Part shown: piece after piece, positions 1 through 64,000 of the stretch
How positions within the stretch are numbered: the first letter of the stretch is position 1
How the letters are laid out: each line of letters opens with the position of its first letter
The notes under the pieces: model-generated
Told to the model about the DNA's origin: nothing
Seen by the model: the letters and a program-made list of their open reading frames with translations, nothing else
The model's database searches: none
Assembly (NCBI RefSeq): GCF_001194135.2
Contig: NC_068988.1
Coordinates: 60,209,420-60,273,419, forward strand
Length of the DNA: 64,000 bases
Reading direction: 5' to 3'
Source: Octopus bimaculoides
Lineage: Eukaryota
Program-made: the position numbers and the translations under genes

Positions 1-715
1 GAATAGCTATTTTAGCTACTGGGAATTTGAGAAACAAAAGGACTTTGCTAACTAAGCGATATGACTAAAAAGAGAATCGAACTGCAGAGTCTGAACTAGT
101 TTTCTAACTACCTCACTCTACGTGCCTTTCACCTTCTCATTTTGAATCTCATTGCTCACTAAAATTCACCGGATCACTAAAAGGAATTTTTCTCTATCTT
201 AACCACATTTTAGAAGCTACGAGTTTTTTAAATAAAACATTTCCCAAAACATATTGCCTACTGAATAATCTTAAAGTTTATCCACTGTCCAGTATAATTT
301 CCATTCACAAAACAGTACTTATTATGCCACGACATCTGCTATCGCTGCTATTACCACATCCTTCTACACATTGATACTGCATGATTAAGCAATCACCAAT
401 GTAAATATATACGTCACGGATCATTTCTGTCACAAGACCATAAAAATGTCTTTCCGGTGTAAAGATTGTTCATTCTTCTTTTCCAAAACGAAGACTTTCT
501 TTCGAAATATAGGTTCAAGATAATTATCTACTGTAATACAATATTTGATATCTTTGTTTTCATTTATTGGCATTACCGCATTACCATATACCATTTACAT
601 AACATAGCACTTGCATTTCTCAAACAATTTTCAAGTGTATATATTATTATCATTATTGCTGTTGTTGTTTATGCTGTTGTTGTTGCTGTTATTATTATTG
701 TTATTATTATTCAGT

Positions 716-1370
716 AGTGTTATTTTTATCACGTGCTTTCACTTCACTGCCGAGCACAGCTCTTTGTCCCTTGGGTATGTGCTGTGGTTTGTTGTGATGC
801 TTTTAATTTTACTGTTTTTAAAGTGTTTTATGTCGGATGTGTGCGGTCCTAGCAGTGCTATTTTCTGTATGTTATATATACCTATTAGTCCTGGTGTATT
901 TGTTATGCATTTTTATCATACCTAATGCACTTACTATGATAGGAATTGTTTCTGTTTTTAAGCTCCACATTCCAGTTGCCTCTTTTTCCAGATCTTTGTA
1001 TTTTCTCCGTTTCTTTTAGAGAAACAGTGTCATCCGTTGGTATTGATACATCGATTAGAAAGCATTTTTTCTTTTTCTTGAACATCTCTAACAACTATAT
1101 CCGGCCTTTTGGCCTTAATTTCTCTATTGTGTGTATTAGCATATCCCAGAGTATGGTTATTTTTTTCATTTTCTGCGAACTTTTCTAGCGTGTGTGTATA
1201 CCATCTTTTTCTGTTGTTATTCCATAGTGTTGATATAGCTTCCAGTGAACATAGATCCCAATGTTGTCGTGCCTGTGAATATATTCCTTCTTAGCCAGAA
1301 ACAATAGGATTTATGGTTTCTTCCCCATACCCACATATTCTGCAGTTACTTGCATTTTTTTCCTTACATG

Positions 1371-1372
<2 letters not shown>
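716..1372 (-). mobile_element. 3' fragment of a REL-endonuclease non-LTR retrotransposon (R4/Dong- or Hero-like), with deletions
   Basis: CRICGYGEETINPIVSG (CCHC knuckle) and KKCFLIDVSIPTDDTVSLKETEK (PD-(D/E)xK region). The 3' UTR at 716-830 matches 15548-15650 in reverse complement. It is flanked by (AAT)n-type tracts on both sides. Confidence 0.8.
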
Positions 1373-1431
<59 letters not shown>

Positions 1432-1441
1432 CATCATCATT

Positions 1442-1482
<41 letters not shown>

Positions 1483-1512
1483 TATTATTATTATTACTAC
1501 TACTACTACTAC

Positions 1513-1550
<38 letters not shown>
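1373..1550. repeat. Compound trinucleotide microsatellite (ATT/ATC/ACT)n
   Basis: Directly visible. It is the source of the poly-I/L/N/D pseudo-ORFs. Confidence 0.97.
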
Positions 1551-1551
<1 letters not shown>

Positions 1552-1806
1552 GGCCGCCATACTGTGAAGTCATGGAAATTCGGTGCTCCGTAAGTTGAAA
1601 AGGTGTTTGTAATTATTTTAGCATTCTAAGGCTCTGTTTCTTTTCATTTTTATTTTTACCATTACATGTCTGAGATTTTCTGGTCTGCGCAGATACTACT
1701 TTTGCGTAGAAACATTTGCTTTGCAGAGAGTGCACTTAGATAACTTTCGAATTTTAACAACTTTCGGCAAAAACAAATATTTTGCAATTTTCTCTTATTT
1801 TTAAAG

Positions 1807-4355
1807 ATGACTGATAAAGAAGCCATTATAATGTTGGACAAAGAAACGCGCTTCTAGTCGGGGGTAGCTGAGAACAAAGAAAGCATTGAGAATATCAATA
1901 TAGAAGAGCCTAAACTTAACGTCACCGAGGCGAAAAAATTTCGTCTCTAAGCACCGTCAAAACTTTCGGTGTCGACTACGAGAACAACGGCAACAGCAGC
2001 AGCAGCAACAACAACAACAATCACAATAACAACAACAACAACAATAACAGCAACAATAACAGGACAAGAAAGGAAACACACAAATGCAAATATCGCCTCT
2101 GCGTCATTTGCGTCGGCGGCGAGAAATGTAGTAAGTTTCCACATAGATGAAGAATTAAAATTGGCAAGAAACATTGTAAAAAGGGATGGGAGAAAGTTAG
2201 CTCTAAACTTTCCATCCGAATTGATTGAAAATATCGCAAGATGCACGGTAACATACCCCAGCATCGGAGTCAAGTCTTGGCAGGTGGAAAGCGAAGTACA
2301 AAATGCCTTGGACGCGTGTGGGAACAGAAGACCCACATCACCCGAGTAAAGAAGTTTGGAACCATCGAACTGAGGTTTGGGACGGTAGAAGCTAGATGTA
2401 ATTCCGCAGCCACTTTGAGGAATGACGACTTTTTTTAATTCCCAACTATTGCAGCCAACGTCTTGCTAAGATTAGGGTGCTGAATGTACCATCAGAAATA
2501 TCCATTACCTGGTTAGTGGCGGCCGTCTTTGCAGGTTTAGAAGACGAAGAAGTCACAATACTGGGGGGGGGGGTCAAGAAACTACCTAAGCAAAACCGGT
2601 TAGTTAAAGGTATGGAACTGACCGTGCAATGCAAGCAGGATCGTATCAACCAGCTACCCGATCTAATCAATCTCCCGGATGGTACTCACCTGTCAGTGTT
2701 CGTGAACACCCGGTCTTCTTGAAAACCAAGGTGAGCAACGTCATTTTCTTTCTCCTACTAGCATGGCTGTGCTGACAATGGTGTGTCCGAATGGGCAAGG
2801 CCTTGTATCAGCTTGGAAGCGAGGTTTTTGCTCAATTATCTAGAGTGACTTGATTTGGATGTAACTGCCATTATTGAAACAAGGATCTCCAGAAAACACG
2901 CTCTAGCATCCATTTTCGAGAACTACGAGGTATTCTCTTTCTTGTGGTCTATCGAGAGCGGGTGGCAGTGTAGCCGTGCTACTCCGGAAATCTTCAGTTC
3001 GCCAAGTTCGGGTTATCTTCCTGGACCCGGATGGTAGGGTGATGGTCCTTAACGGGAGCGGCAGCAAAGGTGACGCCATAGACTGGTGGCGGTTTATCCC
3101 CCCAACAGTACTAATGGAGGACTGGAATAGTGTTTTGGGCGCACGGAAGGACTGAGTAGGTTTAATACATAGCAGAAGGAGGTGTAAATGCCTCGAAAAC
3201 CTGCTCAGGACTTTCCGGCTATCAGACAGGTACCGACTGGATTTGCCTGATATGCCAGTGTGGACATGGAGCAACCACAGCGCGTGATCCGGATCGTACT
3301 TAGACAGAGTATTTGTTAGATCAGAGGATAGGCATTGCATAATTTGTATAAACTTTAAATTAGTCGGCCATACATATCACAAATTTGTGATATTCTCAGT
3401 CGGTTAAGATGAAACCCGTAGACAGGGCTCTGTTACTGGATGTTGAAAGCGTCCTTATTGGCTTCCAAAGACTACAGTGACCGGGTTAGCGAACTATTTA
3501 AGCGGCAGTTGACGGGGGCTATTGTCAACAACCGGTGATCAGAGCGATTACAGTAGAATCGATAGCATTTAGCAAAAATTTAGCAATATAAAGAAATAGA
3601 TTAGAGTGTGAACTAGTTAGCTAACTAGAAGATGATATTCGTGAAGGCAGCGCGACCGACGTGTTAGCGTTGAGAATGGCCCTTAACCATTTCATTGGAA
3701 GGTGAGTTGTCAGAGCTAATACCCATGCGCTAAAACAGGTAGAAACTAAAGCCGTCTGATGGGCCCGAACGGTAGATACGCGACGTGAAAACAAACAACG
3801 ATCAACGTATCGGAACAGCCGCGTCCTACTCAGTTCTGAGTAGTTGCTTGCGGCTTCCCAGCAGCACTTGGCACAGCTGTTTGTGGAGAGTGATGTGTGT
3901 GTCGACGACGGTATCGAAAACGTTCTGCATGCACTCATACAGTGTCTTACTGACTTGTGGAGTAATGTCGAACGGCTGCCGTCGCGTGTAGGACAGATCC
4001 GTCTTTTGTCCGATTCCATAATTATGATTACCTCGCTGCCCTCCTTTATTTTCTTCTGTAAAGCCCTCATCGACATTTTCAACTTTCACCTCAGAAGGAA
4101 AAATGAGGGTAGAGCTGGAGGTGCTTTCGTCCTTGGTATTCAGAGTGATATTGGACGGTGGGGTTCCTTGATTATCCCTAGAAGTCCTCCTGAAGCAGGA
4201 GTTTTCTGATAACGATCCCTTTTTGCTCTCTTTTTCTAGTGACATACCGTGTATGCTTTTCATTTTATCATTCCATTATATATTAAACACCCACACTTTA
4301 CGTTTATCTTTGTATTGTCCCACTCATGCTTCGCCCTGGTGGCAAATGAAAGAAA
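1807..4355 (+). mobile_element. Internally deleted Tx1/L1-like LINE (ORF1 remnant, APE endonuclease remnant, C-terminal region; RT not recognisable)
   Basis: An ORF1-like frame starts at ATG 1807 with stops. APE motifs: IIETR (~2869), LVAVYPP, EDWNSVL (~3118), WTWSN (3261) and YLDRVFVRSED (~3298). C-terminal ENVLHALIQC (~3917) and FNFHLRRK. The element ends in a (GTT/ATT)n tract at ~4360-4425. Confidence 0.7.
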
Positions 4356-4391
4356 CTATTGTTATTATTACTACTGTTGTTGTTGTTGTTG

Positions 4392-4422
<31 letters not shown>

Positions 4423-5250
4423 CATTCAAATGTCAATAATTCTGTCATTCCTCAGTTGTTTCAGTCGTTGCATACTTTGATGTAATTGAACCATAAAGGA
4501 ACCTTATGCTCGCCCAAGCGTCTGGCTTTGTCCATTTTTACTCATACGTGTATTCAAGAAATTATTAACAATAAGCATAAGATGGCTGGATGTTTGAAAA
4601 TTTTACATCACAATTACTCGGCTCCAATGTGCAGTAGCTTAGCTAAATGACTTCTATAGAAGTGGGTTGACCTATTTCCTGTAGATGGAAATTGGAAAAA
4701 CCAGAGTATGTGTGTGTGTGGATATGTGCCTCTGTATGTGTGAGTGTGTGTGCATAAGTGTGTGTATATGTTTATATATGAGTGTATGCCCGTGCGTGTA
4801 TGTGTGTGTATGTGTGTTTGCATGTGTGTGTACGTGTGTATCTTTCGCCGATGTTTATCAGTTAACGCCTAAAGATCGGTGACGAAAGGAGAAATTTCTT
4901 GAAGGAAGTACTTTTCAGTTACGCATCATGCATCAAGCTACAGAAACTGCTATGTCTGTACTACCAACGAAAAACAAATAAGAATGCAACACACGCACAC
5001 AAACACGACCATACATCTCTTTTATTTTTCTTATCTTCTGTTGCTTCAGTGAATCGACTTTGAACATGTTTGATCAAATGTTTTACGATTTCATTTCCAA
5101 ATGCTTAGCGGTATTTCGTCCAGATTTAAAACGGCCAGGTCAACTTTGTTTTCATCCTTTTGGGGTCAATGAAACAAGTACCAGTTACACACTGGAGTCG
5201 ATAGCTTACTCACCCACAAACTTTCAGACCTTGTATCTATAGTAGAAAGG

Positions 5251-5307
<57 letters not shown>

Positions 5308-5308
5308 T

Positions 5309-5620
5309 TGGTTTGGTTCAAGTTAGTTCTTATTCCCGGTAGGATTTATGTGGGTAACATTTTATTACTAGTAGCCTTACGTATCCACAAGTTTTCAGCA
5401 GTCTTTCAAGTCCTTAGAACACCTTGGTAGTCGTTGCTGTCCCTAAAAGACAAACTTTCTGTTGGAGCTCTACCGGGCATCCTATTTCGAACTCCTCCAA
5501 CCATTTTCTATATCTTTGCTTACTGTTCCCAACACACTCTTTACTATAGGTACGAACTTTACTGTCCGTACGCTCGAAATTCTTCTTATTTCGAATTTTA
5601 AGGGATTATATTTTAACGGA
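5309..5620 (-). mobile_element. Decayed 3' end of a REL-endonuclease LINE
   Basis: LKFEIRRISSVRTVKFVPIVKSVLGTVSKD, then (frameshift) WLEEFEIGCPVELQQKVCLLGTA. The tail runs into (AAT)n at 5253-5308. Confidence 0.65.
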
Positions 5621-6987
5621 TTGTACAAATATACGAAGCCCAATGTACCCATCATGACTACCCGTTTGATAAACATATACTAGGCACATGCATCACAACC
5701 ATACGTGAGCGACATGATGACCTACCTTATATCAAGATGAAAAGTGAATGACTTAGCAGGTGAGGTTCAGTTAAAACTTTCCTCCGGTCACGTAGCCCAT
5801 CCTACTCAAAAGGGTCATGAATAAGGTTTGTTTAAGGATGAAGAATAAAACAGCCATGTTTCCAAAGGTAAATTATTCAAATTTCAAAGAATTCCCCTCA
5901 ATACATGGCTATGATGCTCCCTCATTACTCTTACTCGTGATCAGAGATGTACATATCATCAGCCACTTATGGACATGTTCATTTGCTTGAGGTCAAGCAA
6001 CTGACAAACAAAACTGTGGTATTGAGCAGAATATTCTCTGTAGCGCATCTTTTACATCAAAACAAAACATATACATGATAACACTTCCAATCAGTTAAAA
6101 TGAGCAGCCATGAGATCCACTGCCTGGAATTGATTCAGGGCATATCATTATTATTGTTGATACGATAAACTGTCTCCTTACGTTAACATACGTTCCATTT
6201 ACATTACTTATGAAATACAAAGTTGTAATACTCCTCTTACATTGAGTATCATCGTATATATTCACCTGATTATAAGTTGCTTTGCAATTTAATATAAAGT
6301 TGTTATCATCATTTTATAAACTACTGCGATGAGCATAATCGTTATGCCTATTGTTAGTATTCAAGCAGCGGCCACTGTAATTACGTATACTCAACTTAAT
6401 AATTGTTCTATCAATGGAGGGTGTTCTTAAATCGCAGCTAGATCTTCACTATGACAGAAGCTGCCTCTTGTAATATCAGGATGGTTACTAGTCGGCACGC
6501 TAGAGCATGATCGTTACTCTCGTCTCCGTGTTACAAATAGATGCAGTATTGTGGTACTTATTTAATCTTATCAACCCAACGGCTCAAACGAAGGCTTCAC
6601 TCTAAAATGCAACAGTTCCCTTGAATATTTGTAGCTAAACGCATGGATATCTGGGAAGAAACACTGTTCATCATTGACCAAATAGAGATGATTTCTGAGT
6701 ACTCATTGTGCTTATGATATAACCTATACAAGCCAGAATGGAGATCGAACGTGGCATCTAGGAAAGTATCTACATTTTTATTAATACGACTAACCATTGG
6801 CATGGGCAGGTCACCGTTTTGATACGTGCTCCCCAGCATTGGGATTTCTGCATTTTCAGACATTGGGGTTTCATCGTAGCATTAAGCAATTGCTATCATG
6901 ATCACCGCGCAGCAGCCGCAGGGCTTGCACTGAGTTCTGATTCATTCTTTGCATCCGATATGCGTGTGTTTGTGAGTGTTTTGTGTG

Positions 6988-7028
<41 letters not shown>

Positions 7029-8321
7029 TGTGTCTGTGATGCGTAACTACACCTACTGCTGCTTATTGTTGTTTAAGTAGTAAGAGTGAGAGAGAGAGAG
7101 TGTGTGTGTAACTACTATGAGATGACAGAGAGGGTGAAAAAACATTTTTANNNNNNNNNNNNNNNNNNNNNNNNNNNNNNNNNNNNNNNNNNNNNNNNNN
7201 NNNNNNNNNNNNNNNNNNNNNNNNNNNNNNNNNNNNNNNNNNNNNNNNNNNNNNNNNNNNNNNNNNNNNNNNNNNNNNNNNNNNNNNNNNATATATATAT
7301 ATATATATATATATACGTATAAATATGTACATACATATGTGTATATATAAATGGGCGGGTGAGCATATGTATATACTTGCATGTGTGTATGTTTGTGTAT
7401 TTGTGTATGTATGCATGTATGTATACATGTACGCATGTACATATGCATGTATGTATAGGTTTCGAGTGACGTACATATTCTATATATTATAGAAAAGGAA
7501 GTATTATAGTTACGGCTTCGGTTTTTTTAAAAATCATCTATTTAGCGCTTTTGTCCCTTCTAGGGATTCACATGAATGATTTGTTGGAGAAAATTCATAA
7601 CTACTATACGTATCCGAGTTAGTTCAAAACTCACATGCATATAAAGCAAATGAATTTTCTTTAAGATAGTCATGTTGAATCCATGAAAGTGATGAAAACG
7701 GTATATAAATAGTTTTTTATCCAAATCCCGTCTACACTCACGAGGAAATTCGAATAACCTGAAGATTTCTCTACAACTCATGGTTAGCAACTTGAATAGG
7801 TATGAATGCAAATACAGATCCAATTTGAGAGAGTGGAACAGGTAAAGTCCATGTTACATATGTTTCCTCGCTGGTAGATCCACTTAACTATGTCAACGGT
7901 AAACCGTTTACTGTGAACATAGTCAAGTTGCATCTCTTAATATGTATTACCACCTTTATTTCCTCTTACATTCAGCAACTATCTACATAACCCATCTCTT
8001 TCTACCCATCTCTGTTCTTGATTCGCTACAACTTTATATCATTCAGCTCCAAAATATTTGACCGCTTCCTTCCCTTTTTCTTACTAATTGCTAATTTTAT
8101 TTCTTCAAACATGTTTTTCTTGTTTTTGTCTGCTTCTTTCGGCTTCACTACTCATTTCAATTTATATTTACGGTGTGTTAACTTAGGTATCCCAAACTAC
8201 TATGTAACTTTCATATATGTAAGTTATGCTTGGCCTGCTGAATAACCCACGTCGAAGGTCTGTTAGCCAGGGAAAATATGTTGCCTGGATTTCACCTGTT
8301 TCACTTCACCTCAATTCCGAC

Positions 8322-8367
<46 letters not shown>

Positions 8368-11300
8368 NNNNNNNNNNNNNNNNNNNNNNNNNNNNNNNNN
8401 NNNNNNNNNNNNNNNNNNNNNNNNNNNNNNNNNNNNNNNNNNNNNNNNNNNNNNNNNNNNNNNNNNNNNNNNNNNNNNNNNNNNNNNNNNNNNNNNNNNN
8501 NNNNNNNNNNNNNNNNNNNNNNNNNNNNNNNNNNNNNNNNNNNNNNNNNNNNNNNNNNNNNNNNNNNNNNNNNNNNNNNNNNNNNNNNNNNNNNNNNNNN
8601 NNNNNNNNNNNNNNNNNNNNNNNNNNNNNNNNNNNNNNNNNNNNNNNNNNNNNNNNNNNNNNNNNNNNNNNNNNNNNNNNNNNNNNNNNNNNNNNNNNNN
8701 NNNNNNNNNNNNNNNNNNNNNNNATATATATATATATATACATATACGGAAAAAAAGTCTAGGGAGAAAATGCTAAAATAATTTTATAAAAAACATTGCA
8801 GTACCGGTTTCACTCATTGAGACTTTTTCAACTATAAGTATGGAAAGCAATTCAATTTAGGAAAAATTAAATGACTAGATTTTTAAAAGAATATTTGCAT
8901 AGTACTCAAATACAAGGGGCATTTTCCTAATATATATATTACAAAACGCAAGAAAATTGCAAGATAGTTTCACTGTTAGTAATATTAGTTTGACAAATGA
9001 AGGAATAAATATAGTGTAAAGGCATAGTTTATCGAACAGATTCTTATGTCAGGTAGTAGCGAAATTTTCAGAATGGACACGAAAATGTTGAAAAGCAGAG
9101 CGAGGTAAACATGCAAGTGGATTAGGATCGTGTGGTCGGGCTTTTACTAACGAGAGGAGGTATGGTTGAGGATTTATGCTTTTATCTCTATAGATATTGC
9201 TCTGCTCGTTGATATTCGTTTGTGAGCGCGTGTGCATGTGTGGAGTATATGTGGATAGAGTGTACACTAACACACACACACTTATATAGTCATTGCGTGT
9301 ATGCACATGTACGTATCTGAAATACGCGTTCATTTTGTGAGAATGTGTGTGGTTGGTGACATCAGCAGCGTCTGTCTGCATGTGTGACTATGAGTAACTA
9401 TGTGTATTTGTAGGTTAGTGAGTGTATGTGTCGCAATGTGAATATGCTTCAGTGCGCGTGTAGGTATGCCTCTGTGGTATATAAATGCATGTTTCCGCTT
9501 GACTTTGTATATACTGGAGTGATAAAATGAATCACAATGTATGGTTTAAGGAGATGAATGATTGTGTGTGTGTAAGTATATAGACACGCTTAAAAGCGAA
9601 CGGATATCAGAGTGTATAGTGGTCTGTACATATATTCTTAGTTGGATCTTTGGTATTGTGTTTAGGTGTGTGCGAGTGCATGTCATTGTGTATGTACTTG
9701 TGCGGGCGCGCGCACACACACGCAAGCACACACAGGCATGCACACACGCATGCACATATACAGAAGCGTTCTTGAGTGTTTGTATATATTAATGCACTTA
9801 ATTCGTAAAACGGAATGATTTACGGTGTGCAAGAGTGCGTGCGTGTGGTTATAAATCTATGCGTGTGTGTACCGCTTTGGATCCAAACGTTAAGTTGAAT
9901 GGAAGTTCACTATTAGCAGTAAGACGAATATAGTGGAAAATTTTCAAAACTTCTCTGTGCACATGGTTTTTACTGTTTCTTCTTTTGTAATTTCACTGAA
10001 TTCCTAATGTGATATTTTGGTATGAATTATAATTAATTTTCTGTGTGATGGCATGACTAGAGAGAAGCTTTGTAAAGCAAAAATAGAAAATAACAGAAAA
10101 GAAAATTAAGTGATTATCATTATTATCATGACTAACATTCTCATATTTCGATGACTAACGCATGTGTACTTGTAATTTATAGTTCTTCATACAAGATTCA
10201 ATATGATGTTTTATATTTTATCTCTGTTCCAATATTTAGAAATGGATACAATTTCAGATTTTCAACTGCATATTTAATTTCAAGTTTGAATAGTATAATG
10301 TGGATTCAATAAGACTTCTTAGCAACATCGTTCTATCTCCTTTTAGAACCGCTAGCATTATTTAAAAATCTCACAAGACAGCAAAATACAAATGGAAAAG
10401 AGTAACATCAAGATTTATTTTTCGTTTTAATAAAGAAGAAATTAACGATCGTTAAATGCTTTAGGCTACAGTTATTTTTACAATCTAGCTTCAATTTTGT
10501 GTGTGTCTGTGTGTCTGTGTATCCCTGTGAGTGTGTCGGTGTTTGTGTGTACATATGTGTGTGTTTATAAATATTGAAATATTTCTTCGTATTTAACCTT
10601 GATTAAAGTTTCTTCCAAATGGAAAATATTTTCCCCAATAGACATTAACTCTAATTTAAATGATTAAATTTTCTTGCTCTTACTTGTATGGATTTTGAAG
10701 GAAAACAAAAATATTTTTGAAATGAATACCCTGCTTCCCTCAGGTTGAATTTCATCATTCATTCGCTAACAAGTCAATTTCTACCATAGTTAAAATAACA
10801 ATGAATACGTTACGTTTTGGTGCTGGTAGCACATGCTCTGTGACTAACAAGCTGGATAAATAAAACAATTGGTACACAGATGGTTAATTCTATGATTTGT
10901 ATCCTTCAGTTACAGCTATTTACCTTCTATGTTCAAATCCCTAAATTTTGAGGAGCGATGGGATACGTTCGAGTGAACAAACGAACAGTTGATTTTATGA
11001 AGTATGACAGTGTTATTGAAGGTGAACATAGAGGTTGCGATTCCAATCTAAAACTTAATAGAGTGGATATGTTCATGACTTCTGTATTTAACTATGTTCC
11101 TTCGTTTTTGCTTCTTTCTTGGGAACAACAGCAACCTTGTTTACTTCCTGTAAAAAAGGAAGGTATTCATGGGCGTCTAAACTAGCTTGCTATAAACAGC
11201 AACCAAATTCACTTGATATACAGACACATCAGATACCGTTGATTGAGAGAAAGAGAGGAACTGAGTGATATAACTCCACTTTATCGTGCCCGGAAGTATG

Positions 11301-12372
11301 AATGGAAAATATGACTTCAGTAGTATTTGAAGACATAGGAGATATATTTGGCAAAAGCACAAGATTTACTTCACAAAATATAACTACTGTACCAATTCGC
11401 CGTATCAAACCCGAATATCTATGTCATTGGCGCTAGGACAATATTTCTTTTCAATGTTTTACGTTTCACGCAATGCGAATTCCTCACAAAATTCACTTTT
11501 GTAATACTATTTCTATCATAAGCACATGATTAGAACATTACAAAAGGCATAATGGTCCGATTGATTCTTAAGTAGTTGATCTCTCTATAAATCATTCTGT
11601 CTCCCGCATAACTTTCGGAAGATTTCCAAACATTTGGTGATGCAAGTGTTAATATTTATTGGTTATTTCAAATGATATTCACAGCCTCACGTCAAGTTTT
11701 AATGATTATTTTTTAATCTACTAATTCTGATTAACCGTTTCTAAAATTACTGTTTTTAAAACATTGTGACGGGTTACAGAAATATCAAATAATTACATTG
11801 AGATACTTCTCCAAAATGCTTGTAAAACTAAATACGAGAAAATATACATATATTACAATATGAAGGCATTTTCCACGCATGAAGGAGGTATATTCTCTTC
11901 CCTTGGTCGATGTGTCAAACATAACAGCCAAGTTTCTCTCAGATTATACACTATCATATTGAGAAATGTGTACATTGTAGCCTAGATAGATTGTGTTTAT
12001 AAATAAAGGTTAAACTTGTCTGCCCTCGAATATATTCGATAATTTGATCATAGACCTCTTCAGTCAGCTATGACAAAGGGATAAATAAGCATTAAAACCT
12101 AATCATATCAACGTTCCGTCTCTGATAATGGGGCTATAGTCAACTGAACAGAGTAGTATGTTACTGGTGTATATTTTTGTGGTTTAATATAGTGTGGTTA
12201 GTCTATACAATGATGGCTACAAAGGAATTGCCATAAAGCAATCCCAGGAATAATCCTTTTTACCAAATGTTCGATAGTTATGTGCGTCATATAACACTTC
12301 ATTTCAAATTTTAAACAAAACCTCAATGACAATTGCTTCGTCAAAATTGTTTGTGACAAGTTGCGACTCGTA

Positions 12373-12583
12373 TTACTCTTTTACTCTTTTGCTTCTTTCA
12401 GTCATTTGACTGTGGCCATGCTGGAGCACCACCTTTAGTCGAGCAAATCGACTCCAGGACTTATTCTTTGTAAGCCTAGCACTTATTCTATCGGTCTCTT
12501 TTGCCGAACCGCTATGTTACATGGACGTAAACACAACAGCATCGGTTATCAAGCGATGTTGGGGAGACAAACACAGACACACG

Positions 12584-12615
<32 letters not shown>

Positions 12616-12779
12616 CGACGGGCTTCTTTCAGTTTCCGTCTACCAAATCCACTCACAAGGCTTTGGTCGGCCCGAGGCTATAGTTGAAAACAGTTGCTCA
12701 AGGTGCCACGCAGTGTGACTGAACCCGGAACCATGTGCTTCGCAAGCAAACTACTTACCACACACCCACTCCTACGCCT
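12373..12779 (-). mobile_element. tRNA-derived SINE, family A (abundant Octopus-type SINE)
   Basis: Minus-strand head aggcgtaggagtgggtgtgtggtaag...ggttccgggttcagtcac (A/B-box-like), an internal (CA/TA) tract and a ttactctttt tail. Homologous copies occur at 24425, 26836 and 57680. Confidence 0.85.
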
Positions 12780-13508
12780 ATTATCTTGATAAAATTTATC
12801 ACACCATTCCAATGGAAGACTCCTCAGATTTATCACAGCATACGACAGTCACATTCTTTTCCCTTACTCTACTGTGTGGAATTACGTATAGCGTAATTAC
12901 ATATAAAAAGTCTGAGCCAGAGGATAGTACTGTGTGATGTCTACGAACAAAACAACGCTCTACCGAAGGCAATATATAAACTGCTTACTGCGATTAGGCC
13001 AATGAATGGTATTTAGATTTTTAAGACTGCACTACAATAACGGCATTTTAAATGCTATCAATGAAGTCTGATTTAAAAAGCAATTAAAGGAAACATTGCT
13101 AGATAACATTGTGATACATATACACTGGAGACAAGGAGACACGAACTATCCTAATTGAATGTGGTAGTTCTCAAATACCACAACCACCTGCAAATCATGC
13201 TGTTTGTATTCGTACTTGAGATTTGTCTGTACAAATTGGCAAAAAAAAAACGGAAACTTATAAGTGGAAACTTATAATTAACAATTCCAATAAGCCACAG
13301 AGCACTTTCAGCTCTGAAATATAATAACCATAAAATCATAAAATCCACTTGCGAGGAATTCAGTTACATGTAAATATTTCAACCGTAACAGAAATACACA
13401 CGCGAATACGGACACATACACGCGTATAGAGATTTGTGTGTATATACTTATACATAACGCATATACATATGCATATATAAAAAAAATCACACAAACACAC
13501 ACACACAC

Positions 13509-13586
<78 letters not shown>

Positions 13587-14506
13587 GTATACATATACAT
13601 AAATATACATATATGTATATGTATATGTGCATACTCATATATGTGCATGCTCATAGATGTGTGTATATATACTTATATATAACGCATATACATACGTATA
13701 TCATTGTCTATATATACATATTGTTTGCATACATATATGTATATATAAACATGAACATGCACACACTGACACACATACATATATATGCAAATACATACAT
13801 ACTTTTTTTTTTCCATAGAAGTATTCAGCATTAGATTGAAAGCAATTATAGCCATTACTTTCGGTATAGAATTGCGAAGTGTTGTTAGGAATTAACTAGA
13901 ATTTACCCCTATAAGCATGTTTCTTAATGCATTCAATTCCATATATTTCGTTCAATGCTGGTATGTCTGTAGAAATGTTCTCTCATTAAATTTCAATAGC
14001 GGGTAAGATGAGAACCTTTCACACATTATTGAAATTATTTTCTTTAGCAGAGCCTGTATATGTGAGCTTATGTATAGTTTTCATGGGATTGAATAGACGA
14101 CAACTATAAGTATTCCAAGGAAATTCTGAGTGGCTGTGATGGTGTGAAGTGAGGCTATACTTCCATGTGCGGGTGCGGGTGTGTAAGTATTTTCTATTAT
14201 CTACTTCGCAATTATAAGTTCCTATAAGCACGTATGCAAGTACGGCTGTGTGTTGAATTTCGCTTCGCTTCCTAAACACATAGTTTCATATACAACTCCA
14301 ATTCTTTGCACCGTGGGCATGTATCTTCTGCTGTGAGGAAGGGAATGGCCGTATAACTCAAAGTCAAGGCAGAGCTGTAGTAAGGATATCTAAGCATATA
14401 GTGACTCCATATATAACAATTATCCCATATTGCTTACTTGTTTGTTTCTTCTTTTTTTATTTTTTTGCCTTTTGCGCTTCATTTTTGTTACCAACATTCA
14501 ATTATA

Positions 14507-14727
14507 TTGGTTTGTCCGGAAAGTTCGTGCCTATATATAATAGCTTACCTTTCGACTTATTTGCCATGAAACCACCTCAATTCTTGGAAGAGGGTATTTT
14601 CAAGTTAAATGGAGACGCATTGTGCAACAAAATGGTTCATATTTTTGGGATTAAAAATGTAATGGCAAGTATTTATTGACCTTTTTCTTTCCTTTAAAAA
14701 TCGGCACGAACTTTCCGGACAACCAAA
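14507..14727 (+). mobile_element. 221-bp mariner-derived MITE (internal deletion derivative)
   Basis: 25-bp TIRs ttggtttgtccggaaagttcgtgcc / ggcacgaactttccggacaaccaaa (2 mismatches), TA on both sides. The interior keeps the transposase C-terminus (FLEEGIFKL...WRRIVQQNGSY). Confidence 0.88.
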
Positions 14728-15400
14728 TACATTCACAATAATAATAAGAAAATATAGAAATTTTATATGGACCGTTGATTAGCCTGAAATAACAAGCAAA
14801 CCTACACAAAGAAATAAACATTTATCACTACTAAGAAATGTTTGCTTATGACTTGATTGATATTTTTTTTTCTTTTTATTTTATCATAGCTCTATTCGCT
14901 CAGGGGTGTATTTAATTATGGCTTTAATATTCCAATGTCATCAGGAATCATATGCGTGATTCTCCACCATGGTTGTATTGTATTATTGGTCTTCTCCCAT
15001 GTTCTACTCCCCCAGGGCTGTATTGATAGTACGTTGCGCGTTGTTTTGGTTGTATTCGATCCTAGATCTTGCCCCAATAAGGCCGTCTTTGCAAAGCGAG
15101 ATTCTCAACTCCACAGGCAAACAATGTATCTTCGTTACAGCTACAAAAGCTAGAATTAATATGGAATGTGACTTTGTGATATTTTTGTGGCATGCATTCT
15201 AGCTAGCGAGTTATCAATACCTACTTTTGCTGGTGACTAACGCATGTGTTTATATATCTATTACTGTATACATAATGAGACTTTTTTCCTTTTCAGCAGG
15301 TCATGCGACTGCATAACGGCTCTCAAGCTGGCTCGAAAGGGAGATTTTGAAATCTGTTAGCAAACACGTTTCGTTGGCAAATAACAACAACAATAATAAT

Positions 15401-15656
15401 GATCATAGCAGGTGCCTTCGGTATAATAAAAAAATATTCAGACAAATACATAACAAAAACACCAGGACTTACAAATATATATAACATACAGAAAATTGCA
15501 CTACTGGGCACTCCACACATCCTACGCAAAACACTTTCAATACAGTAACTATAAGAGCACCACAGCAAACCACAGCACATACCCAAAGCACACAGAGCTG
15601 CGCTCGGTAGTGAAGTGAAAGCACGTTATAAAAATAAAACTACTGAACAATAATAA
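15401..15656 (+). mobile_element. 5'-truncated 3' end of a REL-endonuclease LINE (same family as 716-1372)
   Basis: IIAGAFGIIKKYSDKYITKTPGLTNIYNIQKIALLGTPHILRKTLSIQ* plus the shared 3' UTR. Preceded by aacaacaacaataataat and followed by aataataa, then a gap. Confidence 0.8.
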
Positions 15657-16215
15657 NNNNNNNNNNNNNNNNNNNNNNNNNNNNNNNNNNNNNNNNNNNN
15701 NNNNNNNNNNNNNNNNNNNNNNNNNNNNNNNNNNNNNNNNNNNNNNNNNNNNNNNNNNNNNNNNNNNNNNNNNNNNNNNNNNNNNNNNNNNNNNNNNNNN
15801 NNNNNNNNNNNNNNNNNNNNNNNNNNNNNNNNNNNNNNNNNNNNNNNNNNNNNNNNNNNNNNNNNNNNNNNNNNNNNNNNNNNNNNNNNNNNNNNNNNNN
15901 NNNNNNNNNNNNNNNNNNNNNNNNNNNNNNNNNNNNNNNNNNNNNNNNNNNNNNNNNNNNNNNNNNNNNNNNNNNNNNNNNNNNNNNNNNNNNNNNNNNN
16001 NNNNNNNNNNNNNNNNNNNNNNNNNNNNNNNNNNNNNNNNNNNNNNNNNNNNNNNNNNNNNNNNNNNNNNNNNNNNNNNNNNNNNNNNNNNNNNNNNNNN
16101 NNNNNNNNNNNNNNNNNNNNNNNNNNNNNNNNNNNNNNNNNNNNNNNNNNNNNNNNNNNNNNNNNNNNNNNNNNNNNNNNNNNNNNNNNNNNNNNNNNNN
16201 NNNNNNNNNNNNNNN

Positions 16216-16940
16216 ATCATGTTGTCTCCATGTGCGCCTACAGAGTATCTCAACAGGGATGATAGAGCTGCACAATATATTCACTGGGTAATATGCAAAA
16301 ACCTGGACTTGCCCCATGATAAAAACTGGTGGGAACACAAACCACCCCCAGTACTTGAAAATTATCACATCGCACTCCTCTGGAACTTCACCAATCAAAC
16401 TGACAGAAAGATAGATGCAAATAGGCCAGACATCATACTGAAAGCCTTCAGACAAAAATCATACATCCTCATTGATTTGACTGTCCCAATCGATATAAAC
16501 GTATCTGTGAAGACCTACCAAAAACTGAGCAAATATAAAGATCTTGAAATAGAAATTAGCAAAATGTGGAATCTGAGGGTTAAAACAATACCTATTGTCA
16601 TAGGTGCCCTGGGAATGACAGCGAAACCGGCTGATTACTACCTAGCTCAGATACCAGGAAACCCCAAAATGGCTGAAGTTCAAAAGATAGTGCTCATGGG
16701 AACTGCCCATTTCCTACGTAAAATACTGTGTATGTGATCTCAGATTTTAAAACAAACACATAATTTTCTTATGGTTTCTTAAACATTCTCTAGAACAACA
16801 CTATGTACAAATTCAAATATATGGTACCCTAGGCACAACACCTACAGGAACTTCTAACTTGTTGTCTCTTGAGGTCTCTGGGTGAGACTTGGATCCAACT
16901 TGTACAAATGCAAAACAAAAGTCAAACGTAAAATAATAAT
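16216..16940 (+). mobile_element. REL-endonuclease LINE 3' part with an uninterrupted endonuclease reading frame (16219-16737)
   Basis: YLNRDDRAAQYIHW...LLWNFTNQTDRKIDANRPDIIL...IDLTVP...KLSKYKDLEIEISKMW...IPIVIGALG matches the restriction-like endonuclease of R4/Hero-type elements. The 5' part is lost in an N gap and the tail is aaaataataat. Confidence 0.88.
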
Positions 16941-16964
16941 GAAAATGGTTTCAAATTTTGCCAC

Positions 16965-17160
16965 AAGGGCAGCCACTTTGTGGGAGGGGACAAGTCGATC
17001 TCATCGACGCCAGTGTTCAACTGGTACTTATTTTATCGACCCCGAAAAGATGAACGCCGTATTCGACCGCGGTGGAATTTGAACTCAGAACGTAGTGGCA
17101 GACGAAATACCATAAGGCATTTAGCTCGGCGTGTTAACGATTCTGCCAGCTCACCACCTT
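16965..17160 (-). mobile_element. SINE family B copy, adjacent to an (AAT)n tract
   Basis: caagtcgatctcatcgacgccagtg...gaatttgaactcagaacgta...ctgccagctcaccacctt. Confidence 0.8.
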
Positions 17161-17363
17161 GATAATAATGATGATAATAATAATAATAATAATAATAATA
17201 ATATTTAAAGTACTGATGTTTCTCCTCCAGAAAGTAATGAAACAATAAGAAAAGTGAGACTTATCGAATGAACGATATCTCGAGATGTTTATTTTGAACT
17301 TGTGGAAGGACACGAGATGTCGAAGTATTGTTCATTCGATAACAGTCGCACTCTTCTTATTGT

Positions 17364-17432
<69 letters not shown>

Positions 17433-20085
17433 GATTTTATATTTATTTACTTTTCAAATATTTCTTTTAAGCATTTTTGTAAGGTTACCGCGTTCCACGT
17501 ACATCTCTGTTAGTTTAAAATCTTGACATATCTTGATAAAAAGATACATTTAAAATTGTAGAATGAGAGATAAAGGAGGTTGGGGAAAATGGTTAAGTTA
17601 CGTAAACACTTTGGCGCTATGATGTCAGAAAAACGATAAATGGAAACAAACAAGTGGAATTTACCTTTAGGTAATTTTTTATGGGTGACGTATGAGTGTG
17701 TATTAATTTCTATATGTATGTGTTTTATGCATATATACGTGCGTGCATATGTGTGTGATATACGCGTATGTATATATATGTGTGAGTATGTGTGCGTGTG
17801 TGAATGTATGTGTATGGATGTGTGTGCATTTGTGTGTACAATGCATGTTTCTGAGAATATTATGTATATACACAAGTTTTTACTTTATATGTGAGCGTTG
17901 TGTGTATTTCTCTTGCACGTATGTTGTACGAATGTATGCGTTTTATTATTAATGTAATTGCCTGAGCCCTGAAACATCCAATAATCAATCAAAAGTGCGA
18001 ACAATAAAAATATATCTAACGCTAAATCCAACTTTTCTAGAACATGGTATTTTTTCAAGAAATCTAGTATAAATATAATCATCTCACAAAACAATATAAT
18101 GTCTTTTTGATCTTTTGTGCCTGGAGCTAGTTTTGTTCTAGAGGGTATACCTTACGTGATGTTATCTGGTTTATTTTATTTCAAATTAACCTTGTTTGAT
18201 TGTATATTCCTGAATAACTACTTCTTCCTTTGAGAATATATCAACACTTAAAATGTTTATCTACACTAAAAGAACTTTAATCGCATAGATCAATGTCTAA
18301 TGAGGCGTTGTCGTCGTAGGTAAAAACTGATGATCACTGCTTCCTGAAGCTGTAGGGTAGATATAAAAAGCTTTCTTGTTTCTTTGAAAAATGGTGGTAG
18401 AATGAAATGATGGTTGATGTTTGACGGGTTGTTGAGGTTGTACAGACAGATAGTTGATGGTTGGTAAGGTACCGTCGTCATCGAATAAGATGACGTCAAC
18501 GATTGCTAAATTATCGACGAGTTTGTACAAGCTGCGGCACATGAAAGGTAAAGTGTCGTCGTCGTAGAACAATGTGGCAGGTGATGTTTGGTGAGGTATC
18601 GTTGTTGTAGTGTGACAGATGTTTTATTAGATATCGTTGTCGTGGAGTAGGGTGATGTTGATGGATGGTGATGTGTCTTCACGGTAAAATAAAGTGACGA
18701 TTGATGTTTAATGAGATGCCGTTGTCGAACCATATGGCTTTGGTGTTTGGTGAGGTATCTACGCATGACAAAGTTTATGTTTATAGATGCCTTGTGATGT
18801 GTTGCCATGAGATGAAAGAGTGACGGTAGATAGATACATGTTAGTGATAGTAATAGGTACAGGTTTGTGTGTGTGTGAAAGTGTGTGCATGTTAAAATCA
18901 TATGAAGTGTGTATGTGCCTCACTGTATGTGTATATTTACATGCTTGCGCAATTGCATGTCTGCATGTATCTGCATGCATATTTGCGTACATGTCTACTT
19001 GTATATACGAGCTTGTTTACTTTTTATGTCACCTGTTGTCCCATGCGTATAGTATATCTAACAGGGAAGAAGTAGAAGGAGAGAGACCTATCTATTCCAT
19101 TAAAATTGGTTGGTGGTTGCCACATTGAACCAAGTAAAGCTAAAAATGTACGCATTTATCATAGTGCCACGACTAGGTTGTACAATAGTGTTGTAAAGCA
19201 GTCTTTTATCACTTTTGTATCTGTCTTTTGATGACGGTTGTCGTTCTGCCAGATATTGTTATATTCCAGAGACGTCGATAGAATAGTTCCATCTGGTTCT
19301 GTATGACACCCGATCGTACAGTGTTATTACCCTCAAAGGGTTTGATCATTATAACATCCACTCAGTATCACAGTATAATTACTATATCAACACAGACACG
19401 ACTATTAACAGTCTACACGTATTCTCGACCTTCTACCTTCTCTGTCGACCGGCTACCACCACTTTTTACCGGGAGGGTGTACAGTTTCTGCAGTCGAGTA
19501 GCAGTTGTGTAGCGGTTGAGTAGAGATCATTCGAAGGTGCTAGATAGCAGTAGCTTGAGACATAGCAGTTTCACTATACGACAGATAGTTCTATTACTTC
19601 ATTGCTTGATCTGCAATAAACAGCGGCCAAATTTCCCTCAAACCATACCCAGCCCTCATTAAAGAATTATGATATAAGTATTATTGGTTAATGAGGATCT
19701 ATATGATATATATTTCAGAAGTAATCTTATGGTCACAAATGGACGTCTTTTAATCGTATTTAATCGTATCTGTTCCGTAAGATACGATCCGAAAGAATAC
19801 AATTATTTACATCTTACCAGAGTAAACTAATTAATTTATCGTTCATGACTCCACGATAGCAACTAAAATCAAATCTTTCACCTTTCACCCCATACAAGAT
19901 TAACTATTGACACAATATTATAAATGCATGACGTTATGAGTGAAATAATTTAATTTAATGTAATTCAACTAATAATATTTATGCTTGAGGAAAAGAAAAC
20001 TTTAATTCACTGTAAGAGACAGGTACTCTAATCATTTTTGAATGACAATATGTCTTCTCACCAAATAAGGAATAAGTTACGCTTT

Positions 20086-20146
20086 AAGGTAGAGATATAA
20101 TAAGACAGAGAGAGAAACTCTCTCTGTCTTATTATATCTCTACCTT
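20086..20146. repeat. Perfect hairpin with a 29-bp stem and 3-nt loop
   Basis: aaggtagagatataataagacagagagag-aaa-ctctctctgtcttattatatctctacctt. Confidence 0.92.
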
Positions 20147-20433
20147 GAGAAATATATATATGGATAGCTTCTTAAAATCATTCTCTTTACATACGCTTTA
20201 TTATCTTTATCTGCTTTTTTTCTGTTTGATTTTACTTTTTCAGTCATTTCACTGCAGACATGCTGCAGGACAACCATGAAAGATTTTACTTGAACAAATC
20301 AACTCCAGGACTTTTTAAAGCCTAGTACATATTATATCGGTTCCTTTTGCCGAACTACTTATTTACGGGCTGTAAATATATCAATGCTGGTTAATTATAT
20401 ATATATTCTAGCAGAAATTAGAGATATACTCAC

Positions 20434-20636
20434 GTAAATTATATTACGGGATGTGTTCTTCTGGTCAATTTCAACAAGCACTGGTATTAGTGGCATTGCA
20501 CCAAATTGTGCTCTTGCATTTACCATGTAGTCAATTAGAGATTCATTGGCTTTCCATCCTTTGGTCACTATTGGCATTCCACCTGCTTCTTGTACCAAAT
20601 AATTAACATTCATAAATGATTTTTCTTTGATGTAAT
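20434..20636 (-). CDS. M13 peptidase exon (GG[W/M]P to D-x-KN-x-S-x-N region)
   Basis: Acceptor tatatatcaatag|AT and donor ATAATTTAC|gtgagt. 203 nt, phase 1 in and phase 0 out. Encodes (Y)YIKEKSFMNVNYLVQEAGGMPIVTKGWKANESLIDYMVNARAQFGAMPLIPVLVEIDQKNTSRNIIY, equivalent to the neprilysin GGWP...DDKNS region. Confidence 0.9.
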
Positions 20637-21119
20637 CTATTGATATATAGAAAATACAAAAGAAATGAGAAAAAAAGCATTCATTGGCTTCACAAAAATA
20701 CATAATATGGGTAATCGGGCGTGTTGCTGATTAAATGCACCCGATCCCCCTCTTTTACTTTCTAACCGTTATTGTGAAAGCATCAATAACCGTATTGAGG
20801 GTCCTCTGAGGATGCTGGAATAAAGGGAGAAATAATGGAATTTGCTAAAGGCACACAAGGACTGTGTGATGGTGGTGACCATGTTGAAACAAAAATTCTA
20901 TCCAATAACCCAGCGCAAAAGAAGGACAACGGAACCCCAATGGAAACTCTCTATGTTCTCGGTTGACCAGCTAAAACTAACGACCAAATATAGTACAAAT
21001 CACATTTTATAGTTTCGGAAACAGATAATGTGGATAACGTTAAAATGGATCATCTATATAAAAGAAAAAAATGACCGGATGGACACTGTCGGAATGCAAC
21101 GTTTTCTTGTCAGTGGAAG

Positions 21120-21180
<61 letters not shown>

Positions 21181-21705
21181 GGAAAAGGATTAGAGATTAT
21201 TACAAATCAATTTTTTTATATATAAATGAGGGAGGTGGAAACAGCACAGAAGTAAATCTAAGACATTTCAATTTAGAAAGAATTTAATAAAATGATTTCA
21301 AAATTATATAAAGAAAGTAGAAAATATTACCGGTCGTAATGATGAATTTCACCTTGTCAAATATTAACAAATCTTCATGAAATATCGAAGTAAAAACAGT
21401 TTATCTTCTGTTTGATGGTCAAAACACGTGTGCAATTTTTTTTCGTTGAGGTCGTCTTTAAATATAGTTTGGTATAGAGTTCAAGGTGTTAGATAGAAAG
21501 ACAGGGGATGTAGTTGTCTATTGTCCAAAGAAATCTGTGAGTTCCTGCCGAGGGAGTGGCTTAAAACCATTTATTGAATAGGTTTTATGCCTTCCTGTGT
21601 GTGAGTGTCTGTTTGCGTGCGTGTGTGTGTGTGTATGTGTGCGTTGAATATTCTTTCAATATGTTTGGTATGTGACGAACTGTATGTTCGTAGGTGTGTA
21701 TGCTA

Positions 21706-22538
21706 CAGGGTGCGAGGGGTAAATTATGACCATTTTATATTTTTTCGTGAGAGCGCATTGTTTTTTTTTTTTATTTTGTCGACTTTACACTATAGTGCGG
21801 TTAGTTGCGCAACGTCTGAGTAAAACAGCATCATGGCACAATTCATTCTGACAGAAATTTGGAAAGGACATGCTGTACTGTTCGGCATTCGCCCCAGAAT
21901 TTCAGCGTGTTTGGGTATCAATCTGAGGACGTACCGAGAGTGATGAAAATCATCATCTAGTCAACATCATGGTATTTGGAGTGATCACTAGTGATGACGA
22001 CTTTATGCCTTCAGCTATCTTCCCATACGGCCTCAGACTCAAAACGGAGTCCTACATCAAATGCCTGGAAGAGGTACTGCTCCCCTGGATCAAGGGCTTT
22101 GCTGCTGGAAGACCCTATGCCTAGCAATAGAACTTTTCACCATGCCACACTGGTAGGAGAACCCAATCATTGCTGTCAGACAATTTTTGCGACCACATCA
22201 CTCCTAACATGTAACCAACTATCTCCCCAGTCAGCAACCCCCTTGGTTATTATGTGTGGGGTGCAGTTGAGCGAGAGACCAACAAAACTCATAAAGATGA
22301 ACTGAAGGCAAGGATTATTGCAGTATTCACTAACTTAAACAACTAGACCGTCCAGAAAAATTCTGGAGTAGTCTGGAGGCCGTGGGTGAAACCTATGACG
22401 ATTTTATTGAATAAATTTATTCTTTAATATTTTGTGATATTTTTATGTAATTTTGGTAAAATATAACTGTTTAAATGAGATGTCAGTGTTATTTTTCTTT
22501 TTGTGTAAGTTATACGACAATATATTCACTGCACCCTG
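21706..22538 (+). mobile_element. Decayed Tc1/mariner-superfamily element, maT (DD37D)-like
   Basis: Termini ta|cagggtgc ... gcaccctg. The interior translates to NIMVFGVITSD...YIKCLEEVLLPWIK...RPYA*Q*NFSPCHT...SNPLGYYVWGAVERETNK, a degraded match to QQDSAPxH and NPLDYxVWG. Confidence 0.75.
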
Positions 22539-22541
22539 TGT

Positions 22542-22542
<1 letters not shown>

Positions 22543-22607
<65 letters not shown>

Positions 22608-22734
22608 GGATGGATGGATGGATGGATGGATGGATGGATGGATGGATGGATGGACGAACATACATACATACAGACAGACAGACAGACAGACAGACGGACG
22701 GACGGACGGACGGACAGACAGACAGACAGATAGA

Positions 22735-22765
<31 letters not shown>
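22543..22765. repeat. Compound tetranucleotide microsatellite (ATAG/ATGG/ACAG/ACGG)n
   Basis: Directly visible. It starts at the TA next to the right end of the maT-like element. Confidence 0.95.
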
Positions 22766-22929
22766 TGACACACACAAACATACATATGTATGTAGTAACA
22801 AAGATCACAAAAGTGACAGAGTACTGGCTAGCACCGCTTTTGCTACAAATAAGAGTTAAAACAGCCTAAAGCCACAAAAGCACTCTCAGAATGTACTGTG
22901 ATACTGAGTGGATGCTATAATGTCAGCGT

Positions 22930-22990
22930 ACATAGTCTGATCGCGATTTCGGATTTTGATGTGGACCATCTTAATCCTCATCAGCGAGTC
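22930..22990 (-). ncRNA. Type I hammerhead ribozyme motif: intact catalytic core, imperfect stem I
   Basis: Minus strand reads gactcg CTGATGA ggatt-aa-gatg-gtcca-catc-aa-aatcc GAAA tcgcga TC agact. Core CUGAUGA at 22984-22978, G10.1-C11.1 stem II, GAAA at 22950-22947, palindromic stem III AUCGCGAU, AUC cleavage triplet (predicted cut between 22939 and 22938). Confidence 0.8.
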
Positions 22991-23169
22991 TTAATCCCAA
23001 GAGTTAAATTGAAAAACCGTTGAAAACATGTACCGATTTTCAAAATAGTTTATACTCTATCAAATTTGTGACATCTATTAATTCTGCATTTAGATTCTAA
23101 TTGCTAATAAACCACCATTTTTAATTTGTTGTTTATACTTTTAATTTGTGTTTAACCCTAGGCGTTAAG

Positions 23170-23226
23170 CGTTACTAACGTGGGTTAAGATGGCCTACAT
23201 CAAAACCCGAAATCGCAATCCGACTA
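23170..23226 (+). ncRNA. Degenerate hammerhead copy (core mutated to CUAACGU), inverted partner of the 22930-22990 motif
   Basis: Reads ctaacgt gggtt-aa-gatg-gccta-catc-aa-aaccc GAAA tcgcaa TC cgact. Stem II is kept by a compensatory A-U to G-C change. The core differs from CUGANGA at two positions. Confidence 0.65.
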
Positions 23227-24424
23227 TGTACCTCCTTTCGTCAGGATTGTTGTGGCTTCTGAGTTGTTGCAACTCTTATTTTTAACAAAAGCGGTGCCAG
23301 TCAGTAGCCTCTGTCACTTTTGTGACCTCTATTAATTATGCTTTTAGGCTCTAAACGCTAATAAGCCGTTGTANNNNNNNNNNTACAGATACAGACGCAG
23401 ACACACAGACACAGACACACAAACACACAAACACACAAACACACAAACACACAGACACACACAGACACACACATACTCACTCACTCCACTTTAGTTCAAA
23501 TACGTATTTCGTGGTCGGCTGCTTTAAGAGCATTACAAATGTAGTGGCTATAATAGACAATAACTTTGTTTCTTTTAATATAACATCAACTAGGTGTAAG
23601 AATAAATGTTACGTCCAACGTTATCACCGTCCAACTTTACCTCTCATTTTGATTCACGATAACGATTATATACGCAAACTGTTCTTGATTGATATCGCAG
23701 ATTATTGGATAAAATTTGATGATTATTATGAGCTTTAAATTCTGGGCCGCATTCTAAGGAAATAGGTTAGTTTTTCAGCTCCTGGTGTGCCTTACTCTAA
23801 TGTAGTTTATCAAAACCTTTATGTGGAACTACATAATTATGTATATAGTCTCGAATTTTAGGAATCTTAATGGAATTGTGACATAAAATGGTTTATATAA
23901 GATTGCATAAAATAATCGGCGCCTTAGTTATACGGTGAACTTTTATGATTTTACAGGTTAAAGTGATATTTCATGCAAGCTTACTTACTATATAAAGGTT
24001 GCTTCATCGATTGGTTTTAAACAAGTTGTTAGATATATATCCTTTAATCAGGAACAAGATCTTTACAAGTGAAGATGAACCTCGATTAATCACAATATCT
24101 ATCTATAAGGTTTACTGTGACTCTGATTAAATAACTCAATTTACTGATTGATCGATTCATTAACGTTTTTCCATAACTTGGAAATAATCTATTGGAAGAA
24201 GAATTGGGTGGGGATCTTATGTGCTGTTTCATAGACGAGAAATTATCAAAAATACAGCGTACAACTAGAAAGAAAGTTCAAACTTTCCTTTCTCTTTGTA
24301 TGTAGTTTAAGTTTGAAAAATTACATATTAATTTCTTGAAGTCTCTAACAACTGCAGCTAAAGGTTTCTATTTTTCTTTCAAATACGATGAATTAACAAT
24401 TTAGCCACAAAAGTTTCAATCATT

Positions 24425-24868
24425 GTTACTCTTTTACTTGTTTCAGTCACTTGACTGCGACCATGCTGGAGCACCGCCTTTAGACGAGCAAATCGACCCC
24501 AGGACTTATTCTTTGTAAGCCTAGTACCTATTCAGTCGGATTTTTTGCCGAACTGCTAAGTTACAGGGACGTAAACACACTAGCATCGGTTGTCAAGCGA
24601 GGTTGGGGGGGGGGAACAAACACAGACACAAAAACATATACACACACATATATATATATACATATATATATATACATATATATATATACATATATACATA
24701 CATACGACAGGCTTCTTTCAGTTTCCGTCTACCAAATCCACTCACAAGGCTTTGATCGGCCCGAGGCTATAGGAGAAGACACTTGCCCAAGGTACCACGC
24801 AGTGGGAATGAACCCGGAACAATGCGGTTGGTAAGCAAGCTACTTACAACACGGTCGCTCTTGCACCT
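24425..24868 (-). mobile_element. SINE family A, full length, possible TSD cattgttact (24421-30 / 24873-82)
   Basis: Aligns along its length with 12373-12779. Confidence 0.85.
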
Positions 24869-24882
24869 GTTGACATTGTTAC

Positions 24883-24915
<33 letters not shown>

Positions 24916-25041
24916 CATTATTGGCGAGCTGGTATGTGAAGTAAAATGCTTAGCAGCTTTTCGTCCGTCTCTCACTGGGTTCGATGTAATGGACTAGTCC
25001 CTTCCACCAAAATTTCAGGCCTTGTGCCTTTAATAAAAAGG

Positions 25042-25104
<63 letters not shown>

Positions 25105-26835
25105 GTTGTCATCATTATCATCATAAAATGCTTGGCAGCCTTTCGTCCCTTCTTTACCTTCTGAGTTCAAATATTATTATTCAATTATTATTATTAGTAG
25201 CGGTGGTGATGGTTGTGGTGGAGGTGATGGTCTTGGTGGAGATGGCGGTGGTGGTGCCGGCGGCTGTGCTGGTGCTGGTGTTTCTGGTGATGCTGGTATT
25301 GATGGTGGTGTTGGTTGAATTGCTGGTGATTGATCATAATGGTGATGATAATGATATTGTGGCTGGATATCCAACACCTAACCCCTTAAATATTTATTCA
25401 ATAATACTTATTGGCCCACTTGAGCCGATTTCTCTTTTTACTTAGGCAAATTATTCTAGTCCAAAAATATTCGTGACTCACTTTTATGCATAAAAGTTTT
25501 GTCGACTGATCAGCCAGTATTTAATACATCCTATTTTCATGAGAGTAAATTGAATTATATCAATATTTGTTCTTGTATTCAAAGACTAGTTTTCCTCCGA
25601 AGCATATAAATATAAGAAGTAATCCTTAATTTCTCGAAATTATCTCTTGTTTGTCTTCAGCGGTCATTCACAATTGCAACAAGGATTTTCCTCGGGCCGA
25701 ATTTCCATGTAATTGCGAAATGTTTCCGTACAGCATTCAGAACATTACATCTCAAAAGGAGCATTCCTTCTCTGTTTTTAACAAGCTCACAAATAAGTGA
25801 TAAGTAAGCCAAAGTAATTTAAGACTGTTTCGCGGATGACGCAAAATCTGTTAACTAAACATTAATCGAATCATCAAGTGCGGTTCTTCGTCAGTGATAC
25901 TAGACAGTTATATTCATTCTTGGCCGGGGCTGGATTTTAAATATGGCACTCATTGTTTTTTTGTTTGTTTGTTTGTTTTTTGGATTATAAGATATTCGCT
26001 AAAATACATCCAGATTCGGAGCTTGACCTTATTAACACCTGTCCAAATTTACTGAATTAGAGAACCTTTTTCCTGCCAGTCAGATCCAGTTTATGATGAA
26101 ATCTGGTCCACAAATCCAAACGTGTTTGACACTATCTCTCACTGACGATCGACTTTGTAAAAGTAACATCCAAATACCCTCAAAAAACATACTCTCGTTT
26201 TGAAAATTTAGAAACTTCATGGTTGGGAAACTGTCCATCAGCTCTTATCTGACAGGCCTACATTAAAGATTATTCCAACCATAGCCATCCCTTTGTATTT
26301 TGAGAAGAAGTGTGTCTGGGCCTATCTGAACAATATTTTCTCCCTAGGTAATTTTAGGAATTCTGGAATATGATTAAAGATGAATTTAGCTGCTCTTTGT
26401 TGCCTCTCGAGTAACTAAGCTGTGGATCCCTTGCTTGCATTAGAAAGATTGACTCAGTGGTTTTTTTTATCTGTGTCTATGGTTACATTATTCAGCACAG
26501 GGTTTTGGAGCCAATAGGATGGAAGTTGCTGAGCATCCTCAAACTGAAGACCTAACTGGAAGATGATTGCAACAGAATGGACTCCATTAAAGTCATACAG
26601 ATTGTTAGATCATGTCATTAAATCTTACGACGAATTAAACCGACCACCCAACAAGGACATTATAGGTTTTAGGAAGCAAGATCCACAAGTAACGTCCCAA
26701 AACACTCGGTTCCACGTTATTACTGTTTCGATAACCGAACTTCCCTGGTACTTTCTGTAATAGATTTTCAGAAATGATGAACGACAAAGTTGAATTCAAA
26801 TATTGTAGTCATAGCAACAATAAAGATAAAGCAGA

Positions 26836-26973
26836 GGCAAGTGTGGCTCTATGGTAGGAAGCTTGCTTCCCAACCGCACGGTGGCACCTTCAACAAGTAT
26901 TTTTTACGGTAGTCTCTAGTCGACCAAAGACTTGTGAGAGGATTTGGTAAACGGTAACCGAAAGAAGCCTGTC

Positions 26974-27033
<60 letters not shown>

Positions 27034-27262
27034 GGTTCTTTTTGTTTATGTGTGTGGGGGGAGTGAGCGGGTGTTTGTCCTCCAATCGCTACTTGGCAAC
27101 CAGTGTTGGTGTATTTGCATCACCTTATCTTAGCAGTTTGGTGAAAGATACAGATAGAATAAGTTCCAGTTTGGAAAAGAAATGGAATACTGGAGTCGAT
27201 TCATTTGACTAAAGGTTTTTCAATGCGGTGCCCCTGCATGGCCGCAGTGTAATGACTGAAAG
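26836..27262 (+). mobile_element. SINE family A, older copy
   Basis: Head gaggcaagtgtggctctatggtaggaagcttgcttcccaacc, (TA)n centre and end gcatggccgcagtgtaatgactgaa. It is the reverse complement of the other copies. Confidence 0.75.
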
Positions 27263-27517
27263 ACGCACAAAGTACAGAATAAGCTGGATTGGAACGCCTT
27301 TGTAATTTTGCTCGACTAGAGCTCAGCATAGGATTACATAACAACAACGACAATAACAATAATAGCAACAACAACAGCTACAATGACGGTGAGATATGAG
27401 AGACATGCATTTCCTTTGATAGGCCAGTACAATAAATATATTCATTCTAAATGACTCCACCAATAAATTGACGTTGTATCAAAAGCCTTATTTATATGTT
27501 TCAGTCATTATACTTAC

Positions 27518-27601
27518 ATATTCCTACGCAAGATTCATAAGCCAGCTTTGTTTTCTTCACTGCATCGATGTCATATCTGCTTATTTTGGCTTTAAGAAGT
27601 T
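27518..27601 (-). CDS. M13 peptidase short exon (KAKxxYxSC-type motif), not shown in the ORF track
   Basis: Acceptor ttttctttatattcag|AA and donor GGAATAT|gtaagt. 84 nt, phase 1-1. Encodes (E)LLKAKISRYDIDAVKKTKLAYESCVGI, matching the conserved A-x-x-K-x-K-x-x-Y-x-S-C segment, and bridges the flanking exons in frame. Confidence 0.9.
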
Positions 27602-27711
27602 CTGAATATAAAGAAAATAAAGAATACGAAATCTCCTTTAATCTCTGGACAAAGTGTGAGAGATTTAAGTAAACATATCAAAAGATCGCATGGCATGAAA
27701 TTTAAGAGCGA

Positions 27712-27716
27712 GTAGC

Positions 27717-27799
<83 letters not shown>

Positions 27800-27960
27800 C
27801 AGCAGCAGCAGTAGTGGTAGTAGTACTAGCAGCAGAAGTAGATGCAGCAGCAGCAATAGTAGTAGTAGTAGCAGTAGCAGCAGTAGTAGTAGTAGTAGTA
27901 GTAGTAATTACGACATTGTTAATAATTATAACTAATACTACTAATAATATTATTAAAAAT
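27712..27960. repeat. (AGT/AGC/AAT)n microsatellite 110 bp upstream of the 84-nt exon acceptor
   Basis: Directly visible. Confidence 0.93.
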
Positions 27961-27979
27961 AATAATACTTTCTATTAAA

Positions 27980-28178
27980 TGCCCAAGGCCTGAAATTCTG
28001 AGGAGGGAGCTAGTCGATTATATCGACCCCAGTGTTGAACTAGTATTTATTTTATCGACCCCGAAAGGATGAAAGCAAAATAAACTTCGGCGGAATTCGA
28101 ACTCAAAACTTAGCGCGAGACGAAATACCGCAAAGCATTTTGCCCCGCGTGCTAACGACTCAGCCACCTCGCCACTTT
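27980..28178 (-). mobile_element. SINE family B copy, adjacent to an (AAT)n tract
   Basis: tagtcgattatatcgaccccagtg...ccccgaaaggatgaaag...gaattcgaactc. Confidence 0.8.
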
Positions 28179-28193
28179 AATAATAATAATAAC

Positions 28194-28260
<67 letters not shown>

Positions 28261-31200
28261 TTATATATTGTATTAATTACTCTATATAAACAGTAGAATG
28301 TATGGAATCATCTGGCGTTTTGGAATCACGCCATACAAACACATATACACAACACACACACATACACATACACACGGAAAGACATAGAGAAACGTTAATA
28401 GGCTTACTGTTGGGTGTGGTGATTAAAATTCCGCTTCGCTACCAAAATGTTTTAGTCTGGGATCCACTGTGTGCCATCTTGGGCAATGGCCTTCTGTTAT
28501 AACTTCTGGACAGCCATTTCTTTTTAAATGAAATTTGTCGAACGGAAACCGTACGGGAGCCCATTATATATATACACGAGGGAGAGTTAAAAATGATAAA
28601 TCCTCTTGTTTTTTCAATGTATACCGAAAAGCATGACATAAACAAGTATGTCATTTTTCTATGCAATCTGCTTTCTTTCTGATGCACTTATATCCATTCT
28701 CTGAATGTTAGGCTTAAAATCAAGCAAAAACGGCAATATGATTGACTGCATTCGTAGAACGAAAACAGTAAAAGGATTAGTAAAGGTTAACTAATTGTGC
28801 CAAGCCACGGCAGAGGTGTATCTATGACTTTCACTGTGAAGAAGTGAAGCATTTATAGCCTAGTCTTCCGAATAGGGAAGATAAGCTACTCTGAGGCAAG
28901 TCTACGAGATAAATGGTTGAGTGCTTAAAAAATTCACCAGTGTTTTGCTCGGCTTTTGGCTATTCTATTTAACTGACTTCACCTTTTGGCTGCAAACAGA
29001 AACCTCGTATTCAACATAGCGTTCAGTCTTTTAATTACACAGATGCACGTTCTATTAAGTTCGACATTGCCTTTCATCTCTTCTGGGTTGGTGAAATAAG
29101 TACCAGTTGAGCACTATGGTTGTTCTTATCGTCAAGCACCCCTCCTCAATATTCCCTTAGTTGAAAGAGATAATATACTCAGAGGCATACCAAATCGGAA
29201 CCACTCCTACTATTTCAAAACATAGTGTACATAATGTTACCGCATTCTACGGTTTCTACTTTCTTTTACATAAAGAAACAGATATGAGCTAATACGAAGA
29301 ATATTTAGCTTGTATTTTAGGGCGTTCATTTTTTGAGGAAGTGTGTATGATCGAGTATACCTACAATTGAATTGATTGGCAATTATTTAATCATCGAAAG
29401 AATAAAATGCAAAATCGACCACAGCATATATTGAATCTTAAAATGAGAGTCGGTCTATGTTTCTTTGAAATAAAATAATTACTACACAACTTTTACTGCA
29501 ATTATTTCAACTCTAGTGGCTATAGCTGTAGAAATACAATTTCATTGAGCGTTCATGTCGGAGAGAGCGGGGAGAAGGTAGACTGTAATATTTTCCATTG
29601 AGCAGAATAGATTTAAATACTTCTAGCAAATACAAAAGACGAAACATGCCCAATAGGCATGCAGCCTGAAAAGAATGGTGAGGAACAAAAGAAGCTGACA
29701 AAATACGATATTCATATAGCGGAAAGGCGTGTGTGACGGTTCATGTCTATATGAAGTATCTCGGTCGTTTACATAGAATGTTTCTATAATTTAGAAATAT
29801 GTCAACTGGGTGCATAAGTCAAGTTACGTAACAACGCATATTATTCGGAATAATGTCAAGGAAAATAACTGCAGTTGATTCTGATTATTAGCATTTTGGT
29901 TTTTATAATTGGACAATAGTCTCATTGATGGAGTAAACTTTCTAAATACCGATTACTTTAGAATTAATTCTGAAGATTCGCCGACGAAACACAGCCAGAT
30001 GCCTAGTGAAACGAGGTAAAGTTCTCAAAACATCTGTAAAGCGAGGGCTCAGATGTGGACTGTATGACTCTAGTTGACCCGGCTTTAAGAAAGCCGTTAT
30101 GATTAACATTCAGAAAAGATTGGGATGCAAGCTGTTGGAGAATGTTGCTACTAATGACTTTCACCAGCATTTTCAGATGTCAGCAGAACAATAGTAGTTC
30201 TCAGTGCAGCCGCTTTTTCCTACTCATATAATCAGACAATAAAAGACATTTACAATGTTTAGAATTACACTCCGAAAGCTGAGAAAAACAATTACGTAAA
30301 GTTATAAACACTTCTAAACTATAATTCTGGCGTACAGCAAAAAGCTATGAAATCTGCTTACGGTTGCTAGATACCTCGAAAGCAAAAGGCAATAGCATAA
30401 GATTAAGTCCTTCCATCTAAAAGGAAGGAAGGACACAATGAAAATGAGGTCCCGAATACAAGGTCAACAAACAAGATGAATTGTCGGTGGCTAAACTCAT
30501 TGTTGGACTGTGTGACAAGTTTGCGTTGGGACTAAACAATAACATTGTTTTACATTGAAAGTGCCTTTGTGTTGCTCCTCCTGCAAGAAGCAGTAGCGAT
30601 ATCTCCTTGAAACCACTCTTTATCACTTTAACTAAGGGAAAAGGAATTTAAATATTTAATTATATATGTGTGTGCGCCTGAGCGTGTGTTCCTGCGTGTA
30701 AGTCTCTGCATGTGTGAGTGAGAGAGAGAGTGGAAAGAGAGAGAGATGTACAGACAGAATGAAAGAAAGAGCAAGAGAGAAATAGAAAGTTTGTGTTCTG
30801 AGGTGTGTGTCACAATTTTTTTCATCTATGTAGCCAAAAGTAGTATGTCCATATCTTGTTCAGGGCTTTCTGATAAATTTTCTAAAACGAATAATTGTAT
30901 AGAGTAAAATTGTTCTTTGAATCAATATTCTAAGATCATTTATACCTAATTAGAATATGTTGAAGGCAATTTATTAGTTGTATTGTTGATTCATGAGATT
31001 ATAATTATTTTAGGCTATTAATGAACCCGAAAGTTATATCAACCAGCATAGTTGCAAGTTACAAGAAAGTCTAACGACTAGTATAAGAAAATATACTTCT
31101 ACCTGAGGAAAATATGCGTTAACTCATGATTTGAGTGTTTGGCTAAATTTTGTTAGGCCGTGGATTAGATACTCAGATCATCAGTAGGTTGAATCGTTGA

Positions 31201-31695
31201 ATAAGGCATTTCATGTCAATTTTGGTTTTGTCCATTCAGTTGTAAACGAGTACCAATGTGAGTCAGTGTGTTACCTCTGTGACAGACTGACGTCGTGTTT
31301 AGGAAGACGATTTGAAGTCAAAGTAAGCTTCGGTCAATAGAGTTAATATACTCGATGAACTCTTAGAGTAAATTTTATATATGACTAAATAAACAAGAAA
31401 GCCACATAGGAGATGAGTTCAATCATATTCCTAATCATCAGGCTCTGTCTGAATTTAAACAATAGCCCCTTATCTCCAGCGTCATAATTCAGGGCATATA
31501 TACACACACACGCATTCACGCATATACACAGACACTTGATCTCTTACATACGCGTATTCTCGTACAGACAGACACAGACACGTTCTCTCATTACACATGC
31601 GCATTCTCGTGCAATCACTCACGCGTTCTTTCACGCCCTCACTTTCACACACTCATACACACGCACGAACATACGTTGTCATGCTGCCTCTCTCT

Positions 31696-31778
<83 letters not shown>

Positions 31779-32796
31779 GCGTGCACCCACATACATTCAC
31801 GCTTTTATGCACACGCGAAGAGTTCACACTGGCACACACACAATATATTCACAAGTCTGACAGACTCACTCGCATATTCAAACACAAATATCAATTAACG
31901 CACATCTTACATTTCTTACATTCTTAGTTAACTAATAAGAGCGACTTTTTTCTGACAGGAAGCAACACAAGAGTTTTAATTAATTGTCATTTCTACGGTG
32001 AACAGCGAGAAACAAAACGACGATTTGCATACTTATTTTTATTACGTTCTGGCAGGTGCAGATGCGAATATCTTAATTGTCGTTGTCTCGTTGTAGAACA
32101 ACTAATTTACGAAGGCTTTCGTAACACGCTCGATTCTTTAGCACAAATGATTCTAGGATAGCGGGTTATTTGACATAACTGTTAGTCGTCAGCTGTCTCA
32201 GAATTATGCAGACTGCCGAGGATGTTAGCCCTGAGGTGCTTCTGGCTGACAGTGTACAACGATGACGAAAGACCGGTTGTCCTGGAATTGTTTGTAATTA
32301 GCGAATTCAGTATTTCAGGAACACGTATCCATCGTAAATGAGTTGTTCTGTGATGAAACACAACAGACATTGATATATTCCCATTTGAATCTGCCAGAAC
32401 ATATTAAGAAAAATATGTAAATCATCGAAAGTAATTAATATTATCCTATAAATTATGTTATATATATTAATAGAAGACAATTATTAACTCCAACGTCATC
32501 TATTAGAAAAAATATATTTCTCGAGATTATACTGGATAAGAAGCTTTACCAGTGTAGATATTGGCCTACTCTGCCATGTCCTGATTTATACTCTATAGTA
32601 TAAATCCAGAAATTAGGTGGTCCACAGTTTTGATCTCCTGGTTGCAGTATTGACACTTTGGCTCTACTCCATTTTATGGTAGTTAGGGGTCAATAAGCTC
32701 TGATCTTGAGCTAAGATAAAACCTTTACTCTCTGCCTTTAGCCTTGTGCTTCGTAGCCACCGATGCGTGTGCTTCTGGTCTACGTCAGCTTCTTTA

Positions 32797-33026
32797 TTTC
32801 ATTATTACCCACAAGGGGCTAAACATAGAGGGGACAAACAAGGAGAGACAAAGGGATTAAGTCGATTTCATCGACCCCAGTGCGTGACTGGTACTTAATT
32901 TATCGACCCGAAAGGATGAAAGGCAAAGTCGACCTCGGCGGAATTTGAACTCAGAACGTAACGACAGACGAAATACCACTAAGCATTTCGCCCGGCATGC
33001 TAACCTTTCTGCCAGCTCGCCGCCTT
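32797..33026 (-). mobile_element. SINE family B, full length, with 16-bp target-site duplication
   Basis: tacgtcagcttcttta occurs at 32781-32796 and 33027-33042. The body gtcgatttcatcgaccccagt...gaatttgaactcagaacgta...gccagctcgccgcctt is shared with several other copies. Confidence 0.9.
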
Positions 33027-35909
33027 TACGTCAGCTTCTTTACTACAGGCCATATATTTGGCATGCTGAGGTTTTGTCCCCACCTATCATCCAGTCCTTC
33101 AAATGCTTTTTCTCTTGCCAACTAAATTCTGTAGAAGCTCATGACAGCGATGATAATGGTTACACTGTTGCCATGGCTACAAAGGATGGCCGCAAGGAGA
33201 GCGGCTACGGCAGTATCGGTAGTAACTGACGATGGCCACAGCTGCTGTAATAACTTGGTAGAAGCAACTGTAGCAATAATAATGGAGATGTTAACAATAG
33301 TTGCAGAGATAATAACCATTTTTTCGTCAGCAACCACACAGAGCTCAATTTAGTGTAGCACAAAAATATCTTATTAAACAAAAAGGAAAATTAAAAGAGT
33401 TCACCAAATTGCGTGTCATACGGTTAACCTAGAAGCACCTCACACACAACAGAGCCAGCCTGGGGTTGAAAAGACATCCCCTGACGCAACCTCTTCACTG
33501 AATATCAAAGTGTATGATCACTTGAATTGATTTGATTTTTGTATGTGTTCTATCTTTACATTTGCACCAATCTTTTTTCAGCCATGTTGGGAGTCGAGTA
33601 CTGATACTTCCAAGCGCGCCAATTACTACTGGTATCAAGTCCACTCTCTTCATTGCGTGTTTCTGATTTCAAATTCTTATTGTCGTTCAATTTTCAATTT
33701 CTTCTTTCTCTTTGATCTTGTCAATGGGACAGGCTATGTTTCTTTTTTTTTATATATATATTTTGTTTTTGTTTTTGAATTTTATACATAGGATGTGATA
33801 AGCATAGTGGTTCGTCTCGGACTGGGTTTTGACACAAAATGAAAGACACGAGTAGGAGAATGACACGAGATACCTTGAGTATACGTGGCATAGGCCAGCA
33901 AGTCGCTAGAAGCAAAGGCGGCATTAGACTCGGTATGATAAACTTTCAGATAAACACTATCTGGAAGAACATTATGAAATGTGTCATTTTGTTAGTTTTT
34001 GTCTTTTCTAAAATCACCAAATGATATTTGGTATGTCATGCTGCTATTTCTATAAGATCGTCGAACCGATTTCCAAGAATCTGTATCTTCCGTTACTTTG
34101 AAGATTTTTCTACTCTTGCATTCTTTCTTTCCTTTTCTTTTCATTCCTTCAAGAAATGAAGCCAATACACTTACACACGAAAGCAAATATAATTTGTAAT
34201 AGAACTGAAGTGTTGCTATCTTTATATCTACCTTTGTTCAGTTATCAGCATATCAGTTATCCTGAATGTACTCTACGAAAGTGCTAAGCATTGCCTCAAC
34301 AGTAAGTGACGTTTCATACAAATATCATCAATATAATCGTGTTATCGTCAGTGAGAATAATTATCTAGCATGGGCTGTTCAATAGGAATAAGACAAAAGA
34401 AGTGAATATTAAGTTATTTTGAATGAATTGTAAGATGACGTATTTTCGTAGATTTCCTTTGCACCTGCAGTATGAATAATAAGTGCAGTCAATTCAACGG
34501 ATTTCTTCAGTATTCACACACTTACGAGCACACATATATTATAATATAATCTATTATACCGTACTCTATTTTTACTTTTTAATATATTATATTATACCAT
34601 ATCATATTACATTATATTATATTCTTGTACTTGTTTAAGTCACAGGACGGCAGCGGCGCTGAGGCGCCACCTTCATGTGTCCGTCAGGTAAATCGACCCC
34701 ATTACATATATGATATGCTTCCCAATGTTACGGTTTCTTTGTACTGAACTGCTAAGTTAACTCCATTTTACAACACTTAATTACACACATATACACACGC
34801 TTTAAATAATACCTGTATACATGTAAAGCACTTCACAGCGATATGACCATATGAAACCTGCAAATATAGGAGTATATGGTTTTACAAACCAAATTTTAAC
34901 CTTGATTTTAGAAAGTATACAGAGTCATTAAACCATAGACTTTTCCCCCTTCGTTGCATCGGCTTCGCTTTGTTCAGCTTTTTGTTACAGTCATATCAGA
35001 GATCTTTGAAATTTTTCCTGTTCAAATACGTAAGTGTTGCTTATAGTTATTAATAATATACGCTCCATGCAGCATAACTAAATTGCTCTAGTAATGCTAA
35101 ACAGCATCGCATGCGCTTGCAACGGGAATGAATCCCATGCAGTACAGGAAATATAAATGAAACTGATGAAGGTTATTTGGCAGGAGAAATACAACTTAAA
35201 AGATTTAATTATAGTACTTCAAAATCTGAAATTAATTTGTAAAATTTTGTCGTGAAGCTCCAGGAGTTGAACATAAATTATTACATTGAGACTGTCTGTG
35301 ACTGAATAGAACTACATATAAAGGCAAGGCAAACATATCTTCACATTGCATAATGCAAGTAACAACATCTGGAATAAGCTTGAAGGTATTATCACATTCT
35401 TTTGGCAACAACAGTTATTAAATATATACAAAAAAATAATGAAAAGTAATGCAGAAATTTTTAAAGTAACGTGATTGTTGTCTCCTTGTGAGTTGACAGC
35501 TGGGAGAACTACTTCTTCCAGCACATCATTAACGGACTCATTTCAGAGAAAGCGGATTTCAATAAAACTCAACATGATATTTGATTTTCTGTTTTGTCGG
35601 GCAAGTATTTTTATATGAAACTTTGTTAGAAGAGTTCAACAAACTCCTTCTTTGAGGCAAAGATTTTATTTCACCAACAGCTGTGTCAATTTAATTCTTT
35701 GTGATTTACAGTCAAAATACATTTGTTTTTCTATTTTTATGTAAGTTGATTATTCGTAACTTGTGTTCATCGAACAATTCCTGAATTTGAAGCATCAAAA
35801 AGTATATAGAAAAGGAATATATCAATAAATTATCCAAAGCTCTATATAAATACAACATTTTACAGTTTTAATTTAGGTAGTAAAACAAAATGAAAACCTC
35901 TCAACTTAC

Positions 35910-36068
35910 CAATAATTCGTTGTTTTTCAATTTTTATGTCCTCCCTGAAAATGTCTTTTGCACTATATGGCTTTACCGGATGTGTATCAATCCAGTCTCC
36001 ACATGCATATTGATAAAAGTTGGTACAAGGTTCAACTGACATATTCATTGCTTGCAGAATACGTGCCG
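35910..36068 (-). CDS. M13 peptidase exon with the PCxxFYxYACGxW signature
   Basis: Acceptor ttcaaaatag|CG and donor ATTATTG|gtaag. 159 nt, phase 1-1. Encodes (A)ARILQAMNMSVEPCTNFYQYACGDWIDTHPVKPYSAKDIFREDIKIEKQRII, the hallmark N-terminal motif of the neprilysin/ECE family. Confidence 0.95.
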
Positions 36069-37023
36069 CTATTTTGAAACGAAGAAAGGAATTATAATTA
36101 TTTCAGTCTTCATGCAATTTATTTCTACTTTTGAACTGGATTAAAATTATGTTTTATTACTTTAATCGATTGGATTTATATTAATTTTAGAACAATAATG
36201 GCTGACTTTTAGTAATGCTACATTAGTTTAATCAATGATTTAAACATTTTCTTATGCTAGTTTCATTACACCTTCTCTTCTTATTTGTGGGAACGTCAAG
36301 ATATAAACAAAAAAGAACGATATAGAAATGTTTTTAAGTATTCTGTATAAATTGAAATGGTTCATTCTGTCTTTCACAGCTGTGAATATATGTGTTTCTT
36401 TATCGTGATATATAATTACACTCGCTTTAATTCTTATTACAGCCTTTAGAAGCAACATTATAATAATAATTAAATTTCACTACCAAAGAAATTTTTTGTA
36501 CTTCATTATTTCCACAATAGCAGATTTTTTTTAAAGAATCATTAAAACTTTCTGACGGCAACTATGGTTTCAATTTATTGACTACAACTCATTTCATTTA
36601 CTTTTCTTCAATACAATCTTAAGGAAAATAAATCAGAGTTAGTTTGAATAATGCTGAGAAATGTTATTCTACTAATTACCAGCTTGAATTCTAAATATTG
36701 CCAATTTTTTTATTACATCATCAATAATACAGACTTAAGAAAATATTATTTAATGATTATTTTCTGTTTTTACGAAATTCATCTAGATATTAATCTGACC
36801 AGTCACAGAATTATTTTTGAGTAAACGATGGAAACATTTTACTTTCAAATATATTTTAGTCCATCATAGCGAAGTTAAGATATCTGAAATGAAATGGGGT
36901 GCAAATGATTTTATAAAACAGGACACATTAGACCAAGAAATCTTGAAAAGATATTATGGCAACAGATAGTACAGTTTGATCATAGATTTCGTCAACCAAA
37001 ATTAACGATGAAGACTAATAATA

Positions 37024-38264
37024 TCAGGTCATCCCATAAGTTATGTCCGATTTTACCATCTTTAAAATTGATTGAAATTTTATAGTATTTTAGAATGTCT
37101 AATGGAATTAAAATTTATTTTTATGCATTTGCGTACATTTAAACTAATTAAATACTATTTTAAAGAATAATAGAATTAAAATTTCTTTCTAATATGGAAG
37201 TATCCAAAGAGCATTTAAGGCACATAATGCTTTATGAGTACAAAAAGGAAACTGCAGCCGAAGCGACTCGAAACATACACTCAGTTTATGAGAAAGAATG
37301 CTTCAATGAAAGAACTTGCAGAAGATGGCTTGCAAAATTCAGAAGTGGAGATTTCAGCTTTGAAGATGAAGATCGAATAGGACTCCAGTTGAGTTTCATG
37401 ATAAGCTTCTTGAGGCATTACTTGAAAAAATCCTTCATTATCGATAGATAATAAAGCTTAGTTCAAACCATACAACACTTCATCTTCATCTTCAACAACT
37501 TGGAAAGATTCCTAAACTTGGAAAATGGGTGCCTCATGAATTGTCCGAAAGCAACCGCAAATCCCGAGTTGACATCTGCTCTTCTCTCCATTCTCGCGAA
37601 CTCATTTCACCCTTTTTGGATAGACTTGTGACGAAAAATGGATCTTCTATCGAAATGTTAAACGTCGTAAACAGTGGCTTGGTAAAAGGGAAAAAGCTCA
37701 ACCACAACTGAGAAGGGAACTTCATATGAAAAAGGTTCTTCTCTCTATCTGGTGGGATTGCAAAGGAGTAATTCACTTTGAATTGTTACCACCTAATGCA
37801 ACAATCAATTGTCAGTAATTAGAGTGTTTGAACCAAACTTGAAGAAAAAAAAGACCTGCTTTAGTGAATCGAAACAGAGTGATGTTTCATCAGGACAATG
37901 TGCGACCCCACACCGCAAAGATCACATCACAGAAGATCGAATAGCTTGGTTGTTAAAAGATTCCCCATCTACTTTATTCTCCTGACCTTGCTACATCAGA
38001 CTACCATTTGTTTCGTAGTTTACAGAATCATTTGGGGGACATAACTTTCGCAAGTCAGGAAGAGGTCAAAACTGACATTTCAGAGTTCTTAGCTTTGAAA
38101 CCAAGAGTTTTACATTGATGGGATTAAAAAACTTGTAAACAGATGGAAGGAAGTCATAGATAATCAGGGAAGGTACATTGAGGATTAAATTTCAATTAGA
38201 TATAACATTTGATCATTTGTTTTCTTTATTCAAAAATTCGGACAAAACTTATGGGATGGCCTGA
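37024..38264 (+). mobile_element. Near full-length mariner (DD34D-type) transposon with a pseudogenised transposase
   Basis: TIRs tcaggtcatcccataagttatgtccga / tcggacaaaacttatgggatggcctga (25/27 match), TA at 37022-23 and 38265-66, 1241 bp. Transposase fragments: MEVSKEHLRHIMLYEY...WLAKFRSGDF, WVPHELSE, HQDNVRPH and YSPDLATSDYHLF, with frameshifts and stops. Confidence 0.93.
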
Positions 38265-38622
38265 TAGATGTTTAATTTTATAAATTATCAATTTTCTCTC
38301 TGACGTGGATCATGATTTCAAACTCGGTACTCTATCTCCACAGTTTCGGTATATTACTCACAAAACGAATATTTTATTCGCAAAATAAACATTTAGTGAG
38401 TAATATACTAAAACTTTATCGATTGTGTAAGAAGGTTATTTAGACCCCTATTATTGCATTGCAGCTTTGTACATATTTCCGTTACTTTTAAAACTTTTTG
38501 AGAAGTGTCAACTATTTTGCACAATCATACGTTGATAATTTAACTAAAGCCTTATCAATCATAAAAAAAAAACTGAGAAATACGTATTTCAAAGCGTTCT
38601 TTGCAATATGAATAAGGTATAG

Positions 38623-39518
38623 CACGAAGTGATGCCTAAAGGAAACCAGAATTTTGCAATGCTATTTTATTCACTTACTTTTATATATTTACACTTTTAT
38701 CGCCTTGTAAGTATTTTCCATTTGAAGCAATGCATCGATCCAGACGCGTTTTTCACTGTTGGAAGCAGTGCTAGAATTCTTGCGAAGTGATACCTATTAA
38801 CGCCTCCGTTGTTTTTTTTTTCTTCACCTGTTCCACGTCTGCAAATCCCGTAGCACCAGCTTTCGTTACCAGTGATGACCTTCTAAAGAAAGTCCGGATC
38901 AAATTCCAACTCTCCTTTCAGTTCACAGCACGCATTCAGTCGTGACTGCTTTTGATCTTCCGTGAGCAAGCGAGGCATACATTTTGCTGCAACTTTTTTC
39001 ATTCGCAATTCCTCGCTCAAAATTCTTGGTTTGGTATTCCAGGACACACCAGTCATACCAACAAGTTCGACAGTTGTTCGGTAACGGTCCTCCAAGATCA
39101 GTGCATGAATTTTCATGATGCTTCCATTCATTCCGGAGGTTGACGTATTTGGTCTTCAAATGACAAGTCACTATTCCTAATCCATGAAAGCCACTCGTAA
39201 TCTTGTGTTTTGCTCATGTCAGTGCTCTTGTAAGCTGGTTGAAGTATAAAAATATTTCAGCCGCCGTTTTCCCCAGCAGAAGACTGAGTTTCAAGGAAGT
39301 ACGCTCTTCCTTCGTTTCAGCAATCGCAAAAATAGACGAACAATGGAGAGGCATTGTAAAGCGAAGATGCCCCACGTGGTTGTATGACTTAACTGGGCCT
39401 CACCGGTCGGTAGACTGATGCCTGAGGGTTGCATCAAGTTGCTTCCACGGCGGAATCTTGAGCTGTAACGTGCTTGTTCTACAGAGGACGTTTCTGGTTA
39501 CATTTGGGTACCCCCTCG
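38623..39518 (-). mobile_element. Second, older internally deleted mariner of a different subfamily
   Basis: LSEELRMKKVAAKCMPRLLTEDQKQSRLNACCELKGELEFDPDFL (WVPRxLT...C...DPxFL motif) and C-terminal RLDRCIASNGKYLQGD. Degenerate TIRs cacgaagtgatgcctaaaggaaacc / ggttacatttgggtaccccctcgta. Confidence 0.75.
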
Positions 39519-42500
39519 TATATCATGATCTTTATACAATCTATGTTTAAATGTTACCTACTGTGAAATATCCCGTGTGGGAAGCGAGTTAGATGTAAAG
39601 AAAGTAGCTTCGATGCTTACACTATACGGTCGGCGTTCGGCTCAATATTTAAACAAATGTAATTTGTACACTTTCAGTGCTGGACGTCGGAGAATCTTTA
39701 CACGATCTCACTAGTACCCACGTCTTTTAAAATGAAAATAGGTTATTAGCTTTTCGTTTAACCTTGTTTTTATATTTCTTAAGAAATATATTTTATATTG
39801 ATCTCGAGTTCCCCAACACAAGGCGCATCTAACCTATTCGAAGAGAGAAAGAGAAGGAGAAATTATTCCTATACTTCACTGGTACATTATTTATTAACCT
39901 TAGCCTCATAAAAGACAAAGTTGATTTAACAGGATTTAAACAAAGAGTGTCTTGACATCCATGGAATGATATGCTGTCTCTAATAACTCTTCCAACTCTT
40001 TCAACTCCAATCCCACAAATGATTACAATTGTCATCGAAAATTTGTATCATTTATTTACAGAAATGTATTAAAATATTTATATAATGCTTGCATTATACA
40101 AGATCGATAAAGGATTTCATCTGGCACTTCGTATTTTATATAAAGCAGTTGAAGTATTACACACTCAAACAATTTTATTCATTTAGTAGTTTTAATCTTC
40201 AGACTGCAACCATAACATGGCACCGTCTTCGTAAATGTGGACCATTTAAATTCATAATATCCATACCAGTACTTTCCTGGTACATATTTTATCGATCTTT
40301 ATTTATCAAATTGTTAAATTTCTGCAACCTTTAAAGATTCGAAGCTGAAACTTTGTTATATGATTTATTTCAGTATTGTATATTGTACATTATCGACCGA
40401 CCGTGTCTTCCATCAGGCGTTTATGATCTACACACAGATACGTTATTCCGTTGTATGAAATTTTATACTATGCATTGGAATGGATTACCAGTGACCTGAT
40501 CGTAAATACACCACGAACAATTCTAATACGTGATAATAAATAATATTGAAAAGACATAAAGCAAAATGTGAATATTATAGTTTGTGTATCTTCAATTGCC
40601 AATATAACTCTGTCGAGATTAAAATTATAATTCCTTTAAATTCAGCTTCTCGAAAAGGAGGAAACTTTTATTGCCATCTATGTCAACTTTAAAATATCAA
40701 AATATTTTACGATAATGTTTTATTAATTGTCTTATTTCTATTGCATACACTAGAAAATGCTAGTAAGAATTTTCAATAGATTTATGATAACATATAGAAA
40801 GAAGAAACACAAACAGTAAAGGTTAAAACATGCATTTCAAATTTCATTATGGATTTCTTGCACACTTTCAAATTTATATTCATAAGTAAGCTGAGCATTG
40901 TATGGGAAATGATAAATTTCCAGTGTTTCGAATCAACGAGCTTGTAACAACTTCCGTTGAAACAAAATGACTTCACTTAGGCTAGAAACGGTTTTATAAA
41001 GACCATGAACCATCGAAATCCACATAAACACTTTTAAGTGTAAAGTCTTGTTCCGAGGCAAATATAAATGGTGGTGACGACAAACAGAATAGAATAGCGG
41101 TAATAATCAGGCATGGCGTTTTAGCTAGTCGGTTTTGATACCAATTAGATAATTTAATTTCAATTTCGTTAGTAGTTAGCTTTAGAAACCTTATAAGTAA
41201 CATAAACTCTGTGAATATATAAATTTTTAAAAATAAAGAGTTAGTCTTTCTTTAGCATTTTAAAAAGCTTTTGATTTCGTATCTCCATTGGCAGATCCAT
41301 ATGTTGTAGTTAATGTTAGTTATCCCTGGGTCAGGTGACCCAGCTCTGACTATTCATTTGAGGAATGCTTTATCCCGTGACTATTTCCTTTACTAGAAAG
41401 AACTGTATTCGCTTACGTAGAGGCATACTTTTAACATAACTCAGTTTTCACACTTACCTGCCTTGCATTCGTGGGTACCATTCATCAGTGTTTGATCGAT
41501 AGGATTTTATTTACACCTCAGAGGAGAAAGATTAAACTCTACATCTGACTGGAAGCGCAGAAGTAAATGAAGTTAACACTCCTAACTAACGAAATATTCA
41601 TTGATTATGCATATCATATTATCCTTACAACAGAGGTTTCTTTTGAAATGATATTTTCTAACATATTATTCTTTTATAAAGCGTGATTTGTGGGGGATTT
41701 TACGCCTGTGTCTAGCAAATCAAGTGACGACGCAAATGTACATTTGTCGACTCGAATTTATTTCTGTAATATCTGCATATTTGATTTCTTATGTAAGTCA
41801 ATCACGTTGAGATTACTTGATAGAAAAAACATCCAGTTGCATATTGAAAGAAATATCTAGGAATCACTCCGTAATTCAATACACTGCTAAAGTCGATTTG
41901 TTATCATAATGAGAGTTAGAAAATTGTCACCCGTAATCCCTGGAACTCGCCTTGTTAAATCGCAAGTAATTGATTACAGAGGCACTTTTGTGATAATGCA
42001 TAAAAAACATGACGCTTGATTATGAATAGCTTCTTCCATAATTCATATCGTCCACATTTAATTTTTTTATCATCCGAGATAAATAAAGTAAGCAGCAGTA
42101 AAGCAATACTTGAAGTAAATCAATATGCTGAATCGGAATATATCTTTTTCTTAGAAAAATATATTAAGCTTTCTAATGCTTCTACAAAGACAAAGATATA
42201 CTACAGGAATGCTACAGCTAAATATATCGTTCCCCACATCAGTTCATCTTTGGTACGCTATGCCATAGACTACGACAGGATATAAGGAAAATGTGATCAT
42301 AGCGTAATCTGAAGTGAATACTTGGGTCGTATGTAGTTTCGTATAGCTGAGAAGTTCGATTTGCAAACATATATTCCTCATTGCAGCTCTCTCTCTTTCT
42401 TTCTCTCCGTATGTCTATTTCTCTCCCTCCCTTTCGCTCTGTATGTCTCTCTCCTCCCTCCCTCTCTCTCCCTCTCTCTCTCTATCTATCTCTCTCTCTC

Positions 42501-43970
42501 TCTCTATCTCTCCCCCTCTCTCTCTCTCTCTCCGACCTCATAGGTAGACATATGAGAGTAGTAGTCTAGTAACAAAAACAAGTATTAACTTCTTCAGGCT
42601 GAAGTAAAATGTTCATGTTCGTTGGAGAAATTTTCCATCTTAAACTAGCCAGTGATCAGAACACATAGAGTATGAAGATCTTGAGTGAAAACGGGAAAAA
42701 TTCGCTGAAATTATTTTAATTGCATTTCAAATTATATTAAAAACCTAACTTAAAATACGTATTCGTTGATGGGATATTGAAATAAAATATAAAATTGCAA
42801 TGTAGCAACAGTGTTGCTTACGAAATGAAATATAATGCTGATTGAAATTTGAAAGAAATGTTAGAAGAAATATTTGTCGACAAACTTTAATTAATATAAC
42901 TATGGCCGAATGTCATTCCAACATGGTTTAGAAGCTATCCAGTTAGTTGTATGGGTTGTGTATCATTATAAAACATTTATACGTATTACTAATCCAGCAT
43001 GATCGTAGTTGACAATGCGGTGCTATAATTGTTCCAGTACTTCCTGTTAAATGCAAGCCGGAGTCAACTCTGCTTTTTGTTTGTTCGGGTTCGATAAAAT
43101 AACCTACCAGTCAAATACTTTGGCGACGTAATCGACTAAGCCCATGTTCCTTAAAAATGTAGGGTTTCTACTTAAATGGAACATAATTGTCATTCAAAAT
43201 GATGGGTCAGAGTTTTGGCAGAATAGATTTGCATCTATTATTTTACAATTGTGAGATCGAATCTCACCAAGGTTAACGTTGACTCTACATTATCAACTTC
43301 GATAACATAAGAAAGCATTTTATGGATCGATAACATCAAGTATGCACCTTTTAAATATGTGTAATAATGCTAATGTTAGAAACCAATAATATCATCCATA
43401 AATATAGAGAATCGAAAAAGAAAATGCTAAAGACGAAGACGACTATGTAGTGTTTTGCTACGTTTGTTTAAATTCTGAGCACAAATACCGACACGACGGA
43501 TTTGCATTTATCATTCTGTGGCAGATAATATAAGTATCAATGAAATATTGGGCCTATTATATTAACAATACCGTGCGACATGGACTCGTAATCTTCAGCC
43601 ACTCGTAGAAACAATTATAAAATCAATCTATTGTGTTTTCAGGAAAATTCTTGTAATAAATCACCATCACAGAGCTCAAAGTTAGGATTCCTTATATTTG
43701 TAAGTAACCAGAAGCATATTTTGTTCAACTGCTGACGTATAGTCTGCCATTGTGACCAATTCATTATAAGCTTCTAGTAGATTTCAATTGCTTCAGAATA
43801 ATGAAATAAATATATTCAGCTCAAACGAATAGTACTTAGAGAGAACAATAAAGCAATAAGGAGGACACGATGGCTATGGTTATGTGTATGTATGTATATA
43901 TATATATATATATATATATNNNNNNNNNNNNNNNNNNNNNNNNNNNNNNNNNNNNNNNNNNNNNNNNNNN

Positions 43971-44020
<50 letters not shown>

Positions 44021-45245
44021 CACAGAGAGAGAGAGATATGCATTAATCAGAGTTGCTTTAGAATTTGCATACTAGTTATGCGTGTCTATAACGTCTGCTG
44101 TTCTAAATGCTTATGTGCGTTTCCCTTTTATGTATATTATATTAAATAAAATATTTTTGAGCAATACATGGTAATGTTTATTACTTAACACTAAATAAGT
44201 TATTCATTTTCCATTGAAAAACTAATCAATACATGCAAGCAGAAAGGAGATTTTAGCAATATGGAAATATGTAAAAGTTGATTTCATGAATATTACTTTC
44301 GTTCGAGTTTATCTTCAGACACTATGTGTGAAAAAAAAAAGGCCAAATTTATAACACATAAAACTTGAAATGTTCAATGTAAACTATGACGAACACTAGT
44401 GTTAATAAATATTTGAAGCGTAATGGCTTGATAGCAATTATTATATAAGTTTTAATGAATTTGTCAAGAAAATTATAGAATAAAATTTTCTGCACCTAAA
44501 GTTTAGTTTTCTGTAAATTTCTGACACACAATGAAACAATTTTACTGAGAAAATGTACTAATGAACGTGTATCGGTAAGCTGAATTCAACGTTTTGTGTC
44601 ACAGAAACGATCAAAGGTATTTCTAATGAATGAGATTTCGTTAACTCTGCCGCTATACGAGCAGTTCTAAGACATTCAACATTTTGTGGGAAAATGTCTA
44701 TTTTCCACGGAATCTTATACATACCATTGAAAACTACTTCAAGTCAGCCATTTGCACAATATGACTATTATGAGTTGTGAATAGGCTATGAATTCTCCCG
44801 ATTGGTAATTCCGTTTTCGCTTCTCTAGATGGTAGTATTATCTGAAGTGTATATTAGCAATAATTATAGTGATATATTTTATATCGCTATAATTGGAGAC
44901 TTGTTCAACCTCAAAACCTCAAAATGGATTCCCTTTTATTTTACAATTTCATACGAGATGTTTTTATGGTTATTACGACCTGCACGTGTTTCACCTGCAC
45001 AGCGTACGAGCAACCGGGCATAATTTTCAGCTTCGTTCAGCGTGTATCCATCGGCCAGACTCGAAGCAAACTGAATAAGGTTAGTTGCTTGTTTGTTAGG
45101 GCTCAGAGAGAGTAAAGGGTGTTGTTTTGAATCTGAAATCTGATCTGTTTGTAAGCTTGTGTGGTTGCCCTCGGGTTGACACGATTTACTGGACGAAGTC
45201 AGGATTCTATCAGGATTCTATCGAGATTAATGATACTGTTTTGGC

Positions 45246-46385
45246 AAGTTTTGTTGTCTTTTGTAGTTGTTGGGTACTTAATAGCCTTACTTTCAAGTGT
45301 AGTAGTGTAGTCCATGTAATGTAATGTTTTTAGTTCTTCATAAATTTTAGTGGCTGTGGTAATTATGGTGGGCAGTAAAAAGTACACAATATATAATAGG
45401 TTGATTACGAAATGGTCATGTATTTGTGAAGTTTGGGATAGGTGCTTCTATCCTTCTTTCCCACCCAGATGTGGGTGGGATATTGAGTTACCTAGAACGC
45501 TCAATATATTTCTTAAAAGTTTGGGTATGTTTATGCAAGCATCGTAAGGCCTTTTCAAGCCTGTTATTGAGTATTTTGTATCTCCATGTAAAGATTTCGT
45601 ACAATTCTTCTATACATACCTCACATCTATTTTTGTATCCTACTTCTGCTAATCCTGTGATATAGTAATTCTCGTTTAGATTAAATATCACATCGTTAGC
45701 CCACAGTCTAGATATGCGGTTGGAACCGTTACTGATTTTGAATTGGGTTATGCATTTGGAGTGATTTCTACTGTAGTTTATGTATTTATGATTGTCGTTA
45801 GGTTTATAGTAAGGTTTGAATAGGCTGATACTTAGATCTAGTTTAATATTTAAGACGTTGACTGTGGTGTGTTCCTCTTATATTGAGATTGATTGCACTA
45901 TAATTTTGAAGAACTTGAATAATTTGTTTCTTGTATCTTTCGATCTCAGCGTTGGAATGATTATGCAAGGTGAATAGGACGTCATGACTATTGAGTCCTA
46001 GATAACTCAATATTACACCCACAGATGGTTTGGAAAGGAAGGATAGTAGCACATTTAAAATCTACTAATACATGGCCTTTTCATAATGAACCTAGTACAT
46101 ATTGTCTGCCTTCTACTGTCCAGCATAAATAACACAGCCAGCCAACAAACTATATGAAGAACTGTAGACATTACATTACAATGACACACTTGAAAGTAAA
46201 GTTATTAAGTACGAACAACTACAAAAGACAACAAAGACTTCCAATATAATTATGCTCCATTGCATGTGCAACTGCCCATAATAAGCGCAAGATCACGGAT
46301 TCCAAATGCGTAGCAAAGACGGATATCGGAATGACGGGAAACTCGTTCAAGGAAAGGTAAACACAACGCCTGGCGTCATCCAGAG
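45246..46385. mobile_element. Decayed Penelope-like element: RT/thumb remnant on the minus strand flanked by ~255-bp inverted arms, with a GIY-YIG remnant on the plus strand
   Basis: Minus strand ~46000-45620 translates with frameshifts to GLNSHDVLFTLHNHSNAEIERYKKQII (cf. PLE GLYRDDGL...IERxKK), VNVLNIKLDL and LFKPYYKPNDNHKYINYSRNH. Plus strand 46325-46385 gives IGMTGNSFKER*TQRLASS (YIGxTxxxFKxR of GIY-YIG). Arms 45246-45506 and 45989-46240 align as reverse complements. Confidence 0.75.
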
Positions 46386-49300
46386 AATTTTTTTTTTTTT
46401 TTAAATACGCAACATNNNNNNNNNNTATATATATATATAGATAGATAGATACATACATACATACATACATACATACATACATACATACATACATACACAA
46501 GGAAAGTGATAGCTACATAATTATATATCTATGTGTATGTGTGTGTGTGCCTGTGTGTAATTGTGCGTGTGGTAGTGCCGATTCTTTTCATCATTTCAAA
46601 ATAGTAGTCTGTGATCGGTGAGAGATATAGCTCATATTTCCAGCATTTTGATTTGAACAAGTAAAGGAATAGAAGAATGCTTTTTAATCATCTTGAATAA
46701 GGCTCCAAATTAAGTTAGGATTTAATGATGTCAACTCAGAAATTGTAATATACAAAACAAAACTATATTTTTTCATGAAAAATAAAACTGGTAAATTCTT
46801 CTCTCCTATCGTACAATGTACCTAACTGTTCATAGCTAAATAAAACTATAAAAATTTATTTCATATTTAATACATTTACATCGTTAAGATGATTCTACGC
46901 CTGTTATTCTAAATGATATTATGGTTTTGAAAATACCCAGAGCATCACAATATTAGAAAAATCTACTAAAGATAAATTGTTCAGATATTTAATTATGAAC
47001 ATTAAATTAAATTAAACGAAGCCATTTATAAATTCAAATGCAATATAGAGAAATGTGAATAGTACTGACCCCGTTCTCTTCGTAATTTTTGCATCTTGTT
47101 AATGCGGTGTCTAATTCAATTTATAATAAAAAATCTGAAACAATTTTCTTTTTCATGTGAAACTAAAAGTTTTTATTTCTACTATTAAGTAAAGATGTCG
47201 TTTGTGAATATTCAATATCGAACTAGATATTGCAGGACTAATGTATGAAAATCGTTTTTAGTCAAGAGAAGAGCGAATGCCCAGGACCATTCGCAGGGAC
47301 TCCGTGACGGGTGAAGCAGGAGAGGTGGGGAATGTATAGCCAAACTGTAGAGCTAGTCGTCCTAAATCTTAGAGATGATCATTTAGAAACAAGAGAATTT
47401 GAACTCAGATTGCAAACACCGGAACAAATACTGCAACACATCCGGTCCTACGATCTTACACTTCTTGTTCTGGATTAGTATATGTTTTATTGATTCAGAA
47501 AGGAGTTTAGGCACAGGTGAATTCAGCAGGACCACGAGTCAGAAAATAGCGTGTGGCGTTCCATTTGACGTTTTATATAAATTATTTAGTTGACCTCAAA
47601 AAGCATATTTAGCACAGTAAAAAGGGTAAGTGGTGGATATTTTTGCGCCATTTTCTCTGGACTTCTACACATATTTTTCCCTAATTTTTACTACATGGCA
47701 AGTAATTTGAGGAAAGTGTGAATGTCGACCCAAATACTAGACCTCGTATTTCATTTAATCGACCGTGAAAGGATTAACAACCAAGTTGACATCGGCGGCG
47801 TTTGAACTGAAAATGTAAGGTATCAGAAGAAATGTTTTTGAACATTCTGCCCAACGTGCTAAAGCGTCTGCCAGCTCCACTTGATGTTTGAAATGAATTG
47901 TATTGCTTGAAAACTGAATCCGCATCTCAGAAAAGTCAATTAATTATACAATCAGGATGATTCAGTAAATTATGTCGCGTTCCACAGAAACTAAAAAAAA
48001 AAACAAACGATAAACAAGTTCGGTGCCCTAACATTAAATCGTACTCATCCTATTATAAGCAATGCATCTCCTTCGTCGGAGCTGGTGATGGATGAGGTAT
48101 GCCGTGATTTTAGTGAAGACAATGGTGGCTTTGGTATTGCTGCATGTTTGGCGGTTGTAATGAACGTGATATGAGCGTGTTGGCGGTAGTGATAATTATA
48201 TTATTATATAATGGTAGATGTGGGGGTACATGTGGAGTGCTGTTATTAATGGTTGGGTGATGCATGGTGATGATGGCTACTCGTACGTTGGGGAAGAGTG
48301 AAACGAATGGTATAGTGTGTACACTGATGATAAGAATGAATGCGTTATAGTATTGTTAGAAGTGTGGTGTGGATGGTGCTGTAGTAGACATAATGACTGT
48401 TGGTGGTAACAGGTGATGATCGTACTGATAAAAGGTTTGGCGGATTGTGATAATGATTAGTAGAGCTGCTGAGTCGTTGATGGCTGGCGACGATGCCTTT
48501 GGGGTTAATGTTGACTATTTTGATGATGATACTGTTGATACTCTTGCTAGTAATAACAATAGGTGGTTTTACTGGTGGNNNNNNNNNNNNNNNNNNNNNN
48601 NNNNNNNNNNNNNNNNNNNNNNNNNNNNNNNNNNNNNNNNNNNNNNNNNNNNNNNNNNNNNNNNNNNNNNNNNNNNNNNNNNNNNNNNNNNNNNNNNNNN
48701 NNNNNNNNNNNNNNNNNNNNNNNNNNNNNNNNNNNNNNNNNNNNNNNNNNNNNNNNNNNNNNNNNNNNGGCGGTGGTGGTGGTGGTGGTGGTAGTGGTGG
48801 TGGTGGTTGTGAGTTATATCTTGGTGATGAAATTAGTATGTGTATTGGTTGTAGTGTCCATAAAACTCATATGTTTTGCCGGTGGTGGTAGTAAAACTGG
48901 TATGTGCATTGGTGATAACAGTTTTTCCATTAGTGATTGCCTTTCTGGTAGCTTGGTGAAGTTGGGGACAATTTTATTGGGGAAAAATCGTTATGAAGGC
49001 GAAGAAAATTAATGTAATGGTTGTCAGCATCTTTGTTGTTTTAGACGTCGACAGTAATGATTCCTAGCCATCACTAAAGTATTAATTAATAGTGACTGGA
49101 ATGATGATATTTATTGAGGTTGCTAATGTAGTTCGGTTTAATGTTAGCCCTCCTCTGGGAAACATCTAATTAAATTGCTTCCACTATGAATGCCACGTGT
49201 GTTTTTCAAATAACGTCACAGGCAGAGCCATTGTGTCAACGGTTTCATTCAGAAATACGTGGTTCTAGGTTATATACGATTTCGCGATACTTGCAGTCGT

Positions 49301-49745
49301 TGATTTCTTTTATAGCCAAAAATCTGATGGATGCTGTTTTAATATACATCTTTCTTTGGATGGTGACAATTCTAGAAATATTAAGGTTTACAGTAAACAT
49401 GACAATGGCAGTCTCCCGCGTTGAAGAAAGACGGTTCTACAATTTCTTGAAGAACAACCTGCATAAGCGATTTGTTTACTGTAATCAAATGTTTTTCCTA
49501 CACATGCTGTATACTCACGCCATCTATCAAATAGCCGTTTCCTATGTAGGTAAATGTTGTATTACACGACGGATTCTGGCGCGATCAGGGGACCAGCATC
49601 AGAACACAACCCAGCATCCGGTCCGAGGGTCAAACTCACGAACCCGCGATCATGAGCGCAACATTTTAACTGTCACTATAATTGAAACAATGTAGAGCTA
49701 ATTGATGTTGATAATAATGAGACTAATGTTGACACTGATAGTCCT

Positions 49746-49870
49746 GGTACTTGCAATGTTTCTGTTTGACGGTACTTGTAATGTTTCTGTTTGACGGTAC
49801 TTGCAATGTTTCTGTTTGACGGTACTTGCAATGTTTCTGTTTGACGGTACTTGTAATGTTTCTGTTTGAC
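49746..49870 (+). repeat. 25-bp minisatellite, 5 copies (ggtacttg[c/t]aatgtttctgtttgac)
   Basis: Five head-to-tail copies differing only at unit position 9 (c,t,c,c,t). There are no spacers. Confidence 0.95.
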
Positions 49871-50306
49871 GTAAAGAGGGAAGACGAGGATAATGACGAC
49901 AGTTACAACGACAATATGATATAAAACAGATGGTGACTTCGTTAGCATATTTTGATAATGGTTGTTGTAAGAGATGGTGATGAGGAAGGGAAAATAAGTG
50001 TTCAACTAGAAGACAAGCACGTGAGTGTCTCGCTAATAAAAGATAATAGAAATTGTATTAAAAAAGAAAAGGAAAATAAAATAGAGATGCTTGAAGGAAA
50101 AGTCATAAAAGTAGAATTTTTGCGTTGGCGGATTGCAAATGTGGACATTTTAATATTAGTAAATATTCAGTGAATCATTGACACGAATTTTGCTATCCCA
50201 GACAAGAAGAAATATGAAAGAATAAACGATAATAAAATTTGTACATATTTGTGTGTATAAGTATATGCATGTGTATATATAGATATATGTAAGTATGCAT
50301 GTATAT

Positions 50307-50343
<37 letters not shown>

Positions 50344-50582
50344 TTTATTTATATAAATAAGGATAAGATCGGTACTTAAAATATTGATCTTATCAAGTGG
50401 TCAGCATGGGAATAAAAACCATCAAAGGTAATAATTATTTAAAATTATAATACAGGGTATCAAGAGATACCACCACGCTGAAAAAATAGCAGTCAAATCC
50501 TGACTCCAAAACCACAATAAATGTCCGCAAGGCACGATTAGCGAAGACGAAGACCAAATAAACCAGTAAAAATAATAAGATA

Positions 50583-50638
50583 ATTTCAAATCTTGGATTT
50601 CTGGCTTTGCATAAATGCTCTGCCTTCATCAGTGAAAT
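50583..50638 (-). ncRNA. Type I hammerhead ribozyme motif with intact core and perfect 6-bp stem I
   Basis: Minus strand reads atttca CTGATGA a-ggc-aga-gca-ttta-tgc-aaa-gcc-a GAAA tc-caa-ga T T tgaaat. Stem I atttca/tgaaat is perfect. Stem III is A-U, U-A, C-G with a caa loop. The triplet is AUU. The 10.1-11.1 position is A.A rather than a pair. Confidence 0.75.
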
Positions 50639-50797
50639 ATACTCAAGTACATAAATACAAATACATGTATATAAACAGTATACTTACATATACGGACGTA
50701 TACGTCCGTATATGCATACGTATATGTAGACGTCCGTATATGTAAGTATACTGTTTATATACATGTATTTGTATTTATGTACTTGAGTATATTCCAC
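50632..50797. repeat. Perfect 64-bp inverted repeat (50636-50699 / 50730-50793) abutting the hammerhead and running into an N gap
   Basis: aatatactcaagtacataaatacaaatacatgtatataaacagtatacttacatatacggacgt is followed 30 nt later by its exact reverse complement. It extends 4 nt further with 1 mismatch. The centre also holds a 28-bp perfect palindrome at 50687-50714. Confidence 0.9.
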
Positions 50798-51391
50798 NNN
50801 NNNNNNNNNNNNNNNNNNNNNNNNNNNNNNNNNNNNNNNNNNNNNNNNNNNNNNNNNNNNNNNNNNNNNNNNNNNNNNNNNNNNNNNNNNNNNNNNNNNN
50901 NNNNNNNNNNNNNNNNNNNNNNNNNNNNNNNNNNNNNNNNNNNNNNNNNNNNNNNNNNNNNNNNNNNNNNNNNNNNNNNNNNNNNNNNNNNNNNNNNNNN
51001 NNNNNNNNNTATATATATATATATATATATATATATGCATATCCATACAAATCGAATCTACACGAATTTTCCTATATTCACCGCCCGCAAACATCTCTGC
51101 CTGTGAACATTCGGTGAAGCTCTACATAGCGCCGATAACTTACCGGCCGCTATTTCGAACAATCATCGTATATACTGTACATTCGCTTTCTATTTATAAT
51201 TCTCCCTTTTATGATACTTTGTTCTTGCTGGATGATAATATTGCTATTTTGAAAAGAACGTACAAATGGAATATGTTGCTCAGTAAATGTTGCAAAAAAA
51301 TTGAGTTAGGGAATAGGTCTTCGTCAGAAAGAGCTATGCTGGGAGACGTTGGGGGAAAGAGAAAAAAATCCAGTAAAAGCACGTATGTGCT

Positions 51392-51439
<48 letters not shown>

Positions 51440-52116
51440 TACATATGTTTGTGTGTGTGTGCGTAAGTAAGTAAATATGTATGTATGTGTTTGACCCAGG
51501 ATCATACGGGTGTTCATTCGATTTTGCAGTGGGGCAGTGTATTTCTCTTTTGAGTTAGGTACCTCATTTCAAGAGAAATTGGTTACCGGTTGTTGCATGC
51601 GTAGCCTTCAATCAACACGCTTGACTTTCATATCCTGAATATTAAGAAGCCTCAAATGAACAGGAGTTGCGTTACGGCATATAATATTAGCCTACAGCCG
51701 ATTCCGCTCTAAGAAACACTACTCACAGTAGAAAGTGTCAGTCTGACTTCTCACAAACTTCAGCAAAGCGAATAATGATTTAGCTTTATTAAGGAAACTG
51801 TACGAATATATATATATATATACACAGTTCTGTGTACATAATTATGTAACTGATATATGTAACTACGCAGCTGATGTTCTTTTGTGGTTTATTAATTTAT
51901 ATTAAGCTATTCATCTATAATTGTGTTGTGGTTTATATGAGATAGCAAATGAGATGATACATGTGAATTAATACTACTGCGCATCTGGAGCTTGCTAATA
52001 CCATAAAGTATAAATATATTAAGTTCGAACAACCGGCCATTAGTCCTGTTATGGCTAACCAATAAAAAAACAAACAAAAACAAATATATATATACATACA
52101 TACACACACACTCATA

Positions 52117-52165
<49 letters not shown>

Positions 52166-52680
52166 NNNNNNNNNNNNNNNNNNNNNNNNNNNNNNNNNNN
52201 NNNNNNNNNNNNNNNNNNNNNNNNNNNNNNNNNNNNNNNNNNNNNNNNNNNNNNNNNNNNNNNNNNNNNNNNNNNNNNNNNNNNNNNNNNNNNNNNNNNN
52301 NNNNNNNNNNNNNNNNNNNNNNNNNNNNNNNNNNNNNNNNNNNNNNNNNNNNNNNNNNNNNNNNNNNNNNNNNNNNNNNNNNNNNNNNNNNNNNNNNNNN
52401 NNNNNNNNNNNNNNNNNNNNNNNNNNNNNNNNNNNNNNNNNNNNNNNNNNNNNNNNNNNNNNNNNNNNNNNNNNNNNNNNNNNNNNNNNNNNNNNNNNNN
52501 NNNNNNNNNNNNNNNNNNNNNNNNNNNNNNNNNNNNNNNNNNNNNNNNNNNNNNNNNNNNNNNNNNNNNNNNNNNNNNNNNNNNNNNNNNNNNNNNNNNN
52601 NNNNNNNNNNNNNNNNNNNNNNNNNNNNNNNNNNNNNNNNNNNNNNNNNNNNNNNNNNNNNNNNNNNNNNNNNNNNNNNN

Positions 52681-52739
<59 letters not shown>

Positions 52740-53197
52740 TGAATGCATGTATATATATATATATATTTATATACAGATATATAGATTTATGTATATACAT
52801 AACATAATATATATACAATATATAATACATAATATATCGTATATATTTATACGTACACACACACACAAACATACCCAGGGGGTGATAAATAAATACATTG
52901 TGCGTGTGTGTGAGCATGTATGCGTGTGCATGTGTGTGTGAGTGTGTATGTGTGTGCGTGCGCAAAATAATGTGAAAAGCAAAAAATTATAGGTATTCAA
53001 TATATATATATATCATCACTTTGATAAATCTTACCAATATTCGACGATTGGTCGACAAATATTATCGTAAACATCTAATCAATTTGGAACTGAGTTTTGG
53101 TAAACATGGGACCAGGAAAAACACTTTTTTAGCATCACATTGATATCCTTGACAAAGACACTTCTTCCTCACTTAAAATTCGTAATTGAAACTATAT

Positions 53198-53416
53198 ATA
53201 TTCCTTTCTACCCTATGCACAAGGCCCGAATTTTTGAGGGAGGGGGCAGTCGATTAGATCGACCCCAGTACGCAACTGGTACTTAATTTATCGACTCCGA
53301 AAGTATGAAAGGCAAAGTCAACCTCGGCAGAATTTGAACTGAGAACGTAAAGACAGACGGAATACCGCTAAGCATTTTGCCCGGCGCGGTAACGTTTCTG
53401 CCAGCTCGCCGCCTTG
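53198..53416 (-). mobile_element. SINE family B with an apparent 11-bp TSD (tgaaactatat, 53187-97 / 53417-27)
   Basis: High similarity to 32797-33026. Confidence 0.85.
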
Positions 53417-54899
53417 TGAAACTATATTATATTGCAACTCCAAGAATGGCTTCTAAAGCTAAACCTATCTCTAGCCGGCTTATATACAAATGTAGAAAAG
53501 ACAACTCTCGTATGTTTCTAAGTGAGATTATTCCTTTCTGATATCCATTTGTGCTTCTTAAATTTGCTCATACCCAGCAACATATACATATTTATAATAT
53601 ATGAAATACAGCTGCTCATTGCACATAATCATATAACATGAAGTAACACCTAACTGCTTGATATCGTAGATAAAACAACAACTATCCTGATATCACATAA
53701 AGCATGGATAAAGAGCAGCAGATAATGCTAAGAAGACAATCTCAATATAGCCTGGATAAAGCCTGGATAAAAAAAGCAGCAGATAAAACTAATAAGACAA
53801 TCTCAATACATTGCTTACTAACTGGGACCAGCTAATTGTCTTTTCTGCCTAATATTGTAGAACAGCAAAGAAAACCAGCTGTCGTTGTACTGTAAACTTC
53901 AGTACATGATCTGAATTGACAAATATAGCCCCACTGTTATCACTAGACATTTTCGAATAAAGAATTATACTTATTCCTCTCCGACACTTTACTCAAGGTG
54001 TCTGATCAGATAAGCTAGATCTTGATTTACAACAACGATCTACATTAATACCATTATTAGGTGCATCCTGGATATCAGGTAATCTTATCAAGTCACCAAC
54101 AATGAGGTTTTGGCCTTAACCCATTTATCAATCACCTTCATCTTCATCCTTCTCTAACAATGTGAATCCACAAGCTAGACCGCACAACCGCATGCTTTGT
54201 TTGAATATCGAGAACCAGCTGCATTACAAGGAGCGGACAGTAGGCAGGAAAACATAGTAACAATTCCAAAAAGAAAAAATAGAGAGGTGCAAGAGAGATA
54301 TAAAGTCACTTGCCATGAATTTCGAAAGGTGGGGCAATATTGCAAGCTCTCTCTCTCTTTTGAAGTTGGAATTAGGGAAAGAGTTAAAAACAAGAGAGGA
54401 TATGCTGTCACTTGTTCATTACATATGCCCAGTGTGATGGAATATACACAAACTCTATATATGTAGGGGAAATGCGAGATATAACCTCAGGGTCTAACTT
54501 TCAAGTTAAGGCTACACAAGTATGTCCACATTAAACCCGTTCTCTTAGGCCTCCAGTCATCATAAAAGTGAGTAGTGCTTTGATGCATACACATACATGT
54601 ACACACATACATATATGTGGGGTTGTGTATGCGTGTATGTATACATGCAGGCCTATAGTTGCCTAAATATATGGCCATTACCAATTGTTTCATATGATCA
54701 ATAGCAAGTGTCTAATCGACCCACAGTAACCACAGATTTAGTCGCATTCGGTCTAAATAGGTGAGCTAGTTTCGTTCATTAAAACAAATAGGGAATACAT
54801 TATTGCAGATATCTGGCCGATTGGAAATATACTTCAGTTTATGACACTTCCATTATTGAGTGAGTAAATAACTCTCTGTCGACCGCGAAATATATGTTA

Positions 54900-56170
54900 T
54901 CTATTATAATAAACGCGAAATGATGTCTGTCCGTCCGTCCGGACAGACATCATTTGCATTTGCTCTATACAGACATATACCATTGGGGAATCAGGATGAT
55001 AGTGGGATTGAAAATCTAGTTCTTCAATATCCAGCATTGGGAATAGTTCCGGATGAGGATTTGTTATACGTTAACGGTTGGAAATTTAAATATTAAAAGA
55101 AATCCAAAAATTTGGGAACTTACAATTTTTGCATTTAAGCTGAATTTAAAGTAATACAAAAATTTTGTGATGGCCCAAATCGAAATTCCGCCCAAATCGG
55201 ACTTTCGGCCAGATCGGACTTTCGGCTTTCCAGTCGGATCGGACTTCTGGCCGGATCGGACTTCTGGCCGGATCGGACTTCTGGCCGGATCGGACTTCTG
55301 GTCGGATCGGACTTTCGGTGGAGTCATTTTATTCAGACATTCACCTCAGCTGCTGGATCTTGGAAATGGAAACTGAATAACGGAGACATCAGTTTTCCGA
55401 ATGGCTGTGGCATTTNNNNNNNNNNATGGAAACTGAATAACGGAGACATCAGTTTTCCGAATGGCTGTGGCATTTTTATCAAAACTGTAGAATTGATTAC
55501 CGACTGATTTTGTGAATGATCCATGCTTACACTAAATAATGAAACTATCGAGGTTGTCAATTGGAAACTTATGCAATCAAGCAATACTGAGAAAAAATTA
55601 TTGCTCAATTGATATTGTTGTGGACCCCAATGAGGTTGTGAAATATCCTACTGGGTTTCTTAGCTCTTTAGATCCTCCTGGAATGCCTTCTCACAAATTG
55701 ATATGGAAGAAAGTAATTCCAATCACAATTTTTAGAAACCTGTATCCTCTGCAATGTAACAAACTGGCAAATGTATTCACATCTTTTGGAAGAAACAATC
55801 CCCACTGTACAAAGAAAGGGGGTAAATGTGTTTATTCCAAGAATTCTACTGATTCCAGCAGGCGTTCCCTTTGAATTCAAGAGACTTCAATTTCCAGTGA
55901 GAGTTTTGCAATATCAATTAACAAGAATGAAGGCCAACCACTGAAAATTGTTGTACTTCACCTCATGCAACAGTGATTTTCCCATAGTTAGTTCTATGTT
56001 GGTTGTTCCAGAGTTGGAAATGGCAAGAATCTGTTCCAACTCACACCAAATAGTAAAACCAACAATGTTCTCTATCTTTCTGCTTTACCGTGATCTCCAA
56101 ATGCCACAGTAATACACAATTCTGCAAATGTGATACTCTGTGATATAAATGTGAGGCGATAGGCTACGAA
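54900..56170 (+). mobile_element. Helitron remnant: 5'-TC start, internal minisatellite, decayed Pif1 helicase C-terminus
   Basis: a|TCtattataataaacgcg start at 54900. YCSIDIVVDPNEVVKYPTGFLSSLDPPGMPSHKL...RNLYPLQCN, VFIPRILLIP..VPFEFKRLQFPV, FAISINKNEGQ and FYVGCSRV (~55600-56030) match RepHel helicase motifs. The 3' CTRR end was not located. Confidence 0.8.
55195..55320 (+). repeat. 17-bp tandem array (ccggatcggacttctgg) inside the Helitron
   Basis: About 7 degenerate-to-perfect copies, GC-rich against an AT-rich background. Confidence 0.9.
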
Positions 56171-56524
56171 TAAACACTTTATTATTATTGCTACCGTGAA
56201 AGTCTGTTTTTATGCTAATATATTATAAATTGCGTGTTGCTTTCTACTGTTTCCCCACATACGCAGTGTAATATTACATTTATATACACACACACATATA
56301 TACATATATACATATATATTCACATATATGTCTGTGCGTGTGTGTGTGTGTATAAATATATATATANNNNNNNNNNNNNNNNNNNNNNNNNNNNNNNNNN
56401 NNNNNNNNNNNNNNNNNNNNNNNNNNNNNAGACAACAACATATATATATATAGGCATATTTGATATACATGTATGCTCATATATTATACAATATGTTTTA
56501 GTAAATATGTGAACGAAAAAGAAA

Positions 56525-56562
56525 TTATGATGATGATGATGATCATGATCATGATCATGATG

Positions 56563-56596
<34 letters not shown>

Positions 56597-56600
56597 TAGA

Positions 56601-56667
<67 letters not shown>

Positions 56668-56760
56668 GGCGAGAAATGGAAGAAAATTTGAAGAAAGAAG
56701 AAAAAACAACATAATAATAATAATAACAAAAGAACAACAACAATAATAATAATAATGATC
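56525..56760. repeat. (ATG/AAT)n microsatellite complex
   Basis: Directly visible. Confidence 0.93.
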
Positions 56761-57684
56761 ACAACTGAAACGAGACCCTAATCAACTTCTGTTTGACTTT
56801 CTTAATATGGTTTCCAGCATTCGTTTTTTTGCTTCTTTATTTGTTTTTCTTTGTCTGGTTATCAACAGAGAATTAGCAGAGAAATAATAAACATTTTCAA
56901 CTTAAATCTAATATTAACTTGATACATACATAGATGCGTATGGGAGCAACAACGAAAAGTAAAATAAAACTAAATAAATTTCTTAAGCAAACATTGAACT
57001 ATGTTTATACAATTTCATCAAGTCCTATTATTTAGCTACGTTCCTCAAGTAGGTTTGTTTGAGGCGGTTTGCTCTCCTATATTTTTTTCATTTTCATAGA
57101 TATTATTTTGTTATTTTTAAAGCAAAGATTGACAGTAAACTTCGTTAGCTTAATATTTACAATAGAGTGTAGTCACGTTTTAAATAGTTAATCTATCTAT
57201 TACTTTTTTTATATTTATCTACAGACATTGCTAAGCACTTGAATGGTATTATAGAGGTTTTTTTTTTAACATTTTATGAAGCTTCCTCATGGACGCATCT
57301 GTTATTCAGCAGTTGCTATTTGAGAGAATAAAATCTGCTTACTGGTTTCACTTCCCTAGCAGAATCCTTCCATTTATGACACTCATGTCTATAATGTCAA
57401 CGCACGTAATTAACATCAAAAGGTGTTTAGCCCTTGAAGTATAAATGATGGTGAGATAACATGACTGTGCGGTGTGGAAACTCAGTTCAAGATAATTCTG
57501 TTTATAAATACTATTGAAAAGTAAATTGGCACCACGCAATATCATTACCTTTTCTTGCTAATATTCTATGAGTTTAAATTAATTTTTGCACTTCCGAGTA
57601 GTCACTCTCAAGTATGTAACATGCATTACTATTCTGTTTATGTTTGAAGAATCAGTGATGATGCTATAAAAATATCCTTTATCC

Positions 57685-58100
57685 TTTATTTCCTACTTGT
57701 TTCAATCGTTTGAATGCTGGTAACGTAGGGCACCGACTTGAAGAATACTTAGTCGAATTAATCGCCCAGTGTTTATCTTTTAAAAGCCTGGCACATATTC
57801 TATCGGTCCCTTTTGCCGAACTGCTAAGTAACGAGGACATAAACACACCAACACCGATTGTCTAGCGGTGGAAAGGTACACAGATACAGACACACACACA
57901 CACACACACACACAGACACAAACAAATATACATACACATACCTGCATATACATATATGACAGGCTTCTTCCAGTTCCGTTTACCAAATCCGCTCACAAGG
58001 CTCTGGTAGAAGGCATTTGACCAATGTACCAATGCTGTGGCAATGAACCCGGAACCACGCAGTAGTGAAATATGCTTCTTACAACACAACCACACCAGTG
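57685..58100 (-). mobile_element. SINE family A, older copy
   Basis: Shares aagcctggcacatattctatcggtcccttttgccgaactgctaag and ttaccaaatccgctcacaaggct with 12373-12779. Confidence 0.75.
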
Positions 58101-59249
58101 CATATGTTGATTATTTGATGGAAGGTTGCTCAGCTGATCATTTGGAAATTATAATGATGTCAATATCTTCGTGTGACTTCTATTTTACCAATACTTAGTA
58201 GACCATACGAATATATTTGTGATAGAAACAACAACTAAAGAGATAAAATCACACAATTTCAGAATTTTTGTCCTTATTATCTATGCAGTATGTATAGTAT
58301 TTTGTGAATCCCGAAAGTGGGAGAACTGAGTACAGAATCCGTTCGAATGTGTGCTGTGGACAAAACGAATTAATTCGATTAAAGACTCAGTTGTCAGATG
58401 ATGATGGGGTAAAATGGGTGACTAATTGGGTGGTCATCAATATTTGTAGTGTGTATCCCTAGATTATCTGGTGATCCTACCTACGACCTGATTTGATTTA
58501 TACTACGTAGGTAGAATAGAGGGAAACTATGGCAGCCCCAGAGGATGATTTGTTCACACATGACTCCTACAGAAACGCTTTTCTCATTTATATCTTAAAC
58601 ACTTCCACTGGATTCTCTTTCGTTAAATGATAGACAGCGAATTTAGCTGTTATCGTCATCGCATTGCAATATCGTCTAGAAGGTGATAAGACATACACTA
58701 AAGACGAAAATACAGAGATTCTTGAAAATTAATTCTTGAACCACATTTTCTTGCAACAGATTTATTCGATCCGTCTATAATTCGGATTTACAAGTAGATA
58801 CAACAGTACATTCCTGTCACTTAACTTTGGCAAATGACGTTAACAATTAAAGCTATACTGGCGCGTAAGAAATTTAATTTCATGTACAAAACTATATAAA
58901 GATACCCTTGCCTTTTAGTTCTGCCGTGATGTTTTTCCACTTCAGTATAACTTATTCGAAGATGGCTGTACCATCAGTTTTGAATGACCGGCTCGAATTC
59001 CTACATAACTCTACATTTAGGATAGCTAAGCATGTCTTTTTAATTTTCATTATTATTTGGGTTATGCATCAAAAGAAATTACTTCATGAACTTGTATGCA
59101 TCTTGAAGTCGGCTGGGATCGAGAGATAGATTATTTGTATTCTTTCGGAAAGGTCTGGGTTTCATGATAAAAACCCTCTTCTTGGACCCGTAAGGTAAGT
59201 CGGTGGAGTTGGACTGGGCCAATAACATAGGATATATATTGAGAATAAT

Positions 59250-60830
59250 AGGTATCTAACTTTCAACAGGGGCCAGACGACCAAATTTCTTACAGTATCT
59301 GAAGTTTTATCTTAGAAAATTCGCACTCGTTAATATTTGTTAGGGGGTGAGACTTTCTTTCGGGAACAAACTTGGAATGTGAGGATGTTAGCTAATAGGA
59401 AATGGGGGGGGAGCAAAATCATTACAAATTGTCACTAATCCAATCAGCTGGTGCCAACTGCTGGACAGATATCAACGAGATTTCCCGAATTTACTAATGA
59501 AAATATTGTGAAAACGTTTCGTCTCACCCTGATTGTATCTAAATACAGCATTCTGTAGCTTGGAGATAGCGATAGCTTATTTTGTCCATAATTCGAAATG
59601 GTTAGCTAAAAAGACTATATATTTTTGAACTGCACGGTTTAGCGTTATATGTTTGATTTGCAAAGACCCAGTGACAGGAAGCAGAGCACATCGTTCTCAA
59701 TACGCCAAATTTACAGAAACTGGATTAGTTATTTAATCATACGTACCGGGACAGAGAAATCGTCAAAAACAAATGGAGGTTCGACCTGAAAAGCGCTATT
59801 AACGTAAAATTTCAAAAGGCTTATGGAGAAAGGACGGAAAGAATTTGAAATGGAAGTAAACCTAGTTATAGTTTTAGAACAAGTGCTATTTCTGAATGGT
59901 CAGGCAGAGAGCACAAGCGCCACCAACTACTTCCATCATATACAACCGAGTAATAGTCGTACATTGTACTGGATCACATCTGATCACATAAGTGCACCTC
60001 CTCATTTGGTATGTGTAAAAGGTTTATGCTCAATTTGCCAGACCCTCCATCTCCACTCAACACTCCCTAGGTGATGGACTGATCATGTCATGACTAATGA
60101 TGTGTAGATATGCTGTGTGATTACATATAATTTGACCGTGAAAGGATATGCTCGCCTTTTGTCAGACTGATTTTACCTCAACTCGTCGCTGACGGAGCTT
60201 CTGACCTGGGACAAGTGACGACCAAGAAAGGACACATGGTATTTGGAATGTCATTAGGTACTTACTTCTCTTTGCCAGCTGGGAAATGCGGTCGGCGGCA
60301 ATTCTACACTGGTGTTCTATAGGGGATTAATGACAGGTAACAGCGATCACACTCTTGGGGAAGTTCTAGGCGTCGACGAAAATGGACTGCCTAGTCTGTT
60401 TTGTCATTCTTGTGAATCAGAAAAACCTGGACTAGCAGTGCTACCGTAAAACATTGCCAATCTTCTACAAACTCTACACACAAAATTACCTTCAGCAGGG
60501 CTTGTCCGAGGTGCACAGAGAGCGATGAAACTTCTGTACACACCCTATGGCTAAATATTTCTGATTTATAGGGTTACCCTGAACACCTTCTGTCAGGTGG
60601 GGTATAGATCTGGCTTATCAGCTGAGTCCATTATCAAAATCGCACTTATGTCTTCCTTTCACCGTCAAGTGCAGTCATGTTTTATCTGCCTTGTGGTCTT
60701 AAGGAAAGGGTTAAAGTGTGAAAATGGACAAAAAGGGCTGAGGTCAGATTCTGTCTTCTTTGGTCAAGCGTTTATCAACATGTTCAGTTAAACTTCGAAT
60801 GAAGACAGATAAAACAAGTACAAGTTGGGC
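59250..60830 (+). mobile_element. Heavily decayed second Tx1/L1-like LINE copy
   Basis: ctggacagatatcaacgagatttccc (~59461) resembles the APE DRYRLD.P segment at ~3226. RACPRCTESDETSVHTLW (~60497-60550) is the zf-RVT-type CxxC...H motif. Boundaries are uncertain. Confidence 0.5.
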
Positions 60831-60904
60831 ACTAGAGTTCATATAATCGATTATCACTTTCCTGCTAAAATTATTAGTCTTGCACTAAAATTTTCAATAA
60901 TCAG

Positions 60905-61040
60905 TTAAGATGGTGAGCTGGCAGAATCGGTAGCACGCCGGACAAAATGCTTCGCAGCATTCTTTCTGGCTCTTTACGCTCTGAGTTCAGATTCTGCCGT
61001 GGTCAACTTTGCCTGTCATTCTTTCGGAGCTGATAAAATA
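60905..61040 (+). mobile_element. SINE family B, partial
   Basis: atggtgagctggcagaatcggtagcacgccggacaaaatgctt...ctgagttcagattctgccgtggtcaactttgcc. Confidence 0.7.
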
Positions 61041-61281
61041 TGCAAAAGTTGTACATTGGTAGTTATTTTGAAGGAGAGGATAGAATCAATGCAATGACAT
61101 ACAGATAATTCATAATTTCAGATAGGTGGTTGGTGTCAGAAACTGTACGAGAAGACGTGATTGACGAAAGTTTAACATTTTCAATTACTTCCATAGATAT
61201 TCTAAGATAAGATCGGTTATAATAAAAAAATATCGTAATTGATTTTGGCTTTCGCTAAATCAGTTTCTTCAAATATCTTAC

Positions 61282-61722
61282 CTGCAATGACACATCCTTT
61301 TGTCTGGCAGAGTTGAACATTTGATTGTTTAGTGGTTGCAGGTTGTGGAGTTGACGGCACTGTTGTATTAGGTTGCATTTTGGTACCATTGTTGTTCAAG
61401 TGTGATTTTGTAGTAGACATTTGAATGGTCGATGCTGTGGTTCGAACAGATTTCCCACTTTTTGTACTATATGTTGAGTGCTGTATCGATGTTTGTGTCG
61501 GAATATATTTTGAAGTTTTCGATAATGATACATTCGATTTAAGTGTTGATGTTGGTTGTGAGTTAATATTTACTGAGGTATTTGCGAGGCCAGTCTTTGT
61601 TGTATAATGAGTTGTTCCAGTCAGTCCAGTAATCCTAGTAGCATTAGGTTGTATAGAACTACTGACTGTTGATGATAAGAATGGATTTAAGGATGGGACA
61701 GCAGTAGTGGTTGCATTTTTAT
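61282..61722 (-). CDS. M13 peptidase exon: Ser/Thr-rich mucin-like stalk ending in the first conserved cysteines
   Basis: Acceptor tctattgattttag|AT and donor GTCATTGCAG|gtaag. 441 nt, phase 1-1. Encodes (D)KNATTTAVPS...SNVQLCQTKGCVIA. The C-x4-C at the end matches the start of the M13 ectodomain. Confidence 0.9.
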
Positions 61723-62694
61723 CTAAAATCAATAGAAAGAATATTGTCATTATTATCCAATTTCCATAGAAATCTGAACGTTTCTTCCAAAGCAAAAATA
61801 CCTATTTATACATTTCTATTATCTGGAATTATTTGGAACACATTTGAGACATTGAAAATAGTTGGATTTCCTTGTTATTTATTTATCCAAACAAGAATAC
61901 AGATTACAACTATTACATTTTATTTACATATAATGCTGTTCGTTTTATTCAGTTTTTGTTTTTGTTTTACTTATATGAAATACGCTTTTCGGTGATTTTC
62001 TCTAGTTAATTTAATTCCATCCTAAGAATTAAATTAAGTTAGCCAACATAGTAATTATCGACCGGAAAATTATGTCTCACTAGAAAACAAAACAAAATTT
62101 TAAATATATCATTCTATCTTCTCAGCTACAATTTACAAGCAACGCCTTCGTTTCTGAATCATGTCACGGACTAAAACATTTTAATGTGACTTTCACACAA
62201 TAGGCCAATGATATCAGTGGGGCAGAAAGAGAAGGAGTGGTTTCATTTACAATGACAGTAGACAATTGGAAAGAGAACACGTCATTTCAAGCTCATGAAG
62301 TGGCGAGGGAAGACTTAGAGGAGAACAGAACTGGGCAGACCACATTATCTTCCTCACGTGTAGCCCGGATCGAATAGTAATTGAGTCTAAGGCTAAGCAA
62401 GTTCATTCATTCATAAAGTATCAATGAGAGGTACAATTCTCTGTATGTAGAGAGTACTGTGTGAATCTCAAAAGTTTCATTTTGTTGTGTTGGGCACAGA
62501 AACTTCCTGTTCTCTATAGCTGGAGTGCACAACCCGCTATTCCTTCCCTCTCTTCCCCCTTCTTCTGCTGCTTTATCTCCATATTTTTCTTTGTCTTCTT
62601 GGTAAGGTAGTTATTTTAGTTTTCTCACGATAATGTGACAGTGTCTATCCTTCTTTTCTTCTGCTAAAAATATGATGTTAACAAAATATCTTTC

Positions 62695-62905
62695 AGCGGT
62701 GAGATGGCAGAATATTTAGAACGTGGGGCAAAATGTTTAGCGGCATTTCTTTAGTTTTTACGTTCTGAGTTCACATTCGGCAAAAGTTGACTTTACCTTT
62801 CATCCTTTAAGGGTCGATAAAATAAGTGTCAGTTGACCACTGAGATGGATGTAACCGACTTTGCCCCTCCTCTGAAATTTCTGGCTTTGTGCCAAAATTT
62901 TGAAC
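62695..62905 (+). mobile_element. SINE family B, older copy
   Basis: ggtgagatggcagaat...tacgttctgagttcacattcggc...catcctttaagggtcgataaaataag. Confidence 0.7.
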
Positions 62906-63579
62906 CATTATTAAAAACATAATTATGCCAGTGGCACAATTTGACAATATTTTGGTAATTTCTATAACAGCGATTAACAGAGGTCCATTTATTTTTTACT
63001 TTATGAGATATTTGTGAGACGAGATATAAATCTAACAGCAGCGAACTATTTTATGCATCGTCATTGAATAAACAGCAATACGAATCACTTTTAAAGCCTA
63101 CAAGAATATTTGAGAAAAATCAGTTATGATTAGTCTACAAACCAGATTTAAAAAAAAGAAAATTATTGGGCTGCGTTAAACCCATTCAAGGTTCAGATAC
63201 TAAAGGTACCCGCAATGAAAGATTACATCTACCACCAATGAAGAATAACAGTTTCTGCAATAGACTTCCATTCAGGTTTTGACTACCAAATATCATTCAC
63301 AAGTATTTGACAGACCCAATCCTATAGCAGAAAATCTTTGCTCACGTGCAGCGGGATTCATCTTGAATATTGGAACTCACAAAGCAAACATCTTAACCGC
63401 AAAATTGAACCTGAGTTTTATAAATTTGCATCATGGGGGAACATAACTAAATTCTATTTGTTTACTTTAGTCTGCGGCCCCAATGGTTTCTGCCATTCTA
63501 ACATATTTATTCAAACATAAATATAAAACAATGAAACAGACATTAAATATTTCCAAACCGTTAAGACTTCTATACGTAC

Positions 63580-63710
63580 CGATTTGTTTCCCAGTTCTTG
63601 ATCTGAAAATAACTAAAACCAATGCTGAAGTAACTGCTAAGACACAGATGACTAATAACAGAGTCAATACGAAGAGCACTCTTTCCATTCGAGACCATCC
63701 TGTTTTAAAA
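63580..63710 (-). CDS. M13 (neprilysin/ECE-like) peptidase: first visible coding exon, cytoplasmic tail end plus type II transmembrane helix
   Basis: Acceptor ttttttttcag|TTTTAAAACAGG and donor CAAATCG|gtacgt. 131 nt, phase 2 in and phase 1 out. Encodes FKTGWSRMERVLFVLTLLLVICVLAVTSALVLVIFRSRTGKQI, with one hydrophobic stretch of about 25 aa. Joins in frame to the next exon. The upstream exon(s) lie outside the window. Confidence 0.85.
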
Positions 63711-63786
63711 CTGAAAAAAAAAAATGTGAAAGGCATGTGTAATTCGCTAATTATGCAAATATATACCCCCAACGATTCTGCTAATT

Positions 63787-63870
<84 letters not shown>

Positions 63871-64000
63871 TCTGTTTCCCTCTCACACACGCACGTACTC
63901 AAACTCATACGTACACATACGCGCACAAACAAGGAACACACACACATATAGACTTAGAAACACACACACATGTATATGTCTATATATATATATATATATA

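Follow-up and report, generated by a model that had tools for sequence, protein, structure and literature searches.

The question raised by this locus is whether a fold-back sequence in the octopus genome carries genuine hammerhead ribozyme motifs and, if so, what kind of element brought them there. The stretch of Octopus bimaculoides DNA analysed here, called the window in what follows, is 64,000 nt long, and an earlier note on it had pointed out two outward-facing hammerhead motifs, one in each of two inverted arms. Hammerheads are widespread in Penelope-like elements and retrozymes from cnidarians to vertebrates, molluscs included; for octopus or cephalopods no description of them was found in the literature searched. 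Our answer, to which we give a probability of about 0.65, is that the locus is an old, now degraded insertion of complex structure, left by a short non-autonomous retroelement from the lineage of Penelope-like elements and metazoan retrozymes.

A repeat search of the locus gave three collinear pairs of inverted arms, at 22928-23008/23151-23231 (81 nt, 79%, 142 nt apart), 22822-22863/23265-23306 (86%) and 22796-22821/23309-23334 (88%). With blastn, 22796-23008 was aligned to 23334-23151 at 68.5% over 216 columns (E=7e-19). The inverted arms of about 200 bp with a spacing of 142 nt, as given in the earlier note, are borne out by both searches. Its bounds for the element, 22801-23330, had to be corrected, to 22796 on the left and at least 23373 on the right. 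The 142-nt interval is also present, but it is not the mere spacer it was taken for: it holds a third, partial copy, which matches 23309-23367 in the same orientation (59 nt, 81%, at a spacing of 254 nt; repeat search and blastn). The recurrence of the element's 3' end in direct orientation, at a period of 254 nt, indicates a plus-strand head-to-tail array of at least 1.25 units, which ends in an assembly gap and faces a head-to-head inverted copy (Table 1). Further tandem units could be hidden in the gap. Because the right and middle copies extend 33 nt past the arm, the inverted arms are not the ends of the element. The left copy has its 3' end at 22796, equivalent to right-copy position 23334; if the 3' end of the unit is set by this point, a full unit spans 23081-23334 and what follows it up to the gap (23335-23373) opens a further one. 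The 33-nt segment may be a tail of the Penelope-like kind (30-40 nt) or, equally well, the beginning of another tandem unit. About 32 extra nt of the left copy (22891-22922) are missing from the right copy. The whole insertion, only about 580 bp long and without a coding body, sits within a compound microsatellite; A/C/G-rich microsatellite is found on either side of it, with no evident target-site duplication. Divergence among the copies is now about 20-30%.

Table 1. Features of the locus and of its two hammerhead-like motifs (positions in the window).
Feature	Position	Strand	Remark
Left flank, compound microsatellite (ATAG/ATGG/ACAG/ACGG)n, then ACAC...ATGTATGTAG	22536..22795		insertion target sequence
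Left unit copy, 5'-truncated	22796..23030	-	5' end towards centre
Hammerhead-like motif, complete catalytic core	22933..22990	-	left copy
Left motif, helix I 5' strand	22990-22985	-	GACUCG
Left motif, core box	22984-22978	-	CUGAUGA
Left motif, helix II	22977-22951	-	GGAUU-aa-GAUG-gucca-CAUC-aa-AAUCC
Left motif, GAAA	22950-22947	-	
Left motif, palindromic helix III	22947-22940	-	AUCGCGAU, 8-nt palindrome
Left motif, C17	22939	-	predicted cut 22939|22938
Left motif, helix I 3' strand	22938-22933	-	AGACUA
Head-to-head junction, inverted copy / plus-strand array	23031..23054		AT-rich, without clear homology to unit
Partial direct copy of unit's 3' region	23055..23113	+	pseudo-LTR-like partial tandem upstream of right unit
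Right unit copy	23114..23373	+	period 254, phase ambiguous
Degenerate hammerhead homologue	23169..23226	+	right copy
Right motif, helix I 5' strand	23169-23174	+	GCGUUA
Right motif, core box	23175-23181	+	CUAACGU
Right motif, helix II	23182-23208	+	GGGUU...AACCC
Right motif, GAAA	23209-23212	+	
Right motif, helix III	23212-23219	+	AUCGCAAU, palindrome with one mismatch
Right motif, C17	23220	+	
Right motif, helix I 3' strand	23221-23226	+	CGACUA
33-nt segment	23335..23367	+	also in partial copy (23081-23113), absent at left copy's end
Assembly gap, 10 N	23374..23383		directly after plus-strand array
Right flank, (ACAG)n/(AC)n-type microsatellite	23384..23490		A/C/G-rich, same kind as left flank

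On the minus strand of the left copy, every part of the complete core claimed earlier can be read in the sequence, namely CUGAUGA, a G-C-closed stem II, GAAA, the palindrome and the AUC triplet; C3, U4, G5, A6, N7, G8 and A9 of the core box are all there, and the predicted cut had been numbered correctly. The right arm is, as had been said, homologous with a damaged core. The damage consists of G5A and A9U in the core box, both of them lethal, position 7 being free. The right copy retains GAAA, C17, the G10.1-C11.1 pair and four of the six constrained positions of box 1, and this retention implies that the common ancestor of the two copies carried the motif. In both copies the arrangement GAAAU ... 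AUC (22950-22939 and 23209-23220) matches the hammerhead definition CUGANGA/GAAAY/RUH (PMC7229834 supplement).

Stem I is indeed broken in each copy, with three of six pairs left in both: they are non-contiguous in the left copy, and contiguous, with one G-U among them, in the right. The observation that the left 5' strand and the right 3' strand together make 4 of 5 stem I pairs is arithmetically right; this chimeric helix is not counted here as evidence because it was selected after the fact. By parsimony over the two copies combined, the ancestral helix I would have been 4 bp long (AGUC/GACU), each of these pairs being intact in at least one copy. Between the copies, conservation is lowest in the 13 nt made up of the helix I 5' strand and box 1 (6/13 positions identical), the reverse of the pattern expected under selection for the core. 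Helix II is built in the same way in both copies, with 5 bp, a 2x2 internal loop and 4 bp, closed by G10.1-C11.1. The double change in stem II that keeps pairing (GGAUU/AAUCC in one copy, GGGUU/AACCC in the other) is present as described, the compensatory pair being A-U in the left copy and G-C in the right. All four differences within the 27-nt helix II module are structure-neutral (this compensatory pair and two terminal-loop changes), with p about 0.007-0.03 under neutral change. For the covariation, which comes from two sequences only because no other family members were obtained, p is about 0.01-0.03.

How often such a motif would arise by chance was calculated with two descriptors. For the general one (CUGANGA, a G-C-closed helix II of at least 4 bp, GAAA, helix III of at least 2 bp and H17) the expectation is 0.007 per window. 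For the strict one, in which helix II has at least 5 bp and helix III is palindromic, it falls to about 8e-5 per window, which would mean about 3 occurrences in 2.7 Gb of random sequence; the descriptor was picked after the motif had been seen, each of its terms being a published defining feature. The hammerhead-like motif is real and unlikely to have arisen by chance.

A covariance-model match to a hammerhead, the test named in the earlier note, was not obtained. Rfam gave no match at the gathering score over the whole window, and no hammerhead on 601 nt and on 91 nt of the locus at E<=10; its models may not cover minimal variants of the Penelope type. Apart from noise, Rfam matched only MIR7533, on both strands, as an artefact of the fold-back. 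Model R1, a covariance model made from four validated retrozyme hammerheads (PMC7229834 supplement), was also used. The locus was not among its matches over the whole window at E<=10, and when R1 was run on the locus it gave a local match only, of 7.0 bits (which corresponds to E of about 13 over the whole window). The hammerhead call is weakened because neither Rfam nor R1 detects it, helix I is broken and further family members are lacking. In the predicted lowest-energy fold, UCGC.GAU pairs with AUCGCGA, sequestering part of the core. The energy gap between this fold and the hammerhead fold is much larger than in the four validated ribozymes, and is overstated by a few kcal/mol since the energy of the hammerhead fold left out distal helix II. 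This competing hairpin is a weak argument against a hammerhead, because the minimum-energy folds of the four validated ribozymes are not hammerheads either. The RNA of the unit is predicted to be modestly structured and not rod-like (z = -1.96 and -2.21).

Only the three copies of the locus itself were found in the window, using blastn at word size 7, an nhmmer profile of two copies and a conserved 20-mer with at most 3 mismatches. A 24-mer common to both copies had one match (L001) in collections of metagenomes, viral genomes and prokaryote genomes; it was rejected as a relative, for it lies in a GC-rich bacterial contig with unrelated flanks and was put down to chance. No match was obtained with the translated frame of the element as protein query, nor by exact-protein look-up of two open reading frames of the window, and a word-indexed search with two M13-peptidase exon-like frames gave no homologue. 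An assignment to MITEs or other terminal-inverted-repeat elements was rejected as well, since no target-site duplication can be seen and the copies run 33 nt past the end of the arm, as was one to tRNA-derived SINEs, ARAGORN having found nothing. There is no long open reading frame next to the locus. Twenty stop-free frames with a length of 75 aa or more, those within about 5 kb among them, were scanned with Pfam, and none showed an RT or GIY-YIG domain. On the minus strand, two collinear exon-like frames with Peptidase_M13_N lie on either side of the locus. The insertion is thus probably inside an intron of a minus-strand M13-peptidase gene, and its intact-core copy has the same sense as that gene.

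The architecture of the locus was then compared with that of Penelope-like insertions, in which a partial tandem stands next to an inverted 5'-truncated copy, one end bears a tail of 30-40 bp, and there is a bias towards microsatellites (Craig et al. 2021, PMC8557442). The locus resembles them in its head-to-tail partial tandem forming a pseudo-LTR, in the inverted 5'-truncated copy placed head-to-head on the 5' side, in a microsatellite target without clear target-site duplication and in an assembly gap at the array. The segment of about 33 nt seen at one end only may or may not be the counterpart of the tail, since it could equally belong to another tandem unit. It is unlike them in measuring about 580 bp in all and having no coding body. 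An autonomous Penelope-like element has a single frame for a telomerase-like RT and GIY-YIG, and no such frame was among the 20 scanned here.

The motif can likewise be set beside the minimal type I hammerheads of Penelope elements, which have a long helix II, a helix I of 4-5 bp, a conserved G10.1-C11.1 and a palindromic 15.2-16.2, and which come in pairs spaced by 100-700 bp, with one motif on each strand (Cervera & de la Pena 2014, PMC4209133). Shared features are the type I topology, the long helix II (here 5 + 4 bp), a short helix I (here 4-5 bp inferred for the ancestor), the G10.1-C11.1 closing pair, a palindromic helix III implying dimer action, and the opposite-strand pairing of motifs, the predicted cut sites of the two copies being 281 bp apart. 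The Penelope motifs too are found mostly in dispersed, truncated copies without an open reading frame. The locus differs in having no unpaired nucleotide between A9 and 10.1, which is typical of these hammerheads, in the broken helix I of both copies, in the absence of an adjoining RT/GIY-YIG open reading frame, and in a helix III that is a full 8-nt palindrome instead of none or 1 bp. Variants with a 'small palindromic helix III' in Drosophila, rotifers and shrimps are closer to the 8-nt palindrome of the locus.

A validated retrozyme hammerhead of the mussel Mytilus galloprovincialis has the same design, with GAAA-CGCGCG-UC (Mg353, a non-LTR retrozyme; Cervera & de la Pena 2020, PMC7229834 and supplement). 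The likeness extends over CUGAUGA, the G-C-closed helix II, GAAA and a 6-nt CG-rich palindrome followed by UC (ACGCGCGU-C in the mussel, AUCGCGAU-C here), and the mussel retrozyme is also an AT-rich tandem monomer of a few hundred nt. Unlike the motif at the locus, the mussel hammerhead combines a perfect helix I of 6 bp with a helix II of 4 bp that ends in a pentaloop, and the mussel retrozyme is known from long arrays, in vitro cleavage and circular RNAs. R1, built from this hammerhead and three others, scores the locus at only 7 bits. The hammerheads of amphibian satellites and axolotl retrozymes, which are active only as dimers, are similar in that helix III is weak and palindromic and two tandem motifs must pair. 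They are dissimilar in their conserved loop 1-loop 2 contacts and their arrays of thousands of units, and at the octopus locus no same-strand partner is visible.

The insertion architecture (inverted copy, partial tandem and microsatellite target) together with the motif speaks for the placement as Penelope-like. The best explanation of the unit is a sequence of about 254 nt with a putative type I 'minimal' hammerhead, the helix III of which is an 8-nt palindrome. The earlier proposal of a solo inverted pLTR or a retrozyme-like family was therefore in the right neighbourhood, although the partial tandem, the head-to-head copy and the microsatellite target had not been seen. Taking the life cycle from the literature on the Penelope-like/retrozyme class, one may suppose that in multimeric transcripts two hammerheads would pair through the palindrome to give an extended helix III, and that the paired hammerheads would cleave after C17. 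Unit-length RNA, possibly circularised, might then be copied by a Penelope-type reverse transcriptase, the copying starting at a nick made by the GIY-YIG endonuclease of the element in a microsatellite. Head-to-tail copies of more than a unit and a head-to-head inverted, 5'-truncated copy would be the outcome, represented here, as it would seem, by one inverted copy (22796-23030, -) facing at least 1.25 tandem units (23055-23373, +). Lunse and colleagues are said to have reported dimeric Penelope hammerheads in 2017. No same-strand pair of intact motifs for a dimer is left at the locus; since, in addition, the left copy is without helix I and the right copy without G5 and A9, the locus has most likely lost all catalytic activity and serves no function by itself. 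Because both copies look inactive, it appears to be an unexceptional remnant of a retroelement of a kind already known.

Other origins have to be weighed against this one. The locus might be the remnant of a non-LTR retrozyme array, in which plus-strand, satellite-like hammerhead monomers of 254 nt are mostly hidden in the gap; the array would once have been a source of small circular RNAs, with the inverted copy arising by a secondary rearrangement. The 254-nt period is within the range of metazoan retrozymes (150-450 nt), the array runs directly into the gap at 23374-23383, the GC content is below 45%, and the helix III of the mussel retrozyme hammerhead is of near-identical design. A relation of retrozymes to Penelope pseudo-LTRs (bioRxiv 10.64898/2026.07.22.740005) is also counted on this side. 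We nevertheless consider such an array unlikely, for only about 1.25 units are visible, the dead core is in the plus-strand copy, that is, on the strand of the array, R1 scores the motif at only 7 bits, and the unit RNA is modestly structured (z = -2.0, -2.2) instead of rod-like. The hammerhead is moreover not the canonical retrozyme one (6-bp helix I, 4-bp helix II, loop 1-loop 2 contacts), its helix II having 9 bp with an internal loop and its helix I being broken. As retrozymes reportedly derive from Penelope pseudo-LTRs, this origin differs from the best explanation mainly in emphasis.

A further possibility is an unrelated interspersed repeat or fold-back, such as a MITE-like DNA element or rearranged SINEs, in which CUGAUGA in one copy is a coincidence and the conserved internal hairpin serves another purpose. 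We hold it to be quite improbable, because the coincidence needed is 8e-5 per window (about 3 per 2.7 Gb) and the right copy retains GAAA, C17, G10.1-C11.1 and 4/6 of the constrained box-1 bases. It would agree with the lack of a hammerhead call by any covariance model, with the absence of helix I and the poor conservation of box 1 and the helix I 5' strand, and with a favoured predicted fold that is a plain long hairpin, the whole fold-back being predicted to form a stable one of -205 kcal/mol; the arms, however, are not at the ends of the element (33-nt extension), and neither a target-site duplication nor a tRNA-like head is present. It seems very improbable indeed that the host has made use of the insertion, either with the intronic fold-back as a dsRNA substrate for editing or small RNAs, or with the sense hammerhead modulating the pre-mRNA. 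The position between the two collinear M13 exon-like frames, the sense orientation of the intact-core copy and a transcript that would fold back over about 200 bp speak for such a role; yet the arms are only 68-79% complementary and decay at a similar rate in all three copies, helix I is broken, and transposon relics in introns are commonplace.

It is also quite improbable that the locus is a worn copy from an undescribed, lineage-specific family of Penelope-derived hammerheads, with a consensus of intact helices, dimer cleavage via AUCGCGAU, tandem arrays (one of them perhaps hidden in the gap at 23374) and expression as circular RNAs of about 254 nt. No retrozyme-like family would have been documented earlier in the octopus's animal group, and sense-strand intronic copies could cut host pre-mRNAs. 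If the family consensus were an active dimeric hammerhead, one more animal lineage would enter the catalogue of Penelope/retrozyme ribozymes, and the locus would be a compact example in which ribozyme, partial tandem, inverted copy and microsatellite target come together within 600 bp. Such an outcome would be useful for repeat annotation and in explaining assembly gaps, but would change no concept.

A repeat search of the window returned three collinear pairs of inverted arms, which also form a single blastn alignment (22796-23008 against 23334-23151, 68.5% over 216 columns, E=7e-19). Read on the minus strand, the left arm is GACUCG-CUGAUGA-GGAUUaaGAUGguccaCAUCaaAAUCC-GAAA-UCGCGA-U-C/AGACUA (the slash marks the predicted cut), a full hammerhead core from CUGAUGA to C17, and the numbering agrees with the cut site predicted in an earlier note on this DNA. 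The damaged core described there for the homologous right arm was also found: since position 7 is unconstrained, the lesions in box 1 are G5A and A9U; GAAA is intact, helix II is GGGUU...AACCC and helix III (AUCGCAAU) has one mismatch. The double change in stem II, A-U in one copy and G-C in the other, indeed preserves pairing. Helix I is broken as described, with 3/6 pairs in the left and right copies alike, and a hybrid of the left 5' strand and the right 3' strand gives 4/5 pairs.

Positions of the inverted arms, the hammerhead-like elements and the adjoining assembly gap
Feature	Position	Strand	Details
Arm pair 1	22928-23008 / 23151-23231	inverted	81 nt, 79%, 142 nt apart
Arm pair 2	22822-22863 / 23265-23306	inverted	86%
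Arm pair 3	22796-22821 / 23309-23334	inverted	88%
Left copy, box 1	22984-22978	minus	CUGAUGA, hammerhead numbering
Left copy, helix II	22977-22951	minus	closing pair G10.1-C11.1
Left copy, GAAA	22950-22947	minus	
Left copy, palindrome AUCGCGAU	22947-22940	minus	
Left copy, C17	22939	minus	predicted cut between 22939 and 22938
Right copy, box 1	23175-23181	plus	CUAACGU, changes G5A and A9U
Right copy, C17	23220	plus	
Assembly gap	23374-23383		10 N, directly after plus-strand array

The inverted arms proposed in the earlier note therefore stand, but the 142-nt interval is not a spacer: it holds a direct copy (23055-23113) of 23309-23367, 81% identical at a start-to-start spacing of 254 nt, and nhmmer agrees. 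Thus, the plus strand carries units arranged head to tail, repeating every 254 nt. The minus-strand left copy is 5'-truncated and lies head-to-head with this array across a 24-nt junction; its end at 22796 matches position 23334 of the right copy. If this point is the 3' end of the unit, 23055-23080 would be a 26-nt 3' remnant, 23081-23334 a full unit, and 23335-23373 the first 39 nt of a further unit entering the assembly gap. Alternatively, 23335-23367 may be a 33-nt tail at one end only, rather than the start of the next unit; Penelope-like insertions often have a one-ended tail of 30-40 bp, together with a microsatellite bias and consequent assembly problems (PMC8557442). The 26 nt common to the three copies are about equally divergent (23, 19 and 22 of 26 identical). 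On the left, the element is flanked by an A/C/G-rich compound microsatellite, (ATAG/ATGG/ACAG/ACGG)n, and on the right by an A/C/G-rich (ACAG/AC)n microsatellite; the insertion has no clear target-site duplication, and ARAGORN found no tRNA-like sequence. About 32 nt are extra in the left arm and missing from the right; a 29-nt stretch within them (22894-22922) recurs 3.5 kb away on the opposite strand (19347-19375, 28/29 identity), and may be a piece of another repeat or reflect a template switch during insertion.

A covariance-model match, the earlier note's own test, was not obtained. Rfam 15 gave zero matches in the whole window at gathering score, and around the locus neither 601 nt nor 91 nt yielded a hammerhead family at E<=10. 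Our own model, R1, was derived from four retrozyme hammerheads validated by experiment (coral, mussel and two from axolotl; PMC7229834 supplement). With filters off, the locus was absent from its window matches at E<=10; a local search there covered only model positions 7-38 and gave 7.0 bits (window-scaled E ~13). The 19-nt insert in helix II, a helix III of different sequence and the lack of helix I account for this low score. These negatives rule out a canonical type I hammerhead and are compatible with the Penelope 'minimal' class, on which the models are uncalibrated. At minimum energy, the left motif is predicted to fold with helix II kept and UCGC.GAU (helix I 5' strand plus core) paired with AUCGCGA of helix III. 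The four validated ribozymes likewise have non-hammerhead minimum-energy folds, with gaps of merely 3.6-7.4 kcal/mol; the gap of the left motif is far larger, though overstated, since distal helix II was omitted from the hammerhead-fold energy. In addition, because no two intact motifs lie on one strand, the dimer implied by the palindrome is impossible from this locus alone. Both copies are very likely inactive.

To weigh chance occurrence, a general descriptor was run over the window's two strands; it asked for CUGANGA, a helix II with >=4 bp, GAAA, an A-U-closed helix III with >=2 bp, and H17. Two loci matched: the present one and, with a poor match, 35163. Over 300 first-order Markov simulations of the window, 0.14 loci were expected per window with this relaxed descriptor; limiting the insert to <=40 nt and requiring G-C closure lowered the figure to 0.007. 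A strict form, with >=5 bp and helix III a perfect palindrome of 6, 8 or 10 nt, gave 8e-5 per window, or ~3 occurrences per 2.7 Gb (the assumed genome size) of random sequence. The strict descriptor was drawn up post hoc, when the motif had already been seen; its terms are nonetheless listed features of Penelope hammerheads, in which G10.1-C11.1 and palindromic 15.2-16.2 are non-random properties (Cervera & de la Pena, PMC4209133). The right copy retains GAAA, C17, the closing pair and 4/6 constrained box-1 bases, so the motif was already in the common ancestor of both copies; box 1 in the left copy is not accidental to that copy. The arrangement at 35163 (+), CUGAUGA...GAAA around a 58-nt A-U-closed 'helix II', matched the relaxed descriptor only and is regarded as a chance occurrence.

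The 27-nt helix II module differs at 4 positions between the copies: 2 make up the compensatory change from A-U to G-C and 2 fall in the 5-nt terminal loop, and 9/9 pairs are preserved in each copy. When neutral substitution was simulated, all nine pairs survived with a probability of 0.015-0.11, and survived with at least one compensatory pair among them with a probability of 0.007-0.026, varying with divergence and transition bias. From one pair of sequences, this hints at selection for the hairpin during divergence of the two lineages. In contrast, the 5' strand of helix I and box 1 together match at 6/13 positions, against ~43/49 from helix II to helix I 3', a gradient that runs opposite to that expected for a core. 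By parsimony on the two copies, with no outgroup, ancestral helix I would have had 4 bp (AGUC/GACU, each pair intact in at least one copy), in agreement with the expected 4-5 bp.

Penelope-like insertions show high 5'-truncation, partial tandems that form pseudo-LTRs (pLTRs), and an inverted 5'-truncated copy adjoining the 5' end (PMC8557442); judged by its layout, the locus has this signature. Their minimal hammerheads have a larger helix II, a helix I of 4-5 bp and palindromic helix III positions, and are mostly scattered as solitary or truncated motifs; the two motifs of 'dual min-HHRs' lie on opposite strands 100-700 bp apart, and small palindromic helix III variants occur in Drosophila, rotifers, shrimps and mosquitoes (PMC4209133). 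The cut sites here are 281 bp apart, as in the dual form, whereas the locus lacks their unpaired nucleotide between A9 and 10.1. Its 3' half (GAAA-UCGCGA-UC) is nearly identical to that of the validated mussel retrozyme hammerhead (GAAA-CGCGCG-UC). The earlier note offered either a solo inverted pLTR or a retrozyme-like family; since it is now argued that retrozymes derive, as non-autonomous elements, from the pseudo-LTRs of Penelope (bioRxiv 10.64898/2026.07.22.740005), these are two faces of one lineage. Architecture and ribozyme design fit this class; the missing covariance-model match and the broken helix I do not. The earlier note's interpretation is thus partly supported, and the best reading is a hammerhead repeat of Penelope or retrozyme-like type, now decayed, with one inverted copy facing an incomplete tandem inside a microsatellite. 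No long open reading frame lies near the locus, and none of the 20 stop-free frames of >=75 aa tested had a Pfam reverse transcriptase or GIY-YIG match, which points to a non-autonomous element or a solo terminal fragment.

In such an element, two motifs would meet in multimeric transcripts, the AUCGCGAU palindromes would pair into an 8-bp helix III, and each core would cut 3' of C17. Reverse transcription of the unit RNA, which may first be closed into a circle, would then take place at an endonuclease nick in a microsatellite, leaving more-than-unit and inverted copies. The divergence of the copies (20-30%) indicates that the insertion is old.

Blastn, nhmmer and a conserved 20-mer revealed no family members in the window beyond the three copies, and a 24-mer search of metagenome, viral and prokaryote collections found none; its sole match, on a bacterial contig that is rich in GC and unrelated in the flanking sequence, was rejected. 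Protein-level searches with the translated element frame and two of the window's open reading frames gave no matches, and a literature search returned no description of hammerheads in octopus or other cephalopods.

Two frames collinear on the minus strand match Pfam Peptidase_M13_N (35863-36102, profile 1-34, E=3.9e-7; 20398-20730, profile 73-135, E=6.9e-4), both below gathering threshold, as for exon fragments. They suggest a neprilysin/ECE-type gene with long introns; word-indexed protein searches found no homologues of either. Lying between them at 22.8-23.4 kb, the insertion is probably intronic, with the intact-core copy on the sense strand. An active ribozyme so placed would be counter-selected, consistent with the decay observed; no evidence of exaptation was found at the locus.

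A second hammerhead-like candidate, a single copy in the window, lies at 50583-50638 (-): AUUUCA-CUGAUGA-A-GGC...GCC-A-GAAA-UC[CAA]GA-U-U/UGAAAU. All 6 bp of its helix I are paired and helix III has 3 bp, but 10.1-11.1 is an A.A mismatch; R1 scored it at 19.5 bits (E=0.0028), with no Rfam match at E<=10. Its helix I 5' strand is overlapped by a 72-nt inverted repeat (50632-50703 / 50726-50797, 97%) that ends exactly at an N gap (50798-51009) and may be a genuine palindrome or an assembly artefact. Elsewhere, a strong Mos1-type mariner HTH_48 domain in a frame at 37164-37448 (+) (E=1.2e-18, above gathering score) identifies a mariner transposon remnant, and a frame at 38886-39155 (-) resembles it without a Pfam match. 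A weak Pif1 2B-domain match at 55536-55871 (+) (E=0.0057, below gathering score) may be a Helitron or Pif1-helicase fragment. Stop-free frames at 16932-17159, 28044-28286 and 32888-33226 (all +) have the common text 'YLFYRPRKDE...' and are probably copies of one interspersed (SINE-like) repeat.
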